From positions 62,001 through 126,000 of IMG/VR virus record IMGVR_UViG_3300042455_001086: a stretch of 64,000 nucleotides of DNA; one strand, written 5' to 3'. The notes beneath the pieces were generated by a model. It ran no database searches, had not been told where the DNA came from, and saw only the letters and a list, made by a program, of their open reading frames with translations. Positions 1-64,000 of this stretch are shown piece by piece. Within the stretch, counting starts at the first letter, position 1. Each line of letters opens with the position of its first letter. The translations under genes were made by a program, and so were the position numbers.

Positions 1-868
1 CATTTGCATATTTTAATAAGACTTCATCACAATCACCACCTTGACAAAGTTTTTTAACTGAAGTTGGGTTTTTCGCCTCCTGTGTTCCCGGTAATGCAGC
101 GTCTCTTGTATAACCCATTCTTTTTAACATACTCTCAACTTCATCTGGAATATCAAAACCTCTTTCTTCCCCACCTAAACTCACCCAAATAAAATATTTT
201 CCTGGTTCTGTAAATTCTTGTTTTAAACCATCCAATGATGTTTTTTTAATATATTGTTTTTTATCATTTACACCCATACCAGTATTCAAATCAACAGGTT
301 CATATAGTGTTCCGATTCCAGATTTTGGTCTAACTTTTGTATAACTAAAACCGGTTTCTTTAGCACCACTCGGACCAACAAGTTCATCAACTCTAATTGA
401 TTGCTCAGCAGAAAGATTTTTAACATCAGACACAAAACTTTCACCTCTTTTTAATTCTGGACATACTAACTGATTTTCAGAATATGGTTTTTCTTTATTT
501 CCAGTATCTTGTTTTACAAGTAAAAAAGCTCCTTTTGAATTTCTTTTGGCAAATACAAAAAATCTAAGATCATTTAACATAAATGATACATATTGGTCAC
601 CGGCGTTGACATTATTAACACCAGAATTTCTTAATTTTTGAATATTCTCTGGTTTAATATTTCCGATTTTACTTATATTTTTAGCCCCTTTATTCGTTAA
701 ACAACCAGCAGGTCCTGAAATCCAGGTTAGCCATTCTTCTGGTGTTTTAAAAGAAATAGCACTATCTTGTTCATTTAATATTTGTTCAGAAATAAGTGGT
801 TTTACATCACCCATTTTTGTTTCAAGAAGTCCAAGCATTCTTTTAATTTCTAAATTAACATTTTTCAT
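1..868 (-). CDS. Hypothetical protein, runs off the window start (MKNVNLEIKRMLGLLETKMGDVKPLISEQ...); not in ORF track
   Basis: ATG at 868; hand translation is open to position 1; leader contains LISE/LNE motifs. Confidence 0.8.
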   Translation of the reverse strand, partial: MKNVNLEIKRMLGLLETKMGDVKPLISEQILNEQDSAISFKTPEEWLTWISGPAGCLTNKGAKNISKIGNIKPENIQKLRNSGVNNVNAGDQYVSFMLNDLRFFVFAKRNSKGAFLLVKQDTGNKEKPYSENQLVCPELKRGESFVSDVKNLSAEQSIRVDELVGPSGAKETGFSYTKVRPKSGIGTLYEPVDLNTGMGVNDKKQYIKKTSLDGLKQEFTEPGKYFIWVSLGGEERGFDIPDEVESMLKRMGYTRDAALPGTQEAKNPTSVKKLCQGGDCDEVLLKYAN

Positions 869-887
869 TTTCTTATATATTTAAATT

Positions 888-1754
888 TTATAATTCACCA
901 CAAATATCAGAAATATCGGATGTGGTTATTTTACTTTTTTTAATTTCACTTTGAACCAATTTATCAAGTTCATCATCATATTTACCTGTTTGTTCAAGAC
1001 CTAAACATCCTTGAAGTTTTTTAATCTGGCCACCAGAAATTCCATCTTTACATCCTTTATAAAACTCACCAGAACAAACAACATAAGATAGATCATCATC
1101 TTTTTCCGTTTCTGAACCCTTATTACCCCCACCTGGATCACGAAGACCTTCGTCCTCTTTGGTTTTATTTTCAATTTTTTTATAACCTGGAACATCTCCA
1201 TCAACTTCCATTGTTTTCTTTACAGCACCTGATAAACCATTCATTACAATTGTGTCAAAATTTTGATAAACCTCATCCATCAAAACTTCACCCAAGTCTT
1301 GAGTATAAAGTTTTTCATATTCTTTTTTAACTTTACAATAATCACCAATTGATCTTATTTTCTTTAATAATTTTGTTACAGTTTCATTATATGTTCCCCA
1401 ATCCATCCCCAATGTGTACCAATCACTCCAATTAAAAGACTTATTTAATTTTTTTGCAATATATTGATAATCATTTGGGTTGTTAAATGTTTTTAATTTA
1501 CTAGAAGTTGGTATATCACACCCTTTATTGATTTGACTAAAAGCATCTTTACTTTTTTGTCCGGTTAATGAATCCCAATTTTTATAAAGTGCCGCAGCAC
1601 CACCAGCCGCAAGACCAATACCAAGTAATGTCAAAAAAAACTCGTTTAGTGGTTCTTTATCCTCCTTTAGATACAATTGGTTTGTTGCTTTTTTGTGCAT
1701 TTCAAGGATTCTCTGTTTCTCATATTGATCCAAAAAATATAAAGGTTTTTTCAT
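888..1754 (-). CDS. Putative virion protein with EKxRILxMH leader, TM segment and C-terminal peptidoglycan-binding-like domain
   Basis: EKQRILEMH; hydrophobic FFLTLLGIGLAAGGAAAL; IKKLQGCLGLEQTGKYD resembles PG_binding_1. Confidence 0.6.
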   Translation of the reverse strand: MKKPLYFLDQYEKQRILEMHKKATNQLYLKEDKEPLNEFFLTLLGIGLAAGGAAALYKNWDSLTGQKSKDAFSQINKGCDIPTSSKLKTFNNPNDYQYIAKKLNKSFNWSDWYTLGMDWGTYNETVTKLLKKIRSIGDYCKVKKEYEKLYTQDLGEVLMDEVYQNFDTIVMNGLSGAVKKTMEVDGDVPGYKKIENKTKEDEGLRDPGGGNKGSETEKDDDLSYVVCSGEFYKGCKDGISGGQIKKLQGCLGLEQTGKYDDELDKLVQSEIKKSKITTSDISDICGEL

Positions 1755-1999
1755 AATAATGTATTTGCTTTTCCTCTTGTTAATTTATTTAAAGATTTCC
1801 AGGTTACTTTATAGTCAATTTGATTTGCAACACTCCTTGTAAGTCCGGTTTCCCACTTTGTTACAGTCGGATAACCATTGCCACCACCAGAAGTCGCCGT
1901 TGATCCACCACCTTCTTCTTGTTCATCAATTTCACCTTCGCTTTTATCACTAAAAGTAAATTTTTGCATAATTGAAATTAAATCTTCAAGATTATCCAT
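1751..1999 (-). CDS. Hypothetical phage protein (TKWE...TRxxAN duplicated motif)
   Basis: 82-aa ORF; TATTTAT upstream. Confidence 0.65.
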   Translation of the reverse strand: MDNLEDLISIMQKFTFSDKSEGEIDEQEEGGGSTATSGGGNGYPTVTKWETGLTRSVANQIDYKVTWKSLNKLTRGKANTLL

Positions 2000-2050
2000 A
2001 GAATATCTTTTAATATAAATATACCTATGGTATGAAAAAAAATATAAGGA

Positions 2051-2362
2051 TTAAAAACTTTCTACCTTTGGTAGTTTTTCTGGATATACAATATAATATT
2101 CGTTTAGGAAAGAAAAAAGAGTATCTTCATCTATTGTCGGAAATTCATCTTCAAAATCATCCTCGTCTTCAAAATCATCATCCAATGTATTAAAAAAATC
2201 GTAACTTTCTTCAATTAGATTATATCCAAATTCTTTTGACTCATCCAAATTGATAATATCATTTCTTACCTCATCCTCTGAATCAATTGTAAGACGAAAT
2301 GTAATTTCCATCCTTTTTGTATCTTCATAAATGTAATAAGAAACAATTTCTCTAACTTCCAT
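2051..2362 (-). CDS. Acidic hypothetical protein
   Basis: 103-aa ORF, D/E rich, tightly packed in operon. Confidence 0.65.
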   Translation of the reverse strand: MEVREIVSYYIYEDTKRMEITFRLTIDSEDEVRNDIINLDESKEFGYNLIEESYDFFNTLDDDFEDEDDFEDEFPTIDEDTLFSFLNEYYIVYPEKLPKVESF

Positions 2363-2364
2363 TA

Positions 2365-2940
2365 TTATTTGATAATTCTTTTAAACATACTAAGAGATTC
2401 ATCAAGTTTTACAATGAAATCTTCTTTTAAATCATCTGGAACATCTTTAATTAGATCAATAGATAATTTATTATCAAAATCAATTTCATCATCTTCATCG
2501 ATTTCATATTCTTCATCATCTAAATAATCATCTTCAATAGCCATCATATCGGAGAAATCTTCCTCATCATCATAGTATGGATCATACATACTTCGGTCTT
2601 TATAGTCATCAGAATTTCCAGTAGAAAAGAATTCATATTCATCATCTCTATCCTCAACATCATCAAAATCTACGGTTCCATTTTTTAAATCATCTGGACC
2701 GTCAGCAATCTTATCAAGAGGAATGTGTGACTCATTTATTCCAACATTTGTATAAGGTTTAACATTACCTTTATTTGATACAACAATACCACCCTTATCA
2801 TTCGCAAAATCTTGAACATATAATGGTTGTGTATTTGATTGTTGTCCAAATTGTGTTACATAACCATCATATATTGTTTTGTGTTGATCCAAAATATTAT
2901 TTTTTTCGGTTTGTGACATTTTAAAGAAATATTGGTTCAT
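2365..2940 (-). CDS. Acidic hypothetical protein with EKxxILxxH leader
   Basis: MSQTEKNNILDQH; long D/E tract. Confidence 0.7.
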   Translation of the reverse strand: MNQYFFKMSQTEKNNILDQHKTIYDGYVTQFGQQSNTQPLYVQDFANDKGGIVVSNKGNVKPYTNVGINESHIPLDKIADGPDDLKNGTVDFDDVEDRDDEYEFFSTGNSDDYKDRSMYDPYYDDEEDFSDMMAIEDDYLDDEEYEIDEDDEIDFDNKLSIDLIKDVPDDLKEDFIVKLDESLSMFKRIIK

Positions 2941-2953
2941 ATTTTGTTTTTTT

Positions 2954-3262
2954 TTAAAAATTTTTATTGAGAATATCTCTCTTTGTTCTTACGAGAACAA
3001 TTTTATTTTCGGTTAGCGATTCTTCACTACCATCAATTTGAACTATTTTTTTCCAGCTATCAGCACCATCAATTAAAGCGAGTTTTGATCCACCAACCCA
3101 TTCAACATAATATATTTTGTCTCCTTGGACCTCACTAACGGATTTAACTTTACCTGGTGTTCCTGGATTTACTGGTGAATATGGATCATCCATTATAACA
3201 CAAATCACCTTGTCCCCAACTTCTAGTGGAGCGTTATTTTCATATTTTATTTTCTTTGCCAT
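2954..3262 (-). CDS. DUF4314-like SH3-fold protein
   Basis: VGDKV..MDDPYSPVNPGTPGKV..VEW..GSKLALI matches the DUF4314 pattern as recalled. Confidence 0.7.
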   Translation of the reverse strand: MAKKIKYENNAPLEVGDKVICVIMDDPYSPVNPGTPGKVKSVSEVQGDKIYYVEWVGGSKLALIDGADSWKKIVQIDGSEESLTENKIVLVRTKRDILNKNF

Positions 3263-3295
3263 ACAAATATAAATATAACGAAATATTTATTTAGT

Positions 3296-3916
3296 ATGAA
3301 AATAATAGTAAAAGAATCTCAATATAGAAAACTAATTCTTGAAGAAAGAAAAATTATGTTTGAAAAAAAGTTAGAAAATATGAAAAACTTCTTTGGGGAA
3401 TTAAGTGAAAACATCAAAAACCAGATTGGTTTGGATTTAACCTTTTTATCTACTTGGGGTGTAACTATTGCCGGATTTGTAAAACCAGTTCAAGATTTTA
3501 TTGCAAATAAATTTGACGGAATATCACCTGACGATTTAGTGTTAATGTCTGTTGGTTTAATTTTGGTATATTATCAAAATAATAAAGAAAAATTAAAAAG
3601 TGTTTTAGACGAAATAAAAGAAAGAAACCTAGTTGAGGTATTTGATGATACATTAAAAGTCGGTGAAAGATTAAGAAATGTGTTCGTTAAATTTATAGAA
3701 AGTTTAGCAATACCTACTTTAAAATATTCTAATATATTGGCATATACTTTTATTATCCCACTAATTGGTGATTTGTTTAATTTAGTCCAAGGTGAATCAG
3801 ATATGGTTAATCCAATTGATGTTGTAAAAAGAATTGGTGGATATATTGTTTTAAATTTGAGTGGTGAAATTGTTAAAAGAATTTTATTTGCTATTGTAAG
3901 GAGATTTAAATCTTAA
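3296..3916 (+). CDS. Leader-bearing hypothetical membrane-associated protein
   Basis: MKIIVKESQY leader; hydrophobic segments; TATTTAT 5 nt before ATG. Confidence 0.7.
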   Translation: MKIIVKESQYRKLILEERKIMFEKKLENMKNFFGELSENIKNQIGLDLTFLSTWGVTIAGFVKPVQDFIANKFDGISPDDLVLMSVGLILVYYQNNKEKLKSVLDEIKERNLVEVFDDTLKVGERLRNVFVKFIESLAIPTLKYSNILAYTFIIPLIGDLFNLVQGESDMVNPIDVVKRIGGYIVLNLSGEIVKRILFAIVRRFKS

Positions 3917-3920
3917 ATCT

Positions 3921-5747
3921 TCATTTTTTTTCTTTTATAATTATTTCCATAACTTTTTTTGTTTCATCGTCTGTTAAGTTATGAATATCTTTATTTTTCT
4001 CAAACCAATTTTTCATAACAGTTATAAATGGCTTTTTTGTCATTTTTGACATTCTTTTAAAACCAAAAATCTGAGCATCAATTTCTTCTGGTTGTGTGTA
4101 ATATTTAAATGAATCTGTTTCTTCTGGTTGATCCAAATCGTAAAGACTATTTAATTTTTGATAAACATGTCTTAATTCGTGTCCAACCAACTCATTTAAT
4201 TCGCCAACAATATCATAAATTAATTTTTGTTTATTTGTTGGGTTATATTTTATTTTAATTGATATTGTATCCTCATCCCTCCAATAGTCAGCATTTAATA
4301 TAAAATCGTCTATTTTTCTATCTTGTTCAATCTCCAATTCAAAACCAATTGGTATTGGTAAATCAGTAAATTCATAGAACATATTATCATCATCCAATTC
4401 TTCTGGTAGATAAAATGTTCCGTCCTCATTTTCTTTGAAAACTTTTACGACATCTCTAACGATTGTTCTAATAATATTTCTTAATTCTGATTTATTTCTT
4501 TCTAAAATAATATCATTTTTAATCTCTTCTATTTCAACAACCAAATCACCATCTCCTTTTATAACTCTATGATACATACCCTTTGGTATGAAGATCGTCT
4601 CACCTTCTTTTAATTGTTTTGGTATTTCATTATCCATTTGAAACTTCCAACCATTCGATTTTATTATTTTTACGTTTCTATCCAATTCATCAAAATGCCA
4701 TTTTAATTCATCACTATTTAAACTCTCCTTGAATAACCTTGTTTTCTTTCCGTTTTCTTTGATCTCGTCAAAAGGTAGAACATCATTTGTATTAACTTTT
4801 TTTTCTGGTAGTGGTGGGTCTAATAAAAATTTCTCGTTTAACCAATGTCTTAATTCATTCTCAACGAAAAATTCTGGAACCTCCTCATCATCTGATTTTT
4901 CTGATGCAATTTCTGCAATATATCTAGCAAACTTAACTTTTAATTTATCATCAAGCATTGTCATAAGTCCATCAGATATAAAAAATATTTTTGATAATGG
5001 GTCGTCAATTCCTAACTCACCCTCAACCAAATTAAAAATTTTCATTATTGTTTTTCCCCACCAAGTTTTATAACCGGTTGTTTCTTCAATTCCAGGTCTA
5101 AACACTTTATTAAACGCTCGTAATAATGATCCGGTAAAACCCACAATTGATAATTGTGGAAAAAACCAAGGAAGTAATCTTAATGTTGCTTTATATCCTC
5201 CTTCACCAATATGTTGATATAATCTTTTTGCTTTTGCGTTTGTTACAATTTCTTTTAACTGACCGAATGTTATTTTTCCTTGAGCTTTACAAAATTTTTT
5301 TGCGTCACAAATATTTTTGATTGCTCTTTCGGATGGTTCAATTTCTTCATTTAAACGATTATCCGTAGTATAGTCTAACTTAAATAATGGTGTTTTATTA
5401 AAATTAATTCTAATATTAAACTTATCTGGATCATATTCTATATACTGACCATCTTGTAATTGTAGAATATTTTCACCTTTTAATAAAATCAAATCTTCAA
5501 TAAAATTAGTTCTTATATTATTTGGTTCAGTATCAATAAAAAAACTAACAGTTGCTTGTGAATTTAAAAGTTCCTCTTTTGGTATGTATTTGTTGACAGA
5601 ACTTTTTGGTGTTATTGCAATACCATATAATTTAAGATTTATTTTTTTCTTATATTTTTCATAAAATAATGGTTCACACGCTTTTTTTAAAAAGGCGTTA
5701 AATAACATTATATATTTTTTATTAATAAATCTTTCGTATGGTGTCAT
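3921..5747 (-). CDS. Multidomain protein: unknown modules + cupin-like domain + HExxH metallopeptidase-like domain
   Basis: LKWHFDE...IFIPKGMYHRVIKG (cupin); GHELRHVYQ...EEIDA (zincin-like). Confidence 0.65.
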   Translation of the reverse strand: MTPYERFINKKYIMLFNAFLKKACEPLFYEKYKKKINLKLYGIAITPKSSVNKYIPKEELLNSQATVSFFIDTEPNNIRTNFIEDLILLKGENILQLQDGQYIEYDPDKFNIRINFNKTPLFKLDYTTDNRLNEEIEPSERAIKNICDAKKFCKAQGKITFGQLKEIVTNAKAKRLYQHIGEGGYKATLRLLPWFFPQLSIVGFTGSLLRAFNKVFRPGIEETTGYKTWWGKTIMKIFNLVEGELGIDDPLSKIFFISDGLMTMLDDKLKVKFARYIAEIASEKSDDEEVPEFFVENELRHWLNEKFLLDPPLPEKKVNTNDVLPFDEIKENGKKTRLFKESLNSDELKWHFDELDRNVKIIKSNGWKFQMDNEIPKQLKEGETIFIPKGMYHRVIKGDGDLVVEIEEIKNDIILERNKSELRNIIRTIVRDVVKVFKENEDGTFYLPEELDDDNMFYEFTDLPIPIGFELEIEQDRKIDDFILNADYWRDEDTISIKIKYNPTNKQKLIYDIVGELNELVGHELRHVYQKLNSLYDLDQPEETDSFKYYTQPEEIDAQIFGFKRMSKMTKKPFITVMKNWFEKNKDIHNLTDDETKKVMEIIIKEKK

Positions 5748-5753
5748 AATTAA

Positions 5754-6368
5754 TTACCAACTTCTTGATGATTTAAGTCCCAATTTTTTTCTATATCTTG
5801 AAACATTACACGCCCAGTAACCAGCTTTTGTTCTATCTTTCTTTTGATCACACTTATGACGAGCTCTAAATGATTTTGCTCTTGATTTACTTGCGTTTCT
5901 AACTCTCAAATTAGGATCACCAAAAGTTACTTTTTTAATATTACCACTTGGTGATTTAACATATACAGCAAATTTCTTTGGTCCTCCTGGTGTCCTAAAA
6001 GGACTATTTAATTTAACATTTTTTCCTCTGTGTTTTGCTTCGGTAATTGGTTCTTCCACCTCAATTGGAGCATCAAGCCAAACTTCCTCACCACTTTCAA
6101 GAATTACCTTTTTACCTAAATCACTTTCAACAATCCAAGTATCTTCTTCATTTAATTGGATTAAACCACGATTATATAATTTTCTTACTTCATTTATTAA
6201 ATTGAAATATTCATCAGAATAAATTCTAAAGATGTTTTCAGATAGTGTAATGTTATTATCCAAATGGTATTTCAAATTTTCAGACACTTTTACATTCTCA
6301 ACTAATCTCATTGAGTGTGAATATATCTCAAGTAATGATTTTCTAATTATATTTTCTAAAATTCTCAT
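5754..6368 (-). CDS. Leader + conserved basic phage domain (DUF6321-like)
   Basis: KLNSPFRTPGGPKKFAVYVK..KKVTFGDP..SFRARHKC..AGYWAC. Confidence 0.65.
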   Translation of the reverse strand: MRILENIIRKSLLEIYSHSMRLVENVKVSENLKYHLDNNITLSENIFRIYSDEYFNLINEVRKLYNRGLIQLNEEDTWIVESDLGKKVILESGEEVWLDAPIEVEEPITEAKHRGKNVKLNSPFRTPGGPKKFAVYVKSPSGNIKKVTFGDPNLRVRNASKSRAKSFRARHKCDQKKDRTKAGYWACNVSRYRKKLGLKSSRSW

Positions 6369-6437
6369 AGTTGTCGATATTTATTTGTATAAATACTTTG
6401 TATCTTAATAAATAAAACATATTTATAGTAAAATACT

Positions 6438-6980
6438 ATGAAAAGAAATAGATTAAACGAAAGAGATATTACACGAATCATCAATCGTGTGCTATCCGAA
6501 CAAGAAAACCCAAGTTCAGAAAAAAAAGGTAAAAAGAAGGAAGATGTAAAACCAAGATGTATTCCAGAAAATGTTGTTCCTTTAAATGAGATTGTTGGTT
6601 TTGCAGATGAATACGTAAAATATTCTCCTGGAATTAAAAAAAGAAGAGCCGGCGTAAATTCAATGGTTGATACTATTGGTATTTTAAATAATCTTAGATG
6701 GGCTAACGATATTAAAGACGGTGGAGCACATTTAGCTTATGAAATGATGAACAATCTAAATCGTTTTAGAAATAAAAACTATTACGATGAAACAACTGGT
6801 GATTGTCATAAAGCTATGGATAAAATTCTTGAATTATACAAAGAAAACGAACACGGAACTGAACTTGTTAAAGATATTGAGAGAGTTTTAGCTCTACAAA
6901 CAAAAGATGATGAATATACACCATCACCAAGAGCTAAAGAATATTTAAAACAATGTATTAACCTAATTAAAGGTCAATAA
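6438..6980 (+). CDS. Leader-bearing hypothetical protein
   Basis: RLNERDITRIINRVLSE leader; TATTTAT upstream. Confidence 0.7.
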   Translation: MKRNRLNERDITRIINRVLSEQENPSSEKKGKKKEDVKPRCIPENVVPLNEIVGFADEYVKYSPGIKKRRAGVNSMVDTIGILNNLRWANDIKDGGAHLAYEMMNNLNRFRNKNYYDETTGDCHKAMDKILELYKENEHGTELVKDIERVLALQTKDDEYTPSPRAKEYLKQCINLIKGQ

Positions 6981-7017
6981 AAGTTTGCTTAGGACCATTA
7001 CTGGTTATGGTAATGTT

Positions 7018-7048
7018 AAAAGGGACAATTCGCTACTGTCCCTTTTTT
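7018..7048 (+). terminator. Intrinsic terminator
   Basis: aaagggaca/tgtccct stem followed by T-run. Confidence 0.7.
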
Positions 7049-7078
7049 ATTTATCTAAATATTTATATAAAAACAACT

Positions 7079-7312
7079 ATGATGAAAAATTATTGGAAAC
7101 CCACACCGAAAAAGTGGAGAAAATTAGGGGATGCTTTACTTGCTGTTGCAACAGTTATTGCAATTGGTGGTATTTGGCAGTATGATAGTCTAAAAGAAAT
7201 TTTCACAACAACTGAACTTAAAATTATGATTGTGTCCTCAATTATATTTGGGGTTGTTGGTAAATTTCTTACAAATTTCTTTAAGGAGGATAAATCAGAA
7301 TCCCAAGAATAA
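7079..7312 (+). CDS. Two-TM holin-like protein
   Basis: WKPTPKKWRKLGDALL.., two hydrophobic helices; start moved to the ATG after TATTTAT. Confidence 0.55.
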   Translation: MMKNYWKPTPKKWRKLGDALLAVATVIAIGGIWQYDSLKEIFTTTELKIMIVSSIIFGVVGKFLTNFFKEDKSESQE

Positions 7313-7332
7313 CATTTTATCAGTTTTTTACT

Positions 7333-7360
7333 CCCCTCACAAAAGAGGGGTTTCTTTTTT
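7333..7360 (+). terminator. Intrinsic terminator
   Basis: cccctc-acaaaa-gagggg followed by T-run. Confidence 0.75.
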
Positions 7361-7388
7361 TAGGTAATTATTACTATATTTGTATCCT

Positions 7389-7544
7389 ATGAGTGATAAA
7401 AAAACAAAAAAACAAGTAGAAAGAAAGGTATTTGAAAGGACAATTACTCTTGATGATTGTATTATGATCTGGAAATATGACAATTATAAGACAAATACCG
7501 GCCCATATGAGGTGGAAATCAAACAACAAAAGAAAAAGGATTAA
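7389..7544 (+). CDS. Small hypothetical protein (51 aa, not in ORF track)
   Basis: MSDKKTKK...KKKD*; TATATTTG promoter just upstream. Confidence 0.6.
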   Translation: MSDKKTKKQVERKVFERTITLDDCIMIWKYDNYKTNTGPYEVEIKQQKKKD

Positions 7545-7561
7545 TTAGAGTATTTATTTAT

Positions 7562-8002
7562 ATGAAGTTATTACCTATTTTAAGTGAAATAATAGACAAA
7601 AAAACCCTCATTTCAGCGTTAAAAACGATGGATTTTGACGAAAAAGAGGCTAAAAATGAGCTAAAATACCACCTAAATAGGGTAAAAAACCTCCAAAAAA
7701 CACTTATAGGATACCGAATTTTGGTTGTAGATGACGAAAAAGACATCAATTTAGACGAAATTGGGACACATTTTAGTGAAAATAGACAAGAATTATTGTC
7801 AAATCACTCATTTTGTACTGGTTGTGGGGAAAAATACTACCTAATTACCGCAGAAATACCAAAAAATGAGGTAGATTTACAAGAAACACTCAGAAATAAC
7901 ATACTTTACCCCAATGAACACGAAATTTCAGTAAAAAATAAGGGAAAAAATGTAAAAATACTCAAAATTCAAGAAATTAACACCGAAAATGATGATTTTT
8001 AA
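7562..8002 (+). CDS. Possible ADP-ribosyltransferase-fold protein
   Basis: GYR..., GTHFS, PNEHEI resemble R-S-E ART motifs; MKLLPILSE leader. Confidence 0.4.
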   Translation: MKLLPILSEIIDKKTLISALKTMDFDEKEAKNELKYHLNRVKNLQKTLIGYRILVVDDEKDINLDEIGTHFSENRQELLSNHSFCTGCGEKYYLITAEIPKNEVDLQETLRNNILYPNEHEISVKNKGKNVKILKIQEINTENDDF

Positions 8003-8044
8003 GGTTATAAACTGATAAAATGCTAAATATTTCAGTCTATAACC

Positions 8045-8272
8045 TTATTTTTTGGTGGTTTTTCTAATAATCTCCTTAACTTTATTCAATTCTTGATCAA
8101 AATGACTTGTAATCGAGGTTTTTTGTTGGGTTATTGACTGATTTGCAATGTTATTTACCTTATTCAGAATGTTTTTAATGTGTTTTTTAAAAATTCTATA
8201 CAATATGTAGTATATTAAAACATTTACACCTAAAAAAACTAATGATATGATTAAAAAATATAAAATATTCAT
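8045..8272 (-). CDS. Small membrane protein
   Basis: N-terminal hydrophobic helix. Confidence 0.6.
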   Translation of the reverse strand: MNILYFLIISLVFLGVNVLIYYILYRIFKKHIKNILNKVNNIANQSITQQKTSITSHFDQELNKVKEIIRKTTKK

Positions 8273-8352
8273 AACTTACTGGTTTGAATAGTTAAAATTA
8301 AGTCTTTTTACTTTAAAATAAAGATTTTTATGCTTATTTTTAGATAAAATAT

Positions 8353-8634
8353 ATGAAATACAAAAAGTTTCTCCAAAAAGTTTTAGATATTGGGCTGAAA
8401 TCACAAACAGAACTTACTTTTGGTAAAGGAAGTTTCATAAAAATAAGTAATATGACCTATATTAGGAGTAAAAAAGCTTATTTGGTTAATGTAACCTTAC
8501 ATTTTGATGATTTTGAGAACTCAATGGATTTATATCCAGATGGTTTAGAATATATTGTTAAATCAGCTTGGGATGTTCTTGGTATTGGAAATCCGATTAT
8601 TATACAATCGTCGGTTGATGTAATTCCTAAATAA
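8353..8634 (+). CDS. Hypothetical protein
   Basis: 93-aa ORF. Confidence 0.6.
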   Translation: MKYKKFLQKVLDIGLKSQTELTFGKGSFIKISNMTYIRSKKAYLVNVTLHFDDFENSMDLYPDGLEYIVKSAWDVLGIGNPIIIQSSVDVIPK

Positions 8635-8646
8635 ATTTAAACAATT

Positions 8647-9237
8647 TTAATCCCACCACCATTCCATTCTTTCTTTTAAAATTTTAAATAATAAATTATG
8701 TGCTTTTTCTTGGTTATGTTTTGCAACATAAAAACATAAGTCCCTTTTATCTAAATTAGGTTTATTTTTTAAAACTTTACGAACACTTGACGGATACTTT
8801 TTTAAGTATTCATTATAATTTTCTGTCAAAATATCAATCTCCATTTTTTTGAGATTTTCATTACCTTCAATAGGTTCAAAACTGAATTTAGAATCTTCAT
8901 AGTCAAGGTATTCGGTATTGTAATATTCGTCTTTAACTCTTTCTATAAGATTCAAAACAATAGTCATATCACGATTATCTCTATCAACATCCATATGACG
9001 ATTTGCATAGATTATTTCCTTTCTTTGGAATTCTATTTTTTTCTGAAGAATTGTGAATATGTACCAACTATCCCAATCTTTATCTTTATATAATGTTGGG
9101 GCCCATCTGAAGATATTTTTTATACCTCCAGTAAAGTATCTTAGTCTCCAGTGTGCATTTCTCCATAAGAATGGTAAAACTCCTTTTCTGTTCCAAGCAG
9201 AATCATTTGGGATTGGAAGTTTGTTGTAGTTTTTCAT
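8647..9237 (-). CDS. Conserved hypothetical phage protein
   Basis: W..TLYKDKDWD..Y....L..KI..., ending ME.WWD, typical of T4-like phages. Confidence 0.7.
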   Translation of the reverse strand: MKNYNKLPIPNDSAWNRKGVLPFLWRNAHWRLRYFTGGIKNIFRWAPTLYKDKDWDSWYIFTILQKKIEFQRKEIIYANRHMDVDRDNRDMTIVLNLIERVKDEYYNTEYLDYEDSKFSFEPIEGNENLKKMEIDILTENYNEYLKKYPSSVRKVLKNKPNLDKRDLCFYVAKHNQEKAHNLLFKILKERMEWWWD

Positions 9238-9421
9238 TTTCTTCTTCTTTATATTGCAAATATAACGAAAATAAAACTAAAAAGTTAATAAAAACACATA
9301 AAAAAGTTTCAAATATATAATGCCAGTTGGTCTGTGTCATTGATAAGTGTGTTCCAAACCACATAAATGAACCATATTTATTCATTAATTGAATTATGAG
9401 ATATTTGATAAATTTTTTCAT
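9203..9421 (-). CDS. Small membrane protein
   Basis: Hydrophobic C-terminal half; start moved to MKKFIK. Confidence 0.5.
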   Translation of the reverse strand: MKKFIKYLIIQLMNKYGSFMWFGTHLSMTQTNWHYIFETFLCVFINFLVLFSLYLQYKEEENEKLQQTSNPK

Positions 9422-9479
9422 TTCTAATAAATACATTTTACAATTCAATTTTATTTAAGTATGATTGTTAAAAAAAATT

Positions 9480-9899
9480 ATGGTAAATGAACAAAGTAAT
9501 GTAGTTGTGAACTACGTAGGTAAATTAGAGGATGGAACAATTTTTGATTCATCTTTGGTGGAGGGGAGAACTCCATTAGAAACACAATTAGGACAAGGTC
9601 AACTTATTCCTGGATTTGAAAAAGGTTTAGTTGGTATGCAAGTTGGTGATAAAAAAACAGTAGAAATTGAGTCAGATCAAGCCTATGGTCCAAGAAATGA
9701 AGAACTGGTGATTGAAATTGAAAAAACAAAGGTTCCAGAAAATGTTGAGGTAGGTGCGATGTTACAAACATTTGGTCCTATGGGTCCAAGTATTGTAAAA
9801 GTTTTGGAAATTAAAGATGAGGTTGTTGTTATTGACGCTAACCACCCTTTAGCCGGACAAAAACTTATTTTTGAATTAGAATTGGTGGGGATTTCATAA
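9480..9899 (+). CDS. FKBP-type peptidyl-prolyl cis-trans isomerase (SlyD/SlpA-like, no His-rich tail)
   Basis: VNYVGKLEDGTIFDSS, GQLIPGFEKGL, AYG, DANHPLAGQKLIF. Confidence 0.93.
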   Translation: MVNEQSNVVVNYVGKLEDGTIFDSSLVEGRTPLETQLGQGQLIPGFEKGLVGMQVGDKKTVEIESDQAYGPRNEELVIEIEKTKVPENVEVGAMLQTFGPMGPSIVKVLEIKDEVVVIDANHPLAGQKLIFELELVGIS

Positions 9900-9911
9900 A
9901 TCCCCATTTTT
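9886..9911 (+). terminator. Terminator overlapping the FKBP stop codon
   Basis: tggggattt/aaatcccca stem followed by T-run. Confidence 0.6.
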
Positions 9912-9913
9912 AT

Positions 9914-10864
9914 TTAATATTCTTCTCCACCAAACTCAATTTGGTCTGATGTTGGTTTTGGTTGTTCTATTTTTGTTTGATCACTATCCGGTATTTCAAG
10001 GTCTTGTCCACCATCTATTACTTTACCACCACATAGTTTCTCAACATCAGCATCTGTAAAATAACTTCTACCAATTTTAGCACTTACAGCACTTACTGTG
10101 TTTGGTCCCATTTTACCATCCACTGATAAACCTAAACATCCTTGTATTTTTTTAATTGTATCTGAAATACACCCTTTTACATATGTTTCAGTACAAGCTT
10201 GATATTTTGTACCAGTTCCACCGCCACCACGCTCACGATAAATTATTTTTAGAGTTTCTTTTTTGAGTTTTTCTTTTTCAGCTGGAGATGCACTAGGACA
10301 TGCCCAATTTTGTGCTTCATATTCCGCTTTTGTTTTAAATCCACATTTTTTCGCATTAATTAATACTTGATCTGTAGTCTTAACTATTTGTTTTGTTTTA
10401 CAAACATTATTAAAAGGTTCAACTTGATTTGGTTGTGCGTACCAACTCATCTTTTCTGGATTACCATAATCACCCTCAATATTTTTTATACTTGTATTAT
10501 TTTTAGTACCAAATTTACCAGTAGAACAATTATAATAAACAACAGCTTTATTTTTTTTACCATCGACTATATTATCTTCATCCCCAAAAACACGACCAGT
10601 ATCTGTTGCAACATACTGAGATATGGTAGTTTTGTCAGTTATTAAATATGGTTTTCCATCATTTTTAAATTTTAAAACAAATTTTGTCCCTGGGAATAAT
10701 TTCAACTCTGGATGTTGGGCTATACTATTTTCAAGACTTAATATAGTATTTAAAATATATTCCTTTGGTTGGTTTTTTTGTTCTTGTAATAAACCTTTAT
10801 AATTGTAAAGAGACATTATTTCTCTTTTTTCATCTTCTGTTATTAAAAATCTTTTTGTTCCCAT
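9914..10864 (-). CDS. Leader-bearing protein with C-terminal peptidoglycan-binding-like domain
   Basis: FLITEDEKREIM leader; IKKIQGCLGLSVDGKMGPNT. Confidence 0.65.
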   Translation of the reverse strand: MGTKRFLITEDEKREIMSLYNYKGLLQEQKNQPKEYILNTILSLENSIAQHPELKLFPGTKFVLKFKNDGKPYLITDKTTISQYVATDTGRVFGDEDNIVDGKKNKAVVYYNCSTGKFGTKNNTSIKNIEGDYGNPEKMSWYAQPNQVEPFNNVCKTKQIVKTTDQVLINAKKCGFKTKAEYEAQNWACPSASPAEKEKLKKETLKIIYRERGGGGTGTKYQACTETYVKGCISDTIKKIQGCLGLSVDGKMGPNTVSAVSAKIGRSYFTDADVEKLCGGKVIDGGQDLEIPDSDQTKIEQPKPTSDQIEFGGEEY

Positions 10865-10906
10865 AATTTTTTATTTTATAAATATCTTTAAAACCAAAAA
10901 AAACCA

Positions 10907-11449
10907 TTAATTCATATCCGGTCTTTGGAATGGTTTTCCCTTTCTTAATCTTTTTCTAAATTTAGTATCGGCATCTTTTAGAGCATAAGCATAAGATTCA
11001 ACCCATTCTAAAACAATTGTTGTCATTTCTTCTAATTTACTTTTAACATTTTCTTTAGAAAAAATATCTTCACCCATATTAATTAACATTCTTATTTTTT
11101 CTTGATACGACTCTAATTTTCTATGTAGTATTTCACTAATTTTAATAACTTCCTTATCTGTAAAATCTTGTAGAACAGTTTTTGACACACTATTTATTTC
11201 TGAAATTAAATCAATTGCTTCTTTTAGATTTTCTTTTAAATCTATATATTCAATAGTTTTTGAACTTGTCATTTCAGCTATACCCCTAAAAACCGTCATT
11301 AAATCTTTTAAAGTATCAATCAAAATAGACATAGACTTCCCACCATGTTGTAACATTTGGTCGAAATCATCATATCCAGCAGCCTCTTCTGAAATATAAT
11401 TTACCAATTTCTCCAATTGATGTTCTGTCACAAGTATTTTTTTTCCCAT
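10907..11449 (-). CDS. Leader-bearing helical protein
   Basis: MGKKILVTEHQL leader. Confidence 0.7.
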   Translation of the reverse strand: MGKKILVTEHQLEKLVNYISEEAAGYDDFDQMLQHGGKSMSILIDTLKDLMTVFRGIAEMTSSKTIEYIDLKENLKEAIDLISEINSVSKTVLQDFTDKEVIKISEILHRKLESYQEKIRMLINMGEDIFSKENVKSKLEEMTTIVLEWVESYAYALKDADTKFRKRLRKGKPFQRPDMN

Positions 11450-11561
11450 AATTATTTTTTTAATTCTTCATTATATTTTGCAAGAATTTTAGCATTATTT
11501 TTAATCATTTTTAGATATTTATAAAGATTTCTTTTGTTTCTTGATTTTGTTTCTTCTTTTT

Positions 11562-11912
11562 TCATCGCATTCTTTTAATTCTAATTGATAATCCTTCTAA
11601 TTTGGAATTAGTTTTATTAATTGTTTCTGACAAATCTTTCATCAGATTTGTTAATTCGTCTTTTTGCCAATCATCAGCTGATGATTTTGTTAAATCAGAT
11701 GTGATATTATCTATTTGTTGTTTTAACTTTTCATCTTGTATTATTTTTCGTTTAATATTATACAATAAGTCATCAATTTCAGATAAATATTTTGAATAAT
11801 TATAACCTTTACCTCTAAACCAACCTTTAATACCTTCCCAAGTATTGCCTTCGTTAATTATTCTTTTAACGATTTCATCAATATCCTTTTGATTTATTTT
11901 TCTATTATCCAT
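11562..11912 (-). CDS. Leader-bearing coiled-coil protein
   Basis: DIDEIVKRIINE leader. Confidence 0.7.
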   Translation of the reverse strand: MDNRKINQKDIDEIVKRIINEGNTWEGIKGWFRGKGYNYSKYLSEIDDLLYNIKRKIIQDEKLKQQIDNITSDLTKSSADDWQKDELTNLMKDLSETINKTNSKLEGLSIRIKRMR

Positions 11913-11917
11913 AAAAT

Positions 11918-12739
11918 CTAACTTTGTTGTTGAAATCCTTGTTTCGCACCTGCAACACCTCCTTTAACGGCCGAACCAATTCTACCAAAAATATTATCAG
12001 CTTTCATTCCAAGTGCTTGTCTGATTGGTTTTTTAAGTTCTTTTGTTAGTGGGTCACCACCAAACATTTTATCTAAATTATCCATTGCTTTTTCTCTCTG
12101 GTCAGCTGGTGTATTTAAAATATATTGACCAGCCGGTGATTTAGTCCAAGTGGTAATTTTTGTTTGTGTTGCTTGATCTAATGTTGCTAAATTTGGAAAT
12201 TGTTTTAATAAATCTGGTGTTGGTGTTCCGGCTAGTTGAGCTAAAGGTTTTGCACCACCACCTACTGTTGTTCCAGTTGTTATAACTTTACTTGAGAGCG
12301 ACACACCAGATAAAGGTTTCAACTCCATTTTTTCAACTTTTGTGAATTTCAATTTACTGATTCCCTCAATTGCTTTAGGGTTTTTTGCCTCAGTCCAGTC
12401 TTTAAATTTACCTTGTTTTGCAAATTCTTTAGCTTTTGTAGATACTGGTTCTTCTACTAATTTAAAATAGTATTTATCGCCTTCTTTTTTATAATAATAG
12501 TCTTTATCTTGTGCCTGTAAAATTTGGGTTGGTACATAGTTTTTATCACCTTGTGTTTGAAATGTTACGGTTTCTTGTTTCGGTGTTCCAGTCGGAGTTG
12601 TGGTTGGTTGATTTATTACCAAATCTTCAGGTTCTCCGGCTCTAGCTATTTGTTCTGAAATAAATTCTTGTTTAATCGCATTGTGGTGCATTCCAAGAAT
12701 TCTACTTTTTTCAGCTTCTGTTATGATAAATTTTTTCAT
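11918..12739 (-). CDS. Leader-bearing hypothetical protein
   Basis: MKKFIITEAEKSRILGMH. Confidence 0.75.
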   Translation of the reverse strand: MKKFIITEAEKSRILGMHHNAIKQEFISEQIARAGEPEDLVINQPTTTPTGTPKQETVTFQTQGDKNYVPTQILQAQDKDYYYKKEGDKYYFKLVEEPVSTKAKEFAKQGKFKDWTEAKNPKAIEGISKLKFTKVEKMELKPLSGVSLSSKVITTGTTVGGGAKPLAQLAGTPTPDLLKQFPNLATLDQATQTKITTWTKSPAGQYILNTPADQREKAMDNLDKMFGGDPLTKELKKPIRQALGMKADNIFGRIGSAVKGGVAGAKQGFQQQS

Positions 12740-12776
12740 ATTTTAATTTTATTTATAAATATCATAAAGAGTTAAA

Positions 12777-12869
12777 AAAAATATTTATATTTGTAGAACA
12801 AATCAAATATCTATGAAGACAATATTTTTTATTTTCACACTTTTTATTGTTAGTTTTGTTAATTCACAA
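12777..12869 (+). repeat. 93-bp direct repeat (promoter + signal-peptide coding), copy 1; copy 2 at 14318-14410
   Basis: Two mismatches by manual alignment. Confidence 0.9.
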
Positions 12870-13439
12870 GATAGTATTATCCAGTATTACAATGAAATTG
12901 CTTATAGATCTGAATTTGTAACAAATGGAAAACCAACAATACGACCCCCTAAAAAATGGAAGACTGATGTAAAAATATTTGTTATGGGGACAAAAGATTC
13001 TGTAACATATAATGAGTTATTGAAAGTTGTTGATGAGTTAAATGAGTTAATCAATCCAATCGAAATAAAAATTGTCAATGAAAAGTCTCAAGCAAATTTG
13101 ATTGCGTTTTTTGGTCTATGCGGTGAATACGATAAAATTGAACCTCAAGTTGTTAGATTTAGTGGTTATAATTATGGTTTAGCTTGTATATTTTCAGATG
13201 AAAATAATGATTACTCGCATGGTTCATTTTATGTTGATGTTGTAAGATGCGATTGGTTGCCGCCAGAAGAGGCAGTTATGTTAAAAAAACATATCGTTAG
13301 AGAAGAATTGACACAGTCATTGGGGCTTATGAATGATTCAATGAAATACCCTAATAGTATTTTTTATGAAGGGTGGTCAATGACGACTGAATTTACAAAT
13401 ATGGATAAAGAAATTATAAAATTACATTATAATAAATAA
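12813..13439 (+). CDS. Secreted DUF2927-like protein (zincin-like fold)
   Basis: Signal peptide; REELTQSLGLMNDS..SIFY. Confidence 0.7.
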   Translation: MKTIFFIFTLFIVSFVNSQDSIIQYYNEIAYRSEFVTNGKPTIRPPKKWKTDVKIFVMGTKDSVTYNELLKVVDELNELINPIEIKIVNEKSQANLIAFFGLCGEYDKIEPQVVRFSGYNYGLACIFSDENNDYSHGSFYVDVVRCDWLPPEEAVMLKKHIVREELTQSLGLMNDSMKYPNSIFYEGWSMTTEFTNMDKEIIKLHYNK

Positions 13440-14282
13440 TTATTGTGCTTTACTAACACCTATCATCTTACCTAGTGTTATGTTTTGGAGGTAGCCAAAC
13501 AAATAGTCGACATAACCAATTGGTGTTCCACCAGTACCCAATGAGTTATAAAATACGGCACCATCATAATTTCTTATTTTTAACATATTAAAATTTTTAC
13601 CAAATTTTGTCCAATTCGGTTGTAATGTTAAAACTGCTTTGTCACCATCGACAGCTAAATCAGTACCAGATTTTACATTTAAATCCGCTATAATTGCTTG
13701 TTTTACATATTCGGTAGTTATACCATTAGCTCGTTCTGTTTTTTTGGTAATAAAAGGTTTATTAATATCACCAGAATAATTAGTTGTGATTGGACTATCA
13801 AATAGATATATATATTGTTTCTGTTTATCACCAAGTACTTCCTCACCAATATAAAGAGCTTTCGGTACGAATGACATTGATATTAAATTATCTAAATTAT
13901 TATCCTTTATTGGAATTGAAGATCCTTTATATTCCATTGATTGGGCATCAAGAATACCCACCTTCTTTGTAAAAACCAACACATTTTTATATATAATATT
14001 ATCAATTGAACCACCATAGTATTTTTGCATCGTATATGCAATATTTGAAGGTCCAGGAATATAATACGCTCCAGTTTGTTCATATTTTTGAAGTTTAATC
14101 CCAGTTGGTTCAATTGATCTAACTGCTTGTCCGGTTAATTCACCCATAGCTGTTTGTTTCTTCACATAAAGAGGATTTTCTGTTGATGTTCCTTGTTCCA
14201 TTAAATTTTGTTCTGAAATGGCGTTTTTATGTAATCCCAATATTCTTGATTTTTCTTCTTCTGATATGATAATTTTTTTCAT
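13440..14282 (-). CDS. Leader-bearing hypothetical protein
   Basis: MKKIIISEEEKSRILGLH; start moved to 14282. Confidence 0.75.
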   Translation of the reverse strand: MKKIIISEEEKSRILGLHKNAISEQNLMEQGTSTENPLYVKKQTAMGELTGQAVRSIEPTGIKLQKYEQTGAYYIPGPSNIAYTMQKYYGGSIDNIIYKNVLVFTKKVGILDAQSMEYKGSSIPIKDNNLDNLISMSFVPKALYIGEEVLGDKQKQYIYLFDSPITTNYSGDINKPFITKKTERANGITTEYVKQAIIADLNVKSGTDLAVDGDKAVLTLQPNWTKFGKNFNMLKIRNYDGAVFYNSLGTGGTPIGYVDYLFGYLQNITLGKMIGVSKAQ

Positions 14283-14317
14283 AATATTTTTTACAATAAA
14301 TATTAAAACAATCAAAT

Positions 14318-14410
14318 AAAAATATTTATATTTGTAGAACAAATCAAATATCTATGAAAACAATATTTTTTATTTTCACACTTTTTATTCTTAGTTTTGT
14401 TAATTCACAA
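14318..14410 (+). repeat. 93-bp direct repeat, copy 2
   Basis: Matches 12777-12869. Confidence 0.9.
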
Positions 14411-14773
14411 ATTATCAAAATTAAAGTTTATGAAACTATTGAATACTCTAATTACGACACTTTGGGAGTTTTTAATGTGATCTCCAATGTTTTGGAACCT
14501 GTATTATACAACTATGGTAATTGTGAATATGTTATTGATTTGACAAACAAAACGGATATGTTTTTTCGAGATGGTGTTTTGGAAAGTGAGAGTGATATAA
14601 TTTATGTAAATAATGGAAGTTTATATGTTGTTAATTTTTTATATGAAGGTTATGATGTTGGTGTAATTTTTAATACTGATACTAGAAATGAATCTTTTAA
14701 TTGGTTTTCAAGAACCGGAGATCATTATGATATATCAAAAGCCACAAAATTTGAAATAATTAAAACACAATAA
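14354..14773 (+). CDS. Secreted hypothetical protein
   Basis: Signal peptide nearly identical to that of 12813. Confidence 0.7.
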   Translation: MKTIFFIFTLFILSFVNSQIIKIKVYETIEYSNYDTLGVFNVISNVLEPVLYNYGNCEYVIDLTNKTDMFFRDGVLESESDIIYVNNGSLYVVNFLYEGYDVGVIFNTDTRNESFNWFSRTGDHYDISKATKFEIIKTQ

Positions 14774-14777
14774 AATT

Positions 14778-14807
14778 AAAAACCCACCGATTAAAGTGGG
14801 TTTTTTT
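14778..14807. terminator. Bidirectional terminator between convergent genes
   Basis: A5-cccac/gtggg-T7. Confidence 0.8.
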
Positions 14808-14808
14808 A

Positions 14809-15303
14809 TTAAGGTTTTTTAACTGGTTGAGATTGTGCAGCGCCAGGTTTTTGAGGTTGTGGTTGGAAACCTGCAACCCAACCGTCAACGGCAGCTTTAA
14901 GACCTGGTTGTGGTAATTGTTGTAATGTTTTCGGTAGATTTTTATTAAAGTTAATATTAAACGCTTGAATGATGGAATTTCCAATTAGTCTTGGTCCACC
15001 CTGAGTTAGCATAATAGAAATGTCTTGAACCTCACCAACTTGTGTGTTTCCATACATAAATTTATATAATACTCTATCACCACTAGCAACTCTTTGCACA
15101 GTTAATTTAGCTTGTGGGAACTGTGGATTTTGTTTTATTTTTAAATCAATTTCTTTATTTAAAATTCCGGCAACTTGATTCATAATCTGAGATACAGTAC
15201 CTTCAGTATCAATTGCTTCAGTTAAAAATTGTTTTGAGATTACACTTTTGTGCATTCCAAGAATTCTTGATCTTTCTTCTTCTGTTATTATTAATTTTCC
15301 CAT
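14809..15303 (-). CDS. Leader-bearing hypothetical protein
   Basis: MGKLIITEEERSRILGMH. Confidence 0.75.
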   Translation of the reverse strand: MGKLIITEEERSRILGMHKSVISKQFLTEAIDTEGTVSQIMNQVAGILNKEIDLKIKQNPQFPQAKLTVQRVASGDRVLYKFMYGNTQVGEVQDISIMLTQGGPRLIGNSIIQAFNINFNKNLPKTLQQLPQPGLKAAVDGWVAGFQPQPQKPGAAQSQPVKKP

Positions 15304-15333
15304 AATTTTTTATTTATAAATATTAGACAAAAT

Positions 15334-15363
15334 AAAAAACCTCACAAAATACTTGTGAGGTTT
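15334..15363 (-). terminator. Intrinsic terminator
   Basis: cctcacaa/ttgtgagg stem with A6 on plus strand. Confidence 0.75.
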
Positions 15364-15382
15364 CTATGTAAGTTAATTTTAA

Positions 15383-15817
15383 TTAATTAATAGTGTAAAG
15401 TTCATAATATACATACAAAGCTCCACTCCAGTTATCAACTTCAGCATCAGCTGGGTTTGCGTTATATAAATCAAATCTCACACCAGAGCTAATTCCAGTT
15501 GAAATTAAATAAGGAATTGCATTATCACTAGGATTTTGACTATAATATACAGAGTATTGAACATATATATTATCTCTATTTTCAACGGTAAGATCCAAAT
15601 CCGGGTTATTGATCACAAAATAGATTGAACTACCAAATCCTGGAGATGGTGCGAAATCTTCCATCCCAAGAATGTCAATAATACCTTTTGTTGTATTTAC
15701 TGTGACAACATCGGTTTGATCACGGTCTAATTCATAATGTGCGACACTATTGTCGTTTAATTCAGTTCCATTAAGAACAATTTCAGATGCGATTAATTTA
15801 TCTACTTTTAGTGGCAT
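15383..15817 (-). CDS. Putative structural/fibre-associated beta protein (MPLKVDKLIASEIVLNGTEL N-terminus)
   Basis: Beta-rich composition; N-terminus shared with 15843. Confidence 0.5.
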   Translation of the reverse strand: MPLKVDKLIASEIVLNGTELNDNSVAHYELDRDQTDVVTVNTTKGIIDILGMEDFAPSPGFGSSIYFVINNPDLDLTVENRDNIYVQYSVYYSQNPSDNAIPYLISTGISSGVRFDLYNANPADAEVDNWSGALYVYYELYTIN

Positions 15818-15845
15818 AATTTTTTGTTTTTTAATTGTTTATTTA
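15757..15845 (-). repeat. ~89-bp direct repeat, also at 16340-16428
   Basis: Identical 20-codon N-terminus plus upstream DNA, one mismatch. Confidence 0.9.
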
Positions 15846-16400
15846 GTTATATACTCTTATTTCTAATCTTATATTAATATGTTGATTACTTCCATTACTT
15901 GCATATAAACTAATTTCTGATGTACCATTATTAGCACAAACAAAACCCACAAAAATAGTTTCATCATCTGAACCAGAATAAGCTGTTGCCCATATTTTAT
16001 TTTGTGTAAATAATTCAACACTATTTGCTAAATACACTCCTTGTGCTATATAAGTAAACCAAATATTACCAATAGTATTCTCTAACACTGTTACTTCTGG
16101 GGCTCCTGTGTTATATAGTAAGGTACTACCACCATAACTTAATGGTGTGTCGTTATTTATTGCAACAAAATAAGTATCTGGATTATTATTTGGTGCGCCA
16201 ACATTTGAAAAGTCACCACCAGCAGCTTGAATTTTATAAGTTACTCCTTTTGTTAATGGTCCCGAATTAATTCCGGTTGTATTACCTTGACCACTCTGTG
16301 TCAATAAAGCTGTATATACTTTATAAGGTAATACTCCAGTTAATTCAGTTCCATTAAGAACAATTTCAGATGCGATTAATTTATCTACTTTTAGTGGCAT
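15843..16400 (-). CDS. Putative structural/fibre-associated protein
   Basis: YKVYTALLTQSG...APEVTVLENTIG; G/N/T-rich. Confidence 0.5.
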   Translation of the reverse strand: MPLKVDKLIASEIVLNGTELTGVLPYKVYTALLTQSGQGNTTGINSGPLTKGVTYKIQAAGGDFSNVGAPNNNPDTYFVAINNDTPLSYGGSTLLYNTGAPEVTVLENTIGNIWFTYIAQGVYLANSVELFTQNKIWATAYSGSDDETIFVGFVCANNGTSEISLYASNGSNQHINIRLEIRVYN

Positions 16401-16626
16401 AATTTTTTGTTTTTAAATTGTTTATTTAATAATAAATATTTACAATTGCCGGTTTATTCGTATAATTTTAAGATTTTTATTTTAACCCATTCAAAAAACG
16501 CGGCCAATCGGAACCAAAATAAAATCACGGACGAAGTCCGGGTTCGGTTTATACCCCCAATAAGAAAGGAAGAATTTTAATTATAATGATTTTTTATTTT
16601 AAAAATACTATAAACTAACAAAAAAA

Positions 16627-16917
16627 TTAACCATTAGAATAATCTTTTTTTAAACCTCTATAATATAAATCCATTAAAGGTCCGAACACACCAATTATAT
16701 AATCAATAATTGGTTCCCATTCTTTTTCTGACATATTTCCAAGATCAACTTCATATTTCATATAAAAAAATGTTTCAACTGCCGTCCTAGCTAACTCTAT
16801 TTTAAAATCTTCTTTATTTCTTGTATTAAAATAAGCGTGTGTAGCACCTCTTTTCATAACTTTTTCAAGTTTATGTGAATCATATCTTCTAATAAAAAAT
16901 GCTGGTAGTTTATTCAT
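16627..16917 (-). CDS. Acidic helical RR-family protein
   Basis: FFIRRY motif; start moved to MNKLP. Confidence 0.65.
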   Translation of the reverse strand: MNKLPAFFIRRYDSHKLEKVMKRGATHAYFNTRNKEDFKIELARTAVETFFYMKYEVDLGNMSEKEWEPIIDYIIGVFGPLMDLYYRGLKKDYSNG

Positions 16918-16918
16918 A

Positions 16919-17293
16919 TTAGATTTGTTTTTTTCTTTCCCAGTTAAGATACAACCGGTCTTTATACCTTTTTTCAAGAAATGGTTTTAATTCCCAATAC
17001 ATATCCATCACCTTATTTCGGCTGGTCTCATCCCAAAGATGTTCATCATAGTCCTCATCATAATATGTATCAATTTCATCACCCTTTCTTTCGGATATAA
17101 ATTCATGCAAAAGATCACCAATAATATAATCAGAAAAATCTTTAAATTCATTTACGGGGGGTGTTGTAATAATAAAACGATTTACATTCTTGTCAAACCA
17201 TTCCAAATCTTCCATTGTTATTCTTCTTTTAAGAAACTGGGGAAGATTCAAAAATAATGTTTCATATTGCGATTCTGTGATTATTATTTTCAT
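16919..17293 (-). CDS. Leader + RR-family domain
   Basis: MKIIITESQY; FLKRRI. Confidence 0.75.
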   Translation of the reverse strand: MKIIITESQYETLFLNLPQFLKRRITMEDLEWFDKNVNRFIITTPPVNEFKDFSDYIIGDLLHEFISERKGDEIDTYYDEDYDEHLWDETSRNKVMDMYWELKPFLEKRYKDRLYLNWERKKQI

Positions 17294-17311
17294 ATAAATA
17301 AATATAACAAA

Positions 17312-17623
17312 TTAACAATCACTATCATTCCACAGTGAAATAAAATCATTGTAAAATTCATCATACATTAAATCGGTTATAATATCCCGTCCGTGGTCTT
17401 CGGTTTCATCGGAGAATACCTCATTATCCCTTTCATATCCTTCATCCCCATAAAAGAAACTAATACCTTGGTCAATACAAAACTCGGCATAATCCTCACC
17501 ATCCTCAAAATTACAAGGATCTTGAATTTCGGTTTGATAAGTAATTATATCCTTAACTTCCTGGATTCTTCTTAATCTTTTAAGAAGTTCTTTGTTTTGA
17601 GTTTCAGTAATTATTATTTTCAT
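17312..17623 (-). CDS. Leader + RR-family domain
   Basis: MKIIITETQ; LRRI. Confidence 0.75.
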   Translation of the reverse strand: MKIIITETQNKELLKRLRRIQEVKDIITYQTEIQDPCNFEDGEDYAEFCIDQGISFFYGDEGYERDNEVFSDETEDHGRDIITDLMYDEFYNDFISLWNDSDC

Positions 17624-17676
17624 ATAAATAAATACATCATAAAATAAAAACCATTACTAAATGAGGTGGGGATAAA

Positions 17677-17856
17677 TTAAAGACGAGATGCCGAATCCAT
17701 TAGGAAACTTAATTTATTTTCCAGTTCTCGAATCTCATTTAACTGTCTTTGATTTAACTCAAGGGATTCTCCCCTTATTGAAGAGATTTTATTTTGGGTT
17801 CTTGTATATTCAATCATTAGTTGATTATACTTCTGTGCTTTTTGTTCGTTGTCCAT
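17677..17856 (-). CDS. Small coiled-coil protein (59 aa, not in ORF track), probable paralog of 62034
   Basis: Hand translation MDNEQKAQKYNQLMIEYTRTQNKISSIRGESLEL... Confidence 0.7.
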   Translation of the reverse strand: MDNEQKAQKYNQLMIEYTRTQNKISSIRGESLELNQRQLNEIRELENKLSFLMDSASRL

Positions 17857-17900
17857 AAATCATATATAGTTGAAAATTATTAAAAGGAAATGGATTCCGG

Positions 17901-18146
17901 TTATAATTTTGATTCTATGGTTTGAAGAATATTTTTTAACTTACGAGTTAAACTTCTTAAATTATCAAGTTCATCACTCATTCTTTTGTATTCCCCTTTT
18001 CTTGTTAAGACATCATATTCCTCCATTGATCTTGCAAGTTTTTGAGATACGTTTCTGTACTCATCTCTTATCGATCCCAGAGATCCCCGGTTTTCATTTA
18101 AAACCTTTCTTGCAATTCTTGTGATATCTTTTTCTGTTAGTCTCAT
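17901..18146 (-). CDS. Leader-bearing coiled-coil protein
   Basis: MRLTEKDITRIARKVLNE; TATTTAT 4 nt upstream. Confidence 0.75.
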   Translation of the reverse strand: MRLTEKDITRIARKVLNENRGSLGSIRDEYRNVSQKLARSMEEYDVLTRKGEYKRMSDELDNLRSLTRKLKNILQTIESKL

Positions 18147-18185
18147 AGTAATAAATACCCGGAATTTCAGAAAAAATTTCAAAAA

Positions 18186-18229
18186 TTTTTTTTGAATATT
18201 GGGTCTAATTTAAATTGGGGGTCGTGTTT
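18186..18229 (+). repeat. 44-bp exact noncoding direct repeat, copy 1; copy 2 at 18886-18929
   Basis: T8-gaatattgggtctaatttaaattgggggtcgtgttt; copies 700 bp apart. Confidence 0.9.
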
Positions 18230-18307
18230 CTGGGAGGTCATGTCGATTTTTTCTTATTTTTTCGACACTACATTAAATCATGTCGATTGAATAAACATAT
18301 TGGAAAT

Positions 18308-18337
18308 AAAAAACCCCTCTTTGTGGGAGGGGGGGGG
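18308..18337 (-). terminator. Intrinsic terminator
   Basis: A6-cccctc/gagggg. Confidence 0.6.
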
Positions 18338-18361
18338 TTAATATAAAATATAGAAAGATTA

Positions 18362-18799
18362 CTATCCTAAAGATAATATGGTTTTTTTAATTTTAGATAT
18401 TACATTACTTGGATTGGAAAAATCAATTTTACTTTTGGATGAATAGTTTTTAGATAAACTATTAAAATCAGTCTTTACTCCCCATTGATTTTCAAATATT
18501 TTACTTTGTATCTCATCACTTGTTATAAAAACTAAATTACCATCACTACCAATACCTAACCCCCAATTTTTTCTTTTACCTTGGTCACTTTTGTTTCCCC
18601 AGTTTAAAGTTGTCATTGGTTTATTTTTATATTTAAAATCAATGGTTTTTGGATTATTCCCATCTGAGTCGGTCACTAGTTTTAAACGATTTTTAATTGT
18701 TACCCAATTGTCGTTGGTCGTCATTTCTTCTTCCTCTATGATTATTCTTTTAACGATACGAGCTAAATCTGATTCAGTAAGTCTTATAATTTTTTTCAT
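18362..18799 (-). CDS. Leader-bearing hypothetical protein
   Basis: MKKIIRLTESDLARIVKRII. Confidence 0.75.
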   Translation of the reverse strand: MKKIIRLTESDLARIVKRIIIEEEEMTTNDNWVTIKNRLKLVTDSDGNNPKTIDFKYKNKPMTTLNWGNKSDQGKRKNWGLGIGSDGNLVFITSDEIQSKIFENQWGVKTDFNSLSKNYSSKSKIDFSNPSNVISKIKKTILSLG

Positions 18800-18885
18800 A
18801 ATATCCTATATTAATATTTTTTTTTATTTTAAAATAAATATTAATTAAAAAAAAAACGACTTTTTTTGAAAAAATTTTTTAAATT

Positions 18886-18929
18886 TTTTTTTTGAATATT
18901 GGGTCTAATTTAAATTGGGGGTCGTGTTT
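18886..18929 (+). repeat. 44-bp direct repeat, copy 2
   Basis: Matches 18186-18229. Confidence 0.9.
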
Positions 18930-19152
18930 TGTGGAAAACAATATTATATGTCGATTTTTTTAAAAAATTTAAACATACATTTATTCTATGTTTATCAAAT
19001 AGACATTCCCAAAATTGGGGAATTTTTTCCAAAAATTTTTTTTTAGAAATTGAGTATATCCCCAAAATGGGGGAAATTTTTTCTAAAATTTTTTTACGAA
19101 TACTTCATTTTTGGGATTGACCCCCCTATTTACCTGTCAAAATGTCATATAT

Positions 19153-19211
19153 GGGGGGGATACGGGAGGGGGGAGGGGGTAATAATGTCAGACCCCCATA
19201 TGGAGGGGGGG
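19153..19211 (+). other. G-run cluster (potential G-quadruplex)
   Basis: G7-ATAC-G3-A-G6-A-G5, then another G7, in an AT-rich genome. Confidence 0.55.
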
Positions 19212-19237
19212 TATATATACCATAAGCCCCCACTCGG

Positions 19238-19981
19238 TCAAATTGTCAGTTTTAACTTATTAACATTAACTTGTGGATAAAAATAATTAATCTCAAGATT
19301 GATTGGTTCTTTCTCATCTCTCCATCTAATATAAAAGTCACTACCAGATCCAAGATCCATTAGTTCGTCATCAGTTCTTCCTTCAAACTTTGTGTACTGC
19401 ATTGATTGGGGAATAAGATTATAATACTTATTTAATAACTCATTTAACTTATCGTTAAAGTTGTTTTCATATTCATCCTTATAAAGATTATCAACATATC
19501 TTCTTAGATACATTCCTCGTTCTCTAAGTAAATCAAACATATGTTCTTTTAAATATTCTTCTAGTTTTTTCGGCGGTGTGGTCCCGGTAATTTTATAGAA
19601 CTTATTTAAATCAATATCCATATCAACAGAAAGATATGTTCCACCTGAATTGTCGGTTGGTCTTACATTCGAAAGGTAGGGATAATGTTTTTTAATCATC
19701 TTTGATAGAATATCAAATCCTTTTTGTTTTTCATTGATTGATTCATTCATTGGTTGGGCATTCTTTTCTTCAATATCCATTTCCCCAATGATCTTTGTAT
19801 TTTCATCCAATGAATCTTTCCACACATTATATTCTTCTTCACCATTAAACTCCATTAACTTTGATTCGTAGTAATCCCCCTGGTCGTCAGTTATGTGTAG
19901 GGCAATTCCCTTTGTTATTGGCTTATCTTCTTCCAATAATAATTTGGTTAATTGTTCTTCTGTTATAATATACTTTTTCAT
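19238..19981 (-). CDS. Leader-bearing two-module hypothetical protein
   Basis: MKKYIITEEQL; internal SINE junction. Confidence 0.7.
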   Translation of the reverse strand: MKKYIITEEQLTKLLLEEDKPITKGIALHITDDQGDYYESKLMEFNGEEEYNVWKDSLDENTKIIGEMDIEEKNAQPMNESINEKQKGFDILSKMIKKHYPYLSNVRPTDNSGGTYLSVDMDIDLNKFYKITGTTPPKKLEEYLKEHMFDLLRERGMYLRRYVDNLYKDEYENNFNDKLNELLNKYYNLIPQSMQYTKFEGRTDDELMDLGSGSDFYIRWRDEKEPINLEINYFYPQVNVNKLKLTI

Positions 19982-19983
19982 AA

Positions 19984-20463
19984 TTAATTTACATCAAACC
20001 AATCATCATATACCTCACCATCTCTATGGTCTTCATCGGTTATTTCCCAATCCCAGGGAGCAATCTCATTGTGTTGTCTTAGTTCCTCAAGATAGCTTGA
20101 ATTAAAATCATCGTCAAGATATGTATCAACTTGACCTGATCTTGTGTATTGTATTCGAACCTTTTCATCCGTTACAAAATCACAGTCCTTATACTCAAGG
20201 GTTGGTCTATTAAGTTCCTTATCTTCCACATAATAAAATGGATTATTTTTTAATAGATAATAAAGATATTCAACATCCAATCTTTCAAACTCCCAACCAA
20301 TTGGTGCTTGAAGTATTTTTTTTGTATTTGAGTTGTCATACCTTGAAAATAAATTAAAGAAGTCTTCCGGCTCACCCAGTTCTTCATCTTTTAATACTTT
20401 GTGAACAAACCCCAAATACTTCTTTAGTTGAGGTTCGCTAAATTTTTCAAATCTTGTTCCCAT
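19984..20463 (-). CDS. Acidic hypothetical protein
   Basis: 159-aa ORF; TATTTAT 5 nt upstream. Confidence 0.7.
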   Translation of the reverse strand: MGTRFEKFSEPQLKKYLGFVHKVLKDEELGEPEDFFNLFSRYDNSNTKKILQAPIGWEFERLDVEYLYYLLKNNPFYYVEDKELNRPTLEYKDCDFVTDEKVRIQYTRSGQVDTYLDDDFNSSYLEELRQHNEIAPWDWEITDEDHRDGEVYDDWFDVN

Positions 20464-20483
20464 ATAAAATAAATATCAAATAG

Positions 20484-20515
20484 TTTGGTTATGTCAATTA
20501 TTATTTGTAACTTTG
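20484..20515 (+). promoter_or_regulatory. Bacteroidota-type housekeeping promoter (-33 TTTG, 20-nt spacer, -7 TAACTTTG)
   Basis: Exact match to TTTG-N20-TAnnTTTG; no ATG follows. Confidence 0.7.
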
Positions 20516-20519
20516 TATT

Positions 20520-20682
20520 GTTGGTGGTTGATTCCGAAACGGGTCCGAGTTCTCTAGGTGGGGGTTCGTAGAGGGTGAACTCCATAACATCTTATAAAAA
20601 TATAAGACAATAAAAAAATCCCCCAATACAAACCCGTCTTGTAAAGGAAGATAAACCCCCACCCACTCGTTTGTGGTTTTTT
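20520..20682 (+). ncRNA. Candidate structured small RNA
   Basis: GC-rich three-way junction downstream of a consensus promoter; weak hairpin + T6 at 20663-20682. Confidence 0.4.
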
Positions 20683-20821
20683 ATGTCATTATTTGTGTTT
20701 GATCTTATCTTAATCTTTACAAGCCACCAGGACTTTGATTAACTAATTCCCAGCTCTGGGGAAAATAAGTTCATTATATAAATATATGATTGTTTTGAAA
20801 AAGTCAAATATTTTTTATTAT

Positions 20822-21100
20822 TTACTTTTCCAGCTGAGCCCTTGAATGAGCTTGAATAAGATATGATATTGTCTGTAAATCCTGGGGACCAGTTATTTCC
20901 CCCATCTTATACAAACACTCAATCACATCTTCCATATCTGTATGAGTTAAAATATGTATTCGCTGTTTTAATTTATTCCCGTGAAGTGTGGCCTCTTTGT
21001 AAATACAGTGTCCGGAATATAAACCATGACAATATGTCACACTTATGGTGTCCCCTGATTTACTGACCTGGGGATTGAAAATGTCTAATATTGATTCCAT
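20822..21100 (-). CDS. Hypothetical protein
   Basis: 92-aa ORF. Confidence 0.5.
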   Translation of the reverse strand: MESILDIFNPQVSKSGDTISVTYCHGLYSGHCIYKEATLHGNKLKQRIHILTHTDMEDVIECLYKMGEITGPQDLQTISYLIQAHSRAQLEK

Positions 21101-21221
21101 ATGTTAATAATTTGTTTATAAATATTTGTTAATTTATTTGGAAATGTCAAAATGTCAGGTTCGTGTTGGGGACTACACAATCCCCCAGTTAGGGTTTCCC
21201 CACTTTTTCCCACTCCATAGT

Positions 21222-21519
21222 TCCCACTTATTACCACAATAATTGTCGTTCTAAATATCATAACCCCAATTTTTTCCCCTTCCTAGTATCTGGAAGACCA
21301 CTTTTTTTACTATATCTATTTCCCCGCTAAAATGGTATAGTTATAGTTTAAAGGCCGTGGATAGACATTTATGTTGTTTGTAAATCACTTTATTGGTTAC
21401 TTAAAAACATATCTTCAACGACCCGTAAGGGGGTATTTCAACAATGACCACCTTAAATTTACACAACTAATAACACATAGTAAATGGTAATAATCACTAA
21501 TAAGTGGTAATAAGTGGGA
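21222..21519. repeat. 16-bp perfect inverted repeat (21222-21237 / 21504-21519)
   Basis: tcccacttattaccac / gtggtaataagtggga. Confidence 0.85.
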
Positions 21520-21874
21520 TTATGTTTTATATCAGTTAAGCAAGGTTAAACCTTGCAATCAAGATATAATTAGTAATCCCTTTCACTACCACATTCATTT
21601 TAGTCTGTAATCACCACACCAAAATATAATATACATACAACACTAAAATATAACTTTGGTACAAAGTTGTCTGGATAGTTGTACCATATCATTATACCAA
21701 ATGTGTTATTATATTTTGTGTACCATATTGGTCACTAATACTGGGGGGGACCCATTAAAATGGGGGAAAAAGATTAGAACATATGAGTGAATGAAAAAGG
21801 AGACCGGATGAGGTCTCCCTTTGTAATGAGTGAGTATGTTGTAATGTTTTTACCTATTTAATAATCTTTAGCTC

Positions 21875-21913
21875 TTACCTTAATATTCTTCTTATGGATT
21901 CTTGTAGGTTCAT
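21875..21913 (-). pseudogene. Empty leader cassette: MNLQESIRRILR*
   Basis: Leader DNA identical to neighbours, but GAA codon replaced by TAA. Confidence 0.7.
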
Positions 21914-21915
21914 AA

Positions 21916-22371
21916 TTAATCTCTATATATTCCCAATACTGGGATTTTAGTTAATCCTTTTCTAGTATAGGAGTGGAATCTGTGCCAACCATCTATAATT
22001 AGTTCTTCATCATCAAAATCAATTATGATTGGTAATACTGAATCTCCGTGGTCTGTTTGTTCATCTCCATACCATTTATGATAATTCTCAAAACTATCCC
22101 ATTCTAATCGTTCTGTAACCTCATCTTTTATTAACTTAATTGGGACAACTCCATAGTAAAACATTTTTCTTTTAAAAGAAGTTTGTAACTCGTCATCAAT
22201 TAAATCTTTAATCTCCATATCATTTGTAGTTCCTTCATTTCTAAATATCATTAATGATTTTTGATATGGATATGGTAATTTATAAAATGGTGATACATCT
22301 AAATAATGACTAATATCTTTTGATTCCAGTTCTTCCCTTAATATTCTTCTTATGGATTCTTGTAGGTTCAT
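21916..22371 (-). CDS. MNLQE leader + ParB/Srx-like domain
   Basis: LPIIID....IIDGWHRF. Confidence 0.7.
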   Translation of the reverse strand: MNLQESIRRILREELESKDISHYLDVSPFYKLPYPYQKSLMIFRNEGTTNDMEIKDLIDDELQTSFKRKMFYYGVVPIKLIKDEVTERLEWDSFENYHKWYGDEQTDHGDSVLPIIIDFDDEELIIDGWHRFHSYTRKGLTKIPVLGIYRD

Positions 22372-22691
22372 AATCTTTCTTTGTAGTGGTTGTATAATGA
22401 TTTAATTTTGTCATCAAACAAATCTGATACATCTGTTACAAAATCTATTTCTTCTTGTTGTGGTAGATCTTCCCAGCCCAATTCATACTCATTATACATA
22501 ATTGTTTCCACAGCTCTTAAAGTTAATTCATATTTGAATTGTCCGTAATTTTCCGTTTCATAATACACTTGTTCGGCATTACCTGGAAGTTTTCTTTTAA
22601 TATCGTCTAATTTAATTCTCCTGCGAAAGAATTTCGTTTCATTTAGTAATTCTTCCCTTAATATTCTTCTTATGTTTTCTTGTAGATTCAT
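22368..22691 (-). CDS. MNLQE leader + RR-family domain
   Basis: MNLQENIRRILREE; FFRRRI. Confidence 0.75.
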   Translation of the reverse strand: MNLQENIRRILREELLNETKFFRRRIKLDDIKRKLPGNAEQVYYETENYGQFKYELTLRAVETIMYNEYELGWEDLPQQEEIDFVTDVSDLFDDKIKSLYNHYKERL

Positions 22692-22694
22692 TTA

Positions 22695-22764
22695 TAATAA
22701 ATATATTGTAATCTTTTTATCTAATCTATAATCTTTAGTAATTCTCTTACTTCTGGGTGTGATA
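22695..22764 (-). repeat. 70-bp exact direct repeat, also at 23408-23477
   Basis: 3' end of gene 23434 plus TATTTAT element, duplicated. Confidence 0.9.
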
Positions 22765-22789
22765 TAATAATTTTCCATATGTTGGAATT

Positions 22790-23404
22790 TTAATCTAACA
22801 TTTGTGGTTTGTCAATTTCATCCATAGGTATTGTTGCCAAATATTCGTCTTCGAATCCTCTGGAAAGTTTTATCCCAATATTGTTATATGTTGGTTCATA
22901 ATTAGATTCTTCGTCTCTTAATTTTTGATTTAATTGATGTCTTAAAGTATCGGAACTTTTTTCACCAACAATCCCATCAATCTGATAGTTTGTTCTTAAT
23001 TTTGAATTAAACTCATCTATAATTTCCTGAATCTTTCTTTTAATTTTTGAGATTTCACTCTTCGTTACCGGCTCATCATTATATAATCTTATTATGTTAC
23101 CACCAATTCCATTAAAAATACCCCTTTCTTTTATGAACCTAGATAATGCCCCATTTAAGTTAATTTCACTAATTGGTGTAAATCTGTATTTAACCCCCAA
23201 TTCTTTTAGTCTACCGAAGTTTTCATACTCAATGTATGCGTATAGTGGTATAGTAATATATCGTAAGTCTGGTGATGAAAAATGACCATATTGTTTTATA
23301 ATTTTGGCGGCTTCAGATTTTCTAACATTAAGATTTTTATGGAAGTCCTCACCATTGGATAATTCTTCCCTTAATATTCTTCTTATGGATTCTTGTAGGT
23401 TCAT
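22790..23404 (-). CDS. MNLQE leader + unknown cargo
   Basis: MNLQESIRRILREE. Confidence 0.75.
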   Translation of the reverse strand: MNLQESIRRILREELSNGEDFHKNLNVRKSEAAKIIKQYGHFSSPDLRYITIPLYAYIEYENFGRLKELGVKYRFTPISEINLNGALSRFIKERGIFNGIGGNIIRLYNDEPVTKSEISKIKRKIQEIIDEFNSKLRTNYQIDGIVGEKSSDTLRHQLNQKLRDEESNYEPTYNNIGIKLSRGFEDEYLATIPMDEIDKPQMLD

Positions 23405-23433
23405 ATGTAATAAATATATTGTAATCTTTTTAT

Positions 23434-23943
23434 CTAATCTATAATCTTTAGTAATTCTCTTACTTCTGGGTGTGATAAGAATTTTTCTATATCATTTTTA
23501 ATTGTTCCGGTATTACAAAATTGATTGTTAAAGAAATGTTTTGGTATTTTATCATATTCATCGTGCCAAATATCTATTCTATAATCTTCTGGTAATTCAT
23601 TTAATTGTCTATCATACCAATCCTGGGCTCTTTCTTCTATTTCATCTTCTGTTGTGAATCCATTGGAGTCTAAATATAAATCGTCTATCTTTATGTAAGC
23701 GTGAATAAGATACGATTGTTCTACTTCTCCCTCGTCAAAATCATAAACCTCATCGGCCATTATTAAATAATATCTAATGTTTTTATTTGGGTATAGTTTT
23801 TTTAATCTACCAATAATATTATAAGCAAAATAATGACAATAACCGTGTTGGTAATCATATTTATTTCCGTGTTTATTTCCGGTGTTCCATTTTGATTCCA
23901 GTTCTTCCCTTAATATTCTTCTTATGGATTCTTGTAGGTTCAT
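23434..23943 (-). CDS. MNLQE leader + putative papain/transglutaminase-like domain
   Basis: GYCHYFA...IHAY...YLDSNG (C-H-D); start moved to 23943. Confidence 0.55.
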   Translation of the reverse strand: MNLQESIRRILREELESKWNTGNKHGNKYDYQHGYCHYFAYNIIGRLKKLYPNKNIRYYLIMADEVYDFDEGEVEQSYLIHAYIKIDDLYLDSNGFTTEDEIEERAQDWYDRQLNELPEDYRIDIWHDEYDKIPKHFFNNQFCNTGTIKNDIEKFLSHPEVRELLKIID

Positions 23944-23979
23944 ATGTAATAAATACCTTATATATACAAAAAACCCCAC
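23902..23979 (-). repeat. 78-bp terminator+promoter+leader unit, also at 26087-26164
   Basis: Three mismatches by manual alignment. Confidence 0.9.
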
Positions 23980-24002
23980 CTTTTGGGGTGGGAATTATCT
24001 GT

Positions 24003-24422
24003 TTAAATCGGTATAATCTCACATGGTTCTAATCTTATTTTCTTAACTTCACGATAGTTTGTGAGTGATTTTAATATATTAACCAAACTATCTGAAAGTT
24101 CTTTAAGGAATTTTTGATCTACAATATCATCTAATGTAATATAATCTATCTTATTTGTAAGTTCATAACCTCTATATTCTAACCATCTTTGTTTAACCCA
24201 GGTTTCATCTACATATATTTTACCATAGAATGAGATAATATCACTAATTTCAGAATATAAAACATCATATATTTCAATTTTTTTCCACCAGTCATATTTT
24301 TTAGTCATAGTTTTATTTAAAACCATTTCCATAGCCGAATAAGATAAACCGCTTTCTTCTTCCCTATTTATTTTGGCATACCACTCAGTTAATACTTTTC
24401 TTATGTTTTCTTGTAGGTTCAT
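24003..24422 (-). CDS. MNLQE leader + unknown cargo
   Basis: MNLQENIRKVLTE; start moved to 24422. Confidence 0.75.
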   Translation of the reverse strand: MNLQENIRKVLTEWYAKINREEESGLSYSAMEMVLNKTMTKKYDWWKKIEIYDVLYSEISDIISFYGKIYVDETWVKQRWLEYRGYELTNKIDYITLDDIVDQKFLKELSDSLVNILKSLTNYREVKKIRLEPCEIIPI

Positions 24423-24444
24423 ATTATTATAAATATGACCATAA

Positions 24445-24768
24445 TTAAATTCGGATATATCCAATTTTTGTTTTATATAATCTATATGTGTCTTTCATTT
24501 TGTCTTTATATCTATTTCTTATAAAATCACATAATTTTGAATGGATTATCTCCATTTCATCTATTTTATTAAAAAAAACATCCCAACTAGGCATTTTTAA
24601 ATGTTCTACCATAAAATAATTTGACATATCGTGTAATAATGCTTCTTTCCAACTACGATAATCATGTGATCTAACTAAATGTTGAGCACCATTAGAATTT
24701 AACCAGAAGTGGAAAACCTCATCAATAGTCTCAAGTCTTCTAATTATGAGTTTTTGGTATTTGTCCAT
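24445..24768 (-). CDS. RR-family protein lacking the N-terminal leader peptide
   Basis: LIIRRL; TACATTTG promoter 3 nt before ATG. Confidence 0.65.
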   Translation of the reverse strand: MDKYQKLIIRRLETIDEVFHFWLNSNGAQHLVRSHDYRSWKEALLHDMSNYFMVEHLKMPSWDVFFNKIDEMEIIHSKLCDFIRNRYKDKMKDTYRLYKTKIGYIRI

Positions 24769-24796
24769 AGACAAATGTAGTAATTAATTTTGAAAC

Positions 24797-25188
24797 CTAC
24801 CACTGTCTGTCTTTATCTGACATTGTATTGATAATATTATCTACTATTACATTAACTTTTGGGATAAATTTACGTAGATGCCATTGTAGTTCATAAACTA
24901 ATGGGTCTTCATCCACAAACCAATTGGAACTATATTCTATCTTGAGATATATGTTTAGAACATTTTTTTTTCAATATTTGTGATTCTAATTTTTGGTTCT
25001 AACTCAAGAAAATCGCAAACATCAAATGAAATGTGTTCATCATCTTCCGAATTCAGTTCTCTACAAGTTTTTAACATTAACTCTAATGTATCATCCAAAA
25101 GTTTCTGGAGTCTTTCTATTCTTCGACCGTGACCAGTTTTATTGATCTCTTCTTTTAATATTCTTTTTATGTTTTCTTGTAGGTTCAT
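24797..25188 (-). pseudogene. MNLQE-leader gene split at an A9 tract (needs +1 nt or -1 frameshift)
   Basis: Frame 0 stops at 24955; -1 frame continues NVLNIYLKIEY...DRQW* to 24797. Confidence 0.65.
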
Positions 25189-25189
25189 A

Positions 25190-26128
25190 TTAATCTCCAC
25201 ATTGTATATGATAATGTTCTCTTAACTTATCACCAAATTTATTTTTGACATATCTTTCTATAAATCTATACATTTGTCCCCATTCGTCTGAATCATCATC
25301 TAATTTGTCGGCAAAATAATCCCAATACATTCCATCTCCTGTCTTTTCGATTACAATCTCCACAAAGTTTTCAGGGGTCCTAACATTACATATACCATTA
25401 TATTGTCTTTCTATTTCTCTTACAGAAAAATCAACCAACCAATCAACCGTGTCTATTCTTCTTTTAATTAAATTAACCGGATTTGATATTTCTTCCTTTA
25501 ATATCCTTCTTATTGATTCTTGTAGGTTCATTAAGTCACCTATATCCATATTTTTTATATCATCCGGTAATTCATTAAACTCTTTATCCTGTTTAGCTTT
25601 TAACTCCTCAGCTTCTTTCTCTTTTTTTATTCGTTCTTTTTCTTCAGGTGTCAAATCAATTTTTGGTTGTTTTCCCGTTTTTAGATAAATCTCTTTAGCT
25701 TTGTCCGCTTCTTCGTTTGATCCAATTAATTTAATTGCTGAAGGTGGTATTGGTTCAGTTGTTACATAAAAATACCATTCTGGCTCTGTTTTCTCGTGAA
25801 TAGGATCTTTATACCAATTATTATCAAGTTTTGTTAAATCTATTTCCCAAATGTCATTCCCATAAACACCAAAAAAGTTACCATGTTTTGGGTCTTGTGC
25901 AAATATTAAAGGAACCGGTTCCAGATTTAATTCATTGTTTGTAATAAAATTCTTTGTTCTTTCCCCAATTTTTGGTAATAAACCTCTTTTTAGAATACTA
26001 TCTCGATTCTTAGATGATGAATAATGATGTAATATAGATGGTGGATCTATTTTTGTTAAAATACTTTTAAGGGAAATTTTTTCTATTTCTTCCCTTAATA
26101 TTCTTCTTATGGATTCTTGTAGGTTCAT
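25190..26128 (-). CDS. Fusion of two cassettes: leader + Tpt1/ART-like domain, then second leader + RR-family domain
   Basis: LHHYSSSKNRDSILKRGLLP...TEPIPPSAIKL; internal MNLQESIRRILKEE at 25531. Confidence 0.65.
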   Translation of the reverse strand: MNLQESIRRILREEIEKISLKSILTKIDPPSILHHYSSSKNRDSILKRGLLPKIGERTKNFITNNELNLEPVPLIFAQDPKHGNFFGVYGNDIWEIDLTKLDNNWYKDPIHEKTEPEWYFYVTTEPIPPSAIKLIGSNEEADKAKEIYLKTGKQPKIDLTPEEKERIKKEKEAEELKAKQDKEFNELPDDIKNMDIGDLMNLQESIRRILKEEISNPVNLIKRRIDTVDWLVDFSVREIERQYNGICNVRTPENFVEIVIEKTGDGMYWDYFADKLDDDSDEWGQMYRFIERYVKNKFGDKLREHYHIQCGD

Positions 26129-26185
26129 ATGTTATAAATAGTTTATATATACAAAAAACCCCACTTTTATGTGAGGTTAATAATT

Positions 26186-26473
26186 CTAAACCATATTATT
26201 GAAAAATTTCTCAAGTTCGTATCTATATTTACTTGATATGAATTTATATAGGTTATTAAAAATATTATGTGTTTCAGTTTCCCATAGGTTAAGTTCAAAA
26301 CTATATAAAATAACATTGTTTGTTGTTGTCACAACCACATGTCTTAACCAACGATCAAAATCAAGTTTCACAATTTTAATCAAATCTATCGTGATATTGT
26401 TATTTAAATGTTCATAAAAAATTTTATCAATGACTGCAACCCTTCTAATTAAGGCAAGTTCTAAATTATCCAT
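26186..26473 (-). CDS. RR-family protein lacking the N-terminal leader peptide
   Basis: ALIRRV; TATCTTTG 3 nt before ATG. Confidence 0.65.
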   Translation of the reverse strand: MDNLELALIRRVAVIDKIFYEHLNNNITIDLIKIVKLDFDRWLRHVVVTTTNNVILYSFELNLWETETHNIFNNLYKFISSKYRYELEKFFNNMV

Positions 26474-26533
26474 ATACAAAGATATAATTTAATTTTGGAT
26501 TGATCTATAATTGACTTCTGGTTCTGACCTATT

Positions 26534-26839
26534 TTAATTATTTTTTCCATTAATATTTTTCTTACCGAATATTAGTTTTAGAAAAAATCTTTCAATTTCA
26601 TATGGTTCTGAATATTTGTATATCTTATAACAAACATACACACCAAAACAAAGTCTTAGAACTGTTAGAATATTAAATGAAATAAAACCAATCGTTGTTA
26701 AAACAATATCTAAAACATCAATTAAAATAAAAATGGTAAATAAAATCTCGTGTTTAAGAATTTTACGATTCAACTCTTTGATTCTTTTTTGAGCCTCCTC
26801 TGATGTTAATTTTTCAAATTCATACAGATTCTCTAACAT
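26534..26839 (-). CDS. Membrane protein
   Basis: Two hydrophobic helices. Confidence 0.65.
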   Translation of the reverse strand: MLENLYEFEKLTSEEAQKRIKELNRKILKHEILFTIFILIDVLDIVLTTIGFISFNILTVLRLCFGVYVCYKIYKYSEPYEIERFFLKLIFGKKNINGKNN

Positions 26840-26972
26840 AGTTTTATTGTTTTCTATAGATCAATTTTATTAACTCACCATTACCATCAACAATGTCAAA
26901 AAACCATAATATTTTGATTTTTTTGTTATAATTAACTAATTGTAGAACTATTAAATGTGATAATCAACATTA

Positions 26973-27467
26973 CTACAACCCCTCATCTTCTTTTTCTGTG
27001 AAGTATTGATTAAACTTTTGCAACATTAAATAAAATTGAAATAACTTATCAATTCTATCAAACTTATTTGACAACCAAGCTTCACCATTTCTATATTCTT
27101 CATTTCTGTCGTCAAAAACAATTGTTCTACCAATACCATCACCAAACAAACGATATAAGGCAAATGCGTTATTTTCCAACCTTCTTTTTAATTCGTCGTT
27201 TCTAATTACTATATAACCCAAAACACCAAGTTTGATGTGATCAATAAACTCTTTATCACAATCTCTTTTTGTTGTACACCACTTTGTTCCAGAACCATAT
27301 TTTTTTGATGCTTCGTGTGTTAATGGAATTGTCAATATAAAATCATCGTCTTTGTATAGCTCAATATATTCATCTTTGGAGACTTTAAATCTCTCATGCA
27401 ATATCGATGAAGAGATGTGATCACTTAAAAGTCTATTATATTGTGATTCTGTAAGAATGATTCGCAT
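26973..27467 (-). CDS. Leader + PcfJ-like (ASxxYGxGTxWC) domain
   Basis: MRIILTESQY; PLTHEASKKYGSGTKWCTT. Confidence 0.5.
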   Translation of the reverse strand: MRIILTESQYNRLLSDHISSSILHERFKVSKDEYIELYKDDDFILTIPLTHEASKKYGSGTKWCTTKRDCDKEFIDHIKLGVLGYIVIRNDELKRRLENNAFALYRLFGDGIGRTIVFDDRNEEYRNGEAWLSNKFDRIDKLFQFYLMLQKFNQYFTEKEDEGL

Positions 27468-27488
27468 AACTATAAATATGCTTTTATA

Positions 27489-27875
27489 TTAAAAATTTGG
27501 AATTTGATTATCCCTTTCTTTATCCCTTAAATAAACTTCTAAGGTTGATGTTCCACCAGAATAAATTCTATCAAATGAACTCTTAAAAAAAGCTTCTAGT
27601 TGTGGTTTAAATTTTTTTCTAATCTCGAACATCTGGTCTGTTTGTTCGTCGTTAAAAGGTTTTTTCATAACTGTTGTAATAACTAAAACTCTTTCATCCG
27701 AATTTAAAAATTTTACATTTCTTATATCAACCATAAAATCATAAAAGTTTTCTGGAAACTCAATATCTTTGGTTAAAAAATTAATCATCTTTTTTACAGC
27801 ATACTTTAATCTTTCCGATTCAGTATTTTCAATTTCTTCTTTTAATATTCTTTTTATATTTTGCCTTATATTCAT
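27489..27875 (-). CDS. Leader-bearing hypothetical protein
   Basis: MNIRQNIKRILKEE; start moved to 27875. Confidence 0.75.
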   Translation of the reverse strand: MNIRQNIKRILKEEIENTESERLKYAVKKMINFLTKDIEFPENFYDFMVDIRNVKFLNSDERVLVITTVMKKPFNDEQTDQMFEIRKKFKPQLEAFFKSSFDRIYSGGTSTLEVYLRDKERDNQIPNF

Positions 27876-27876
27876 A

Positions 27877-28521
27877 TTAATATTCAATATCTGTTAGTTC
27901 AAACCATAAATCTTCTATTTGGTCTTCATACATATATTCCAATAAATTCATTACGGAGTCATACATATCTGATTCTTCCATAAACCCATCAATCAATAAA
28001 CCGTGTATTCCATCCATCATATAATTTAAAAATCGTGTTTTAAAATCCGAATAAGTAACTCCTGGGTGACTATGCCCTTCACTATAATATTTATAATTTT
28101 CATAAAATTCATCTTCTAAATCTTCTTTTGATACTCTCCTAAAAAGAAAATTTGCAGCATCTTTTTTATCGTATTTTGCTTCACTAATAATTGGTTCATA
28201 TCCTTCGCACTTTAGATTATCATAATATTCCTGAATTGTGTTTGAGAAAATTTCTTCAAGACCTTTGTTAATTATATTAATTTCTTCTTCTTCGGTTGAT
28301 TCATCATCATTTAAAAAGTCATAATTTGCCATTATATTAAAAATAACATCAGACATATCATCTAAAATAACACGATAAAACATATTATATCCTTCTTCCA
28401 CACCATACTTTGTTTTATAGAAACAACCATTTTGGTCCAAAAAAACATTTTGTAAAGCGTATTTTAAATCCGATACTGATATTCGTCTTAAAATATATTG
28501 TATTTCTTTTGTCATATCCAT
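27877..28521 (-). CDS. Protein with two tandem RR-family domains
   Basis: YILRRI and FLFRRV modules joined at IISE. Confidence 0.7.
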   Translation of the reverse strand: MDMTKEIQYILRRISVSDLKYALQNVFLDQNGCFYKTKYGVEEGYNMFYRVILDDMSDVIFNIMANYDFLNDDESTEEEEINIINKGLEEIFSNTIQEYYDNLKCEGYEPIISEAKYDKKDAANFLFRRVSKEDLEDEFYENYKYYSEGHSHPGVTYSDFKTRFLNYMMDGIHGLLIDGFMEESDMYDSVMNLLEYMYEDQIEDLWFELTDIEY

Positions 28522-28525
28522 AGAA

Positions 28526-29473
28526 TTAACTTGGTAATTTTTTACCTTTTAAATATGTTTTTTCGTTCTCAACTTTTATTTTAATTTTTGGTTCATATCC
28601 TTTTGGAAGTTTGTTTTCAATCCCTTTGAATTCCCCCATTTCATTATCCATCCTTACAGTAACTTCTTTCTTTTCTAAATTCATCATAATTTGTCCGACA
28701 GTTGTCATATTATACATATTTTTAGTTCTATATGGATTTAAAAATGGATCTTCGTCATATTTTTCTTTTAATCTATCAATAATCTCAATATCTGTTTTCA
28801 CATCTTCTAAATGTTTCTTGGCTAATTCCATTCGTGAGACAGATGATTTTCTTTTTTCACCCTTTGTATAACCAGCACCTTTTTGATAAATTCCGTGATT
28901 AGTCCTTACAACAAGTTTTGAGTCTTCTTTTAATTTTTTTATAACTGGTGCGTGTTTTCTTGTCATTTCAACAACATAGATATTTTTATTATCAGAAACT
29001 ATGGTTTCACCTTTTAATCCAACATCGTTTTTATCTTCACCGGTATAACTAATAATTGATTTTATGACTTTTGGTAGAGTTTTATAACTAAGAGCTTTTC
29101 TTATTTTTCCACCATCAGCAGCAAACTTTTTCTTTGATGTTTTATCTTTTATTTTATCAACTTGTCTTCTTTCTTTTTTAACACCCTTTCCTTCTTTTTC
29201 GTCTTCAACAACCAATAAACTTGAATTTACAATACCAATACCAAATTCATTCATTCCTTCACTCCAGTCTGTATCAATATCTCTCCAATATACAACCTCA
29301 ACATCATCAATTAATTCGTGTATAATTTCAACATTAGCTTTATATCCTCTGTCTCTATTCTTTGCTAAAACAATACCATCGTCAATTCTTACTCCGGCAA
29401 TCGTACATTCAACTAATGTTTTTAGTTCTATATGTTCTCTTAATATATTTTTGATTGAATCTTTTAAGTTCAT
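28526..29473 (-). CDS. Leader + Cys-nucleophile Ntn-hydrolase
   Basis: CTIAG...LAKNRDR...WSEGMNEFGIGIVNSSL, typical of C45/C59/C69-type Ntn hydrolases. Confidence 0.75.
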   Translation of the reverse strand: MNLKDSIKNILREHIELKTLVECTIAGVRIDDGIVLAKNRDRGYKANVEIIHELIDDVEVVYWRDIDTDWSEGMNEFGIGIVNSSLLVVEDEKEGKGVKKERRQVDKIKDKTSKKKFAADGGKIRKALSYKTLPKVIKSIISYTGEDKNDVGLKGETIVSDNKNIYVVEMTRKHAPVIKKLKEDSKLVVRTNHGIYQKGAGYTKGEKRKSSVSRMELAKKHLEDVKTDIEIIDRLKEKYDEDPFLNPYRTKNMYNMTTVGQIMMNLEKKEVTVRMDNEMGEFKGIENKLPKGYEPKIKIKVENEKTYLKGKKLPS

Positions 29474-29496
29474 AAAAATAAATATCTAATTAAATC

Positions 29497-30645
29497 TTAT
29501 TTACCAAAAAGTTCAGCTTCTCGTTTTCTTCTAACTTCAAGACCTGGAAATTTTCCAAACATATGTGAGCTTTCTTTTTTTAATTGTTCTTGAGCCTTTT
29601 CCATTTGACCTCTTTTTACATATTGAATAAATTCACTCATTCTAAAATTTTTAATCCCCATATTGTATATCATTGAAATCATTGCGTTATACATATTTTG
29701 TGTTATATTTGGTGTTATTCCTTTTTTTTCCCAATCATTTAATATTTTATTTAACTGGTCTTTTGATTCTTCAACATCATCTCTTAAAAGAATTTCAGCT
29801 TGGTTTTTTGTGATTGTTGTTTTACCTGGAATAATTCTATGATATTTAGGTAAGAAATTATAATTTCCACCAACATCACCTCTATTTGGATTACTAAACA
29901 CAGCGTGTCCATAACCAATTGTTTTTGCACCATCACCGATGTCATAAGCGGTTAATATTGGTTCGCCTTTATTAACGACTGAACCTTCTTCATATTTTAG
30001 ATGATCAATTAATTTATCGTCATAATTACGAATTCGTTTTTTTGTTTCTTTTAAACCACCACCAATATTGATTGGTAGTTCTGTTTTTTCTGGTTCAACT
30101 TGTTTTGGTTCTGGTAATGATTGATAACCAATAACACCTATTAAAGAATATAAAGCATATTTTAAAATCTTTTTTCTTACATTATCGTCAAGATTTTTTA
30201 TCTTTTCTTTAAGTAATTCCAAATATTTTTTAGCTTCTTCTTTTGTTTTTACCCACAAAGTTGAAAGATCTATATTTTTTTTGACATCAGTAAAATCCCA
30301 CTCAAAATCTGGTTCCCTATCTTCATTTATAAGATTTATCGACTGAATAGCCAAATTGATGTATTCTGAACTTAATTTTAAATTTTCATTTAAGTCTCTT
30401 GTGTATTTTCTAAATCTATATGGTGAGTTTTTGACTGCTGACTTTGGAAATCTGGTTCCAATACCTTGTCTTCTGGCCATTTTAAGTGTTCTTGTATATT
30501 CTTCAAGTTCTTTTTTCTTTTTCCCATCACAATGTGCTCGTTGTGAAAAACCTTTTGGGTTATCACAGTCGATTGAATCCTTATATTCTTTGGACCATTT
30601 CTCTTCTAATTCTTCTTTTAATATTTTTCTAATTAATTGTTTCAC
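29497..30645 (-). CDS. Leader + modules + GH24 phage lysozyme
   Basis: LKYEEG..AYD.GDG..TIGYGH..YNAMISMIYNMG..GLEVRRKREAELF; GTG start. Confidence 0.85.
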   Translation of the reverse strand: MKQLIRKILKEELEEKWSKEYKDSIDCDNPKGFSQRAHCDGKKKKELEEYTRTLKMARRQGIGTRFPKSAVKNSPYRFRKYTRDLNENLKLSSEYINLAIQSINLINEDREPDFEWDFTDVKKNIDLSTLWVKTKEEAKKYLELLKEKIKNLDDNVRKKILKYALYSLIGVIGYQSLPEPKQVEPEKTELPINIGGGLKETKKRIRNYDDKLIDHLKYEEGSVVNKGEPILTAYDIGDGAKTIGYGHAVFSNPNRGDVGGNYNFLPKYHRIIPGKTTITKNQAEILLRDDVEESKDQLNKILNDWEKKGITPNITQNMYNAMISMIYNMGIKNFRMSEFIQYVKRGQMEKAQEQLKKESSHMFGKFPGLEVRRKREAELFGK

Positions 30646-30648
30646 TTA

Positions 30649-32073
30649 TTAACCCTTATCAATCTTATCTTGAAGAACTTTCACAAACTCGTTTTGAATC
30701 ATTTTCACAAACTTAATATATGGTGCATCCTCTTTTTCTGGATCATATTTATATTTTCCTCGTGGTGGTCTTGTTGATCTACCAAGGTAATTTAGCGAAC
30801 TTACATTAGAAATGCAAGAATGTCCCCCACTATTAGCTTGTATTAAATCCCACGCATTAATTGTAATTTCATCTAGCATTTTTTTCTCATCTTCATCCAA
30901 ATCACTAAATGGTTTTTCCATAATCTGATATATGCTTCTTATATATTCTTTGTTCCTTTGTGGTGATTTAAAATCATTACCATATGTTGCAACAAAATCT
31001 TTAAAAGTGAAACCAACAGATTCTGAACCAAATTCTTTACCACTTTCTGAAACCCACTTAATTGTTGATAATGGAATTTCTCTTGATTTTAATTGTCCTT
31101 CCCATTTTGATAATACCTCTTGTGCTATTTCACCAAGATTAATACCCTTTAATTCTCTTTCTTTTTTAAATGGATTACAAGAAACCTGAACCAAACCTAA
31201 TGGCCAAGCAATAACAATAAAGTCAGCTTCTGGATTGTTTTTAAATGGTGTATATCTGTCATATGAACCTGGTGCAAATGTGCTACCACCACCATATTGG
31301 ACGATTATTCTATCTTGAATTTTCACATTTGGATGTGATTTCATTTGTTGGATATAATCTTCTCTATTTTTTTGTAGTTGTGGTATTTTAGCATAGTTCT
31401 TCTCAACCATTATCCTTTTAATATTATTTAAAATACTCAACAATGATGGTTGTGATTTCATTACTAATTCTTCCAAGAAACCTGGTTTGTTTTTGAACGC
31501 CAATAATAACTTATTGGTTACCAGTCCCATCATAAACTTATTTCTTCTTGCTGATTGACTTTTATCCAATTTGAATAAATAATTAATAACCTCATCAACT
31601 GAAATATCTTTTGCAATATAATTTGCTGAATCGACCGTAGATATAAGTTCAATATCTTCCGGTGTGAATATTTCTTTTGGTGACACAATTTGTGATATTG
31701 TTTCAACATTTGATCTTGAATGTCTGAATGATGTTGCCGTGTCTTTTTCAACACCGGCTTGTCTGTCGTGATGATCGGTGTGAATTACGAACATCGGCTT
31801 GCCATTAGCGAAGTCAACTAAAACTGGCATAACATCACCATTAGCGTCTAATTTCTTAACCGCAAATTCTTTATCCCCATACTGGATTACTTCTGCATCA
31901 ACTACTTCAATTCCTTTTTGCTCAAGATAATGTTTCATTGCAAGAGCTGTCGTAACTCCGTCAAGTCAAAGGTCCTGGTGAAAGTAGATTTTCGCTTTCT
32001 TGTAGCGCTTTGCGATGTTATTAATATCGCGTAATCCACTTTCAACCAGGACATATCTATTTTTTCTGGTCAT
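30649..32073 (-). CDS. DHH-family phosphoesterase with in-frame TGA at 31966-31968
   Basis: IYFHQDL*LDGVTTA (motif I), HTDHH, GGH; upstream frame open to ATG 32073. Confidence 0.8.
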
Positions 32074-32163
32074 AATTTATTTTTTTTCATATAAATACTT
32101 TATAAATCCAATTAATTAATCTAGTCCTATTGAATATTTCTATTATTTTTACTACACTTCATT

Positions 32164-32475
32164 ATGCTTTCACCAGAAACTTTTAAAAAAATAGGAATTT
32201 TTATCAAAAGGCACAGTAATAATAATATTCTTACGATTGATAATATCACTTATCAAGCTAAGACTGATGCGAATTACGATAATTTTTTTGATAATCTAAA
32301 TCTTGTTACCATTAAACATATATTGATTTTGGATTGTAGATGTAGAGACAATTCATATTTTAAAGGTTATGAAGAATTGGGTAAAATGATTCACCATATG
32401 TTTAAGTATGAATTAATTGGGATTGATGATGTTATTGTTAGATATAACTGTTCAACATATTTTTGTAAGGATTGA
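32164..32475 (+). CDS. Hypothetical protein
   Basis: 103-aa ORF. Confidence 0.55.
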   Translation: MLSPETFKKIGIFIKRHSNNNILTIDNITYQAKTDANYDNFFDNLNLVTIKHILILDCRCRDNSYFKGYEELGKMIHHMFKYELIGIDDVIVRYNCSTYFCKD

Positions 32476-32480
32476 AGATA

Positions 32481-33479
32481 TTAAGCGACACTACTAACTA
32501 AATCAAACTTATCCGAATCACTTACAGCTTTTGATCTATGAAACCCAACAGCACCACCGGCATTTATATCAGCAAAATAAGTTGCGGAATCTTTTTTGTC
32601 TTTAAACTTAGGAAATGAATCACCTGACTTTCCTTTTGTTAAAAACACCACAGCAATTTCAGATGCCACATTTGGGTCATTAACTAAATCTGGATTACCA
32701 ACTAAATCTTTACCAATTAAATTACCATATTTTTCATAATTTCCTCTACCGGTCAATTGGTTGAGACCTCTTCCTCTATATTTCCAACCATCATCACCAC
32801 CTTGATTTCCAGCGGTTTTAGCATATACAACATTAAAGAATTTTTCAGGATCTTTTTTTAAGTTGGTTAATTCACTATCCGAATATTTTGCAACTCTGGA
32901 ACCAAAAATACTTTTAATTCTTGAATTTGATGTTCCGGCATATGATAGTTCTGATTTTGGTTTAAAACCCGATTCTTTTGAGATTACAGATAATATGCCA
33001 ATTTTTGCTAAAGGGTCTTTTATTCCAAATTTATTCATATGGTTAATAATTAAACCGATATTTCTTTTTTGTTCTCCGTCAAAACCACCAACTAATTTAA
33101 TATCACTATTTTTGGGTATTTGACTATCTTCTTGATCCGAACTAATACTATTTTCAAATAAAAACTTTTCTGTCAATTTCTTAATTGTTTCTAAGTCAAA
33201 ATAACCAGATTCTTCTAAATTATTTTCGGATTGGAAGTCTTTAATGGTTGATTGTGTGTTTTCGTCTAAAATCCCGTTTAACTCTATTTGTTTTTGTGTC
33301 ACAATTCTTAAAACAATTTGCATTATTCTAATCTCTTTGTTTGCACTATTTTTTGTAATCTCTTTGTTTTTACTAACCAAATCTTGATAGACCTTTATGA
33401 ATTTTTCAAATAGTTTTTTTCTATCATCATTTTCGTTGATGAGTTTTTTAAACTGGCTTTCAGTAATTACAATTTTCAT
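32481..33479 (-). CDS. Leader + peptidoglycan-binding domain + GH19 muramidase
   Basis: IKDFQSENNLEESG; KES; DGWKYRGRGLNQLTGRGNY; DLVGNPDLV. Confidence 0.85.
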   Translation of the reverse strand: MKIVITESQFKKLINENDDRKKLFEKFIKVYQDLVSKNKEITKNSANKEIRIMQIVLRIVTQKQIELNGILDENTQSTIKDFQSENNLEESGYFDLETIKKLTEKFLFENSISSDQEDSQIPKNSDIKLVGGFDGEQKRNIGLIINHMNKFGIKDPLAKIGILSVISKESGFKPKSELSYAGTSNSRIKSIFGSRVAKYSDSELTNLKKDPEKFFNVVYAKTAGNQGGDDGWKYRGRGLNQLTGRGNYEKYGNLIGKDLVGNPDLVNDPNVASEIAVVFLTKGKSGDSFPKFKDKKDSATYFADINAGGAVGFHRSKAVSDSDKFDLVSSVA

Positions 33480-33502
33480 ATTTATATAAATATACTGCTA
33501 AT

Positions 33503-33697
33503 TCAATCTTTATAATTTTTCCAGAATTTAAACAACTCTTCATCATTATATTCCTCGTTTTTATTATCCCAACCACACATATGACAAAGAAATGGATGAT
33601 TATCTTCCTTATCTTTTTTCCAAGAATGCCCACATTTACAATTTATTTCCTTTGCAAATAATTTATCGGCCTGTTTTTCGGTGATGATTATTTTCAT
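33503..33697 (-). CDS. Leader + zinc ribbon
   Basis: CKCGHSW...CHMCG. Confidence 0.7.
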   Translation of the reverse strand: MKIIITEKQADKLFAKEINCKCGHSWKKDKEDNHPFLCHMCGWDNKNEEYNDEELFKFWKNYKD

Positions 33698-34194
33698 TTC
33701 TTTAATCTATCAATTACTTCTTCTTGAAAGAATGTTTGGATTTCAGCATCACTATTTTCCTTTTCTAAAATATCTTTTAATCTAATATCTTCGTCATTTA
33801 ATACACTATAAAAATCATAGTCTATCAAATAACCTCTTTTGTCTGTTACAATTACACCCAAAAATTCATCACCATTAAATGTGATTTCACCATAGTATTC
33901 TATTTCATCACCCTTATCCATTTCTTCGGAAAATTCAAATCTAAATGGTCTTCCTTTTAAATTATATTTAAATCTCATTCCCTCTCTTTCATCAATATCA
34001 TAAATGTCGTCGTCGTTAAAAATAAAGTCTTCCGGATCACCACCTCTTTCTGTGTGTTTTTTGAATGACTTCAACATATCTTTTTCGAATGGTTTTAATT
34101 CCTCACCCTTCTTCATTTTTGAATACAAATCCAATACTTCGTCAAAATTTTCTGACAACATTTTATATTGACTTTCTGTTATTATTATTTTCAT
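33694..34194 (-). CDS. Leader-bearing acidic protein
   Basis: MKIIITESQY. Confidence 0.75.
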   Translation of the reverse strand: MKIIITESQYKMLSENFDEVLDLYSKMKKGEELKPFEKDMLKSFKKHTERGGDPEDFIFNDDDIYDIDEREGMRFKYNLKGRPFRFEFSEEMDKGDEIEYYGEITFNGDEFLGVIVTDKRGYLIDYDFYSVLNDEDIRLKDILEKENSDAEIQTFFQEEVIDRLKK

Positions 34195-35048
34195 AAATTA
34201 TTAAAATTACCTTTTTTTATTTTATTATCATTTAGGATAAAACATTTGTTATTAGTGTCTATTTTATAGTTTTTGTTTGGGAATGAAACATAATTACCAG
34301 TTTTAATATCAACTAACATAATATTACCAACAGATAATCCAAGATAATTTTTTGGCATCGGTGTGTTTAATATTAATTTTCCATCTTCTTCTGACATTCC
34401 GGTTAGTTCTTTAACTTGAAAACTTTTTCCATTAATCATAAGGTCAATTCCGTGATCTCTATCTTGTCTGGAACCTGGAGGAAAATACTTTATCTCGTAT
34501 TTGGAGTTTTTTAATTTATCAATAACATATTTTTCAGTAACACTACCCTTATTATAGGTATTCATATTGGTCCTAATTAATTCTTTTAAAACCGGACCAT
34601 CCTTTAGTAATCTTTCTTTATTATCGATTAACCAACTATAAAACTCTTTTGGTGTTTCTCCTTTATTTTCTTTTTTAAAAGTAGTTAATAATCTTTCTTT
34701 AACAAATTTGTGCCCACCAAAATAATTTAGAATTGACCAACTTGTTAGATCATTAAGTGGATATATATCAACAATTCCATATTTACTTTTATCTTCATTC
34801 CAATCTAAATTATCTTTATATATCTCATATAAAACTGTATTTAATAATTTAGCAAATCTTCTATCTCCTTGGATAAACTCAACATTTAAATTTTTTGAAT
34901 CATTATCTTCCGAATGTATAATATCGATATAACCTTTTAAATTTTCTTCATTTGTATTTTCACTAAAATCAATATCGATTTGACTTTCGGTCAAACCCAT
35001 AAGTTTCAAACTTCTTTTTATTTCGTTAATTATGATTTTATCCATCAT
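34191..35048 (-). CDS. Putative PD-(D/E)xK nuclease-fold protein
   Basis: TEKYV...DHGIDL.INGKSFQVK. Confidence 0.5.
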   Translation of the reverse strand: MMDKIIINEIKRSLKLMGLTESQIDIDFSENTNEENLKGYIDIIHSEDNDSKNLNVEFIQGDRRFAKLLNTVLYEIYKDNLDWNEDKSKYGIVDIYPLNDLTSWSILNYFGGHKFVKERLLTTFKKENKGETPKEFYSWLIDNKERLLKDGPVLKELIRTNMNTYNKGSVTEKYVIDKLKNSKYEIKYFPPGSRQDRDHGIDLMINGKSFQVKELTGMSEEDGKLILNTPMPKNYLGLSVGNIMLVDIKTGNYVSFPNKNYKIDTNNKCFILNDNKIKKGNFNNL

Positions 35049-35722
35049 TCAAAATCTTCTTCTTTTAAAATTAGTGGCTCACCAATTTCTGTTACTTGTT
35101 CGACCCAGTTATGATATAAATATCCATTATTATCGGAGTCTAACTTCATTGTACCGAACCCACCAACACCTTCGTTCCAATCATCTGTTTCCAAAACTTC
35201 TGAAATCATAAAATAAATTTCCTGTTGGAAAGTTTTTATATTGTGTTCTTTATTATTGTAGGTAATTTTATAACTATCAAACTCATTTTGCATTCCATTA
35301 TAATCAATTATTAATTCATCAATTGACAAATCTTTCATAAATTCAAATAATGGTTGTGAATATCTAAGCTCTTCCCAACCAAACCTATGATTATCTTTTG
35401 TGTGTTTATACACATAATACTTTGGTGTTAAAAGAATTTCTCTTGTTTTCGGATTTATCGTAACATCAACCCAAAAAGAACCATCTTTTTTGTCGGTATT
35501 GTTATAAAGTTTTTGACCAAAATATGAGATTATTTTATGAATAAATTCATCAAATATATCAATGAGACTAAACCTAAATGTATGACGCGAAGTCCAAAAT
35601 GTTGGGTAATAGTCAATCTCATCACCAAACATATCAACATTCTTTCCAATAGAACCAATAGGATTTAAATAAGCCATTAACGCCTTGAATGTTCTTTTAT
35701 TTATAATTGTAGTATTACTCAC
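35045..35722 (-). CDS. DUF6878-like paralog 5 (degenerate)
   Basis: Same architecture as neighbours; WNEGVGGFG. Confidence 0.45.
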   Translation of the reverse strand: MSNTTIINKRTFKALMAYLNPIGSIGKNVDMFGDEIDYYPTFWTSRHTFRFSLIDIFDEFIHKIISYFGQKLYNNTDKKDGSFWVDVTINPKTREILLTPKYYVYKHTKDNHRFGWEELRYSQPLFEFMKDLSIDELIIDYNGMQNEFDSYKITYNNKEHNIKTFQQEIYFMISEVLETDDWNEGVGGFGTMKLDSDNNGYLYHNWVEQVTEIGEPLILKEEDFE

Positions 35723-36410
35723 TAAATGAATCTTGTGTTACTTTTATTTCTATTGGTCCCAAATCGCTTTCCTCTACATTCCAATAATGATCGTGATTAA
35801 TCCGATCTTTAGTAATAGTAAAACTACCTTGAGATCCTTCATTTATTTCCCAACCACCATATTCACTTAATAAATTATAACAAATATTTTCAATCTCATT
35901 TGGAACATCGCCGCTTTGACCATTTTTAGTTGTATACTCACTATTAATGAACCCGCTATCTCCACCGCCCTCATAACTAACAATCATATCATCTATATTA
36001 AGTTCGGTCAATATTTTATCTATTTCTAAAAATTTTTCATACATAGAATCACCTTCTTCATAGTCATCTTTATCGTGGTAGTTTCCACTTTCTTGAGTAT
36101 CATAATAGCGATATTCAAGGTCTTCAAAAATTATTGTTTCATTTACGACATCTATCAGACCGTAAATTCTATAATAACTAGACATACCGTCAACATCAAC
36201 ACTACTTAACCCTTCATCAACACACTTTTCAGCATAAATATTTATTATATCTTGAATTATGTCTTCAATAACTTCAGCGACACTCAATAATTCAGTGTGA
36301 ATAATAACACTACCAACATAACCATCTTCACCGACTTCAACTTCAAAAGCCACATCTTTTAATTTGGCACTTTTAAAATAAGTCATTATTAATTTAAATT
36401 TCTTTTTCAT
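35715..36410 (-). CDS. DUF6878-like paralog 4
   Basis: YEGGGDSG...GGWEINEGSQG; start moved to MKKKF. Confidence 0.6.
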   Translation of the reverse strand: MKKKFKLIMTYFKSAKLKDVAFEVEVGEDGYVGSVIIHTELLSVAEVIEDIIQDIINIYAEKCVDEGLSSVDVDGMSSYYRIYGLIDVVNETIIFEDLEYRYYDTQESGNYHDKDDYEEGDSMYEKFLEIDKILTELNIDDMIVSYEGGGDSGFINSEYTTKNGQSGDVPNEIENICYNLLSEYGGWEINEGSQGSFTITKDRINHDHYWNVEESDLGPIEIKVTQDSFSE

Positions 36411-36411
36411 C

Positions 36412-37110
36412 CTATTTAAAATCTTCAATATTATCCAAAGTAATTTCCAAATTCATTCCAGAATCTTCATATTCTTCTTTTTTTATATTACCCATCACTA
36501 TTATATCATCACCCCAAATTCTACAACTTAATTCGGCACCAGGACCATCATTCCAATATCTATCTCCTGTTATTGTCACCATCAAACCATATCCTATATC
36601 CCATAATCTTTGATCAAGTTCTTCTGTTATTTTTTTTCTACGATTATCAACTTCAAAATCAAACGAGTCACCCTCACCAAATCTTCCATTGATTCCAAAA
36701 TCAAAATATGCGGTATCTGGATACTCACTGTATAAATAATCAATTCCATATTGAACTTCTCTTTTCATACCGACATACTGAAATTCTCTTGAGAATGATT
36801 CACTTTTTTCTACTTTATGAGTTCCTTGAAAAACTAATCTATTTTCCTGTGGAAAAATATCAATATATAAAAACCAATAATCGTCATTATCTAACACAAT
36901 ATATTTTCTAAATTCATAATAAAAATGATCAATTAGTTCTTCCAATATTGTTTCAATAAATGACGGAATTTCAATATTTATATTTCCATCTATTAAAAAT
37001 TTACGGTCCCAATGTTCAATATAGTTTCGATCAAGTTCAACACGAGTTTGGACTATTTTACTTCTCAAGCCTCTTAAAAACCCAAATAATATTTTTAGTT
37101 TGTCTTTCAT
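36412..37110 (-). CDS. DUF6878-like paralog 3 (degenerate)
   Basis: MKDKLKILFGF; WNDGPGA. Confidence 0.45.
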   Translation of the reverse strand: MKDKLKILFGFLRGLRSKIVQTRVELDRNYIEHWDRKFLIDGNINIEIPSFIETILEELIDHFYYEFRKYIVLDNDDYWFLYIDIFPQENRLVFQGTHKVEKSESFSREFQYVGMKREVQYGIDYLYSEYPDTAYFDFGINGRFGEGDSFDFEVDNRRKKITEELDQRLWDIGYGLMVTITGDRYWNDGPGAELSCRIWGDDIIVMGNIKKEEYEDSGMNLEITLDNIEDFK

Positions 37111-37113
37111 TAT

Positions 37114-37827
37114 TTAAAAATCATCTAGTGTTATGATTATATTCATATCTGTCATATCATAATCTTCACTTCTAACATTGAAATCCAGTTGAATTGAGTT
37201 ATTTCTTTGAATTGTGATCTTTCCGGCAGCTCCTCTTTCATCTTTCCAAAAGCTATCAACTCTTTCTTTCATTATTTTATCCAAAAGTATTGCCCACGGT
37301 TCAAGTCTTAAAGTAACCGGTGTATCGTCTTCTTCAAAATCTTTAATATCTAAACCACGCCATTCCGCATCAAACTCATATGCTACTGTTTCTGTTTCTT
37401 TCCATAAATCACCATTTTCAAATGTCATATTTATTGCATCCAAAGTCTCTTGTGATAATTTATTTTCAGTTGGGAGACCAGGAGTTGTTAAATCAATATT
37501 ATATTTGTATGAATTTTCATATAAATATTTACATTCACTTTTAAATTTTATTTTATTTTTCCAAGGATAAATTGTAATATACAATGTCCAAAAATCATCT
37601 TCATCATAATTATTAAAACGATGAAATTTTCTCATCATACTTGATATAACTTCTTCCAAAATTTCTTCAATTATTTTTGGTGATTTAAAACCTTTACCTT
37701 TTTTGGTTGTAAAAATATGATCCCATTGTTCAAGACCATCATATATATAATTCATATATGTTGTAATCTCTTCTGTTTTAAGGCCTCTAAAAAACCCAAA
37801 TAATATTTTTAATTTTTCTTCCATCAA
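37114..37827 (-). CDS. DUF6878-like paralog 2 (degenerate)
   Basis: MEEKLKILFGF; WKDERGAAG. Confidence 0.45.
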   Translation of the reverse strand: MMEEKLKILFGFFRGLKTEEITTYMNYIYDGLEQWDHIFTTKKGKGFKSPKIIEEILEEVISSMMRKFHRFNNYDEDDFWTLYITIYPWKNKIKFKSECKYLYENSYKYNIDLTTPGLPTENKLSQETLDAINMTFENGDLWKETETVAYEFDAEWRGLDIKDFEEDDTPVTLRLEPWAILLDKIMKERVDSFWKDERGAAGKITIQRNNSIQLDFNVRSEDYDMTDMNIIITLDDF

Positions 37828-38498
37828 TCTTCAAACATATCAACAGTTAATTCAAATTTTTCATCACACCAATTCATTTCTCTCATAATCCATTCGTGTG
37901 AAATTACAATTTCCAAATTGTTATTTAATTCAATTGTTCCAGTGGAACCATCATCAATTTCCCAACCACCATAGGCATTTTCTAAATTATCGTAAAGTGT
38001 ATTCCAAATTAATTCATTGTCAGGTTCTCTGGATCCCCATTGGATATTTGTATCTTCACCATCAATTGTTATTGAGTTAATATCTCCATCATCCCCACCT
38101 CCACTATATCTTGCTTCAATTATTTCAACTCCAGTTCTTTTAAAATATTCTTCAAGTTTTGGATTTTCTAATTTTCTTTCATAAGTTTCAGCTTGATTTA
38201 TATATTCTTCATATTTTAACTCAATATACATTGAGTTTGTTTTTGGTTCCACAAATAAATAAACACTGTAATAGTCTGTCTCACTATAACAATTATCAAA
38301 TAATTCACTATTTATTTCGTTATAATAATATTCTACAACATCAGTAGCAAAATCAAATATCATTTCTGGTAATCCTGAAATATTTGAGCTAGCCCCCCAT
38401 TCATATTCAATATTCTCATTAGGAGCATTCCAAACAAACTGAACTGTTTTATTAAGTGGTTTTAAAAATTTTAAAAGTGCTAAAAATTTCTTTTTCAT
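37824..38498 (-). CDS. DUF6878-like paralog 1
   Basis: YSGGGDDG...GGWEIDDGSTG. Confidence 0.6.
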   Translation of the reverse strand: MKKKFLALLKFLKPLNKTVQFVWNAPNENIEYEWGASSNISGLPEMIFDFATDVVEYYYNEINSELFDNCYSETDYYSVYLFVEPKTNSMYIELKYEEYINQAETYERKLENPKLEEYFKRTGVEIIEARYSGGGDDGDINSITIDGEDTNIQWGSREPDNELIWNTLYDNLENAYGGWEIDDGSTGTIELNNNLEIVISHEWIMREMNWCDEKFELTVDMFED

Positions 38499-38510
38499 AG
38501 TAATAAATAC

Positions 38511-38864
38511 TTAGTCATCGAATTTAAGATCAAGTGTTCTTATCATCCACATAGGTTTTTCTTTGGCTTCAATTGCTTTTATCCATTCTTTTGCTGATGG
38601 AATGTAATTGTAGCAATCCTCTTTGACATGGTCTTCAAGACAGTATCTAGTATATACAATTTTACCATCACTATTTGTGAAATGAGGACCAAAGATTTTT
38701 TCGGCTTCAAAAATACCTTCACTATGATGTCTCCACATTCTATGAAGTGAATGTCCATACCAGGCCTTCGTTGCGTCCATCCATTCGTGTAAATGAATAT
38801 AATCTTCCCATTTGCCACCATATTTTTTTTGATTGGACTTTGAGTGTAATATTGGGTGCGCCAT
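38511..38864 (-). CDS. DUF6915-like His-rich protein
   Basis: MAHPILHS..YGG..EDY..LHEWMD..HR..RHHSEGIF..HVKED. Confidence 0.75.
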   Translation of the reverse strand: MAHPILHSKSNQKKYGGKWEDYIHLHEWMDATKAWYGHSLHRMWRHHSEGIFEAEKIFGPHFTNSDGKIVYTRYCLEDHVKEDCYNYIPSAKEWIKAIEAKEKPMWMIRTLDLKFDD

Positions 38865-38926
38865 AATTATCTGTTTTTTTAAATAAATATAGATTTCATA
38901 ATCTATTTTTGTAGTATTTATATATA

Positions 38927-40219
38927 ATGAAAGAACTCATACGGAACATATTAATGGAAGAAATATCAAACCCGGAACAAATAACAAGAAAATATTTATC
39001 CAGATTAAATCTTGAACCTTGGGAAGATAAAAAATACAATATGCAATATCTTGTTGAACCAAAATCAAGAAGGATAATTTTTCTTTCGGTTCCAAATGAT
39101 TTTGAATGTTCGATTCTTGTTCTTGAGCACTTTTATACTATGTTAAAGATGTTTTTCAAAAATGATGAGCAAGAAATGACATATTTTGTTTATGATTACC
39201 TAAAAGAAAACGGATTAAACCTACCATTTCACAAAGAAGATTTTTGTATTTCAAGTAGTGAAGATACAGGAATTGTAAGTAATGAAGATGGTGATGAACC
39301 GATTAAAAAATATAATTTAAGTGAAGGAAGAAAGCCAAGTTTGGAAAATAAATTTGTTAAATCCTGGCTTTCAAAATTTGAGAATCTAAAAAAATATAAA
39401 AGTGAGGATGATAGATACATATATCTTGCTGGTAAATCTGGACAAATTGTTGTTAAACTAGACACACAAATAAATGAAACTTACGTAAATTCCGAATTAA
39501 TATTTAAACCTATTGAAAATATTATTGGATTAACAAACGCAAGAAGAAAAATAATTGGTTGGTTACTTGATACATATCATTTACCTGGAATGGGCTATGT
39601 TCTTTTTAGAAGTCAAGAAAGTTTGGGAAAGATTGGTGGTGATGCAATTCCATATAATCAAGAAGCAATCAACGAATCGGAAGAGAAATCAAAACTTGAA
39701 AGGTTCTTTATTAAAAGGTGGGATGATCAAAAAAAACAAGGTATAACACCAAATATAATGAATTTACATTTGTTTGGTCTTCAATCACATAGAGATGAAA
39801 TCTTACAATATTTTATAAAATATATGAATCTTAAAGATGTCAATAGTCGAGCTGAGGCTTTTAAAAGTTATTTACTTTCACAAGTATTCACAGAAAAACA
39901 AATAAAATTAATGGCAGAATTTTTTGAACGAGGAAAGATTACTGTCAAATTTAATAATGTCGAGTTTTTTGAAAATGAAAAATATAATGCTTTTGACTTG
40001 GATATAGAATTTGTTGTTTTGGATGGCTCTTTTTATAGTGAAGACATTGGCGAAAATGTAAATTTCTCATCTGGTGATATACCTTTTGATGATATGATGG
40101 AATATTTTGAATTTAAAGGAGTCGTTGAAAATGTGCTTGAAGGGTTTGTAGCTGATGTTTTAGAATCTTTTGGGTATGACACAGACGAAGATTTCGCTAG
40201 TATTAATATTAAATGGTAA
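38927..40219 (+). CDS. Leader-bearing three-module hypothetical protein
   Basis: MKELIRNILMEE; junctions NLSE and AINE. Confidence 0.75.
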   Translation: MKELIRNILMEEISNPEQITRKYLSRLNLEPWEDKKYNMQYLVEPKSRRIIFLSVPNDFECSILVLEHFYTMLKMFFKNDEQEMTYFVYDYLKENGLNLPFHKEDFCISSSEDTGIVSNEDGDEPIKKYNLSEGRKPSLENKFVKSWLSKFENLKKYKSEDDRYIYLAGKSGQIVVKLDTQINETYVNSELIFKPIENIIGLTNARRKIIGWLLDTYHLPGMGYVLFRSQESLGKIGGDAIPYNQEAINESEEKSKLERFFIKRWDDQKKQGITPNIMNLHLFGLQSHRDEILQYFIKYMNLKDVNSRAEAFKSYLLSQVFTEKQIKLMAEFFERGKITVKFNNVEFFENEKYNAFDLDIEFVVLDGSFYSEDIGENVNFSSGDIPFDDMMEYFEFKGVVENVLEGFVADVLESFGYDTDEDFASINIKW

Positions 40220-40797
40220 TGAAAGAATTAATTAGAAAAATATTAAGGGAAAATACAGATTATGACATCATTAAAAAGATTGTAACAAAATCTTTTGAAC
40301 GACAAGTCAATTCTGGTCAAATCCCAAAGATTAACTTTTTGGATTTAAAAAGAAAGGGATTATCTGATTATCAAGACGAGGTTTTTGATATATATCACGA
40401 TTTTGTTGGCAACTCAGAGGGAGCTTTTAAGTTATTTGACAAATATATGACTGGTAAAATAATTACCGATGTTGATATGAGAAATTTTGGTATTAAAGTT
40501 GATCCAGAAGATCAATATAAAGTTAGAATAACAGGAATTAACAATCCAGATTATAAAGGTAAAAGAATTGTAGGAACTAATGAGGAATTGGAGTTTGGTT
40601 TTGAATTAGTGTATGGGCAATTTATAACATCAAGAGGTATTTTAACTATAGACGAATTATATAGTGAGGAACACGATGATATTTGGCTTGATGTTACGGA
40701 TAATTTAAGATCGGAAATTGAATACTATGTTTGGAGTATAGCTGAAAATGATTTTGGTCTTATATTTGAAGATTGTACCTCACATTGGAATGACTAA
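40219..40797 (+). CDS. Leader-bearing protein similar to the C-terminal module of 38927
   Basis: MKELIRKILRE; TAATG overlap with upstream stop. Confidence 0.75.
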   Translation: MKELIRKILRENTDYDIIKKIVTKSFERQVNSGQIPKINFLDLKRKGLSDYQDEVFDIYHDFVGNSEGAFKLFDKYMTGKIITDVDMRNFGIKVDPEDQYKVRITGINNPDYKGKRIVGTNEELEFGFELVYGQFITSRGILTIDELYSEEHDDIWLDVTDNLRSEIEYYVWSIAENDFGLIFEDCTSHWND

Positions 40798-40802
40798 AAA
40801 TT

Positions 40803-40829
40803 AAAAAACCGGACTTTAATCCGGTTTTT
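40803..40829. terminator. Bidirectional terminator
   Basis: A6-ccgga/tccgg-T5. Confidence 0.8.
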
Positions 40830-40832
40830 CTC

Positions 40833-41081
40833 TTATAATGAGTAATTAACTCTTTTATCACCCAAAGCTTCAATAGCATTTTTGACCGCTTCATCTTTGG
40901 TTTTAAAATTCCCAATAACTTGTTTTTTGCCGTGTAATACATTATACACAGTTTCTTTCACATCGGCTTTTGAAAATTTATACCTAGAAGCTTTCTTTGG
41001 TTTAAATGTATCTTTAGCATAGACATCTAAATAACCAACCTTACAAATGTAACGACCTCTTTGTCCTGTTTTTGTTCCCAT
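40833..41081 (-). CDS. Basic hypothetical protein
   Basis: 82-aa ORF. Confidence 0.65.
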   Translation of the reverse strand: MGTKTGQRGRYICKVGYLDVYAKDTFKPKKASRYKFSKADVKETVYNVLHGKKQVIGNFKTKDEAVKNAIEALGDKRVNYSL

Positions 41082-41134
41082 TTCTTTTTTTTATATTTTT
41101 AAGTTAAACAATAAACAAATCTAATTCTTTTTTT

Positions 41135-41491
41135 TTATTTAGTCAAAATAATTTTAATAAATTTTCTGACTGTTCTAATAATTTTTTGTCTTTCTGAATC
41201 TTCTACTTTTGGATTACCGGACCAATCTTCCGGAATTATTTCAACATCTTCAAGTAATTCAAAAATTCTTCTTGTCCAATATGATCGATTTTGATATGAT
41301 GTAAATCCATAACCAGGAAAACCTTCAAAAGTGTATTCTGTAGTAGTTAAAGGTTCAATGTCACCCCAATTCCCACCCATTTTTCTTTCAGTCACAGTAA
41401 CTCTTCTTAAAAGAAAATTTAAAATAGAAGAATCAAACTCCTCGTTTGAAGAATTTGATTCTCTATTATTTTCTCTTAGTCTATGTCTCAT
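41135..41491 (-). CDS. Hypothetical protein with FLLRR motif
   Basis: 118-aa ORF. Confidence 0.6.
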   Translation of the reverse strand: MRHRLRENNRESNSSNEEFDSSILNFLLRRVTVTERKMGGNWGDIEPLTTTEYTFEGFPGYGFTSYQNRSYWTRRIFELLEDVEIIPEDWSGNPKVEDSERQKIIRTVRKFIKIILTK

Positions 41492-42030
41492 TTAAGAAAT
41501 TTCAATTTGTAAAGTGTTGAGTTAATTAACTCTTGAACGGTGTCAATTTGATTTTGAATAAAACTATCATCTACTGAATCTCTATTTTCATCTATGATGT
41601 CAAGTAATCTTTCAAAATATGAAATTGTTTTTTTGTTATTTCTATATTGTTCAATCTTGAAAGTTTTGAAATTTTTAATAATCCCATATTTTCCTTGATA
41701 TGACTCTACAATACCATCAAATAATCCTACAACTCCATCGTAATAGTCGTTTAATGCCTTGTGTTCGGCAAATGATTTTGTTTGAAGGTGAAACACATGG
41801 GCTTGGTTTCTTGAATGTAAGATATTACATACCATCTCACAAAAATCTTCATTTGATTCTGAATCGTCTTCTACATTTTCACTATCGTCCTCTTCCTCTT
41901 CATCTTCTGCATCATCCTCATCGTCTTCAATGTCATCAACTTCCTCATCTTCTGTATCATCCTCATCTTCCTCAAATAGATTTCGTTTTTTGAGTTCTTC
42001 ATAAAGTTTTTCTGTTAAATCTTTTTCCAT
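41488..42030 (-). CDS. Ferritin/Dps-like protein (DUF5856-like) with acidic N-terminal arm
   Basis: HSRNQAHVFHLQTKSFAEHKALNDYYD..IVESYQGKYG..YKLKFLK. Confidence 0.8.
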   Translation of the reverse strand: MEKDLTEKLYEELKKRNLFEEDEDDTEDEEVDDIEDDEDDAEDEEEEDDSENVEDDSESNEDFCEMVCNILHSRNQAHVFHLQTKSFAEHKALNDYYDGVVGLFDGIVESYQGKYGIIKNFKTFKIEQYRNNKKTISYFERLLDIIDENRDSVDDSFIQNQIDTVQELINSTLYKLKFLK

Positions 42031-42082
42031 AATTATTATATTTTATTTCTATAAATATTAGGAAAATTAAGAAATTAGTAAA

Positions 42083-42781
42083 TTAAACTTCAACAAACTC
42101 GATTTCATTTGTATCTGGATCCCAGTCAATAGTCAAAGGTTTGTTTCTGAACTCATAACGACCATTAAGGACTGCGGCATTTATATAGTGAGTTGTCCCA
42201 TCAAATATGTAGCCTGCACCCTCATGGATATGTCCACAGACGTGGATTTTTGGTTTGATTTCTTGTATTTTAACTAACAAATCTTCACAACCAACATTTA
42301 TTCTATTGTATGGAACATAATCCAATTTACCAAAAGCAGGTCCGTGTGTGATTAATATATCCACATCGTTTGGTATTAAATCCCACTTTTCTTTTATTTT
42401 TTCACCACGAGGAAGATTAAATGCCCAGTTATGAAATTCTGGTTGCCAAGGACTACCCCATATTTTAACAAGGTTTTCATAATCCCCACCGACCATCATC
42501 CAGTCATCTTGAAGATAATCTATGGTCTTATAACCAGTAAGTAATCCTTTTAATTTTTCTGGATCGTCCTGAAATCCAAAATCGTGATTACCACAAATGA
42601 ATACTTTTGTGTCGTAATTATCTAAGTTGTCATACCATTTGAAAAAACTTTCAAGTTCGGTTAAATAACCTCTACTTGATATATCACCGGCACAAATAAG
42701 AATATCACCACCAGGAAGAAAACCATTTAGTTTTTCGTGTTTGGTGTGTGTATCTGATATAAATGTTAGGCGTCTTTTCAT
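42083..42781 (-). CDS. Calcineurin-like metallophosphoesterase (MPPED-like)
   Basis: SDTH, AGD, GNHD, THGP, GHIHE. Confidence 0.92.
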   Translation of the reverse strand: MKRRLTFISDTHTKHEKLNGFLPGGDILICAGDISSRGYLTELESFFKWYDNLDNYDTKVFICGNHDFGFQDDPEKLKGLLTGYKTIDYLQDDWMMVGGDYENLVKIWGSPWQPEFHNWAFNLPRGEKIKEKWDLIPNDVDILITHGPAFGKLDYVPYNRINVGCEDLLVKIQEIKPKIHVCGHIHEGAGYIFDGTTHYINAAVLNGRYEFRNKPLTIDWDPDTNEIEFVEV

Positions 42782-42804
42782 AATACAAAGATAATGAATT
42801 TTGT

Positions 42805-43128
42805 CTAATATGTATCAATTTGTTTTTTTATTCTTTCCAAAATATCTTCATTCATTATATTCTCATTTATCAAGATTTGTTCCAACAAATCTTTGATGTC
42901 TCTTTTTGATCTTTCTTTTGATTTTCTTCTTGTTTTAAGTTCAGTTTGATAAAGATAAAATGATATTTCATCAACGCTCTTTAGTTTTTGAAGGTATTTT
43001 TCAATTCTTTGGTCCAACTTTCTACTATCTTGTAAATCAAGCATAGTTGGTTCCATTTTGAACAATTCATCCAATCTTCCTTTTAGATATTGAATTTCTC
43101 CGTATTTTAATATTTCTTGTTGTGTCAT
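42805..43128 (-). CDS. Helical hypothetical protein
   Basis: Start moved to MTQQE. Confidence 0.6.
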   Translation of the reverse strand: MTQQEILKYGEIQYLKGRLDELFKMEPTMLDLQDSRKLDQRIEKYLQKLKSVDEISFYLYQTELKTRRKSKERSKRDIKDLLEQILINENIMNEDILERIKKQIDTY

Positions 43129-43186
43129 AAAAAAATGTTTCCCATAAAATATAGGAAACATTTAATTTGTAATCAATAAAGATTTG

Positions 43187-43792
43187 TTATTTAATATCAG
43201 TTGATTCTAATAATGTATATGAAAACTTATTACCATAAATTTTTGCAGCCTTTTTACAAATAGACATAAACACATCAAAATCTTTAACTCTTTTAAACAC
43301 TTGACATCCTTCACTCCATCGGTCAACCCATGTTGAATCTTGACCCGCTTTATGAATGTTAATACCAAACATACCAGTATCAGTTTTTGTTTCTTCAAAA
43401 ATTAAATCCTTGTTTGCATCTCTCCAAACTGTAACATTACCATTTCTCTGACAAAGCGCTTGATATTTTCCTTGATGTAAATCTACAGACCAAACACTTC
43501 TGTATTGACCTGGAACTAACCTAGCAACACCATTTTTATTATGGAATTGTTGAACTCCCTTCTTACCCGGATCACAAGTTGCCATCCAACAATAGAATTG
43601 CCAAACACCCTTTTCATCTTTAAATGTTATTGTCAAAAAATCGTCAAAAACATTTGTTACTTTTTTATATACCGCTGGTGATGTATTTCTAACACCAACA
43701 ATATTAACATCATATCCTCTGTTTGAATCATCATTAAACCATTTATATCCTTTTGATTCAACCGCTTTTTTAATTTGTTCTCTTGTGTACAT
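43187..43792 (-). CDS. L,D-transpeptidase-like (YkuD-fold) cell-wall protein
   Basis: GINIHKAG......WSEGC catalytic-type motif. Confidence 0.65.
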   Translation of the reverse strand: MYTREQIKKAVESKGYKWFNDDSNRGYDVNIVGVRNTSPAVYKKVTNVFDDFLTITFKDEKGVWQFYCWMATCDPGKKGVQQFHNKNGVARLVPGQYRSVWSVDLHQGKYQALCQRNGNVTVWRDANKDLIFEETKTDTGMFGINIHKAGQDSTWVDRWSEGCQVFKRVKDFDVFMSICKKAAKIYGNKFSYTLLESTDIK

Positions 43793-43837
43793 AACTATAG
43801 TTATTTTCCCGTTTATTTAAATAAATATTACTTAATT

Positions 43838-44470
43838 TCATTCTGTATCATAAAACATTCTTTCGCTATCTTCCGTCACCCACTTATCGTGTCCTTCACA
43901 ATTAAACCAATCTTTATTCACCAAAAAATCTGGTTTATCTGGAAATGGTTTTGTCACAAATGAAGGTTCGGACCATTTAATTCTATTGTTTGGTTGGAGT
44001 GCAATTTGCCCGTTGTCTAATAAAATTATATGATGTGATTTATGTTCCATTGGATCCTCAGCCAAAGTTAAATCTGTATTCAAATCATTTGAACCCCAAT
44101 TTATTGTTGCGTAATAACTTCCTTTATACCAGTTTTTATCTTTCATAAAAACCTCAACTTGTGTGTCATATACATAACTTAAATGTATTAAAGTAAAGTT
44201 ATAGGAAAAACAATTCCATAATTGTAAATAATGGAATGGTAAATCCGGGTTTGGTACTTCATTTGTTGTTAATAATGCGTGACAAGGTAATTTATCTCTC
44301 ATCACACCATTATTTAGTAATACTTGAAAGAGTGCCGCTTGTCCTGGCATACATCTTACAGATATTATTACACCTTCGGTTACTTCGCCGTGTCCTTTTT
44401 TTCCTTGATAGAAATATTCATTTCTTACAAAGACCTTCAAAGGAAAAAAGTTATGTTCAATATATGCCAT
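43838..44470 (-). CDS. Conserved T4-like phage hypothetical protein
   Basis: LQLWNCFSY...QPNNRIKW. Confidence 0.7.
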   Translation of the reverse strand: MAYIEHNFFPLKVFVRNEYFYQGKKGHGEVTEGVIISVRCMPGQAALFQVLLNNGVMRDKLPCHALLTTNEVPNPDLPFHYLQLWNCFSYNFTLIHLSYVYDTQVEVFMKDKNWYKGSYYATINWGSNDLNTDLTLAEDPMEHKSHHIILLDNGQIALQPNNRIKWSEPSFVTKPFPDKPDFLVNKDWFNCEGHDKWVTEDSERMFYDTE

Positions 44471-44560
44471 TATATTTAATAAAATCCTTTACCGGTGTGG
44501 ATCATCGCGTTTATTCTTTGTTGTTCTAACCAACCTAAAAATTTGAATAGTTTTTTCATA

Positions 44561-44878
44561 TTACTCTACTACTTCACAAATATTTGTTATATCATCTTCA
44601 ACCTCATCAATCATAGGTTGATTTTCCAATTCTTCAATTACGATGTTAATTGCCTCCGGATAATGATTTGCGCTTCCTGGTTGGAAGTAAATGCTAGCAA
44701 GACCCAAAACTTCATTGTTTACATAATGTCTAAATTTTCCTTTTGCTTTATTAACTTCCCAGTCCATTGATACATCATTCCAATCTTCTAAAACAAGTCG
44801 GTTTCCACCTTTTTCCTTGTAATGTAATCTAATCAAATTATTATGACTAAAATTTTCTATAAATTCTCCTAGTTTCAT
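44561..44878 (-). CDS. Hypothetical protein
   Basis: 105-aa ORF. Confidence 0.6.
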   Translation of the reverse strand: MKLGEFIENFSHNNLIRLHYKEKGGNRLVLEDWNDVSMDWEVNKAKGKFRHYVNNEVLGLASIYFQPGSANHYPEAINIVIEELENQPMIDEVEDDITNICEVVE

Positions 44879-44890
44879 TTTATTTATTTT

Positions 44891-45307
44891 TTACCTACGT
44901 ACTGGTTTAAACTCAAATGGATAATTATCACAAAAATCTTTAACAAATTCCAATTCAATATCTTTTTCGTCTAAATTTGGATTTCTACTATTCCATACTT
45001 CAATTGTTTGATATGTTATTAACTTAGCTGATAATGCTATAATAATTTGAATAACTTTATTAAAGATTAATTCTGCTGGTAAATGTTGTTCTACTTTATT
45101 AAAAATTCTAATAATAACTGGATGTGTTAATGTTGTTATTTCTCCATTATATTTTTCTATATTATCTAATAGATATAACTTTGAAAATTCACACGCCAAA
45201 GCCGTATTTCGTTTGTTTTTTACGTTAGTCAAAAAACCAATGTTTTCCCATTTAGTGATTAGTTCACTTGAGTTTTGTTCTTTTAATGTTTTTAACAATT
45301 CTCCCAT
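44891..45307 (-). CDS. Short protein resembling the N-terminal region of gp23-type major capsid proteins
   Basis: LITKWENIGFL...HPVIIRIF. Confidence 0.4.
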   Translation of the reverse strand: MGELLKTLKEQNSSELITKWENIGFLTNVKNKRNTALACEFSKLYLLDNIEKYNGEITTLTHPVIIRIFNKVEQHLPAELIFNKVIQIIIALSAKLITYQTIEVWNSRNPNLDEKDIELEFVKDFCDNYPFEFKPVRR

Positions 45308-45321
45308 AATTTATATTTTTT

Positions 45322-45537
45322 TTATTTATTTTTTAATTGACTTATAACTTTATTCATATACCCCTCCAATAAAAAAAGTTTTCTTCTAATACCAATATTA
45401 TCCATATCTGCTAATAACCTCAAATAGTCGTTTAGTTCTTCAAGTTGTGTTTGTGGTTCAACTTCTTTTTGGATTTCAAGGTCCGGAAATGTATTTTTAA
45501 GTGCGTTTTTATGTCTATTTGATAGTTCGTTATTCAT
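45322..45537 (-). CDS. Hypothetical protein
   Basis: 71-aa ORF. Confidence 0.6.
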   Translation of the reverse strand: MNNELSNRHKNALKNTFPDLEIQKEVEPQTQLEELNDYLRLLADMDNIGIRRKLFLLEGYMNKVISQLKNK

Positions 45538-46390
45538 TTGTTGTATTTTCTTTTATAAAGTTTTCTACCTCTTCTCTTGTCACATTTATAGATTTTGGAC
45601 CTAATTCACTTTGATATTTTTCTTTAAGTTCTATTGGGACACTAATCTTTGAAAGTTTAAGATTATCTTGACCCTCTTTTGAATTTTCTAAATCCTTTTC
45701 AAAGAAGAAAACTGAAAAATGTGTAATCTTATCTGTACTTAAACCATAAAGTTCCATTTTTTCAACACCAGAATTACTTTCAACAATTTCAAATACTCCT
45801 CTAACCATAACACCTTTTTCACCTTTAACTTGGTACGTTTCAGGATTATCAAAAACTTTATCAAGTTTTTCGTGAAGTTGTTTTCTTAATTGTTGTTGGT
45901 GAGTGTCTTCTATGTCGTTAATCATACTAGGACTTCCATAAGCATAAATTGTTTTATCTTGTGATATTTCTGGTGAAAATTCCAAAACAATTTTCTTTTT
46001 TGGTTCAAACGTTTCAGGGTCATAAATTGTTGGTGTTATACTAGCACCATCAAAAACAGGTTCGTGAATTTTTTTGGGATCAAACATTTCGGGTGTTAAC
46101 GCCAAGGATAATAAATAACATTTTCCCTTAAATTTTTGATTTGGTACAAGTTTATAAATTTTGGGTTGTATGGTGTTGTTATTTTCATCAAGAGTAACTG
46201 GATGTTTCATAATAACAATTTCATCACATTCAGAAAATTCTTCACATTCTTTAATTCTTTCCAAATATGGTTCAAGATCTTCCCCGTATATTGTATTATC
46301 TGTAAGTCCTTTAACATCAACTAAAAAACCTTTTTTATTTTTTAGTTCTCCCGAACTTAAAATTTCATTAATTAATTCTTGTAGTTTCAT
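45530..46390 (-). CDS. Hypothetical protein
   Basis: 286-aa ORF. Confidence 0.7.
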   Translation of the reverse strand: MKLQELINEILSSGELKNKKGFLVDVKGLTDNTIYGEDLEPYLERIKECEEFSECDEIVIMKHPVTLDENNNTIQPKIYKLVPNQKFKGKCYLLSLALTPEMFDPKKIHEPVFDGASITPTIYDPETFEPKKKIVLEFSPEISQDKTIYAYGSPSMINDIEDTHQQQLRKQLHEKLDKVFDNPETYQVKGEKGVMVRGVFEIVESNSGVEKMELYGLSTDKITHFSVFFFEKDLENSKEGQDNLKLSKISVPIELKEKYQSELGPKSINVTREEVENFIKENTTNE

Positions 46391-46740
46391 TTTATGTTAT
46401 TTTTTAATTTATTTTTTAACCCTTTGAATACCTCTCTACCTTTTTTCAAAGTTTTTATTTTTGGTTGGATTCTTATTGTTTCTTCAAGATTTTCAGTTTC
46501 AATATCCATCCCTTCTATTATTTCAAGTATATTACCTAAATATTTTTTGTGTATGTCAACCCAAGGATATGGTAGTCCCCAATTTTTATGTCCCCAACAA
46601 GATTGTGTGGTTCCAATTTTATGGTAATTTAACAAGACAACCAATTCCCTAACACCATTATCTATTTTGTTTCCCAAGTTATCAGTAATTAATTTTGATT
46701 TTTCATCAATGTTTTTATACCTAATATCTTGTAATTTCAT
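46387..46740 (-). CDS. TYW3-like fold protein
   Basis: IDNGVRELV..LN...TTQSCWGH. Confidence 0.45.
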   Translation of the reverse strand: MKLQDIRYKNIDEKSKLITDNLGNKIDNGVRELVVLLNYHKIGTTQSCWGHKNWGLPYPWVDIHKKYLGNILEIIEGMDIETENLEETIRIQPKIKTLKKGREVFKGLKNKLKNNIK

Positions 46741-46975
46741 AATTTAATCCCCATCTTTCACTTATCTCAGTGAATTTATCGTTTATTTTTTCTTCTTTAA
46801 TACCATTTAAAGATGAGAAATCATTCTCAAATTGTAAACCGTGTTCCCGGTTTGCATCCATAATTTTTTGTTTAAGAACGGAAAGTTCGTTTGAAGTATA
46901 AAATTCTGTTCCGTGATCAATAATTTTTAGTTCCACAAGAATTTTTTTGTCAAAGGTTTTTATTTGGTGTATCAT
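46721..46975 (-). CDS. Hypothetical protein
   Basis: 84-aa ORF. Confidence 0.55.
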   Translation of the reverse strand: MIHQIKTFDKKILVELKIIDHGTEFYTSNELSVLKQKIMDANREHGLQFENDFSSLNGIKEEKINDKFTEISERWGLNYEITRY

Positions 46976-47802
46976 ATAGCTAACTCTAATTTTGAATTTA
47001 TTTTAGTTATACCGTCAATTCCGGTAATCTCAAAATCATCAATTGTGTAGTCGTAGAAGTTTTTATTTTCTTTTAAAATTAACTTTGGTTGTATGTCTAA
47101 TGGTTCCTTGTTTAATAGTTCTGAAACACCATCAAAATGCCTATCGTATATATGTAGGTTCTGAACCAAATGACAAAACTTACCAACTTTATAGTCACAA
47201 TGTCCCGCAACCATCATTAAAAGTGCCGTATATTGAATTTTGTTAATATAACCAGCAACTAAATAGTCGTTGCTACGTTGGATAAGTGTCATATCAAGAG
47301 TTAATTCTCCGTTATTTTTTCTTACCGAGAATAGTATTTCGTATGCGCAAGGAAATAAACCTTTTGTTTCAAATAAATCGTGATACTGAAACATATTGAT
47401 GATATGTCTTCTACCAAACGGATCATCAATTAAACCTACTAATAATCTATCAATTAAATTGTATCTTCCGATTGTTGCACCATATCTCTGTCCGATTGTA
47501 TCATCACCAATATTCCATTCTTCCCACCAGTTAATACCCATCTCACGAGCCACTCTCAATGATGAAGTTTGTTTTTGATATATCCATAAAATTTCTTTAA
47601 TACCTGTTTTAATTGCGGTATTTCTTAATGTTGGGATTGGAAACTCTTCTTTTGATATGTCATACTCTTCAAAAACTCCTGTAATAAATTTTGAGTTTGC
47701 CGGTGTTCCATCCTCGTATTTTGGTCTTGGGTTTTCATCCCAAGAACCTTCTTTTATAATTTTTTGGATGTTTTGGATGTAATATTTATCCGCTTTATTC
47801 AT
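46972..47802 (-). CDS. thyA: Thymidylate synthase
   Basis: ELLWI-like EILWIY, PCAY catalytic Cys, QRSND, NLHIYDRH. Confidence 0.95.
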   Translation of the reverse strand: MNKADKYYIQNIQKIIKEGSWDENPRPKYEDGTPANSKFITGVFEEYDISKEEFPIPTLRNTAIKTGIKEILWIYQKQTSSLRVAREMGINWWEEWNIGDDTIGQRYGATIGRYNLIDRLLVGLIDDPFGRRHIINMFQYHDLFETKGLFPCAYEILFSVRKNNGELTLDMTLIQRSNDYLVAGYINKIQYTALLMMVAGHCDYKVGKFCHLVQNLHIYDRHFDGVSELLNKEPLDIQPKLILKENKNFYDYTIDDFEITGIDGITKINSKLELAI

Positions 47803-48028
47803 TTTCTTTTTTAAAATATTCGTTTATCTGTTCTTCGTGTGGTTTATTTAATTCGTCCAAACAATCAGCAATTAACCTTAAACTATATGGCGACCAATAT
47901 CCTTTTTCTTTATTGGCCTGGTAGTAAAAATACCCATTAATATCTTTAATTGCGTGTCCAATATTTTTGTTCCCATAAAATAATTCAAATAACCCTGGTG
48001 TGAGTTCTTCGGTTGTTATTCTATTCAT
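47795..48028 (-). CDS. Hypothetical protein
   Basis: 77-aa ORF. Confidence 0.6.
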   Translation of the reverse strand: MNRITTEELTPGLFELFYGNKNIGHAIKDINGYFYYQANKEKGYWSPYSLRLIADCLDELNKPHEEQINEYFKKENE

Positions 48029-48524
48029 AACTTTCTATTTTTTTGTCGTTGTATGTTATTGTGATTAGTTTGGTTGGAATATTTTTTTCATCTAAAACTT
48101 TCTTTAATCTATCTGTACCTAAACTCTCCCATTTTACAAATTGAGTATGTTTATCTTTTTCTATTAAATCATATCTCTCTTCCAAATTCAACTCTCGTTC
48201 TTCAATCTTTAATCCCCACCTTTGAGAGAACTCAATATCAGTTTTACATTTTTTGATAAATTCATCTTTTGTTAATTTAATTTTATCCCCCATTATCCAG
48301 TAATAACCCATATAAGCCTCATTCAATAAGTCTGGTTCGTCTTTACCATAATGTTCCAATTGATTTTCGTTGAAGATGTGTAATAATCCGTATTCGTCCA
48401 TTTCACCAATCACTCGGACTTCACCAGCAATTGTTTCAAATACACCAACAATTGTACAAGGAAATTTATAACCTTTTGGTTTGTGAGCCTTGTCCCCCAC
48501 TTTAAATTTTGTTTCTTTATTCAT
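48021..48524 (-). CDS. Two-module hypothetical protein
   Basis: FKVGD..KPKGYKF SH3-like N-terminus. Confidence 0.65.
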   Translation of the reverse strand: MNKETKFKVGDKAHKPKGYKFPCTIVGVFETIAGEVRVIGEMDEYGLLHIFNENQLEHYGKDEPDLLNEAYMGYYWIMGDKIKLTKDEFIKKCKTDIEFSQRWGLKIEERELNLEERYDLIEKDKHTQFVKWESLGTDRLKKVLDEKNIPTKLITITYNDKKIESYE

Positions 48525-48536
48525 ATTTATTTTATT

Positions 48537-48764
48537 TTATTTATATATTGATGATCTTGAATTAAGTCTCTGACTCAATAAAGTTTCCTTGAAGCACTTA
48601 ACAAATTCCTCTTTTATATCTTCAACAACTATTCCATCACCCCACACCATTACGTCTTTCTTAACCCTATCTTTCCAATGATAGTTTGTTGGGTAGTTGT
48701 ATAAAAGGAAGTTCTCCATTTCCTCCATAGTAAAGGAAAGTTCTATTTTAATTTGTTCACTCAT
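48537..48764 (-). CDS. Hypothetical protein
   Basis: 75-aa ORF. Confidence 0.55.
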   Translation of the reverse strand: MSEQIKIELSFTMEEMENFLLYNYPTNYHWKDRVKKDVMVWGDGIVVEDIKEEFVKCFKETLLSQRLNSRSSIYK

Positions 48765-49203
48765 AATCTTTATAATAGTATTTATCTAACAATTCTCTAC
48801 ATTTTTTTGTGACATATTCCAAGGTCCAATTTTGTTTAAAACCATCTCTGAATCCTTCTTCACCTTTTGACATCCATTCGATTGCAAATGCAAAGTTTTC
48901 AAAATCTTTTTCCATCTGGCTTAAGTAAGAATTGGCTTCAAGTAATTCTGTAATATCATAACCATTCTTATGTAACCATAAAACCACTTTGGAATTATCA
49001 AAATGTAATATGCAATTGTCCTGACCATTGTGAAACTCAATACCTATAATTGACCGACCATCAAATGTTATTTGTTGTTTGCCATCTTCAGTGATTACCG
49101 GTTCAAATGATAATTTTTTAAACCAATAATATTTCTCATTTGGATAGACAAATTTTAAAATATCTTTTGCTTCGTCTTCTGTTAGTTCTTTAATGTTTTT
49201 CAT
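48757..49203 (-). CDS. Hypothetical protein
   Basis: 148-aa ORF. Confidence 0.6.
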   Translation of the reverse strand: MKNIKELTEDEAKDILKFVYPNEKYYWFKKLSFEPVITEDGKQQITFDGRSIIGIEFHNGQDNCILHFDNSKVVLWLHKNGYDITELLEANSYLSQMEKDFENFAFAIEWMSKGEEGFRDGFKQNWTLEYVTKKCRELLDKYYYKDYE

Positions 49204-49206
49204 TTC

Positions 49207-49470
49207 TTACCAACTTATTTCCCAATAACCGTCTCTTTGAACATCATACCACCGAACTTTATATCCCAATCTTTCAAGATGAACTCTTGTTGGGTGTGAT
49301 AGTATGTCTTTATAAATTGAGAACTTACCTACTGTTGCCGCTTCCTTAATTTCTTCAATTGTATCCACAATCTCTGGAGTTATTTTAATTTCTTCTGCGA
49401 GCTTTCTTGCTTCTTGTGCGTTCATATCTATTTTATTAAAATTCGTGTTTTCCTGGTTTAATTTTTCCAT
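49207..49470 (-). CDS. Hypothetical protein
   Basis: MNAQEARKL...LERLGYKV. Confidence 0.6.
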   Translation of the reverse strand: MEKLNQENTNFNKIDMNAQEARKLAEEIKITPEIVDTIEEIKEAATVGKFSIYKDILSHPTRVHLERLGYKVRWYDVQRDGYWEISW

Positions 49471-49678
49471 CCAAAATATCTTTCATAACTTTTGGTTGGT
49501 AATCTTCAAGTAATTGTTTTTGTGTTACTTCCCACCCAATTGGTGGTAATGTATAATCTTCAAAATATGTATACCTGATCATTCCTTGAATGTTTTCACC
49601 ACACTCTTTAACTTCTCCGGTTTCGTGGATTGTTGCCTCAAATTTACCTTCTCCAATATGTTTAATTGTGTAACCCAT
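49436..49678 (-). CDS. Hypothetical protein
   Basis: 80-aa ORF. Confidence 0.55.
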   Translation of the reverse strand: MGYTIKHIGEGKFEATIHETGEVKECGENIQGMIRYTYFEDYTLPPIGWEVTQKQLLEDYQPKVMKDILDGKIKPGKHEF

Positions 49679-49680
49679 CT

Positions 49681-49983
49681 TTATTTTCTTTTAAATAATA
49701 TATCAATAATTCTATTAATTGTCCAATCTCTTTTCTTTTCTTTGATGGTTTTTGGTTTCTCTTTGAATGGATTGTGATAGAGATTCGTCTCGGTGTCGTA
49801 GAAATACATAAATGAGCGTAAAAAAACTTGGTGTTGACTTTCTGGAATATTTGTGAAATCGGCAATTATCTTAACAGGTAATTCAGATTTATGCCCAGCA
49901 AGTGTTATACCAGTATTAATTTCAACAATTGGTTTAACATTTATCGTTAAACTATTTTTGGTGTCTAATGTTATATTACTCAT
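49681..49983 (-). CDS. Hypothetical protein
   Basis: 100-aa ORF. Confidence 0.55.
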   Translation of the reverse strand: MSNITLDTKNSLTINVKPIVEINTGITLAGHKSELPVKIIADFTNIPESQHQVFLRSFMYFYDTETNLYHNPFKEKPKTIKEKKRDWTINRIIDILFKRK

Positions 49984-50204
49984 CTTGATATTACTTTACA
50001 ATTATTTACATCTATGTCGTGTGATTTTCCATCAACCTTAACTCTGTAATACATTCCATATAAATTCTGCCATTCTTTAACAACTTCAAATTGTTCTCCG
50101 GTTTTAAATCTTTTTTCAACAAGCCCTGGTCTATAATAATTCAATAGTTCGTGACGATAGTGTTCGCACAAACAATCTTTTTTAACTTCTATTACCATCT
50201 TCAT
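49980..50204 (-). CDS. Small SH3-like hypothetical protein
   Basis: 74-aa ORF. Confidence 0.55.
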   Translation of the reverse strand: MKMVIEVKKDCLCEHYRHELLNYYRPGLVEKRFKTGEQFEVVKEWQNLYGMYYRVKVDGKSHDIDVNNCKVISR

Positions 50205-50219
50205 CTTTGTTTTGTTTTA

Positions 50220-50399
50220 CTATTTAATACCAATTCCCTCTCCGTCAATGTATATTAACTTTACCGTTTCACCATCACCTATAATTGTTAAAGTGGGATA
50301 TTCATCATCTGGAACAGGATAGGTGGGTTTTATTTCATAACGATATTCATAACAAATTTTATCCACTTTATCAAGAAACTCTTTCATTTTATTTGTCAT
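50220..50399 (-). CDS. Small hypothetical protein (59 aa, not in ORF track)
   Basis: Hand translation MTNKMKEFLDKVDKIC...GIK*. Confidence 0.5.
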   Translation of the reverse strand: MTNKMKEFLDKVDKICYEYRYEIKPTYPVPDDEYPTLTIIGDGETVKLIYIDGEGIGIK

Positions 50400-50494
50400 C
50401 TCTTAAATTTTGATTTAATTTTCATCCAAACTATTTCGGGAAAGTTCCATAACCACCAAAAAAATACATAAAATTTTTTCATCAATCAATCATT

Positions 50495-50722
50495 TTATAT
50501 GAAATATTTTGAGTGTATCTCTTGTCTTTTATTTGATAACCGATATTCAAGTGGTGATATGATTGTGGCGTAATTCAATGCCCCTAATTTTCGATCTAAT
50601 TGATTGTAAAAATTTCTAATCAACCTCTTTGCAACAAATGTTTGTTCTCGTGTTTCACAAGAATCAATTACCTTTTCAATCCATTTTGCTACGTCTCCGT
50701 AATGTGTGCTTCTATTTTCCAT
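50495..50722 (-). CDS. KWIEKVIxSCET family protein
   Basis: Paralog of 60106 and 60641; TATATTTG 4 nt before ATG. Confidence 0.7.
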   Translation of the reverse strand: MENRSTHYGDVAKWIEKVIDSCETREQTFVAKRLIRNFYNQLDRKLGALNYATIISPLEYRLSNKRQEIHSKYFI

Positions 50723-50745
50723 AATACAAATATAAAAAAAATTGA

Positions 50746-51003
50746 TTAATTCTCCAAATAAAAATCTTTTCCAGATTTCATTACATATTGAACTGTAACA
50801 CCATCGTTTGTTATTAATTCAATAAACATTGGTTTTCCGGTGTATAAACATAACTCAAATGAATGTGCCGTTGGTTTCATTGACATTATAAGTAATCTCT
50901 CCGGTCCAAGTATTTTAATTGAGGATCCATCAAGTGACAGTTCTTCATTTATGTCAATTTTAACACAATTATCACAAATGGATTCGGCATTTAAATTTTT
51001 CAT
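50746..51003 (-). CDS. Hypothetical protein
   Basis: 85-aa ORF. Confidence 0.55.
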   Translation of the reverse strand: MKNLNAESICDNCVKIDINEELSLDGSSIKILGPERLLIMSMKPTAHSFELCLYTGKPMFIELITNDGVTVQYVMKSGKDFYLEN

Positions 51004-51377
51004 ATATTTTCTTTTTGTTCTACAATCTCAATTAAATTAGTTAGACAATCAAGTTCGGCTTCTTCGTAAGTATAAAATAATTTAGTTGTTGTTGGGTAAT
51101 ACTCTGATCCAATTTCAGATTTAATACTTACCACACCTCGTCTTAAACTTCCACCAAAAGATTCATCTACCCATCCACTTAAACCATGTTTCTCTCTAAA
51201 CCATCTAAATGCTGACTGCCAAGTTGGTGCTGAAATACTTTCAAAATCTCTTTCATCCGAGTTGTAAGTAATACCAAAATTCCATTTACCATCAGCGAAA
51301 TATGACATACATCGTTCATCATAACCCAATGCTTTCATTCTTAAAGCCAAAGGATATATTACAAATTCTTTTTCCAT
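51000..51377 (-). CDS. Conserved hypothetical phage protein
   Basis: SAPTWQSAFRWFREKHGL...YEEAE. Confidence 0.7.
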   Translation of the reverse strand: MEKEFVIYPLALRMKALGYDERCMSYFADGKWNFGITYNSDERDFESISAPTWQSAFRWFREKHGLSGWVDESFGGSLRRGVVSIKSEIGSEYYPTTTKLFYTYEEAELDCLTNLIEIVEQKENI

Positions 51378-51395
51378 AATACAAATATAATAAAA

Positions 51396-52133
51396 TTATT
51401 GTTCCATAGTTGGTTTCAACCACATTAATTTGTTTTCAAAGATATATCTTTTTAATGTTGGGTATTGATCTAATATATCCAGAGTTCTCATCGTGTCGTG
51501 TTTAAAACATTTATATAGTTCTTCCCGGATTCTTTCAGCCGATACAACACTCATTTTACTTTCGTAATCGTAGTTATTAATGTAGTAATCAAGATGTCTT
51601 AAACTAAATCCTTTTGTAATTGAAAACCTAATTGCTCTAATAATTCTTAATGGATCGTCGTCAAAAGTTTCTTTTGTATGTAATGGTGTTTTTAATACCA
51701 TATTTTTTAGATCCTCCATTCCACCAAATAGGTCAATGATGTTTCCATCTATATCTATGGCCATTGCGTTGACCGTGAAATCTCTTCTTGTTAAATCATC
51801 TTCCAATGTTCCAGGTAAAACAATTGGTGTTCTTGTTCCCATTATATAACCAGTTTCCTTTCTTGCCATAACAAAGTCCGCAACTAATCCACTATGAATG
51901 TGGTCTTTTGGAAATTTTGCCCTAATTGTAAAACAATCCGGTGTTACCAAAAAGATTTCAAATCCTTCTTCTTTAAGGAACCCTTCAAGAATATTAAACA
52001 TTGTGTGTGGTGATCCAATATCTTTTAATAGGTCTTCACTTGGTACCACGGTGTAATCAACATCTTTTGATGTCAAACCGAGTATTTCATCTCTGACTTT
52101 GCCACCAACCTCGTAAAATTTAAATAAACTCAT
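51396..52133 (-). CDS. cca: tRNA nucleotidyltransferase (CCA/PAP family, no HD domain)
   Basis: VGGKVRD..KDVD, DDLTRRDFTVNAMA, DDPLRIIRAIRF. Confidence 0.88.
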   Translation of the reverse strand: MSLFKFYEVGGKVRDEILGLTSKDVDYTVVPSEDLLKDIGSPHTMFNILEGFLKEEGFEIFLVTPDCFTIRAKFPKDHIHSGLVADFVMARKETGYIMGTRTPIVLPGTLEDDLTRRDFTVNAMAIDIDGNIIDLFGGMEDLKNMVLKTPLHTKETFDDDPLRIIRAIRFSITKGFSLRHLDYYINNYDYESKMSVVSAERIREELYKCFKHDTMRTLDILDQYPTLKRYIFENKLMWLKPTMEQ

Positions 52134-52134
52134 A

Positions 52135-52665
52135 TTAAATTTTTTTAAGTATCAAACAACCATCTGAATCTAATTTTGGTTGTTCTTTTGGTTTGTCTTC
52201 AGTATACGATGTTGAAAATCCACCTAATGATTGGTCATAGAAACAGGGTTCCATTTTAATTTCAACATCAATTTCTATTTGTTGTTGGATAGATGAGACA
52301 GCCATATCCATTCTGTCTAACTCTGAAATAGTTTTTCTGTCATAATTTGCAAAATTAAATATAGCTTGTTTAACATCTTCCAAAGTAAACACCTTGTCTT
52401 TATTCAGTTCGATTGCTTTGCTGAATCCGTTTTTAAATCCATATTCAGTATCATCTTGTGCTGTTGGATATATTGAATGGTATTTAGCAAAATCATAAGC
52501 CAACTTATCCAAGTCATAACCATTCTTAATGTCGATACAATTTTTAACCGATAATTTATTTGTAATAGCCATTAGAGGACCACCTTCTGTATCTGCAAAT
52601 AACTTACCATCAACTGTAAGCCAATACGTATCCGAATTTAGTGATTTATATAATTTTCCTTTCAT
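52135..52665 (-). CDS. MKGKL family protein
   Basis: Paralog of 52975 and 60877. Confidence 0.7.
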   Translation of the reverse strand: MKGKLYKSLNSDTYWLTVDGKLFADTEGGPLMAITNKLSVKNCIDIKNGYDLDKLAYDFAKYHSIYPTAQDDTEYGFKNGFSKAIELNKDKVFTLEDVKQAIFNFANYDRKTISELDRMDMAVSSIQQQIEIDVEIKMEPCFYDQSLGGFSTSYTEDKPKEQPKLDSDGCLILKKI

Positions 52666-52676
52666 ATCAAATCTTT

Positions 52677-52973
52677 TTAAAGTTGTTTTTTAAAAATTGT
52701 AAACATAATCCCAATACCAATTAACATTCTATCAACAATCATTTGAGTATGACATCCATAGAATGGAATATAAAATTCATTAGGTAATTTCCAAAATATG
52801 AAAGACCCAATTAATAGTAATATATTAAAGAATCCAAATACAATAAAGAGTGGTGCTAAAATGCTTAAAATAGTTTTTCCAAACCATAACCAAGTTTCTT
52901 TATCTGTTTCTTTTAAAGACATAAAAGCTCTTACGGGAGATAAATACAAAACAATATTTAGAAACGTTTTCAT
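52677..52973 (-). CDS. Membrane protein
   Basis: Multiple hydrophobic helices. Confidence 0.65.
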   Translation of the reverse strand: MKTFLNIVLYLSPVRAFMSLKETDKETWLWFGKTILSILAPLFIVFGFFNILLLIGSFIFWKLPNEFYIPFYGCHTQMIVDRMLIGIGIMFTIFKKQL

Positions 52974-52974
52974 A

Positions 52975-53454
52975 TCATATCTTTTTAAGTATTAAACATC
53001 CATTTGGGTCTAAAAACGGAAATGATGTTTCTTCTTTTGGAAAAATTCTTGTAGAATCTAAGCCATCCCAAATATCATCCATCTCAATCTCAACTTCAAT
53101 TTCTGTTGGTTGTAGTATTGGTTGAGTAAATTCCGCAAAAGTACCTTTATTGTATACACAAAAATCCCAAAGATTTCCCATATCCTCCAAAGTAAAAACC
53201 TTGTCTTTATTCAACTCTATTGCTTTTTTGAAACCCTCTTTAAAACCAATATGACCGTAATGTTCATTATAATCACCATTAACATTAGCATACTCATCAG
53301 CCAACTTCTCAACATAAACTACTCCAAATATCTCATCGCAGTTTTGTTTGGATAGTTTTTTACCTTCAGTCACACCATTTGTAATTGCTACTACTTCTCC
53401 ATTTGTGTCTTTAAGTAAATAATCATTCCCTGTTTTAATTAATTTTCCTTTCAT
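52975..53454 (-). CDS. MKGKL family protein
   Basis: Paralog of 52135; TATCTTTG 4 nt before ATG. Confidence 0.7.
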   Translation of the reverse strand: MKGKLIKTGNDYLLKDTNGEVVAITNGVTEGKKLSKQNCDEIFGVVYVEKLADEYANVNGDYNEHYGHIGFKEGFKKAIELNKDKVFTLEDMGNLWDFCVYNKGTFAEFTQPILQPTEIEVEIEMDDIWDGLDSTRIFPKEETSFPFLDPNGCLILKKI

Positions 53455-53479
53455 AGTTCAAAGATACAAAACTTTTTTT

Positions 53480-53512
53480 AAAAAACAAAATCCCACCTAT
53501 AAAGATGGGATT
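53480..53512 (-). terminator. Intrinsic terminator
   Basis: aatccca/tgggatt stem with A-rich plus-strand flank. Confidence 0.7.
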
Positions 53513-53540
53513 AAATATTTTGAAACCTTGTTGTTTTTTA

Positions 53541-54563
53541 TTAGTCAATAACGATTGCTCTTAACGAGTCAGATGTTAATGAATCTGATTTTATGTAAAT
53601 TAATTTATTTTCGTGTCTCTTTAAGAAATTATCCAAAGTATCATTATAGGTTGACATAAGATATTGTTTACCATTAATCATTATATTAGCATCCATCGTA
53701 TAATGAATTTCAGTTTTGGTTCTAACCATTTGATGACCACATTCAGGACAAAATTTCCAAGATGATTTTTTAATCTTTGTTGAACACTTTGGACATCTAT
53801 CAATCAAATCTTTCTTCTCAAATGGTTTTTGAGATTCTGGTAATATCTTCCAAGTTGATGTTGATACGGTCCAAGAATTGAAATTTTTACTTACGGTTTT
53901 AAATGTTTGATTACTTGAAGATCCCATCTCAACTCTTCCTGTTTCAACTGATTTAGATTTTTTTGCAAAACTTCTTGGTTTTTGGTCGTATTTTCTTTCA
54001 AACTTATTTGATCGTGCGTTGTTACTGAAACTTAATTTACCACTATTATTACTAGTAATATCCACATTTGACGAGTAATTAACATTTGAAGTGTATAAAT
54101 TGTTTCCAATTACATCATTAGTTGATGTAAGATGAGTAACACCAAAACCAGCGGTTCCGGTATTAAAGTAAGTTGGATTCCAATTTAAATTATTGTTTAA
54201 TCTTCCAATAATTATATCTTCTTCCTCATAAAACAAAACTTCAACATCTCCGTTGTTTGCAATTGCGTTTTTTGTTTCATTTGAACCATCAACGGTATAA
54301 GTTTCAAACTTAAATTTGTTTGGAACATCAAGGTATCTTTCAAGAAATACTCTTTCACCTGGACGTAAAACAATTCCACCTCCGTTAATAAATTCTCCGT
54401 TTATTGAGATTTTTGATAGAACGGTTTTTTTAGATCCATTATAGAGTTCAATTTCAAATTCTGAACCGTCTTTTAGATAAACATTCTGACCGAATTGTTT
54501 AATCCTTTGTTTGTTTTTTGTGATATAAGCACACGGCTTATCACTGATTTGATTGTAATACAT
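53541..54563 (-). CDS. Conserved jumbo-phage beta-sandwich protein with zinc ribbon
   Basis: VYLKDGSEFEIELYN..ERVFLERY; CPKC..WKFCPECG. Confidence 0.75.
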   Translation of the reverse strand: MYYNQISDKPCAYITKNKQRIKQFGQNVYLKDGSEFEIELYNGSKKTVLSKISINGEFINGGGIVLRPGERVFLERYLDVPNKFKFETYTVDGSNETKNAIANNGDVEVLFYEEEDIIIGRLNNNLNWNPTYFNTGTAGFGVTHLTSTNDVIGNNLYTSNVNYSSNVDITSNNSGKLSFSNNARSNKFERKYDQKPRSFAKKSKSVETGRVEMGSSSNQTFKTVSKNFNSWTVSTSTWKILPESQKPFEKKDLIDRCPKCSTKIKKSSWKFCPECGHQMVRTKTEIHYTMDANIMINGKQYLMSTYNDTLDNFLKRHENKLIYIKSDSLTSDSLRAIVID

Positions 54564-54663
54564 TTTTCCTTATTTTATTTGTTTATTTTATTGGATGCCG
54601 ATTTGTTGGTTTTACCCAACTCAAATGTTTCAAGAACACTCGGAATCCAGTAACAAGGTTTCA
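54564..54663 (-). promoter_or_regulatory. Structured ~100-nt 5' UTR
   Basis: TGGAT/ATCCA and CCGA/TCGG closing two hairpins; 5' 12 nt complementary to 53521-53532. Confidence 0.5.
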
Positions 54664-54716
54664 GGAATAAATATATTATGATTTTGTTTTTTGTAAATAA
54701 AAAGATGGGTTTTAAT

Positions 54717-55085
54717 TTATCTTGCAATTTCCTTTGCTTGTCGTCTTAATTCTTTTGCTTCAGCTTCGAGTTCTCTGGCTCTACCAAGTAATGAATTTAT
54801 TTCTTCGGCGGTTTCCGGTGTCATATACTCAATGTAATCTGCACTATGACGATTGTGCATTCCTGTTAAATATTTTTTCTTTGGGACTTTATCTATTTTA
54901 ACATATTTCCCATCTTTCATCAAATACATAAACTTACCTTGTACTTTATTTCTTAAAATATCGGCAGACCAAGTTCCGGTATCATCAATATCCGATTTTT
55001 TAATGATGTTAAATTTATGATCTTCAACAACACGATTAACAATTCTTGTCAAATCAGATTCGGTAAGTTTTATGATTTTTTTCAT
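54717..55085 (-). CDS. Leader-bearing protein
   Basis: MKKIIKLTESDLTRIV. Confidence 0.75.
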   Translation of the reverse strand: MKKIIKLTESDLTRIVNRVVEDHKFNIIKKSDIDDTGTWSADILRNKVQGKFMYLMKDGKYVKIDKVPKKKYLTGMHNRHSADYIEYMTPETAEEINSLLGRARELEAEAKELRRQAKEIAR

Positions 55086-55094
55086 AACAATAGA

Positions 55095-55466
55095 TTATTT
55101 AATTATTTTTTGTTCCAGAACACCAATCAATTGTTTTGTATATAAATCAATGACATTTTGATATTCAGAAATCAACTTATTTACATTTTCGGTTAGTTTT
55201 ACTAATTTGGAATGTTCGTCATCAGATAAAAAATAAAATGTTGTTTTCGGTAGATCATCTTTTATATTTTTTACCTTAACTATTTTATAATCACCCTTTT
55301 TATTTAAATCTAAATAATATGGTTTATAGCCTTCTGATATGAGTTTTTGATTCCAAGTGTTTGATATTTGTGATCCATATACAATTCTATCACTTTTGGA
55401 TTCTTTTATTATCTTACCAACAATTCTTGTTAAATCCGATTCAGTAAGTTTTATGATTTTTTTCAT
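55095..55466 (-). CDS. Leader-bearing protein
   Basis: MKKIIKLTESDLTRIV; leader DNA near-identical to that of 54717. Confidence 0.75.
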   Translation of the reverse strand: MKKIIKLTESDLTRIVGKIIKESKSDRIVYGSQISNTWNQKLISEGYKPYYLDLNKKGDYKIVKVKNIKDDLPKTTFYFLSDDEHSKLVKLTENVNKLISEYQNVIDLYTKQLIGVLEQKIIK

Positions 55467-55477
55467 AATAATAAATA

Positions 55478-55849
55478 TCACATTCTTTCAAAATAGAAAA
55501 CAACAGGAATATTTGTCTCCTGGATTAAACCAAAATCTTTTGCCATTCGGTAATTATTATTGTGATTGTTTAATCTTTCTATTTGAAGTCCGATTTCTTT
55601 TCTAAACATCTCAAGATTGAATGTTGATTTCCACCGGTTACATCTCGCACAGCTTGGCATTAAATTTTCAAAATCATCGGTTCCCCTTTCAACACCCCAA
55701 ACTTCAAGGGTTGTTACTTTATCATTCCGGTATAATGGTTTGATGTGGTCCACTTGCATTTGTTTTATGGTAATTTCCTTACCACAATAACCACAATGTC
55801 CATCACATTTATTATAAACTTCTTGTCTGTTTATTTTGGTTTTGGACAT
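55478..55849 (-). CDS. HNH endonuclease
   Basis: CGYCG..QVDHIKP..NLMPSCARCN. Confidence 0.88.
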   Translation of the reverse strand: MSKTKINRQEVYNKCDGHCGYCGKEITIKQMQVDHIKPLYRNDKVTTLEVWGVERGTDDFENLMPSCARCNRWKSTFNLEMFRKEIGLQIERLNNHNNNYRMAKDFGLIQETNIPVVFYFERM

Positions 55850-55859
55850 TAATTTAATT

Positions 55860-56522
55860 TTACAAATGCGACATTAAAATATCAAGATAATAATCAATAA
55901 TTTCTGGATGAACATCTTTTACTTCACGATTAATTAAAATACTACCACTAAATTTTTCTTCAGATAGTAGCTCGTGAGTTTCTTTAAAGTGTTCACCAAG
56001 GGCATTATTATAAACTCTCACTCTTTTTGTGTTTTCAATATCTTCGTCTGTACCAGTTTTCTTATCTGGTGCCCCAAAATAAGCAAACGAGGCATTTGGT
56101 CGTTCGGATAGTATCCTTTCAATTTCATCAATCATTATTGACAAAATCTTTAATGTAATTTTTTCATTAGTCCTAAAAGAATACTTATCACTATGGGTAG
56201 CACCGATTGACGCTAATTTACTTTGTTTTGAATAAAATTCTGGTTGTAGTTTTGGATAAAATGAAATGATAAAGAAATCATATTTGTATTCTTCTATTTC
56301 AACTATATATTTAAAACCAGAAAAAGTTTTAGGTTTTCCATCAATGATTTCGGTTCTTTCTGGTGTAACAAACGTAAAAATTTTACCACCAATGAAATTA
56401 CTACCATCATCTTTTATTGGTAAGTTTTGGGAATATCTCCAATTATAATCACTTTTTAATTTTTCGGCTCGTTCTTTTGAAAAAACAATTTCTTTAAGTA
56501 TTTTTCTAATCGTTTTTTTCAT
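55860..56522 (-). CDS. Leader-bearing hypothetical protein
   Basis: MKKTIRKILKE. Confidence 0.7.
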   Translation of the reverse strand: MKKTIRKILKEIVFSKERAEKLKSDYNWRYSQNLPIKDDGSNFIGGKIFTFVTPERTEIIDGKPKTFSGFKYIVEIEEYKYDFFIISFYPKLQPEFYSKQSKLASIGATHSDKYSFRTNEKITLKILSIMIDEIERILSERPNASFAYFGAPDKKTGTDEDIENTKRVRVYNNALGEHFKETHELLSEEKFSGSILINREVKDVHPEIIDYYLDILMSHL

Positions 56523-56698
56523 TTTTTAGTTTTCTTAAACCTTTCATCATATTCTTTTGTACCATATGTTGCCATATTCCAAGTGGTATAAAAATATGGA
56601 TTTTTAATTGGACAATTACCAGATTCTTTTAAATCTTTACGGAATTTTTCTGATTGTTCCTTTGTATAATTAAAATCAAATATTTTTTTAGTTTCCAT
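56519..56698 (-). CDS. Small hypothetical protein (59 aa, not in ORF track)
   Basis: Hand translation METKKIFDF...; TATATTTG upstream. Confidence 0.55.
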   Translation of the reverse strand: METKKIFDFNYTKEQSEKFRKDLKESGNCPIKNPYFYTTWNMATYGTKEYDERFKKTKK

Positions 56699-56764
56699 TT
56701 TGTCCGTTTTTTATAGTACAAATATAACATAAATATTTTAATTAACAAAAAATTCAACTATTTT

Positions 56765-57031
56765 TCACTGAAACTTCTGTTGAAACTCATCATTACTTTC
56801 CCAAACATTAACAAACTCCTCCAATGTAAATTCTCTTAATTTATATTCATTTGGGTCGTCGACCAAATAATCATAATCTGGTTCTTCAAAAGTTTTAACA
56901 AACTCAAGATACTTCTCGTAAGATTTTACAAGTTCCTCCACAAATATTACATTATCTGGAATTTCAATTACCACTGGTTCTGGAAAGAACATATTCAATC
57001 CAATTCCTAAATTCACTTCAATTTTTTTCAT
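56765..57031 (-). CDS. Acidic hypothetical protein
   Basis: 88-aa ORF. Confidence 0.6.
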   Translation of the reverse strand: MKKIEVNLGIGLNMFFPEPVVIEIPDNVIFVEELVKSYEKYLEFVKTFEEPDYDYLVDDPNEYKLREFTLEEFVNVWESNDEFQQKFQ

Positions 57032-57428
57032 TATTCTTACTTTTTCTATAATACAAATCTGTTATAACACCATTTTGGTCAATCACTTCAAAAAAATATT
57101 TATCGTCATTACCATCAATTTCTCCAAACATTATTTTGTATTTGTTATTTTCTCTTAAAAATATACTAACTATGATGTTGTCACTATTTGGGTCATTACT
57201 AAAAAAACCAAAATCTATTGGATTTTTTGTTATGTCATAAACAACCTCATTTGTATCTGAACCATTTTTATCCAGAACATAATTATATTTATATATTGCC
57301 TTTATTGGATCTTTGAAACTCATTTCATATAGTCCGTATTCATTTTTTTTGAGGTCATTAACATAATCTAATTGTGAAAAACTAATTGTCCCACAAAAAA
57401 GTATTAAACTTAAAATTAATTTTTTCAT
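57018..57428 (-). CDS. Secreted hypothetical protein
   Basis: MKKLILSLILFCGTISFSQ signal peptide of Bacteroidota type. Confidence 0.7.
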   Translation of the reverse strand: MKKLILSLILFCGTISFSQLDYVNDLKKNEYGLYEMSFKDPIKAIYKYNYVLDKNGSDTNEVVYDITKNPIDFGFFSNDPNSDNIIVSIFLRENNKYKIMFGEIDGNDDKYFFEVIDQNGVITDLYYRKSKNNEKN

Positions 57429-57429
57429 A

Positions 57430-57546
57430 TTATTGTTTGTTATTATATTTTTTTCTTAAATAATCAGCCCAATCGGCCTGTTTTCTTCCGTTTATGAAGA
57501 ACCAACCCCAGTTTAGTTCAAACCATTTGTTTAGTTTTTTTAACAT
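57430..57546 (-). CDS. Small Trp-rich peptide (38 aa, not in ORF track)
   Basis: MLKKLNKWFELNWGWFFINGRK. Confidence 0.55.
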   Translation of the reverse strand: MLKKLNKWFELNWGWFFINGRKQADWADYLRKKYNNKQ

Positions 57547-57547
57547 A

Positions 57548-57691
57548 TTATTTTATTTTTAAGTTGTATGGATCTGGATCCAGATAATCAGAAATAACCA
57601 TCATTACAAATCCTGGTATTGCAACGATGAGTGCCGGAACTGCAAGAACTATTGAAATAACTCTTGTTGTGTAATAAAGTATTTTTTTCAT
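57548..57691 (-). CDS. Small membrane peptide (47 aa, not in ORF track)
   Basis: Single hydrophobic helix; operonic spacing. Confidence 0.55.
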   Translation of the reverse strand: MKKILYYTTRVISIVLAVPALIVAIPGFVMMVISDYLDPDPYNLKIK

Positions 57692-57924
57692 ATCTTTTGG
57701 AATCTATTAATTGATATTTCTCCAGCCCCAAATTTTTTATTTTCGGCAACCTCAAGCCACTCGTTTAATGGTCTGGCGTAGATAGTTCCAAACGATAGTG
57801 ATTTGTAAATAACCAAAGGTTCTTTCGTGTCTGTGTGATTTGCCAAACAAATCACTTCATATTTACCACCTTTATAATGTTGATACTTTTCTCCCGGTAA
57901 AGGGTAATTTATAAACTCTGCCAT
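57688..57924 (-). CDS. DUF1653 family protein
   Basis: YQHYKGGKYEV..A.HTDT.E.LVIYKSL..YARPL. Confidence 0.88.
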   Translation of the reverse strand: MAEFINYPLPGEKYQHYKGGKYEVICLANHTDTKEPLVIYKSLSFGTIYARPLNEWLEVAENKKFGAGEISINRFQKI

Positions 57925-57925
57925 A

Positions 57926-58132
57926 TTATTTTATTTTTAATTCTTTTCTATATTTTTCAATTAATTTTCTTTCTTCATTAAATTCATCAGTATCGGAGGC
58001 TTTATGTCCTCTCATTATAGCTTCAGTTATTTTTAATTCAGTTTTTAAAATGTAACTTAACTTTTCCGAATCTGTTAAATTATTTTTTGTTTTTACGCTC
58101 ATCATAAAAATATTGAATAACCCAAGAAACAA
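57926..58132 (-). CDS. Hypothetical protein
   Basis: 68-aa ORF; real start may be 58105. Confidence 0.55.
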   Translation of the reverse strand: MFLGLFNIFMMSVKTKNNLTDSEKLSYILKTELKITEAIMRGHKASDTDEFNEERKLIEKYRKELKIK

Positions 58133-58180
58133 ATACTATCAAAACCAAAAACCAGGCAAAAAGTAATGTGTTAAAAAATG

Positions 58181-58366
58181 TCATAATTTTTCTTTTTTTA
58201 TATAATTTAAAATTTCTTCTTTTGTTTTTCCTGAATTAAACATCTTATACACTTCCCTTGAAAAGTCGTCCGTTAAATACACAGCATCGGCATCTAGGTA
58301 GTCCATTATATTTTCAAGATTTAATAATATTCCTTCTTTCTTTAAAAATCTTTTATTAAATCCCAT
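58181..58366 (-). CDS. Small hypothetical protein (MGFNKRF...)
   Basis: Start moved to MGFNK. Confidence 0.55.
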   Translation of the reverse strand: MGFNKRFLKKEGILLNLENIMDYLDADAVYLTDDFSREVYKMFNSGKTKEEILNYIKKEKL

Positions 58367-58405
58367 ATTACAAAAAATAATAAACTTTTTAATATATTTC
58401 AATGA

Positions 58406-59674
58406 TTATAAGAATAATTTTTTGGATTGTTTTTCACGGTGAAATTTGATTGCAAAACGATGAACTTCTTCTTGTATTTTGCCAAACATTGTAAAATTTA
58501 AATCATCTTTGATATTGAATTCGGAACCATCAACTTTGTGAATAATAGATGATTTGTGATTTGAATCTTTTGATATTGAAATAAGATCCACCTGGTTTAA
58601 TATTCCAAGTTCTTCAAATACTCTTTTTGCAATACCAAGTTGTCCCTTACCACCATCAATGATTACAAGATCCGGAAGTTTTTGTTTTTCGTCAATTAAT
58701 CTTTTAAATCTACGATTAAGTATTTCATCAAATGATGCGTAATCATCAACGCCATCTACGGTTCTGATAATATACTTACGGTATTCAGATTTAACTGGAT
58801 TATCATTTTGGAACCTAACAGACGCTGCAACATTGGAATCACCCTGGTTGTGTGAATTATCAAACGCCTCAATTATTTGTGGAAGATTTTTAAGTCCGAG
58901 GATATTCTTCACATCAAACGCTTTCTTGTTGTATTTCTGTAATCTAACAACATTCAACTTATTATCAATAATTTCCAGATTTGAAAGTTTTGATAATAAG
59001 ATTTGTGCTTTTTCAAATTCCAAGTTGTCGGAATGATGCTTCATTGATTTTTTAAACTTTGATTTAAGTCCGGAAAAATCAAGCGATAAAACTTTTTTGA
59101 CATCACGAACAATCTCGTTATAATAAAACTTTTTGATGTTATTTATGCAAGGTGCATTACATCTTCCCAAATGGAATTCAAGACAAGTTTTGAACTTTTC
59201 TTTTGTAATGTTTTCTTCTGTCAAATCATATGAACAACTGCGAAGTTCAAACACATCGTGAATTAGGTTATAGATTTCACGACATAAGATACCAGAGGTA
59301 AGATCAAGTGATAGTCTATCATCTTGTTTGTTTTTTACAATTTCTAGTTTTGGGAAATCTTCATCGGTAAAACACAAGGACCATTTTCTTGTTCTATCAT
59401 CTTTTCCTTTTAGGTTAAACTTTGGTTTGTATAATTTAATTAATTCTTCTTCAAGGATAATTGCTTCTTGTTCTGATGAAGTGATTTTGAATTCAACATC
59501 AACAATATTCTCAACAAGAGTTTTTGTTTTTCCAGTATGATTTTTTTGAAAATAAGATAACACTCTCTTTGGTAAAAACTTTGACATACCAACATAGATG
59601 ATTTGTTCTTTGTCATTTTTGAACAAATAACATCCAGGATTTTGTGGTATGTCTTTTAGTTTTTCAGAAATCAT
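58406..59674 (-). CDS. uvrC: Excinuclease ABC subunit C, lacking the C-terminal HhH
   Basis: GIY-YIG (PGCYLF, IYVG), Cys cluster CLEFHLGRCNAPC, IEAFDNSH, IIDGGKGQL. Confidence 0.93.
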   Translation of the reverse strand: MISEKLKDIPQNPGCYLFKNDKEQIIYVGMSKFLPKRVLSYFQKNHTGKTKTLVENIVDVEFKITSSEQEAIILEEELIKLYKPKFNLKGKDDRTRKWSLCFTDEDFPKLEIVKNKQDDRLSLDLTSGILCREIYNLIHDVFELRSCSYDLTEENITKEKFKTCLEFHLGRCNAPCINNIKKFYYNEIVRDVKKVLSLDFSGLKSKFKKSMKHHSDNLEFEKAQILLSKLSNLEIIDNKLNVVRLQKYNKKAFDVKNILGLKNLPQIIEAFDNSHNQGDSNVAASVRFQNDNPVKSEYRKYIIRTVDGVDDYASFDEILNRRFKRLIDEKQKLPDLVIIDGGKGQLGIAKRVFEELGILNQVDLISISKDSNHKSSIIHKVDGSEFNIKDDLNFTMFGKIQEEVHRFAIKFHREKQSKKLFL

Positions 59675-59686
59675 ACTTCAAAGATA

Positions 59687-59902
59687 TTAAAAAATATCTT
59701 TCAAAGTATCTACATCACAAAATATTGTACCACAATTTTTACAAGCAATAATTTCAAATGGTTTGACTTTATATTTGTCAGTTCTTCTCAATGTTTCAAT
59801 TACCACTTTTCCTGTGTATTGACAATTCGGACACTTAATAGTGTCTGTTCTTGAGATTTCTTCAGATTGTTCTTTGTCTTCTGATGAGGTATAATCTTCC
59901 AT
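59687..59902 (-). CDS. Zinc-ribbon protein
   Basis: CPNC...CKNCG. Confidence 0.65.
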   Translation of the reverse strand: MEDYTSSEDKEQSEEISRTDTIKCPNCQYTGKVVIETLRRTDKYKVKPFEIIACKNCGTIFCDVDTLKDIF

Positions 59903-59915
59903 TATTTTATTTTTA

Positions 59916-60104
59916 TTACTTAAACATAAGTCCCACAAGTATTCCAATACCAAAACCGGCCAACATTAAAAGTCCGGCTAAAGCAAAAACATATTTTTTT
60001 ACTCCACCAAAATTAAATGGTAATTGGTTTTGAATTTGTGGTGTCTGAAAATTCTTCATAATCTGTTGTAACAGATTTGGATCAAATGGATTATTCATAT
60101 TCAT
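59916..60104 (-). CDS. Small C-terminally anchored membrane protein
   Basis: C-terminal TM helix. Confidence 0.6.
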   Translation of the reverse strand: MNMNNPFDPNLLQQIMKNFQTPQIQNQLPFNFGGVKKYVFALAGLLMLAGFGIGILVGLMFK

Positions 60105-60105
60105 A

Positions 60106-60333
60106 TTAGTTAAGTATTATTGTAGAAGTGTTAATCAAATTTTTTCTGGTTGTAAAGATTTTATATTCCAAATCTGTAATATAAGGTAAAGACAACATTT
60201 CATCATATCCAAATTTCTCCATCTGGGATTTGAAATTTTTAACCAATTTCTCACAAGTTGTGAGTTGTTCCCAAGTTTCACAGGATTTAATTACTTTTTC
60301 AATCCACTTTTTTGTTTTAAAATTATCTGACAT
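60106..60333 (-). CDS. KWIEKVIxSCET family protein
   Basis: Paralog of 50495. Confidence 0.7.
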   Translation of the reverse strand: MSDNFKTKKWIEKVIKSCETWEQLTTCEKLVKNFKSQMEKFGYDEMLSLPYITDLEYKIFTTRKNLINTSTIILN

Positions 60334-60637
60334 CTTTTATTATTTTATAATTATTAATTTGTAACCATTCCAAAAAATCAAGTGCGGTCCATTCATTCGG
60401 ATCTAATTCACCAAGAGGTCCATCACCAAATTGTTCTATAAATCCCGGTAAATAATCGTGGACTATTTCAATACCACCATTTTCGGCAACCTCAATTTTT
60501 GTTTTAACCATTTCAATAGCACAAGTTTCACATTGTACTGCTAATTTATCTCCTAAGAAATCGTGTTTACAGGTGACGCACTCACACATATAGTTTCCAG
60601 GAGCAAATCCACCTATTGGGTATTTTGTTTTTTCCAT
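60323..60637 (-). CDS. Zinc-ribbon protein
   Basis: GFAPGNYMCECVTC...CETC. Confidence 0.65.
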   Translation of the reverse strand: MEKTKYPIGGFAPGNYMCECVTCKHDFLGDKLAVQCETCAIEMVKTKIEVAENGGIEIVHDYLPGFIEQFGDGPLGELDPNEWTALDFLEWLQINNYKIIKDVR

Positions 60638-60640
60638 TAT

Positions 60641-60880
60641 TTAAGATTTTCCAATAAAAGATTGTCTTTTATTTGTTAATTTAGTTTCAAGTGGCAAAAT
60701 AACACCGTAATGATAATCTCTCCAATATTTGTCAGGAGTAGTTCTCATTAGTTGTTTTCTAAAATTACCAATTAATGTTTTAACGACAAATGTTTGTTGA
60801 TATGTCTCACAAGAGTCAATTACTTTTTCTATCCATTTTGATATATCACCGTAGTGTGTACTTCTTTTATCCATTTTCAT
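60641..60880 (-). CDS. KWIEKVIxSCET family protein
   Basis: RSTHYGD..KWIEKVIDSCET. Confidence 0.7.
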   Translation of the reverse strand: MKMDKRSTHYGDISKWIEKVIDSCETYQQTFVVKTLIGNFRKQLMRTTPDKYWRDYHYGVILPLETKLTNKRQSFIGKS

Positions 60881-61344
60881 ATTCTTTTAAATATTAAACA
60901 TCCATATTCATCTTTTTTAGGTATATCACCATAATAGACATTACCATTATTTGACAGTGCTGGAACAGTCTCAATCTCAACATCCCATTCTGTTTGTTGT
61001 AGTGATTGTTTAAAAACATCAAAAGTGGGTTCATTTTGCACATGGAAAAATGCTTCTCTTAATTGCCCTTCACTAAACTTTTTATCACCCATCAACTCAA
61101 GTGCTTTTTGGAAACCTTTTTTAAAAGCAAGTTCTCTAATAAGTGCTTCTTCATCATTCCATACTTCACAAATAGGATATTCTATTTTAGCCAACTCATC
61201 CAAATCATAACCAAGTTCAATTACTTTACAGTTTTTAAGTGATAACGATAATCCTTCTTTCTTTAATGATGTTGAAGCTATAACAACCCCATTATCATCT
61301 TCAAGAATATAATTTACATCTGTTTTAATTAATTTCCCCTTCAT
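60877..61344 (-). CDS. MKGKL family protein
   Basis: Paralog of 52135 and 52975. Confidence 0.7.
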   Translation of the reverse strand: MKGKLIKTDVNYILEDDNGVVIASTSLKKEGLSLSLKNCKVIELGYDLDELAKIEYPICEVWNDEEALIRELAFKKGFQKALELMGDKKFSEGQLREAFFHVQNEPTFDVFKQSLQQTEWDVEIETVPALSNNGNVYYGDIPKKDEYGCLIFKRI

Positions 61345-61376
61345 ACCTCAAAATTAATAATATTATTTTAAAAAAC

Positions 61377-61402
61377 AAATCCCCACTCTAAAGTGAGGAT
61401 TT
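61377..61402 (-). terminator. Intrinsic terminator
   Basis: aaatcc.cac/gtg.ggattt stem. Confidence 0.65.
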
Positions 61403-61406
61403 AATT

Positions 61407-61658
61407 TTATTTCTTTAGTTCTTCAACCATCTTTATATTAAGTGTTGGTGTCCTTAAAACATCATCGGTGCAATTCGTAATTGTTGTCATTCCATTATGG
61501 TATGATCTAACATCCTTTGCTTCCACTTGTGTTCCGTCATTAAACCTTACCAATTTATCACAGACATCACCTTTTTTAAATGCTAGGTATAAAATTCCAC
61601 CATAAATTAACCCACTTAAAATAATCACAAAGAATAGTGTTCCAAAATTTCTTATCAT
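61407..61658 (-). CDS. Membrane-anchored small protein
   Basis: N-terminal TM helix. Confidence 0.6.
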   Translation of the reverse strand: MIRNFGTLFFVIILSGLIYGGILYLAFKKGDVCDKLVRFNDGTQVEAKDVRSYHNGMTTITNCTDDVLRTPTLNIKMVEELKK

Positions 61659-61672
61659 AATTTTATTTTTTA

Positions 61673-62053
61673 CTAATTTATAAAGACACAATCACTGAAA
61701 TCATACAAATGATTACCCCTTGTTGATCTAACTTGTAAGTAATATTTATAACCAAATAACTCAAACGATTTTTGGTCTTCACCATCCTTCAGTGGTTTAA
61801 TTGGTAATTGAAGGTTTGTTTCAATTCCGTGAATAACTTCAATATTTTTAACAACATCAGTCCAGGTTGAAAGTCCGTATTTACCCTTATATCTAAATTC
61901 CTTTCCAACCAATTGTTTTAAATCAAAAGTTGATGTGGTTTCTTCAACTTCCGGTGATAATGGATTTCTTTCTCCGGTTAATTCTTCATAATACGGATTA
62001 AGTTCTCCGGTGTATGGATCGTGTGTTGGTATTTTATTTGCCGAAGTTTCCAT
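61673..62053 (-). CDS. Hypothetical protein
   Basis: HDPYTGELNPYYEELTGERNPL. Confidence 0.65.
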   Translation of the reverse strand: METSANKIPTHDPYTGELNPYYEELTGERNPLSPEVEETTSTFDLKQLVGKEFRYKGKYGLSTWTDVVKNIEVIHGIETNLQLPIKPLKDGEDQKSFELFGYKYYLQVRSTRGNHLYDFSDCVFIN

Positions 62054-62228
62054 TGAATAGCATTTTCATTTGGTTCATAAGTTGTATTTGTTTTTTTTGT
62101 AGTTCTTGGACTTTCCTTTTTTCTTCATCACTGAGTTCGTAGCTATTTGCGTTGATGTCTGAAATTTCATTTAAGATTCTTCTATGTTCGTTCAATAACT
62201 GTCCGTAAATTACCTCTATATTTTTCAT
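62034..62228 (-). CDS. Small coiled-coil protein, probable paralog of 17677
   Basis: YGQLLNEHRRILNEISDI. Confidence 0.7.
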   Translation of the reverse strand: MKNIEVIYGQLLNEHRRILNEISDINANSYELSDEEKRKVQELQKKQIQLMNQMKMLFNGNFGK

Positions 62229-62473
62229 TTTACAATTGCATTTGTCAATTGGTTTATTAGTCCTTGGACTTCTTCAAATTTAGTAAATCTGATGATTGGA
62301 TCCGTGTTAAATACTTCTACCGGCCAGTCTGATGTCTTTAATTCTTCATTTGCCGGAGTTATAAATGTTAAACCATTTACAATATCTAAAGCATAATAGT
62401 AAGACTCATCATCATCATATTCTCCGATGTATTCTTTTTGGAACCCCAAAAGTTGTAATTCTTTCTCTGTCAT
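62225..62473 (-). CDS. Hypothetical protein
   Basis: 82-aa ORF. Confidence 0.65.
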   Translation of the reverse strand: MTEKELQLLGFQKEYIGEYDDDESYYYALDIVNGLTFITPANEELKTSDWPVEVFNTDPIIRFTKFEEVQGLINQLTNAIVK

Positions 62474-62474
62474 C

Positions 62475-62738
62475 TTATTTTTTTTCTACAATGTTAAATG
62501 TTCCTTCTACTACACCCCAAGATGATTCTTCCTGAAACTGATAAGTTTCGGCAACATCGTTTGAATTCATTTCTCTTGTCAAATACCAAATTTGGTCTTT
62601 TTTCCAAGTTATGTTCATCAACTTTCTTCCCTTTGGTAGATTAATTGTCCCTTGACCACCCCAAGATTTAACTCGTTCGTTTTGAGTACATGATGTTGCA
62701 ATAACACAAATTAATATTCCTAAAATTACTTTTCTCAT
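62475..62738 (-). CDS. Phage lipoprotein
   Basis: Lipobox ATSC; GG..TINLPKGRKL.NITWK..WYLTR. Confidence 0.7.
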   Translation of the reverse strand: MRKVILGILICVIATSCTQNERVKSWGGQGTINLPKGRKLMNITWKKDQIWYLTREMNSNDVAETYQFQEESSWGVVEGTFNIVEKK

Positions 62739-62749
62739 TTTTATTTTTT

Positions 62750-63016
62750 TTACAATTCTCGTTTATCTAACTCTTCTAAAACTTCTTTTAACAATTCATC
62801 ACCTTTTTTATATTTTATATCGTGGTAAATATACAATAAAAAACAAACAACATCAAGACATATTGAATACAAAATCCATTTTCCTGTGGATAATACAAAT
62901 AAACTTTGTATTAAAACAATAATACACAATATAGTGGTAATAAAAGTATTTTTTTCCATCTTTTTTAATTCAGAATACGCTAAATCAAATAGATCGTCAT
63001 TTTTTAAATCTTTCAT
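62750..63016 (-). CDS. Two-TM membrane protein
   Basis: Two hydrophobic helices. Confidence 0.65.
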   Translation of the reverse strand: MKDLKNDDLFDLAYSELKKMEKNTFITTILCIIVLIQSLFVLSTGKWILYSICLDVVCFLLYIYHDIKYKKGDELLKEVLEELDKREL

Positions 63017-63252
63017 TCCAGTTCTTTTACTTTTATTAACGAATGTGCGGCTTCAAATCTCTTTAATGTCATAATAAGTTCTGTGACATTATCAAAAGCC
63101 CATCTTTCTGTTTCAATAACATAAAAATCTCCACCACCACCATTTTGAGTTTTGATAGTTAAAAATTGATCTCTTGTATCACAACAATCAGCGTCCTGGG
63201 TAAATGTCATTTGGAATTCTTGACCCAATATTGAAACTTTATTTTCTCTCAT
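63013..63252 (-). CDS. Hypothetical protein
   Basis: GGGDFYVIETERWA. Confidence 0.65.
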   Translation of the reverse strand: MRENKVSILGQEFQMTFTQDADCCDTRDQFLTIKTQNGGGGDFYVIETERWAFDNVTELIMTLKRFEAAHSLIKVKELE

Positions 63253-63291
63253 AACCTTAATTTTAAATCAAAGTTAAAAAAAAAACTTTAA

Positions 63292-63519
63292 TCAAACAAG
63301 TTTTATGATGAATTTTCCAGGATTTAAATATTCTTCCTCACAAGTCATATTATAATCACTAACACAATTTATTACAATATTTTTCATTTGATTACTTTGG
63401 CCGGTAATAACACCAACAACTTTTTGATTTGATTTCATATTCTCCCACAGAAATTGATCCAGAATAGTTTGGACCTCGTTATGTCTAATCCCGTGGAGAT
63501 CCAGCGAGTTCATCTTCAA
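63292..63519 (-). CDS. Smr-domain-like protein
   Basis: LDLHG...VITG. Confidence 0.7.
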   Translation of the reverse strand: MKMNSLDLHGIRHNEVQTILDQFLWENMKSNQKVVGVITGQSNQMKNIVINCVSDYNMTCEEEYLNPGKFIIKLV

Positions 63520-63670
63520 TTATATTTACTAAACTTACAGAAATTAAACTATTTGTCCCATCTTTGTCCTGATATATCACTTTTTTACCTCCAACAAAAT
63601 AATTATCATCTTCTAAAACGGCATCAACAATTTCACCATCAATCAATATTTTGATATTATTTTTGATCAT
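63485..63670 (-). CDS. Hypothetical protein
   Basis: Start moved to MIKNN; overlaps the Smr gene. Confidence 0.45.
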   Translation of the reverse strand: MIKNNIKILIDGEIVDAVLEDDNYFVGGKKVIYQDKDGTNSLISVSLVNIIEDELAGSPRD

Positions 63671-63765
63671 CTTTTTTTCCTTTTTTATAACGAATATAAA
63701 GTTCAAGTGGTATTAAAATCATAACACAAACAATTCCACTAATTATTAAAAATTGTTCCATTTTT

Positions 63766-63987
63766 TTAAATATTATAGGTTAATTCACCATTTTCAATTT
63801 CAACCTCTAACACACCATCACTTTCATAGGTAATTTTATCTATTTGTTCACCAGTTAATGTAATTTTTTCTGGTTCCATAAAAATTTTATATGCCTGGTT
63901 TAAAGACAACTTTGGGTCTGTAATTAAATTCAAAGTTGTTTGATTACTACATTCAACTATGGAAGGATATTGTCCGCCAACAGTCAT
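63766..63987 (-). CDS. Hypothetical protein, possibly 5'-truncated by the window end
   Basis: Frame stays open upstream to position 63999. Confidence 0.6.
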   Translation of the reverse strand: MTVGGQYPSIVECSNQTTLNLITDPKLSLNQAYKIFMEPEKITLTGEQIDKITYESDGVLEVEIENGELTYNI

Positions 63988-64000
63988 AATCGCCTTATCC

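What the first reader, a model, noticed from the sequence alone, without database searches (positions are those of the whole stretch)
30649..32073. DHH phosphoesterase with a 6-nt insertion carrying TGA inside catalytic motif I
Seen: ...IYFHQDL-TGA-L-DGVTTALAMKHY...; the DNA is gacc-t-ttgac-ttgac-gga where HQDLDG needs gacc-ttgac-gga. The 45 codons upstream of the ORF-track start are in frame and supply the H-x-D-x-DG motif. Established: motif I is essential for DHH metal binding, and conserved motifs are favoured intron/intein homing sites. Inference: a scar or collapsed assembly of a mobile intron/IS at this site, a recent inactivation, or a split or readthrough enzyme. The flanking 31.95-32.05 kb stretch also looks richer in CG than its surroundings.
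Basis: partly seen in the sequence, partly recalled or inferred. Interest (0 to 1): 0.6.

Follow-up and report, generated by a model that had tools for sequence, protein, structure and literature searches.

The report
Ribosome hop in phage DHH gene
The stop codon inside this phage enzyme gene is not damage: it is a conserved, mobile signal at which the ribosome most likely skips six bases and carries on, a kind of decoding known from very few natural genes.

Summary
On the minus strand the gene reads CAC CAG GAC CTT TGA CTT GAC GGA (H Q D L stop L D G), and uninterrupted relatives read HQDLDG. It is not an assembly error, because independent assemblies and contigs of four sequencing runs carry it.

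It is not a recent inactivation either. About 90 related loci from viral and metagenome collections carry an interruption at exactly this spot, always as Leu codon (CTN), stop (TGA, TAG or TAA), 0-5 more bases, second Leu-type codon, then GAY GGN. The skipped distance is 6, 8, 9 or 11 nt, so some variants change frame and plain readthrough cannot explain the family. Both reading frames stay open, and the downstream part is under strong purifying selection (dN/dS 0.05-0.2).

A 16-19 bp RNA helix ends at the take-off codon in 44 of 45 distinct interrupted alleles and is absent from uninterrupted alleles.

The trait is scattered over the protein tree and sits in a replaced sequence patch. In 12 of 31 interrupted loci, and in none of 116 plain loci, a ~300-aa HNH-like gene lies directly upstream.

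Best reading: programmed translational bypassing (a natural "stop-hop") carried by a mobile cassette, analogous to phage T4 gene 60/mobA. No protein evidence exists yet.

The parts
30649..32073 (-). Whole interrupted gene for a DHH/DHHA1-type phosphoesterase. The predicted joined product is 472 aa.
31969..32073 (-). ORF1: 35 codons from the ATG to the take-off Leu codon (M...IYFHQDL). It supplies the first Asp of motif I.
   Evidence: It is open and starts at an ATG in all interrupted relatives.
32033..32052 (-). 5' arm of the long-range RNA helix (GUCCUGGU-UGAAAGUGGAUU). It overlaps the codons for VLVESGL.
   Evidence: Window fold: -35 kcal/mol, z -6.1.
31993..32030 (-). Two small internal hairpins (32030-32012 and 32007-31993) enclosed by the long helix, forming a three-way junction.
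   Evidence: Hairpins occur at the same places, with different sequences, in relatives.
31972..31990 (-). 3' arm of the helix (AAUCUACUUUCA-CCAGGAC). It ends on the base before the take-off codon and contains an SD-like AGGA.
   Evidence: Synonymous sites here are fixed only in interrupted alleles.
31969..31971 (-). Take-off codon CTT (Leu).
   Evidence: It is always CTN in interrupted alleles. Plain alleles use TTA or TTG in 109 of 115 cases.
31966..31968 (-). In-frame stop TGA, presumed to sit in the A site at take-off (context CUU UGA C).
   Evidence: Relatives have TGA, TAG or TAA here.
31963..31965 (-). Landing codon CTT (Leu), matched to the take-off codon.
   Evidence: It is a CTN codon in nearly all variants, 3 to 8 nt after the take-off codon.
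30649..31962 (-). ORF2: resumes at GAC GGA (D G) and runs 437 codons to TAA. It holds the rest of motif I, motifs II and III (VLVDF, HTDHHD) and the GGH motif.
   Evidence: In interrupted-only clades dN/dS is 0.05-0.2.

Best explanation
The gene is expressed by programmed translational bypassing, a short "stop-hop". The ribosome translates 35 codons and reaches CUU (Leu) in the P site with UGA in the A site. Peptidyl-tRNA-Leu then lets go of CUU. The mRNA slides 6 nt, the same tRNA re-pairs with the second CUU, and decoding resumes at GAC GGA. The product carries the normal motif I, HQDLDG.

The likely stimulator is a 16-19 bp long-range helix closing a three-way junction. Its 3' strand ends on the base before the take-off codon, so that strand lies inside the ribosome at take-off. 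Re-zipping of the helix as mRNA leaves the ribosome would pull the mRNA forward. The AGGA inside that strand may also pair with 16S rRNA.

The unit made of helix, CTN, stop and CTN is a mobile cassette. In many relatives it sits directly downstream of a ~300-aa HNH-like gene, probably a homing endonuclease that cuts the uninterrupted motif-I sequence. The insert would protect its carrier from that cut, and the hop keeps the enzyme functional. The window's phage carries the cassette without the endonuclease gene.

Shown here: the conserved anatomy, selection on both parts of the gene, the helix, the mosaic distribution, and the linkage to the upstream gene. Inferred: the hop itself, the role of the helix, and the nuclease activity and its target.
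For: 1. The interruption is conserved and varies in an informative way. A degenerate DNA pattern that requires more than one codon between HQD and DG found 45 true homologues in IMG/VR and 45 in JGI metagenomes, giving 45 distinct elements. All have CTN, then a stop (TGA, TAG or TAA), then 0, 2, 3 or 5 nt, then a second codon (CTN in all but two variants), then GAY GGN. The skipped distance is 6, 8, 9 or 11 nt, so two classes change frame. Skipping restores HQDLDG exactly in every case.

2. Both frames stay open: 34-43 codons from an ATG upstream and at least 436 codons downstream. Within interrupted-only clades the downstream part has dN/dS 0.05-0.2 at dS about 1-1.5. The 30 nt after the landing codon, which span the 8 codons with no in-frame start, are about 93% identical at codon positions 1+2 (derived from the two figures) but 47% at position 3.

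3. The RNA helix is specific to interrupted alleles. At least 15 of 16 pairs are formed in 44 of 45 distinct interrupted elements. Plain alleles average 8.8 of 16, with helix energy +6.9 against -18.1 kcal/mol. 98.8% of cells pair, against 32-47% when the partners are slid. One pair covaries, G-C 12 and A-U 12. The window's element folds at -35 kcal/mol, z -6.1.

4. Synonymous sites are fixed only in the last ~18 nt before take-off: CAG 25/25 against 11/115, TAC 25/25 against 30/115, ATC or GTC 24/25 against ATC 6/115.

5. The one lineage with a degraded helix (L016, 12 of 16 pairs) also has a second in-frame stop.

6. Mobility. The trait needs at least 13 changes on a 117-protein tree. Near-identical sister genes differ only in a ~100-nt patch around the site. 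The upstream ~300-aa ORF is present in 12 of 31 interrupted loci and 0 of 116 plain loci, p = 1e-9. Four of four further homologues of that ORF, taken from other assemblies, lie directly upstream of interrupted genes. In L054 against L105 a ~1.05-kb element replaces 78 nt.

7. TGA is an ordinary stop in this genome and there is no suppressor tRNA. The phage encodes tRNA-Leu(AAG) and tRNA-Leu(TAG).

8. Literature. [quoted passage not shown]
Against: - There is no protein, reporter or ribosome-profiling evidence, so the hop is inferred from comparative anatomy alone.
- The window's own variant skips 6 nt and stays in frame. For this copy alone, UGA readthrough (giving HQDL-X-LDG) is not excluded.
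- A few relatives have imperfect landing codons: ATA (L188, L232) and GTT (L230).
- Helix covariation rests mainly on one pair. Most pairs never vary, and the N-terminal part has low dS (0.05-0.26). Part of the conservation may therefore reflect recent spread of one cassette rather than selection.
- The helix could serve another purpose, for example for the upstream gene's mRNA.
- The HNH assignment of the upstream ORF is weak. There is no Pfam, NCBIfam or PDB sequence hit, and the structural Z is only about 4.
- The window's phage lacks that ORF next to the gene.
- The host and its translation apparatus are unknown.
Confidence: 0.8

Rival explanations
1. Stop-codon readthrough or local recoding of UGA. 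A near-cognate or suppressor tRNA inserts a residue, giving HQDL-X-LDG with two extra residues in motif I.
For: The window's insert is in frame. By my recollection, not tested here, UGA followed by C is a weak termination context in E. coli.
Against: The same cassette occurs with 8- and 11-nt skips that change frame, and with TAG or TAA in place of TGA. TGA ends 46 of 244 long ORFs in this genome, and no tRNA has a UCA anticodon. Readthrough gives no reason for a duplicated Leu codon or for the switch from TTR to CTN. Two extra residues between the two metal-binding Asp of motif I would probably harm catalysis (inference).
Confidence: 0.06
2. Split gene. Translation ends at the stop, releasing a 35-aa peptide. 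A second polypeptide starts at the landing CTN or at the ATG nine codons later. The two pieces either assemble non-covalently or only the larger piece matters.
For: Gene callers find a 429-aa ORF from M46. An AGGA lies 7 nt before the landing codon.
Against: No ATG, GTG or TTG lies between the stop and M46, yet those 8 codons are conserved as coding sequence. CTT, CTA and CTG are very poor start codons (established knowledge). The AGGA is sequestered in the helix. The 35-codon ORF keeps the family's conserved residues and the first motif-I Asp. The exact duplication of the Leu codon has no role in this model.
Confidence: 0.07
3. Recent inactivating mutation. The gene is a pseudogene carried by a selfish element that simply disrupts it.
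For: An in-frame stop lies in an essential motif. One related lineage (L016 group) does look decayed, with a second stop and a degraded helix.
Against: Dozens of diverged interrupted alleles keep both frames open. Their dN/dS is 0.05-0.2 at saturated dS. The helix and matched codons are maintained in 44 of 45 distinct elements.
Confidence: 0.04
4. Assembly or sequencing artefact, or RNA-level removal of the six bases (a tiny intron or editing).
For: None beyond the oddity of the site.
Against: Identical sequence occurs in independent assemblies and in contigs of four runs from different studies. No splicing system is known for 3-8 nt inserts (my own knowledge), and the insert lies outside the helix.
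Confidence: 0.02

Closest known systems
Phage T4 gene 60 bypass with the mobA homing-endonuclease cassette
   Same: [quoted passage not shown] In both the interruption sits in a conserved part of an enzyme gene, is linked to a free-standing endonuclease-like gene directly upstream, and is scattered in a mobile pattern that includes copies without the endonuclease (for T4; here).
   Different: The gap here is 3-8 nt (a hop of 6-11 nt) instead of 50 nt. The codons are CUN (Leu) rather than GGA (Gly). There is no take-off or A-site stem-loop within the gap. The 5' structure is a long-range helix that abuts the take-off codon, not a hairpin 9 nt away. The gene is a DHH phosphoesterase, not a topoisomerase subunit. 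The upstream protein shows no detectable sequence similarity to annotated HNH families.
Synthetic "stop-hops" in E. coli (Weiss et al. 1987, as described in PMC5009743 and bioRxiv 10.1101/2024.12.09.627546)
   Same: Nine nucleotides (codon, stop, matching codon) specify one amino acid, and peptidyl-tRNA re-pairs at the matching codon.
   Different: Those were artificial, low-efficiency events without stimulators. The 2016 review states that no natural in-frame stop-hop was known. Here the site is natural, conserved and has a dedicated RNA helix.
prfB (RF2) +1 frameshift site CUU UGA C (recalled from memory)
   Same: Both have the heptanucleotide CUU UGA C with an upstream SD-like purine run, and a slow UGA in the A site.
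   Different: A +1 shift here would read L-D-L-T-E... and terminate after a few codons, so it is unproductive. The productive event is a +6 hop. The SD-like AGGA is 1 nt, not 3 nt, from the CUU, and it is part of a helix.
Mitochondrial "byps" of Magnusiomyces capitatus and candidate bypassing in Streptomyces phage Hau3 terminase
   Same: Both are short-to-medium non-coding inserts inside genes that translation skips. Landing matches may be imperfect, and the Hau3 case has an SD-like element 5' of a short gap.
   Different: Byps are 27-55 nt, numerous, and reported as seemingly independent of mRNA context. Hau3 relies on a rare UUA codon. Neither has the helix found here or sits in a DHH gene.

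Membership tests
Programmed translational bypassing (gene 60 type) | Take-off and landing codons readable by the same tRNA | tested here: met
   The window has CTT...CTT. Across 45 distinct elements the pair is CTN...CTN, except for the ATA and GTT landing variants.
Programmed translational bypassing (gene 60 type) | Stop or slow codon in the A site directly after the take-off codon | tested here: met
   TGA, TAG or TAA follows take-off in every element.
Programmed translational bypassing (gene 60 type) | Skipping the gap restores colinearity with uninterrupted homologues, including gaps that are not multiples of three | tested here: met
   HQDL|DG is restored for hops of 6, 8, 9 and 11 nt.
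Programmed translational bypassing (gene 60 type) | [quoted passage not shown] | tested here: met
   A 16-19 bp helix is specific to interrupted alleles. Its stimulatory function was not tested.
Programmed translational bypassing (gene 60 type) | Nascent-peptide signal | tested here: inconclusive
   Interrupted alleles favour Lys at -10 and -7 (RYKKAK against RYPKAE). This cannot be separated from constraints at the RNA level.
Programmed translational bypassing (gene 60 type) | One polypeptide made from both ORFs | not testable with these tools
   This needs mass spectrometry or a reporter assay.
DHH/DHHA1 phosphoesterase superfamily | Motifs I-IV: DxD, D, DHH, GGGH-like | tested here: met
   HQDLDG, VLVDF, HTDHHD and NSGGH are invariant in the family alignment.
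DHH/DHHA1 phosphoesterase superfamily | Pfam DHH score above the gathering threshold | tested here: not met
   23.9 bits against 28.1 (E 5e-5) for uninterrupted P0002. The fragment starting at the landing codon scores 16.1 bits. It is therefore filed at superfamily level only.
DHH/DHHA1 phosphoesterase superfamily | DHH fold | tested here: inconclusive
   In the Foldseek PDB search nearly all of the 50 listed hits, and all of the best 30, are DHH enzymes (DhhP, PggH, RecJ/Cdc45, GdpP, NrnA) at probability up to 1.0. The model is poor (pLDDT 64.6) and TM-scores are 0.15-0.29.
Free-standing homing endonuclease with a protected target (mobA-like cassette) | Nuclease catalytic motif or fold in the linked ORF | tested here: inconclusive
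   An invariant H-x-D-H...E-N-L...N..K pattern and Cys pairs are present. VIA-align matches HNH endonucleases 4h9d and 5h0o at Z 4.0 and 3.8 over residues 199-282. There is no hit by Pfam, NCBIfam, PDB sequence search or Foldseek.
Free-standing homing endonuclease with a protected target (mobA-like cassette) | The gene lies next to the interrupted target and is absent from uninterrupted alleles | tested here: met
   Present in 12 of 31 interrupted loci against 0 of 116 plain loci. Four of four further homologues also sit directly upstream of interrupted genes. This is not met in the window itself, which has the cassette only.
Free-standing homing endonuclease with a protected target (mobA-like cassette) | Patchy distribution with a conversion tract among close relatives | tested here: met
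Free-standing homing endonuclease with a protected target (mobA-like cassette) | Cleaves the uninterrupted allele but not the interrupted one | not testable with these tools
   This needs a cleavage assay.
Genome-wide stop-codon reassignment (TGA as sense) | In-frame TGA in many genes, and a cognate suppressor tRNA | tested here: not met
   TGA ends 46 of 244 long ORFs. No excess of TGA-split frames is seen. None of the 24 tRNAs has a UCA anticodon.
Intron, intein or IS insertion | An insert of tens to thousands of nt with splicing or transposition signatures | tested here: not met
   The insert is 6 nt here and 6-11 nt in relatives.

The most novel reading that the evidence does not exclude
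This is the first natural, conserved family of short-range "stop-hops" (6-11 nt). The hop is driven by re-zipping of a long-range mRNA helix at the ribosomal exit. The element spreads among large freshwater and marine phages as a ~1-kb selfish cassette, together with a previously unannotated beta-beta-alpha-metal-type homing endonuclease that targets the motif-I coding sequence of a DHH phosphoesterase gene.
Probability: 0.6. Interest if true: 0.92.

Novelty: new variant of a known kind. Interest (0 to 1): 0.88.

Why it matters
- Few natural cases exist. Programmed translational bypassing is known from T4 gene 60 and its homologues, yeast mitochondrial byps, and candidate cases in Streptomyces phages. 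The 2016 recoding review states that no natural in-frame stop-hop was known. Four full-text searches found no description of this case.
- It offers a minimal natural system. The element has about 45 distinct variants, with four hop lengths, three stops and several landing codons. It has one clear helix and no structure within the gap. That makes it a good test of the proposal that pairing of exiting mRNA drives forward sliding.
- It would be a second independent case of a bypass element coupled to a homing-type cassette. That would suggest recoding is a general way for selfish DNA to interrupt essential motifs without killing the gene.
- It has a practical consequence for annotation. Gene callers split or truncate these genes: 429 aa from M46 in this contig, and a 36-aa ORF in L190. 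The enzymes are therefore mis-annotated in viral metagenomes.

Tried and rejected
- **Exact-flank DNA pattern of the window.** It found nothing in IMG/VR or JGI metagenomes, because own or near-own records are withheld. It was replaced by degenerate patterns.
- **The 103-aa ORF at 32164-32475 (+) as the linked mobile gene.** Rejected. Among the fetched loci it occurs only in the window's own strain (L002 and the window), plus one weak match (33% identity, 1,959-2,225 of the 3,000 nt taken upstream of the gene, so about 0.8-1 kb before its start) in a plain locus (L081). It has no Pfam hit.
- **PHROGs on the DHH gene.** No hit.
- **PDB profile search with the DHH family alignment.** Nothing significant.
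- **Pfam, PHROGs, NCBIfam, PDB sequence search and Foldseek on the upstream ~300-aa ORF.** No nuclease family was found. Only weak VIA-align matches to HNH endonucleases and low-ranked atlas look-alikes carrying HNH turned up.
- **Naive scan of the 257-kb genome for other codon-stop-matching-codon junctions.** It returned only noise. The one CTT TGA ...CTT candidate (genome 129068) lies inside an ordinary ORF in another frame. The CCT TGA CCT at genome 157758 was not pursued.
- **TGA recoding.** Rejected.
- **blastn against the phage collection.** Only distant hits, so the phage itself is not close to any deposited phage. PHROGs hit one of eight other window proteins.
- **Not done.** No RNA runs holding this sequence were listed, so expression could not be examined. 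An AU test of monophyly of interrupted alleles was not run. The statement on scatter rests on the FastTree topology, whose starred branches force at least 13 changes, and on the sister-pair comparisons.
Full report
**Setting.** The window is bases 62001-126000 of a single 257,166-bp contig with 30% G+C and 24 tRNA genes. It is JGI metagenome contig Ga0453178_0000004. Gene content (endolysin-like genes, densely packed small ORFs) and the sequencing runs that hold it (lake, pond and freshwater metagenomes from 16 studies) mark it as a large freshwater phage. It is not close to any deposited phage.

**The observation.**
- On the minus strand an ATG at 32073 opens 35 codons ending IYFHQDL. Then come CTT (31971-31969), TGA (31968-31966), CTT (31965-31963), GAC GGA and 435 further codons to TAA at 30649.
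- A word search found about 3,800 relatives of ~468 aa. The 11 aligned ones, including the nearest (P0002, 94% identical, 472 aa), read IYFHQDLDGV with no insert.
- The uninterrupted relative matches Pfam DHH at E 5e-5, below the gathering score. It has the DxD, D, DHH and GGH motifs, and its model matches almost only DHH-family structures. "DHH phosphoesterase" is right at superfamily level. The substrate is unknown.

**Not an artefact.**
- Contigs of four runs were laid on 30400-32600.
- X1 (possible source) and X4 (another study) span the site with no difference. X5 and X6 contain the insert, although their contigs end near it. No 6-nt deletion variant appears.
- An independent ENA assembly (L002) is identical over the site.
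- TGA is a normal stop in this genome (46 of 244 long ORFs), and no tRNA reads UGA.

**Not a one-off mutation.**
- I searched IMG/VR with a degenerate pattern that demands HQD, then 4-30 nt, then DGV at a fixed distance from the family's ATGAA. Of 63 matches, 45 are true homologues.
- The same pattern, tightened, found 45 loci in JGI metagenomes, all of them homologues.
- Every one is interrupted at exactly this position and in the same way: a CTN Leu codon, then a stop, then 0, 2, 3 or 5 more bases, then a second CTN codon, then GAY GGN.
- Twenty gap variants exist. Examples are CTT TGA CTT, CTG TGA CTT, CTT TGA CTG, CTT TAG CTT, CTT TAA CTT, CTT TGA CG CTA, CTC TGA GGG CTT and CTT TGA GGGAA CTT.
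- The distance from take-off to landing codon is 6, 8, 9 or 11 nt, so two classes change reading frame. In all of them, dropping the stop, the spacer and one Leu codon restores HQDLDG.
They use TTA or TTG for this Leu in 109 of 115 distinct sequences.

**The interrupted genes are maintained.**
- In all 45 interrupted IMG/VR loci the upstream frame runs 34-43 codons from an ATG. The downstream frame runs at least 436 codons wherever the locus is complete, apart from one lineage.
- Within clades made only of interrupted genes, the downstream part has dN/dS 0.05-0.2 at dS about 1-1.5.
- The 30 nt after the landing codon span the eight codons that have no in-frame start codon. They are conserved at first and second positions (about 93%, derived) but not at third positions (47%). 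They are therefore translated by ribosomes that arrive from upstream.

**A dedicated RNA signal.**
- Interrupted alleles have fixed synonymous choices just before take-off: ATC TAC TTT CAY CAG GAC. CAG is used in 25/25 against 11/115, and TAC in 25/25 against 30/115.
- Third-position identity in the last 30 nt is 0.75 among interrupted alleles, 0.56 among plain alleles and 0.35 between the two classes. It is about 0.45 everywhere else.
- The reason is a long-range helix. UCCUGRU-UGAAAGUGGA (codons for L-V/I-ESG) pairs with UCUACUUUCA-YCAGGA (codons for IYFHQD).
- On 25 distinct sequences 98.8% of cells pair, against 32-47% when one strand is slid. The pair formed by the first base of the Val/Ile codon and the third base of the His codon covaries, G-C 12 and A-U 12.
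- Over all 45 distinct elements, 44 keep at least 15 of 16 pairs.
- Plain alleles form 8.8 of 16 on average and never more than 13. Their helix energy is +6.9 against -18.1 kcal/mol.
- In the window the helix is 32052-32033 with 31990-31972. It encloses two hairpins, folds at -35 kcal/mol and has z = -6.1.
- Its 3' strand ends on the base before the take-off codon.
- The single lineage with a degraded helix (L016 group, 12 of 16 pairs) also carries a second in-frame stop 83 codons further on. It looks like a decaying copy.

**Mechanism.**
- The 6-nt form is literally the "stop-hop" made artificially in E. coli, in which nine nucleotides specify one amino acid.
- I propose the following sequence. 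With CUU in the P site and a stop in the A site, most of the helix's 3' strand is held inside the ribosome. Re-pairing of that strand with the already-exited 5' strand pulls the mRNA forward. Peptidyl-tRNA-Leu then re-pairs at the next CUN, 6-11 nt on.
- This matches the "pairing of exiting mRNA as driver" idea for gene 60.
- The AGGA in the 3' strand would lie 7-12 nt from the landing codon, the spacing of a Shine-Dalgarno element, and may help landing. That is inference.
- CUU UGA C is also the shift site of prfB (recalled from memory), but a +1 shift here is unproductive.
- None of this has been tested biochemically. For the window's in-frame variant alone, readthrough is not formally excluded.

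**Mobility.**
- On a tree of 117 joined or intact proteins the interrupted state needs at least 13 changes.
- Several interrupted genes have near-identical plain sisters that differ only in a patch around the site. In L005 against L070 the flanks are 86-100% identical, but -60 to +30 is only 46-75% identical. In the window against L003 the first ~135 nt are 66-76% identical and the rest mostly 86-100%.
- The N-terminal part has 5-30 times lower dS than the rest of the same gene pairs.
- An unbiased comparison of flanking ORF families found a ~300-aa ORF directly upstream, on the same strand and abutting the start codon. It occurs in 12 of 31 distinct interrupted loci of all gap types and in 0 of 116 plain loci (p = 1e-9).
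- Four further homologues of this ORF, taken from other assemblies, all sit upstream of interrupted genes with the helix.
- In L054 against L105 the ORF plus the first ~24 codons of the DHH gene (1,056 nt) replace 78 nt.
- The protein has Cys pairs and an invariant H-x-D-H...ENL...N..K pattern. Its C-terminal domain matches HNH endonucleases only weakly (Z about 4), and sequence libraries do not recognise it. "Homing endonuclease" is therefore a well-motivated hypothesis, not a finding.
- The window's phage has the cassette without this gene, like the "hit and run" cases described for the gene 60 element. It has a distant paralogue in its tRNA cluster.

**Comparison and novelty.**
- The system works like T4 gene 60/mobA, but it differs in gene, codons, gap length (3-8 against 50 nt), stimulatory structure and associated protein.
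- The 2016 recoding review states that natural in-frame stop-hops were not known. Four full-text searches found no report of bypassing in a DHH gene or of this element. Subscription-only literature was not searchable.
- I rate it a new variant of a known kind, of high interest, with the caveat that the hop rests on comparative evidence only.

Noticed in passing
G000:C1:1-127 and 257040-257166 (outside the window): The contig's two ends are exact reverse complements over 127 nt. A length equal to a common assembler k-mer suggests an assembly artefact rather than true terminal inverted repeats.
   Followed up: partly
G000:C1:45454-61069 (outside the window): A cluster of 24 tRNA genes includes tRNA-Leu(AAG) and tRNA-Leu(TAG), which read the CUN take-off and landing codons. 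It also holds an odd tRNA-like gene with a four-base anticodon call (actt) at 48647-48726 and two over-long tRNA-Cys.
   Followed up: no
G000:C1:49009-49377, minus strand (locus L187:480-1391): A 303-aa ORF inside the tRNA cluster shares 33% identity over 129 aa with the C-terminal, HNH-like part of the cassette-linked ORF of relatives. It has Zn-ribbon-like Cys pairs and no clear Pfam family.
   Followed up: partly
window 30513-30645 (N-terminus of the lysozyme-domain gene 29497-30645, minus strand): The first ~45 codons (MKQLIRKILKEE...DCDNPKGFSQRAHC) match Synechococcus phages S-CAM9 and S-PRM1 at 78-80% nucleotide identity, while nothing else nearby does. Many contigs pile up and break at 30610-30644 in all four runs. 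It looks like a widely shared N-terminal module.
   Followed up: no
window 33479, 33697, 34194 and 17293 (minus-strand starts): Four ORFs begin with nearly the same peptide, MKI(I/V)ITE(S/K)Q.... Three of them lie directly upstream of the DHH gene region, and one of these is the PG-binding/GH19 endolysin-like gene.
   Followed up: no
L016, L029, L046, L064 (IMG/VR): This lineage has the hop site plus a second in-frame TAA (HSR*NV, where relatives have Ser) 83 codons after landing. Its helix is degraded (12 of 16 pairs). It is probably a decaying copy, or else a second recoding event.
   Followed up: partly
L188-L190, L232 (CTT TGA CG ATA) and L230 (CTC TGA GGG GTT): The landing codons do not match the take-off codon at the first base, although the helix is intact and the downstream frames are long.
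   Followed up: no
L017, L033/L066, L052, L188/L189, L232: The downstream part of the DHH gene is much longer here (584-785 codons instead of ~437). In L188 and L189 there is a weak Glyco_hydro_19 hit, which suggests a fusion with the neighbouring gene or an insertion.
   Followed up: no
window 31996-32004 region; alignment positions -10 and -7 relative to take-off: Interrupted alleles mostly encode RYKKAK before IYFHQDL, where plain alleles mostly have RYPKAE. This could be a nascent-peptide signal or a by-product of RNA constraints.
   Followed up: no
window 31954-31987: Logan contigs of runs X5 and X6 break at or just beside the hop site (ends at 31987 and 31971, a start at 31954). This may reflect co-existing allele variants in those samples.
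   Followed up: no
L015:1930-3012 and neighbours; L191, L196: DNA methyltransferase genes (C-5 or N6/N4 type) often lie just upstream of the cassette-linked ORF in relatives.
   Followed up: no

Follow-up and report, generated by a model that had tools for sequence, protein, structure and literature searches.

A gene of unknown function in a 257-kb lake phage is predicted to be transcribed as an mRNA whose first ~12 bases pair with bases located just after its own stop codon. This pairing persists across ten sequence-distinct versions in about a hundred related phages, so that it is a real and apparently undescribed regulatory RNA design, although how it works was not tested. The locus was examined in a window of 64,000 nucleotides (positions 62,001 to 126,000 of IMG/VR record IMGVR_UViG_3300042455_001086), to which all coordinates refer. 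On the minus strand, 54663-54652 reads TGAAACCTTGTT and 53532-53521 reads AACAAGGTTTCA; the two are exact reverse complements with 1119 nt between them, and at 0 mismatches the 12-mer occurs only at these two places in the window. The gene appears as a self-contained expression cassette, with promoter, structured leader, ORF and terminator, the parts of which are given in the table below.

Features of the cassette in the 64,000-nt window (P0, helix between the two transcript ends; P1 to P3, leader stems)
Feature	Position	Strand	Sequence or description
Upstream terminator remnant	54698..54716	-	AUUAAAACCCAUCUUUUUA; direct repeat of the 5' half of the downstream terminator (84% identical, spacing 1200)
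-35-like hexamer	54692..54697	-	TTTACA, of the cassette's own promoter-like site; 16-nt spacer to the -10-like hexamer
-10-like hexamer	54670..54675	-	TATATT; overlaps TATTTAT at 54673-54667, which lies 3 nt before the 5' arm
Predicted transcription start	about 54664-54662	-	inferred from spacing only
P0 5' arm	54652..54663	-	UGAAACCUUGUU; core CCUUGUU (54658-54652) also complementary to AAUAAGG
Three-way-junction leader	54592..54649	-	P1, 54649-54645 and 54643-54640 paired with 54601-54598 and 54596-54592; P2 hairpin, 54639-54625; J2/3, UUGA at 54624-54621; P3 hairpin, 54620-54605
A-rich unstructured linker	54564..54591	-	holds the start-proximal element AAUAAGG (54574-54568), 5 nt upstream of the AUG
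ORF	53541..54563	-	340 aa, stop codon at 53543-53541; predicted Ig-like beta-sandwich (about 6-120 plus 200-245), low-complexity linker, C4 zinc ribbon (C257, C260, C272, C275), optional C-terminal domain (about 280-340)
Spacer	53533..53540	-	8 nt, A-rich, between stop codon and 3' arm
P0 3' arm	53521..53532	-	AACAAGGUUUCA
Intrinsic terminator	53480..53512	-	stem AAUCCCA/UGGGAUU followed by UUGUUUUUU; begins 8 nt after the 3' arm

The preliminary description had reported this 12-bp inverted repeat as joining the predicted ends of one transcript, with the 5' arm 3 nt after a TATTTAT element, its complement between the stop codon and the terminator hairpin, and a leader of ~100 nt folding through TGGAT/ATCCA, CCGA/TCGG, GTGTT/AACAT and GTTGG/CCAAC. 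This observation was confirmed, and the four leader stems are exactly those found in both the minimum-free-energy fold and the RNAalifold consensus. However, within this genome alone the repeat is not beyond chance, since among 324 crude genes, gene-flanking inverted repeats of 12 nt or more occur about as often as in mismatched controls (about 1%), the other cases being A/T low-complexity, and significance comes from the homologous loci. The accompanying statement that most genes of this phage have almost no UTR is roughly right but not absolute, as the median intergenic gap is 25 nt and 48 of 323 gaps exceed 150 nt.

Conservation or covariation of the 12-mer pair and of the leader stems in homologous loci had been set out in advance as the condition on which the interpretation would stand or fall, and both were found. 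In position-restricted windows, 68% of 111 distinct homologous loci carry a perfect run of 12 nt or more, against 0.14% of shuffles. Ten sequence-distinct arm pairs stay complementary, namely GAAACCUUGUU, GACCUUGUGGUU, AUAUAACCUUGUGA, GCCUCGUGUGGC, GAGCCUCGCUCU, GGAACCUCACGUU, UUGAUGAUUAAC, UUUACGUUAACUCAA, UCUCACUUUGUU and UUUAUAGCUGUUCG. The resulting helix of 12-16 bp, here called P0, is present in the minimum-free-energy fold of the whole 930-1230-nt transcript in all ten lineages, with a mean pair probability of 0.89-1.00; in the phage studied here, 12/12 pairs are formed in the 1189-nt transcript with a mean probability of 0.94. In an alignment of whole mRNAs intended for RNAalifold analysis of P0, the 3' arms split into two alignment blocks because the C-terminal domain is optional, and the helix was therefore anchored in scripts instead. 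A comparison of sense with antisense RNAduplex energies was uninformative, because the flanking terminators pair with each other. A subgroup of homologues (L069-type) and the homologues of Lak megaphages, the latter read through their in-frame TAG, lack P0, which is therefore dispensable for the protein family. The central reading of the preliminary description, one transcript whose ends are joined by a helix together with a multi-stem leader, is thus supported.

The position of the arms is also conserved. TTTACA (or TTGACA/TTCACA), followed by 16-18 nt and TATA(T/A)TTAT, recurs upstream of the 5' arm in most of about 90 distinct homologous loci, and the -10-like element ends 2-6 nt before the first paired base. 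The perfect run of the 3' arm starts 8-15 nt after the stop codon and never closer, with one outlier at 29, and the spacing is never below 7 unpaired nt whether the C-terminal domain is gained or lost. A G+C-rich hairpin plus T-run follows the 3' arm within 0-12 nt in nearly all homologous loci. The transcript ends are inferred, as no transcription-start data were available and the only true metatranscriptome among the RNA runs examined contained short Logan contigs over 54438-54649 without end information.

The leader forms a three-way junction with a fold energy of -21 kcal/mol (z = -2.4). In the homologues, 15 of 19 pairs show compensatory changes and 98.0% of cells are paired, against 80.8% in shuffles and 34-45% when partners are slid, and 0/500 shuffles reach the observed values. 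A model of the leader gives a single hit in the 257-kb genome (114 bits), and a genome-wide scan for the same architecture around other genes of this phage found only chance-level A/T-rich repeats. The comparison with Rfam that had been suggested beforehand (Rfam 15, at gathering scores and at E up to 10) gave no hit in the window at the gathering score, and at the relaxed threshold only chance-level hits on the terminator and none on the leader or arms, while a blastn search of the locus against 50,697 phage records returned no match. A hammerhead-like reading of the junction was considered by eye and rejected, since the junction sequences do not fit the catalytic core and one required G is A in half of the sequences.

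A further relationship, not noticed in the preliminary description, is that the core of the 5' arm is also complementary to the sequence just upstream of the start codon. AUAAGG is nearly invariant in the main clade, and the part of the 5' arm that is sequence-invariant in this clade (CCUUGU) is exactly the part shared by both partners, whereas the flanking P0 positions covary freely. The leader folded alone pairs CCUUGUU with AAUAAGG, and such pairing occurs in 64 of 80 distinct leaders, with a mean of 4.6 bp against 1.0 bp for shuffled arms; adding the 3' UTR moves the arm wholly into P0. Lineages with replaced arms also changed the start-proximal element to match (ACGAGA, GGAGG, AGUUAAU, AGAGA). 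In an arm-by-RBS energy matrix over 9 lineages, the diagonal averages -5.5 and the off-diagonal -3.1 kcal/mol (permutation p about 1e-4, or 6e-4 without one close relative). However, this covariation test rests on only 9 lineages, and the complementarity is weak or absent in some of the lineages examined (those designated L016, L186, L092 and L037). Shine-Dalgarno (SD) motifs are otherwise absent from the genes of this genome, and AAGGA at -18..-4 is found in 0.3% of them, which is this gene only. Ribosomes of Bacteroidia, the likely host class, do not recognise SD sequences (PMC7797042, PMC9976891), so AUAAGG is unlikely to be conserved simply as an SD.

These observations are best explained, with moderate confidence overall, by a closed-loop mRNA. 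In this model, the first 12-15 nt pair with a segment 8-15 nt past the stop codon, immediately before the terminator hairpin, and the resulting P0 sits next to the three-way junction. The same 5' arm could instead pair, more weakly, with the element 4-14 nt upstream of the AUG, behaving as an anti-RBS (a mask of the ribosome-binding site) with the 3' arm as its competitor. The start site could be masked while the transcript is incomplete or has lost its 3' end, and once the 3' arm is made the stronger P0 would form, leaving the A-rich start region open and the 5' terminus buried in a helix. The free UGAAA at the very 5' end could act as a toehold for this exchange, and the 7 or more unpaired nt after the stop codon would let terminating ribosomes finish without opening P0. 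The analysis itself demonstrates that the structures exist, covary and sit at fixed positions, and we are highly confident that P0 and the leader are selected RNA structures; the transcript ends, the switch and any effect on translation or decay are inferred, and the gating of translation by transcript completion or integrity is held only tentatively. No structure-probing or expression data exist, and the effect of the pairing on mRNA decay or translation was not measured. When ORF sequence is included in equilibrium folds, the arm:RBS pairing is unstable, ranging from 0 to 6 expected bp depending on transcript length, and the predicted gain in start-site accessibility on adding the 3' arm is modest (0.36 to 0.22 here, and none in some lineages). 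A wider reading, possible but tentative, is a bacterial-type counterpart of the eukaryotic closed-loop check, in which the mRNA is translated only when its own 3' end is present and intact. The 3' arm would be the only sequence able to pull the 5'-terminal anti-RBS off the start region, the host's ribosomes would ignore SD sequences and depend on an open, A-rich start site, and the leader would be a new RNA class positioning the two competing helices.

An alternative, considered unlikely, is that P0 is a pure stability clamp, burying the 5' end and/or a cleavage site in the leader and protecting the mRNA from 5'-end-dependent or endonucleolytic decay. The AUAAGG element would then be unrelated to the arm, being either a true SD used by a subset of ribosomes or just part of the A-rich start region. 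The start of the 5' arm at the predicted transcription start and the small change in start-site accessibility in folds including the ORF are in line with this view, as is the Bacillus subtilis hbs mRNA, in which a 14-bp 5'/3'-UTR helix of similar length and geometry modulates RNase Y cleavage in a structured leader (Braun, Durand and Condon 2017, PMC5737220). However, a clamp does not explain why the arm core is invariant while its flanks covary, nor why the start-proximal element changes together with the arm, and a simple local 5' hairpin would protect the 5' end more cheaply. In both systems the helix joins a highly structured leader to the 3' UTR of the same monocistronic mRNA, is thought to control access of RNases and links stability to translation initiation. 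The hbs helix differs in overlapping an RNase Y site inside the leader rather than the extreme 5' end, in using a strong SD in an SD-using host, in having no described competing arm:RBS pairing, and in belonging to a cellular gene known from one species; the phage helix is seen in about a hundred genomes, but without any experiment.

Two Staphylococcus aureus RNAs are also comparable. In icaR mRNA (Ruiz de los Mozos et al. 2013, PMC3868564; reviewed in PMC7821165), pairing of the 3' UTR with the 5' UTR of one mRNA likewise sets ribosome-binding-site accessibility and involves a pyrimidine-rich anti-RBS motif. However, in icaR the anti-RBS (UCCCC) lies in the 3' UTR, and pairing represses translation and creates an RNase III site, whereas here the anti-RBS-like sequence is the 5' arm and the 3' arm would relieve masking, which is the opposite logic. 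Repression of the icaR type was not supported, as the 3' arm pairs with the 5'-terminal arm and resembles the start-proximal element rather than complementing it. In RNAIII, long-range pairing of the 5' and 3' ends delays hld translation (PMC7821165), a proposed effect on timing that is similar, but deleting the 3' end abolishes the delay, so the 3' end inhibits; RNAIII is chiefly a regulatory RNA, and its helix is about 7 bp. Pyrimidine-rich anti-SD-like sequences far from the RBS in the same mRNA can pair with it, block initiation and promote decay (Gill et al. 2025 preprint, PMC12697547), which gives a basis for the 5' arm acting as an anti-RBS, although those are synthetic or avoided sequences in B. 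subtilis genes, and the element described here is conserved and has a dedicated competitor at the 3' end. Only hbs, icaR and RNAIII are described as 5'/3'-UTR pairings of bacterial mRNAs in the review consulted (PMC7821165), and literature searches found none for a DNA phage. The phage mRNA shares with this group complementary segments in the 5' and 3' UTRs of one transcription unit, which lie inside the promoter and terminator and are predicted to pair in the full-length RNA, and a pairing maintained by selection, whereas only folding predictions are available on its effect on decay or translation. In the present case the evidence comes from evolution, as loci from 30-kb phages to genomes above 600 kb keep the helix through ten wholesale sequence replacements. 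If the competing arm:RBS pairing is real, it is a simple way to couple translation to transcript completion or integrity, which would be a general design principle and a compact part for synthetic biology in Bacteroidia, where SD-based tools fail.

The preliminary description had listed stability, RNase III processing, circularisation and translational autoregulation by the zinc-ribbon product as possible functions, and these remain untested, no data bearing on circularisation. A processing stalk, in which cleavage would trim both ends of the mRNA, is considered very unlikely. P0 encloses the whole ORF in the way that processing stems enclose 16S or 23S rRNA, and P0 and P1 (9-10 bp) are separated by only 1-2 nt on the 5' strand. 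However, P0 alone is shorter than the roughly two helical turns typical of RNase III substrates, and about 22 bp is reached only if P0 is stacked on P1, then with a break on the 3' strand, so that the length criterion leaves the matter undecided; cleavage was not assayed, and it would remove the terminator hairpin that protects the 3' end. The helices of rRNA and T7-type processing stalks and the panhandles of RNA viruses also close a long RNA into a loop, but they are longer and are RNase III substrates, or serve as replication promoters, and nothing here indicates cleavage or replication.

An action of the repeat at the DNA level, either as the ends of an invertible segment or a small transposon or as two inverted copies of a protein-binding site co-evolving with that protein, is also very unlikely. 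The invertible or mobile unit, which the preliminary description had itself ranked as less likely, found no support. Inverted repeats that change in concert are also expected for recombination sites or paired operators, and the cassette sits among very variable neighbours (97 clusters among 202 flanking ORFs). G.U against A.C counts inside P0 do not discriminate, with two internal G.U contexts against one A.C, too sparse to prove strand-specific selection. However, the ORF has the same orientation relative to promoter and terminator in all 170 loci, and no strand-change joints appear in four DNA metagenomes, although these are contigs only and can miss rare forms; 'skip' joints found there come from relatives that lack the C-terminal domain. 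The neighbours are an HNH endonuclease and unknown proteins, with no recombinase, and there is no recombinase or transposase in the unit. The leader motif and the 12-mer are single-copy, homology runs beyond the arms into promoter and terminators, so the arms are not the unit's borders, and the flanking direct repeat is a terminator remnant. A DNA model predicts neither the arm:RBS covariation nor the fixed spacing to the stop codon.

The leader and P0 could also form a binding platform for a protein, such as the gene's own zinc-ribbon product (autoregulation), a host factor or a ribosomal component, with P0 merely fixing the geometry. This reading is improbable, although compatible with the closed-loop model rather than exclusive of it. 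J2/3 (UUGAGU) and the P3 stem (GUUGG/CCAAC) are nearly invariant in sequence, not only in pairing, which is typical of a recognition site, and the product has a C4 zinc ribbon, the only feature with Pfam hits. However, nothing links the product to the RNA, and its AF2 model (pLDDT 78.5) shows a generic Ig-like beta-sandwich with no recognisable RNA-binding fold beyond the zinc ribbon. Fold searches (PDB Foldseek, VIA-align wide, AFDB clusters and ESM Atlas) returned only generic Ig-like sandwiches and phage-only clusters of hypothetical proteins. The 2369 homologues found, none with an informative name, mark a very abundant phage protein family of unknown function whose expression is unusually tightly engineered. 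At the upstream border of the cassette, where this phage retains only a terminator remnant, relatives have an intact terminator, often similar to their downstream one.

The window, bases 62001-126000 of a 257,166-bp IMG/VR phage record with inverted terminal repeats, has about 29% G+C and occurs in lake-water metagenomes. Genes of this phage lack Shine-Dalgarno (SD) motifs, as AGGA, GGAG and AAGG at positions -18 to -4 were found in 1-2.5% of genes, which is below background. One close homologue of the gene studied here is filed under a Bacteroidota MAG, whereas more distant homologues sit in Prevotella Lak megaphages. The genome also holds, outside the window (locus L187), a 64-aa open frame matching ribosomal protein bS21 (PF01165, 26.1 bits, just under the 27-bit cut-off), as has been described for large freshwater phages of Bacteroidetes (PMC9723584). 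A Bacteroidota host is therefore likely, although this is inferred and not shown. In Flavobacterium, only ribosomes lacking bS21 read SD sequences (PMC9976891), which might bear on the unique AAGGA located upstream of the gene studied.

The 12-nt inverted repeat reported in the preliminary description was confirmed, as its two arms are exact complements separated by 1119 nt and represent the only perfect copies in the window. Between them lies a single ORF, with a promoter-like site upstream of the 5' arm and a hairpin followed by a T-run downstream of the 3' arm. The leader stems proposed in the same description are exactly those of the minimum-free-energy fold. Taken alone, however, the repeat is not remarkable, since among 324 crudely predicted genes of this phage gene-flanking repeats of 12 nt or more are about as frequent as in mismatched controls. 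The coordinates of these and other features are collected in the table below.

Coordinates of the cassette, its parts and its surroundings (window positions unless another sequence is named)
Feature	Coordinates	Strand	Description
Promoter-like element, distal	54697-54692	minus	TTTACA, followed by a 16-nt spacer
Promoter-like element, proximal	54675-54670	minus	TATATT
5' arm	54663-54652	minus	TGAAACCTTGTT
5' arm segment able to pair near the AUG	54658-54652	minus	CCUUGUU
Segment complementary to 16S rRNA	54650-54659	minus	ACCTTGTTAC
Start-proximal element	54574-54568	minus	AAUAAGG, 5 nt before the AUG
ORF	54563-53541	minus	340 aa
Optional C-terminal domain	53541-53730		residues about 280-340 of the product
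3' arm	53532-53521	minus	AACAAGGTTTCA
Hairpin plus T-run	53512-53480	minus	terminator
Direct repeat D3 and inverted repeat I2	54698-54716 and 53498-53516; 54680-54697 and 53475-53492		truncated upstream terminator resembling the downstream one
Metatranscriptome contigs	54438-54649		leader and first ~125 nt of the ORF
Small ORFs with a shared N-terminal motif	54717-55085, 55095-55481 and about 61298-61408		
Paralogous small ORFs	52135-52665 and 52975-53454		
HNH endonuclease gene	55478-55849	minus	two genes upstream of the cassette
bS21-like open frame	G000:C1:13497-13643 (outside the window; locus L187)		64 aa
Locus region with the homing endonuclease insertion	L018:1880-3900		275 aa, GIY-YIG/NUMOD

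Conservation or covariation of the two arms and of the leader stems in homologous loci had been named at the outset as the point on which the reading of a closed transcript would stand or fall, and this comparison was carried out. Searches with the protein and with an alignment of it retrieved 177 homologous loci from viral and metagenome contigs, and six more were obtained from GenBank phage records. Of these, 157 had a complete ORF with flanks, giving 111 distinct flank pairs. In windows restricted to -135 to -60 before the AUG and +1 to +40 after the stop, 68% of loci have a perfect complementary run of 12 nt or more, against 0.14% of shuffles. The positions of this long-range helix, termed P0, are fixed: the 5' arm starts about 100-105 nt before the AUG and 2-6 nt after a TATA(T/A)TTAT element, and the 3' arm starts 8-15 nt after the stop and ends 0-12 nt before a terminator. 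The sequence, on the other hand, is not fixed. Besides the majority GAAACCUUGUU, nine other versions were found, each with its exact partner, namely GACCUUGUGGUU (with sense-strand G.U pairs), AUAUAACCUUGUGA, GCCUCGUGUGGC, GAGCCUCGCUCU, GGAACCUCACGUU, UUGAUGAUUAAC, UUUACGUUAACUCAA, UCUCACUUUGUU (from a 462-kb phage) and UUUAUAGCUGUUCG (from a 642-kb phage). In folds of the complete 930-1230-nt transcripts, P0 is part of the minimum-free-energy structure in all ten lineages, with a mean pair probability of 0.89-1.00. The interpretation first put forward, in which a helix joins the two ends of one transcript next to a multi-stem leader, is thus supported.

The 5' arm plus the two following bases is the exact complement of the universal 16S rRNA segment GUAACAAGGU (the 1492R primer site), and the 3' arm therefore copies that rRNA segment; this match was not checked against a 16S sequence, is not kept in lineages with other arms and is probably a coincidence. 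The spacing of P0 to the stop codon is kept whether or not the optional C-terminal domain is present. Many homologues stop right after the zinc ribbon, and DNA contigs of relatives skip 179-193 nt in this region, but the 3' arm always follows whichever stop codon is used. In one homologous locus (L018, and probably also L099), a GIY-YIG/NUMOD homing endonuclease gene (275 aa, Pfam E = 1.8e-13) has been inserted after codon 33 of a truncated first copy of the gene's 5' end, and a complete gene copy follows it. The promoter, the 5' arm (TCGATGATTAAC) and the leader lie upstream of this insertion, while the 3' arm lies after the gene, so that P0 would span about 2 kb. P0 is not found in all homologues. 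A subgroup of 310-323 aa (loci L069, L073, L074, L076, L078, L079, L081 and L083) keeps a weak version of the leader (35-37 bits) but has no P0, and a run of 10-13 A precedes its terminator. The CACGGAC of this leader is complementary, with one bulge, to GUCCCGUG in the terminator stem, which may represent a different 5'-3' contact, although there is too little variation to test it. The homologues of the Prevotella Lak megaphages (loci L181 and L185, about 35% identity) show no P0-type flanking complementarity either, and contain 1-3 in-frame TAG codons inside the conserved ORF, which points to TAG being read as sense there.

An alignment of 34 distinct leaders gave a three-way junction in which stem P1 closes hairpins P2 and P3, with compensatory changes in 15 of 19 pairs. 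A covariance model built from this alignment detected 90 of the 100 loci searched. On the resulting alignment, 98.0% of cells are standard pairs, against 80.8% in column shuffles and 34-45% when partners are slid by 1-3 columns, and none of 500 shuffles reached the observed covariation. This alignment is fitted to the model, which favours it, but the margin is large. The junction segment J2/3 (UUGAGU) and P3 (GUUGG/CCAAC) are nearly invariant in sequence. The model hits only this one place in the 257-kb genome, and a search of Rfam 15 returned nothing like it. In the one true metatranscriptome that contains this sequence (X19), the only contigs cover the leader and the beginning of the ORF; contigs of two runs (X19 and X20) end at 54649/54650, 2-3 nt short of the inner end of the 5' arm, but these data are too thin to interpret.

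The 5' arm also has a second potential partner. Folded alone, the leader pairs CCUUGUU with the start-proximal AAUAAGG, and the same was observed in 64 of 80 distinct leaders, with a mean of 4.6 expected bp against 1.0 with shuffled arms, whereas adding the 3' UTR moves the arm completely into P0. Three observations make this more than a folding artefact. First, AAGGA upstream of a start codon occurs in this genome only at this gene, and Bacteroidia ribosomes do not use SD sequences (PMC7797042, PMC9976891). Second, within the main clade the P0 positions shared with the AUAAGG pairing are sequence-invariant, while the P0 positions on either side covary freely, as a three-partner constraint predicts. 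Third, lineages that replaced the arm also replaced the start-proximal element by a matching one (CCUCGUG/ACGAGA, CCUC/GGAGG, GUUAACU/AGUUAAU and UCUC/AGAGA). There are weak points, since some lineages (L016, L186, L092 and L037) show little complementarity and, with ORF sequence included, equilibrium folds keep the arm:RBS helix only intermittently. For the third observation, in an arm-by-RBS energy matrix built over nine lineages, cognate pairs average -5.5 kcal/mol and non-cognate pairs -3.1 kcal/mol, with a permutation p of about 1e-4, or 6e-4 without one close relative.

We take it as demonstrated by the analysis that P0 and the three-way junction are selected structures on the sense strand of one transcription unit, whereas the remainder of the proposed mechanism is inferred. 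In this view, the transcript begins at about 54664-54662 and ends at the terminator, and the 5' arm can mask the start region until the 3' arm is transcribed, or again after 3' decay, with the free UGAAA potentially acting as a toehold for the exchange. The closed form would expose the A-rich start region and hide the 5' end. The 7 or more unpaired nt after the stop fit a helix placed just outside the footprint of a terminating ribosome, and P0 could therefore persist during translation. A plain stability clamp, such as that of hbs (PMC5737220), is the main alternative and is not exclusive. Long-range anti-SD-like sequences are known to repress in the way suggested here for the 5' arm (PMC12697547).

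At the DNA level, the short invertible or mobile unit that the preliminary description had considered less likely found no support. All loci have one orientation relative to promoter and terminator, and four DNA metagenomes show no strand-change joint, though these are contigs and rare forms could be missed. The unit has no recombinase or transposase, it is single-copy, and homology extends beyond the arms into the promoter and the flanking terminators. Counts of internal G.U against A.C pairs are too few to add to this. The direct and inverted repeats that flank the cassette (D3 and I2) are a truncated upstream terminator resembling the downstream one; in relatives both terminators are intact and often similar to each other, and the cassette is therefore bracketed by like terminators, which could serve recombination. 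The neighbours are highly variable, with 97 clusters among 202 flanking ORFs, and the cassette does move among phage genomes, but as a promoter-to-terminator module.

The encoded protein is of unknown function. Pfam recognises only a zinc ribbon, and 2369 homologues were found without informative names. An AlphaFold model (pLDDT 78.5) shows four parts, namely a predicted Ig-like beta-sandwich built from residues about 6-120 and 200-245, a disordered N/S/T-rich linker, a C4 zinc ribbon, and a small C-terminal domain. Nothing supports or excludes the autoregulation by the zinc-ribbon product that had been suggested initially. Fold searches returned generic sandwiches and phage-only clusters of hypothetical proteins.

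The closest known cases are the 5'/3'-UTR pairings of hbs, icaR and RNAIII (PMC5737220, PMC3868564, PMC7821165), with which the present case shares the principle. It differs in that it is encoded by a phage, engages the extreme 5' end, and abuts a new structured leader. It also appears to work by the opposite logic to icaR, as here the 3' arm would relieve masking, whereas in icaR the 3' UTR masks the RBS. Finally, it has comparative support from ten compensating arm versions, but no experimental support. No earlier description was found in the literature. The structural claim is strong and immediately testable, and the functional model would be conceptually new if it is confirmed.

The surroundings of the cassette include an HNH endonuclease gene (Pfam HNH E = 1.6e-11; PHROG 2118 E = 1e-42). 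Neighbouring small ORFs share the N-terminal motif MKKIIKLTESDLTRIV, a third copy of which lies about 6.5 kb away (75% DNA identity). Likewise, two other small ORFs are paralogues, with MKGKL... at the start and GCLILKKI at the end, and both groups represent families of duplicated small genes of unknown function.
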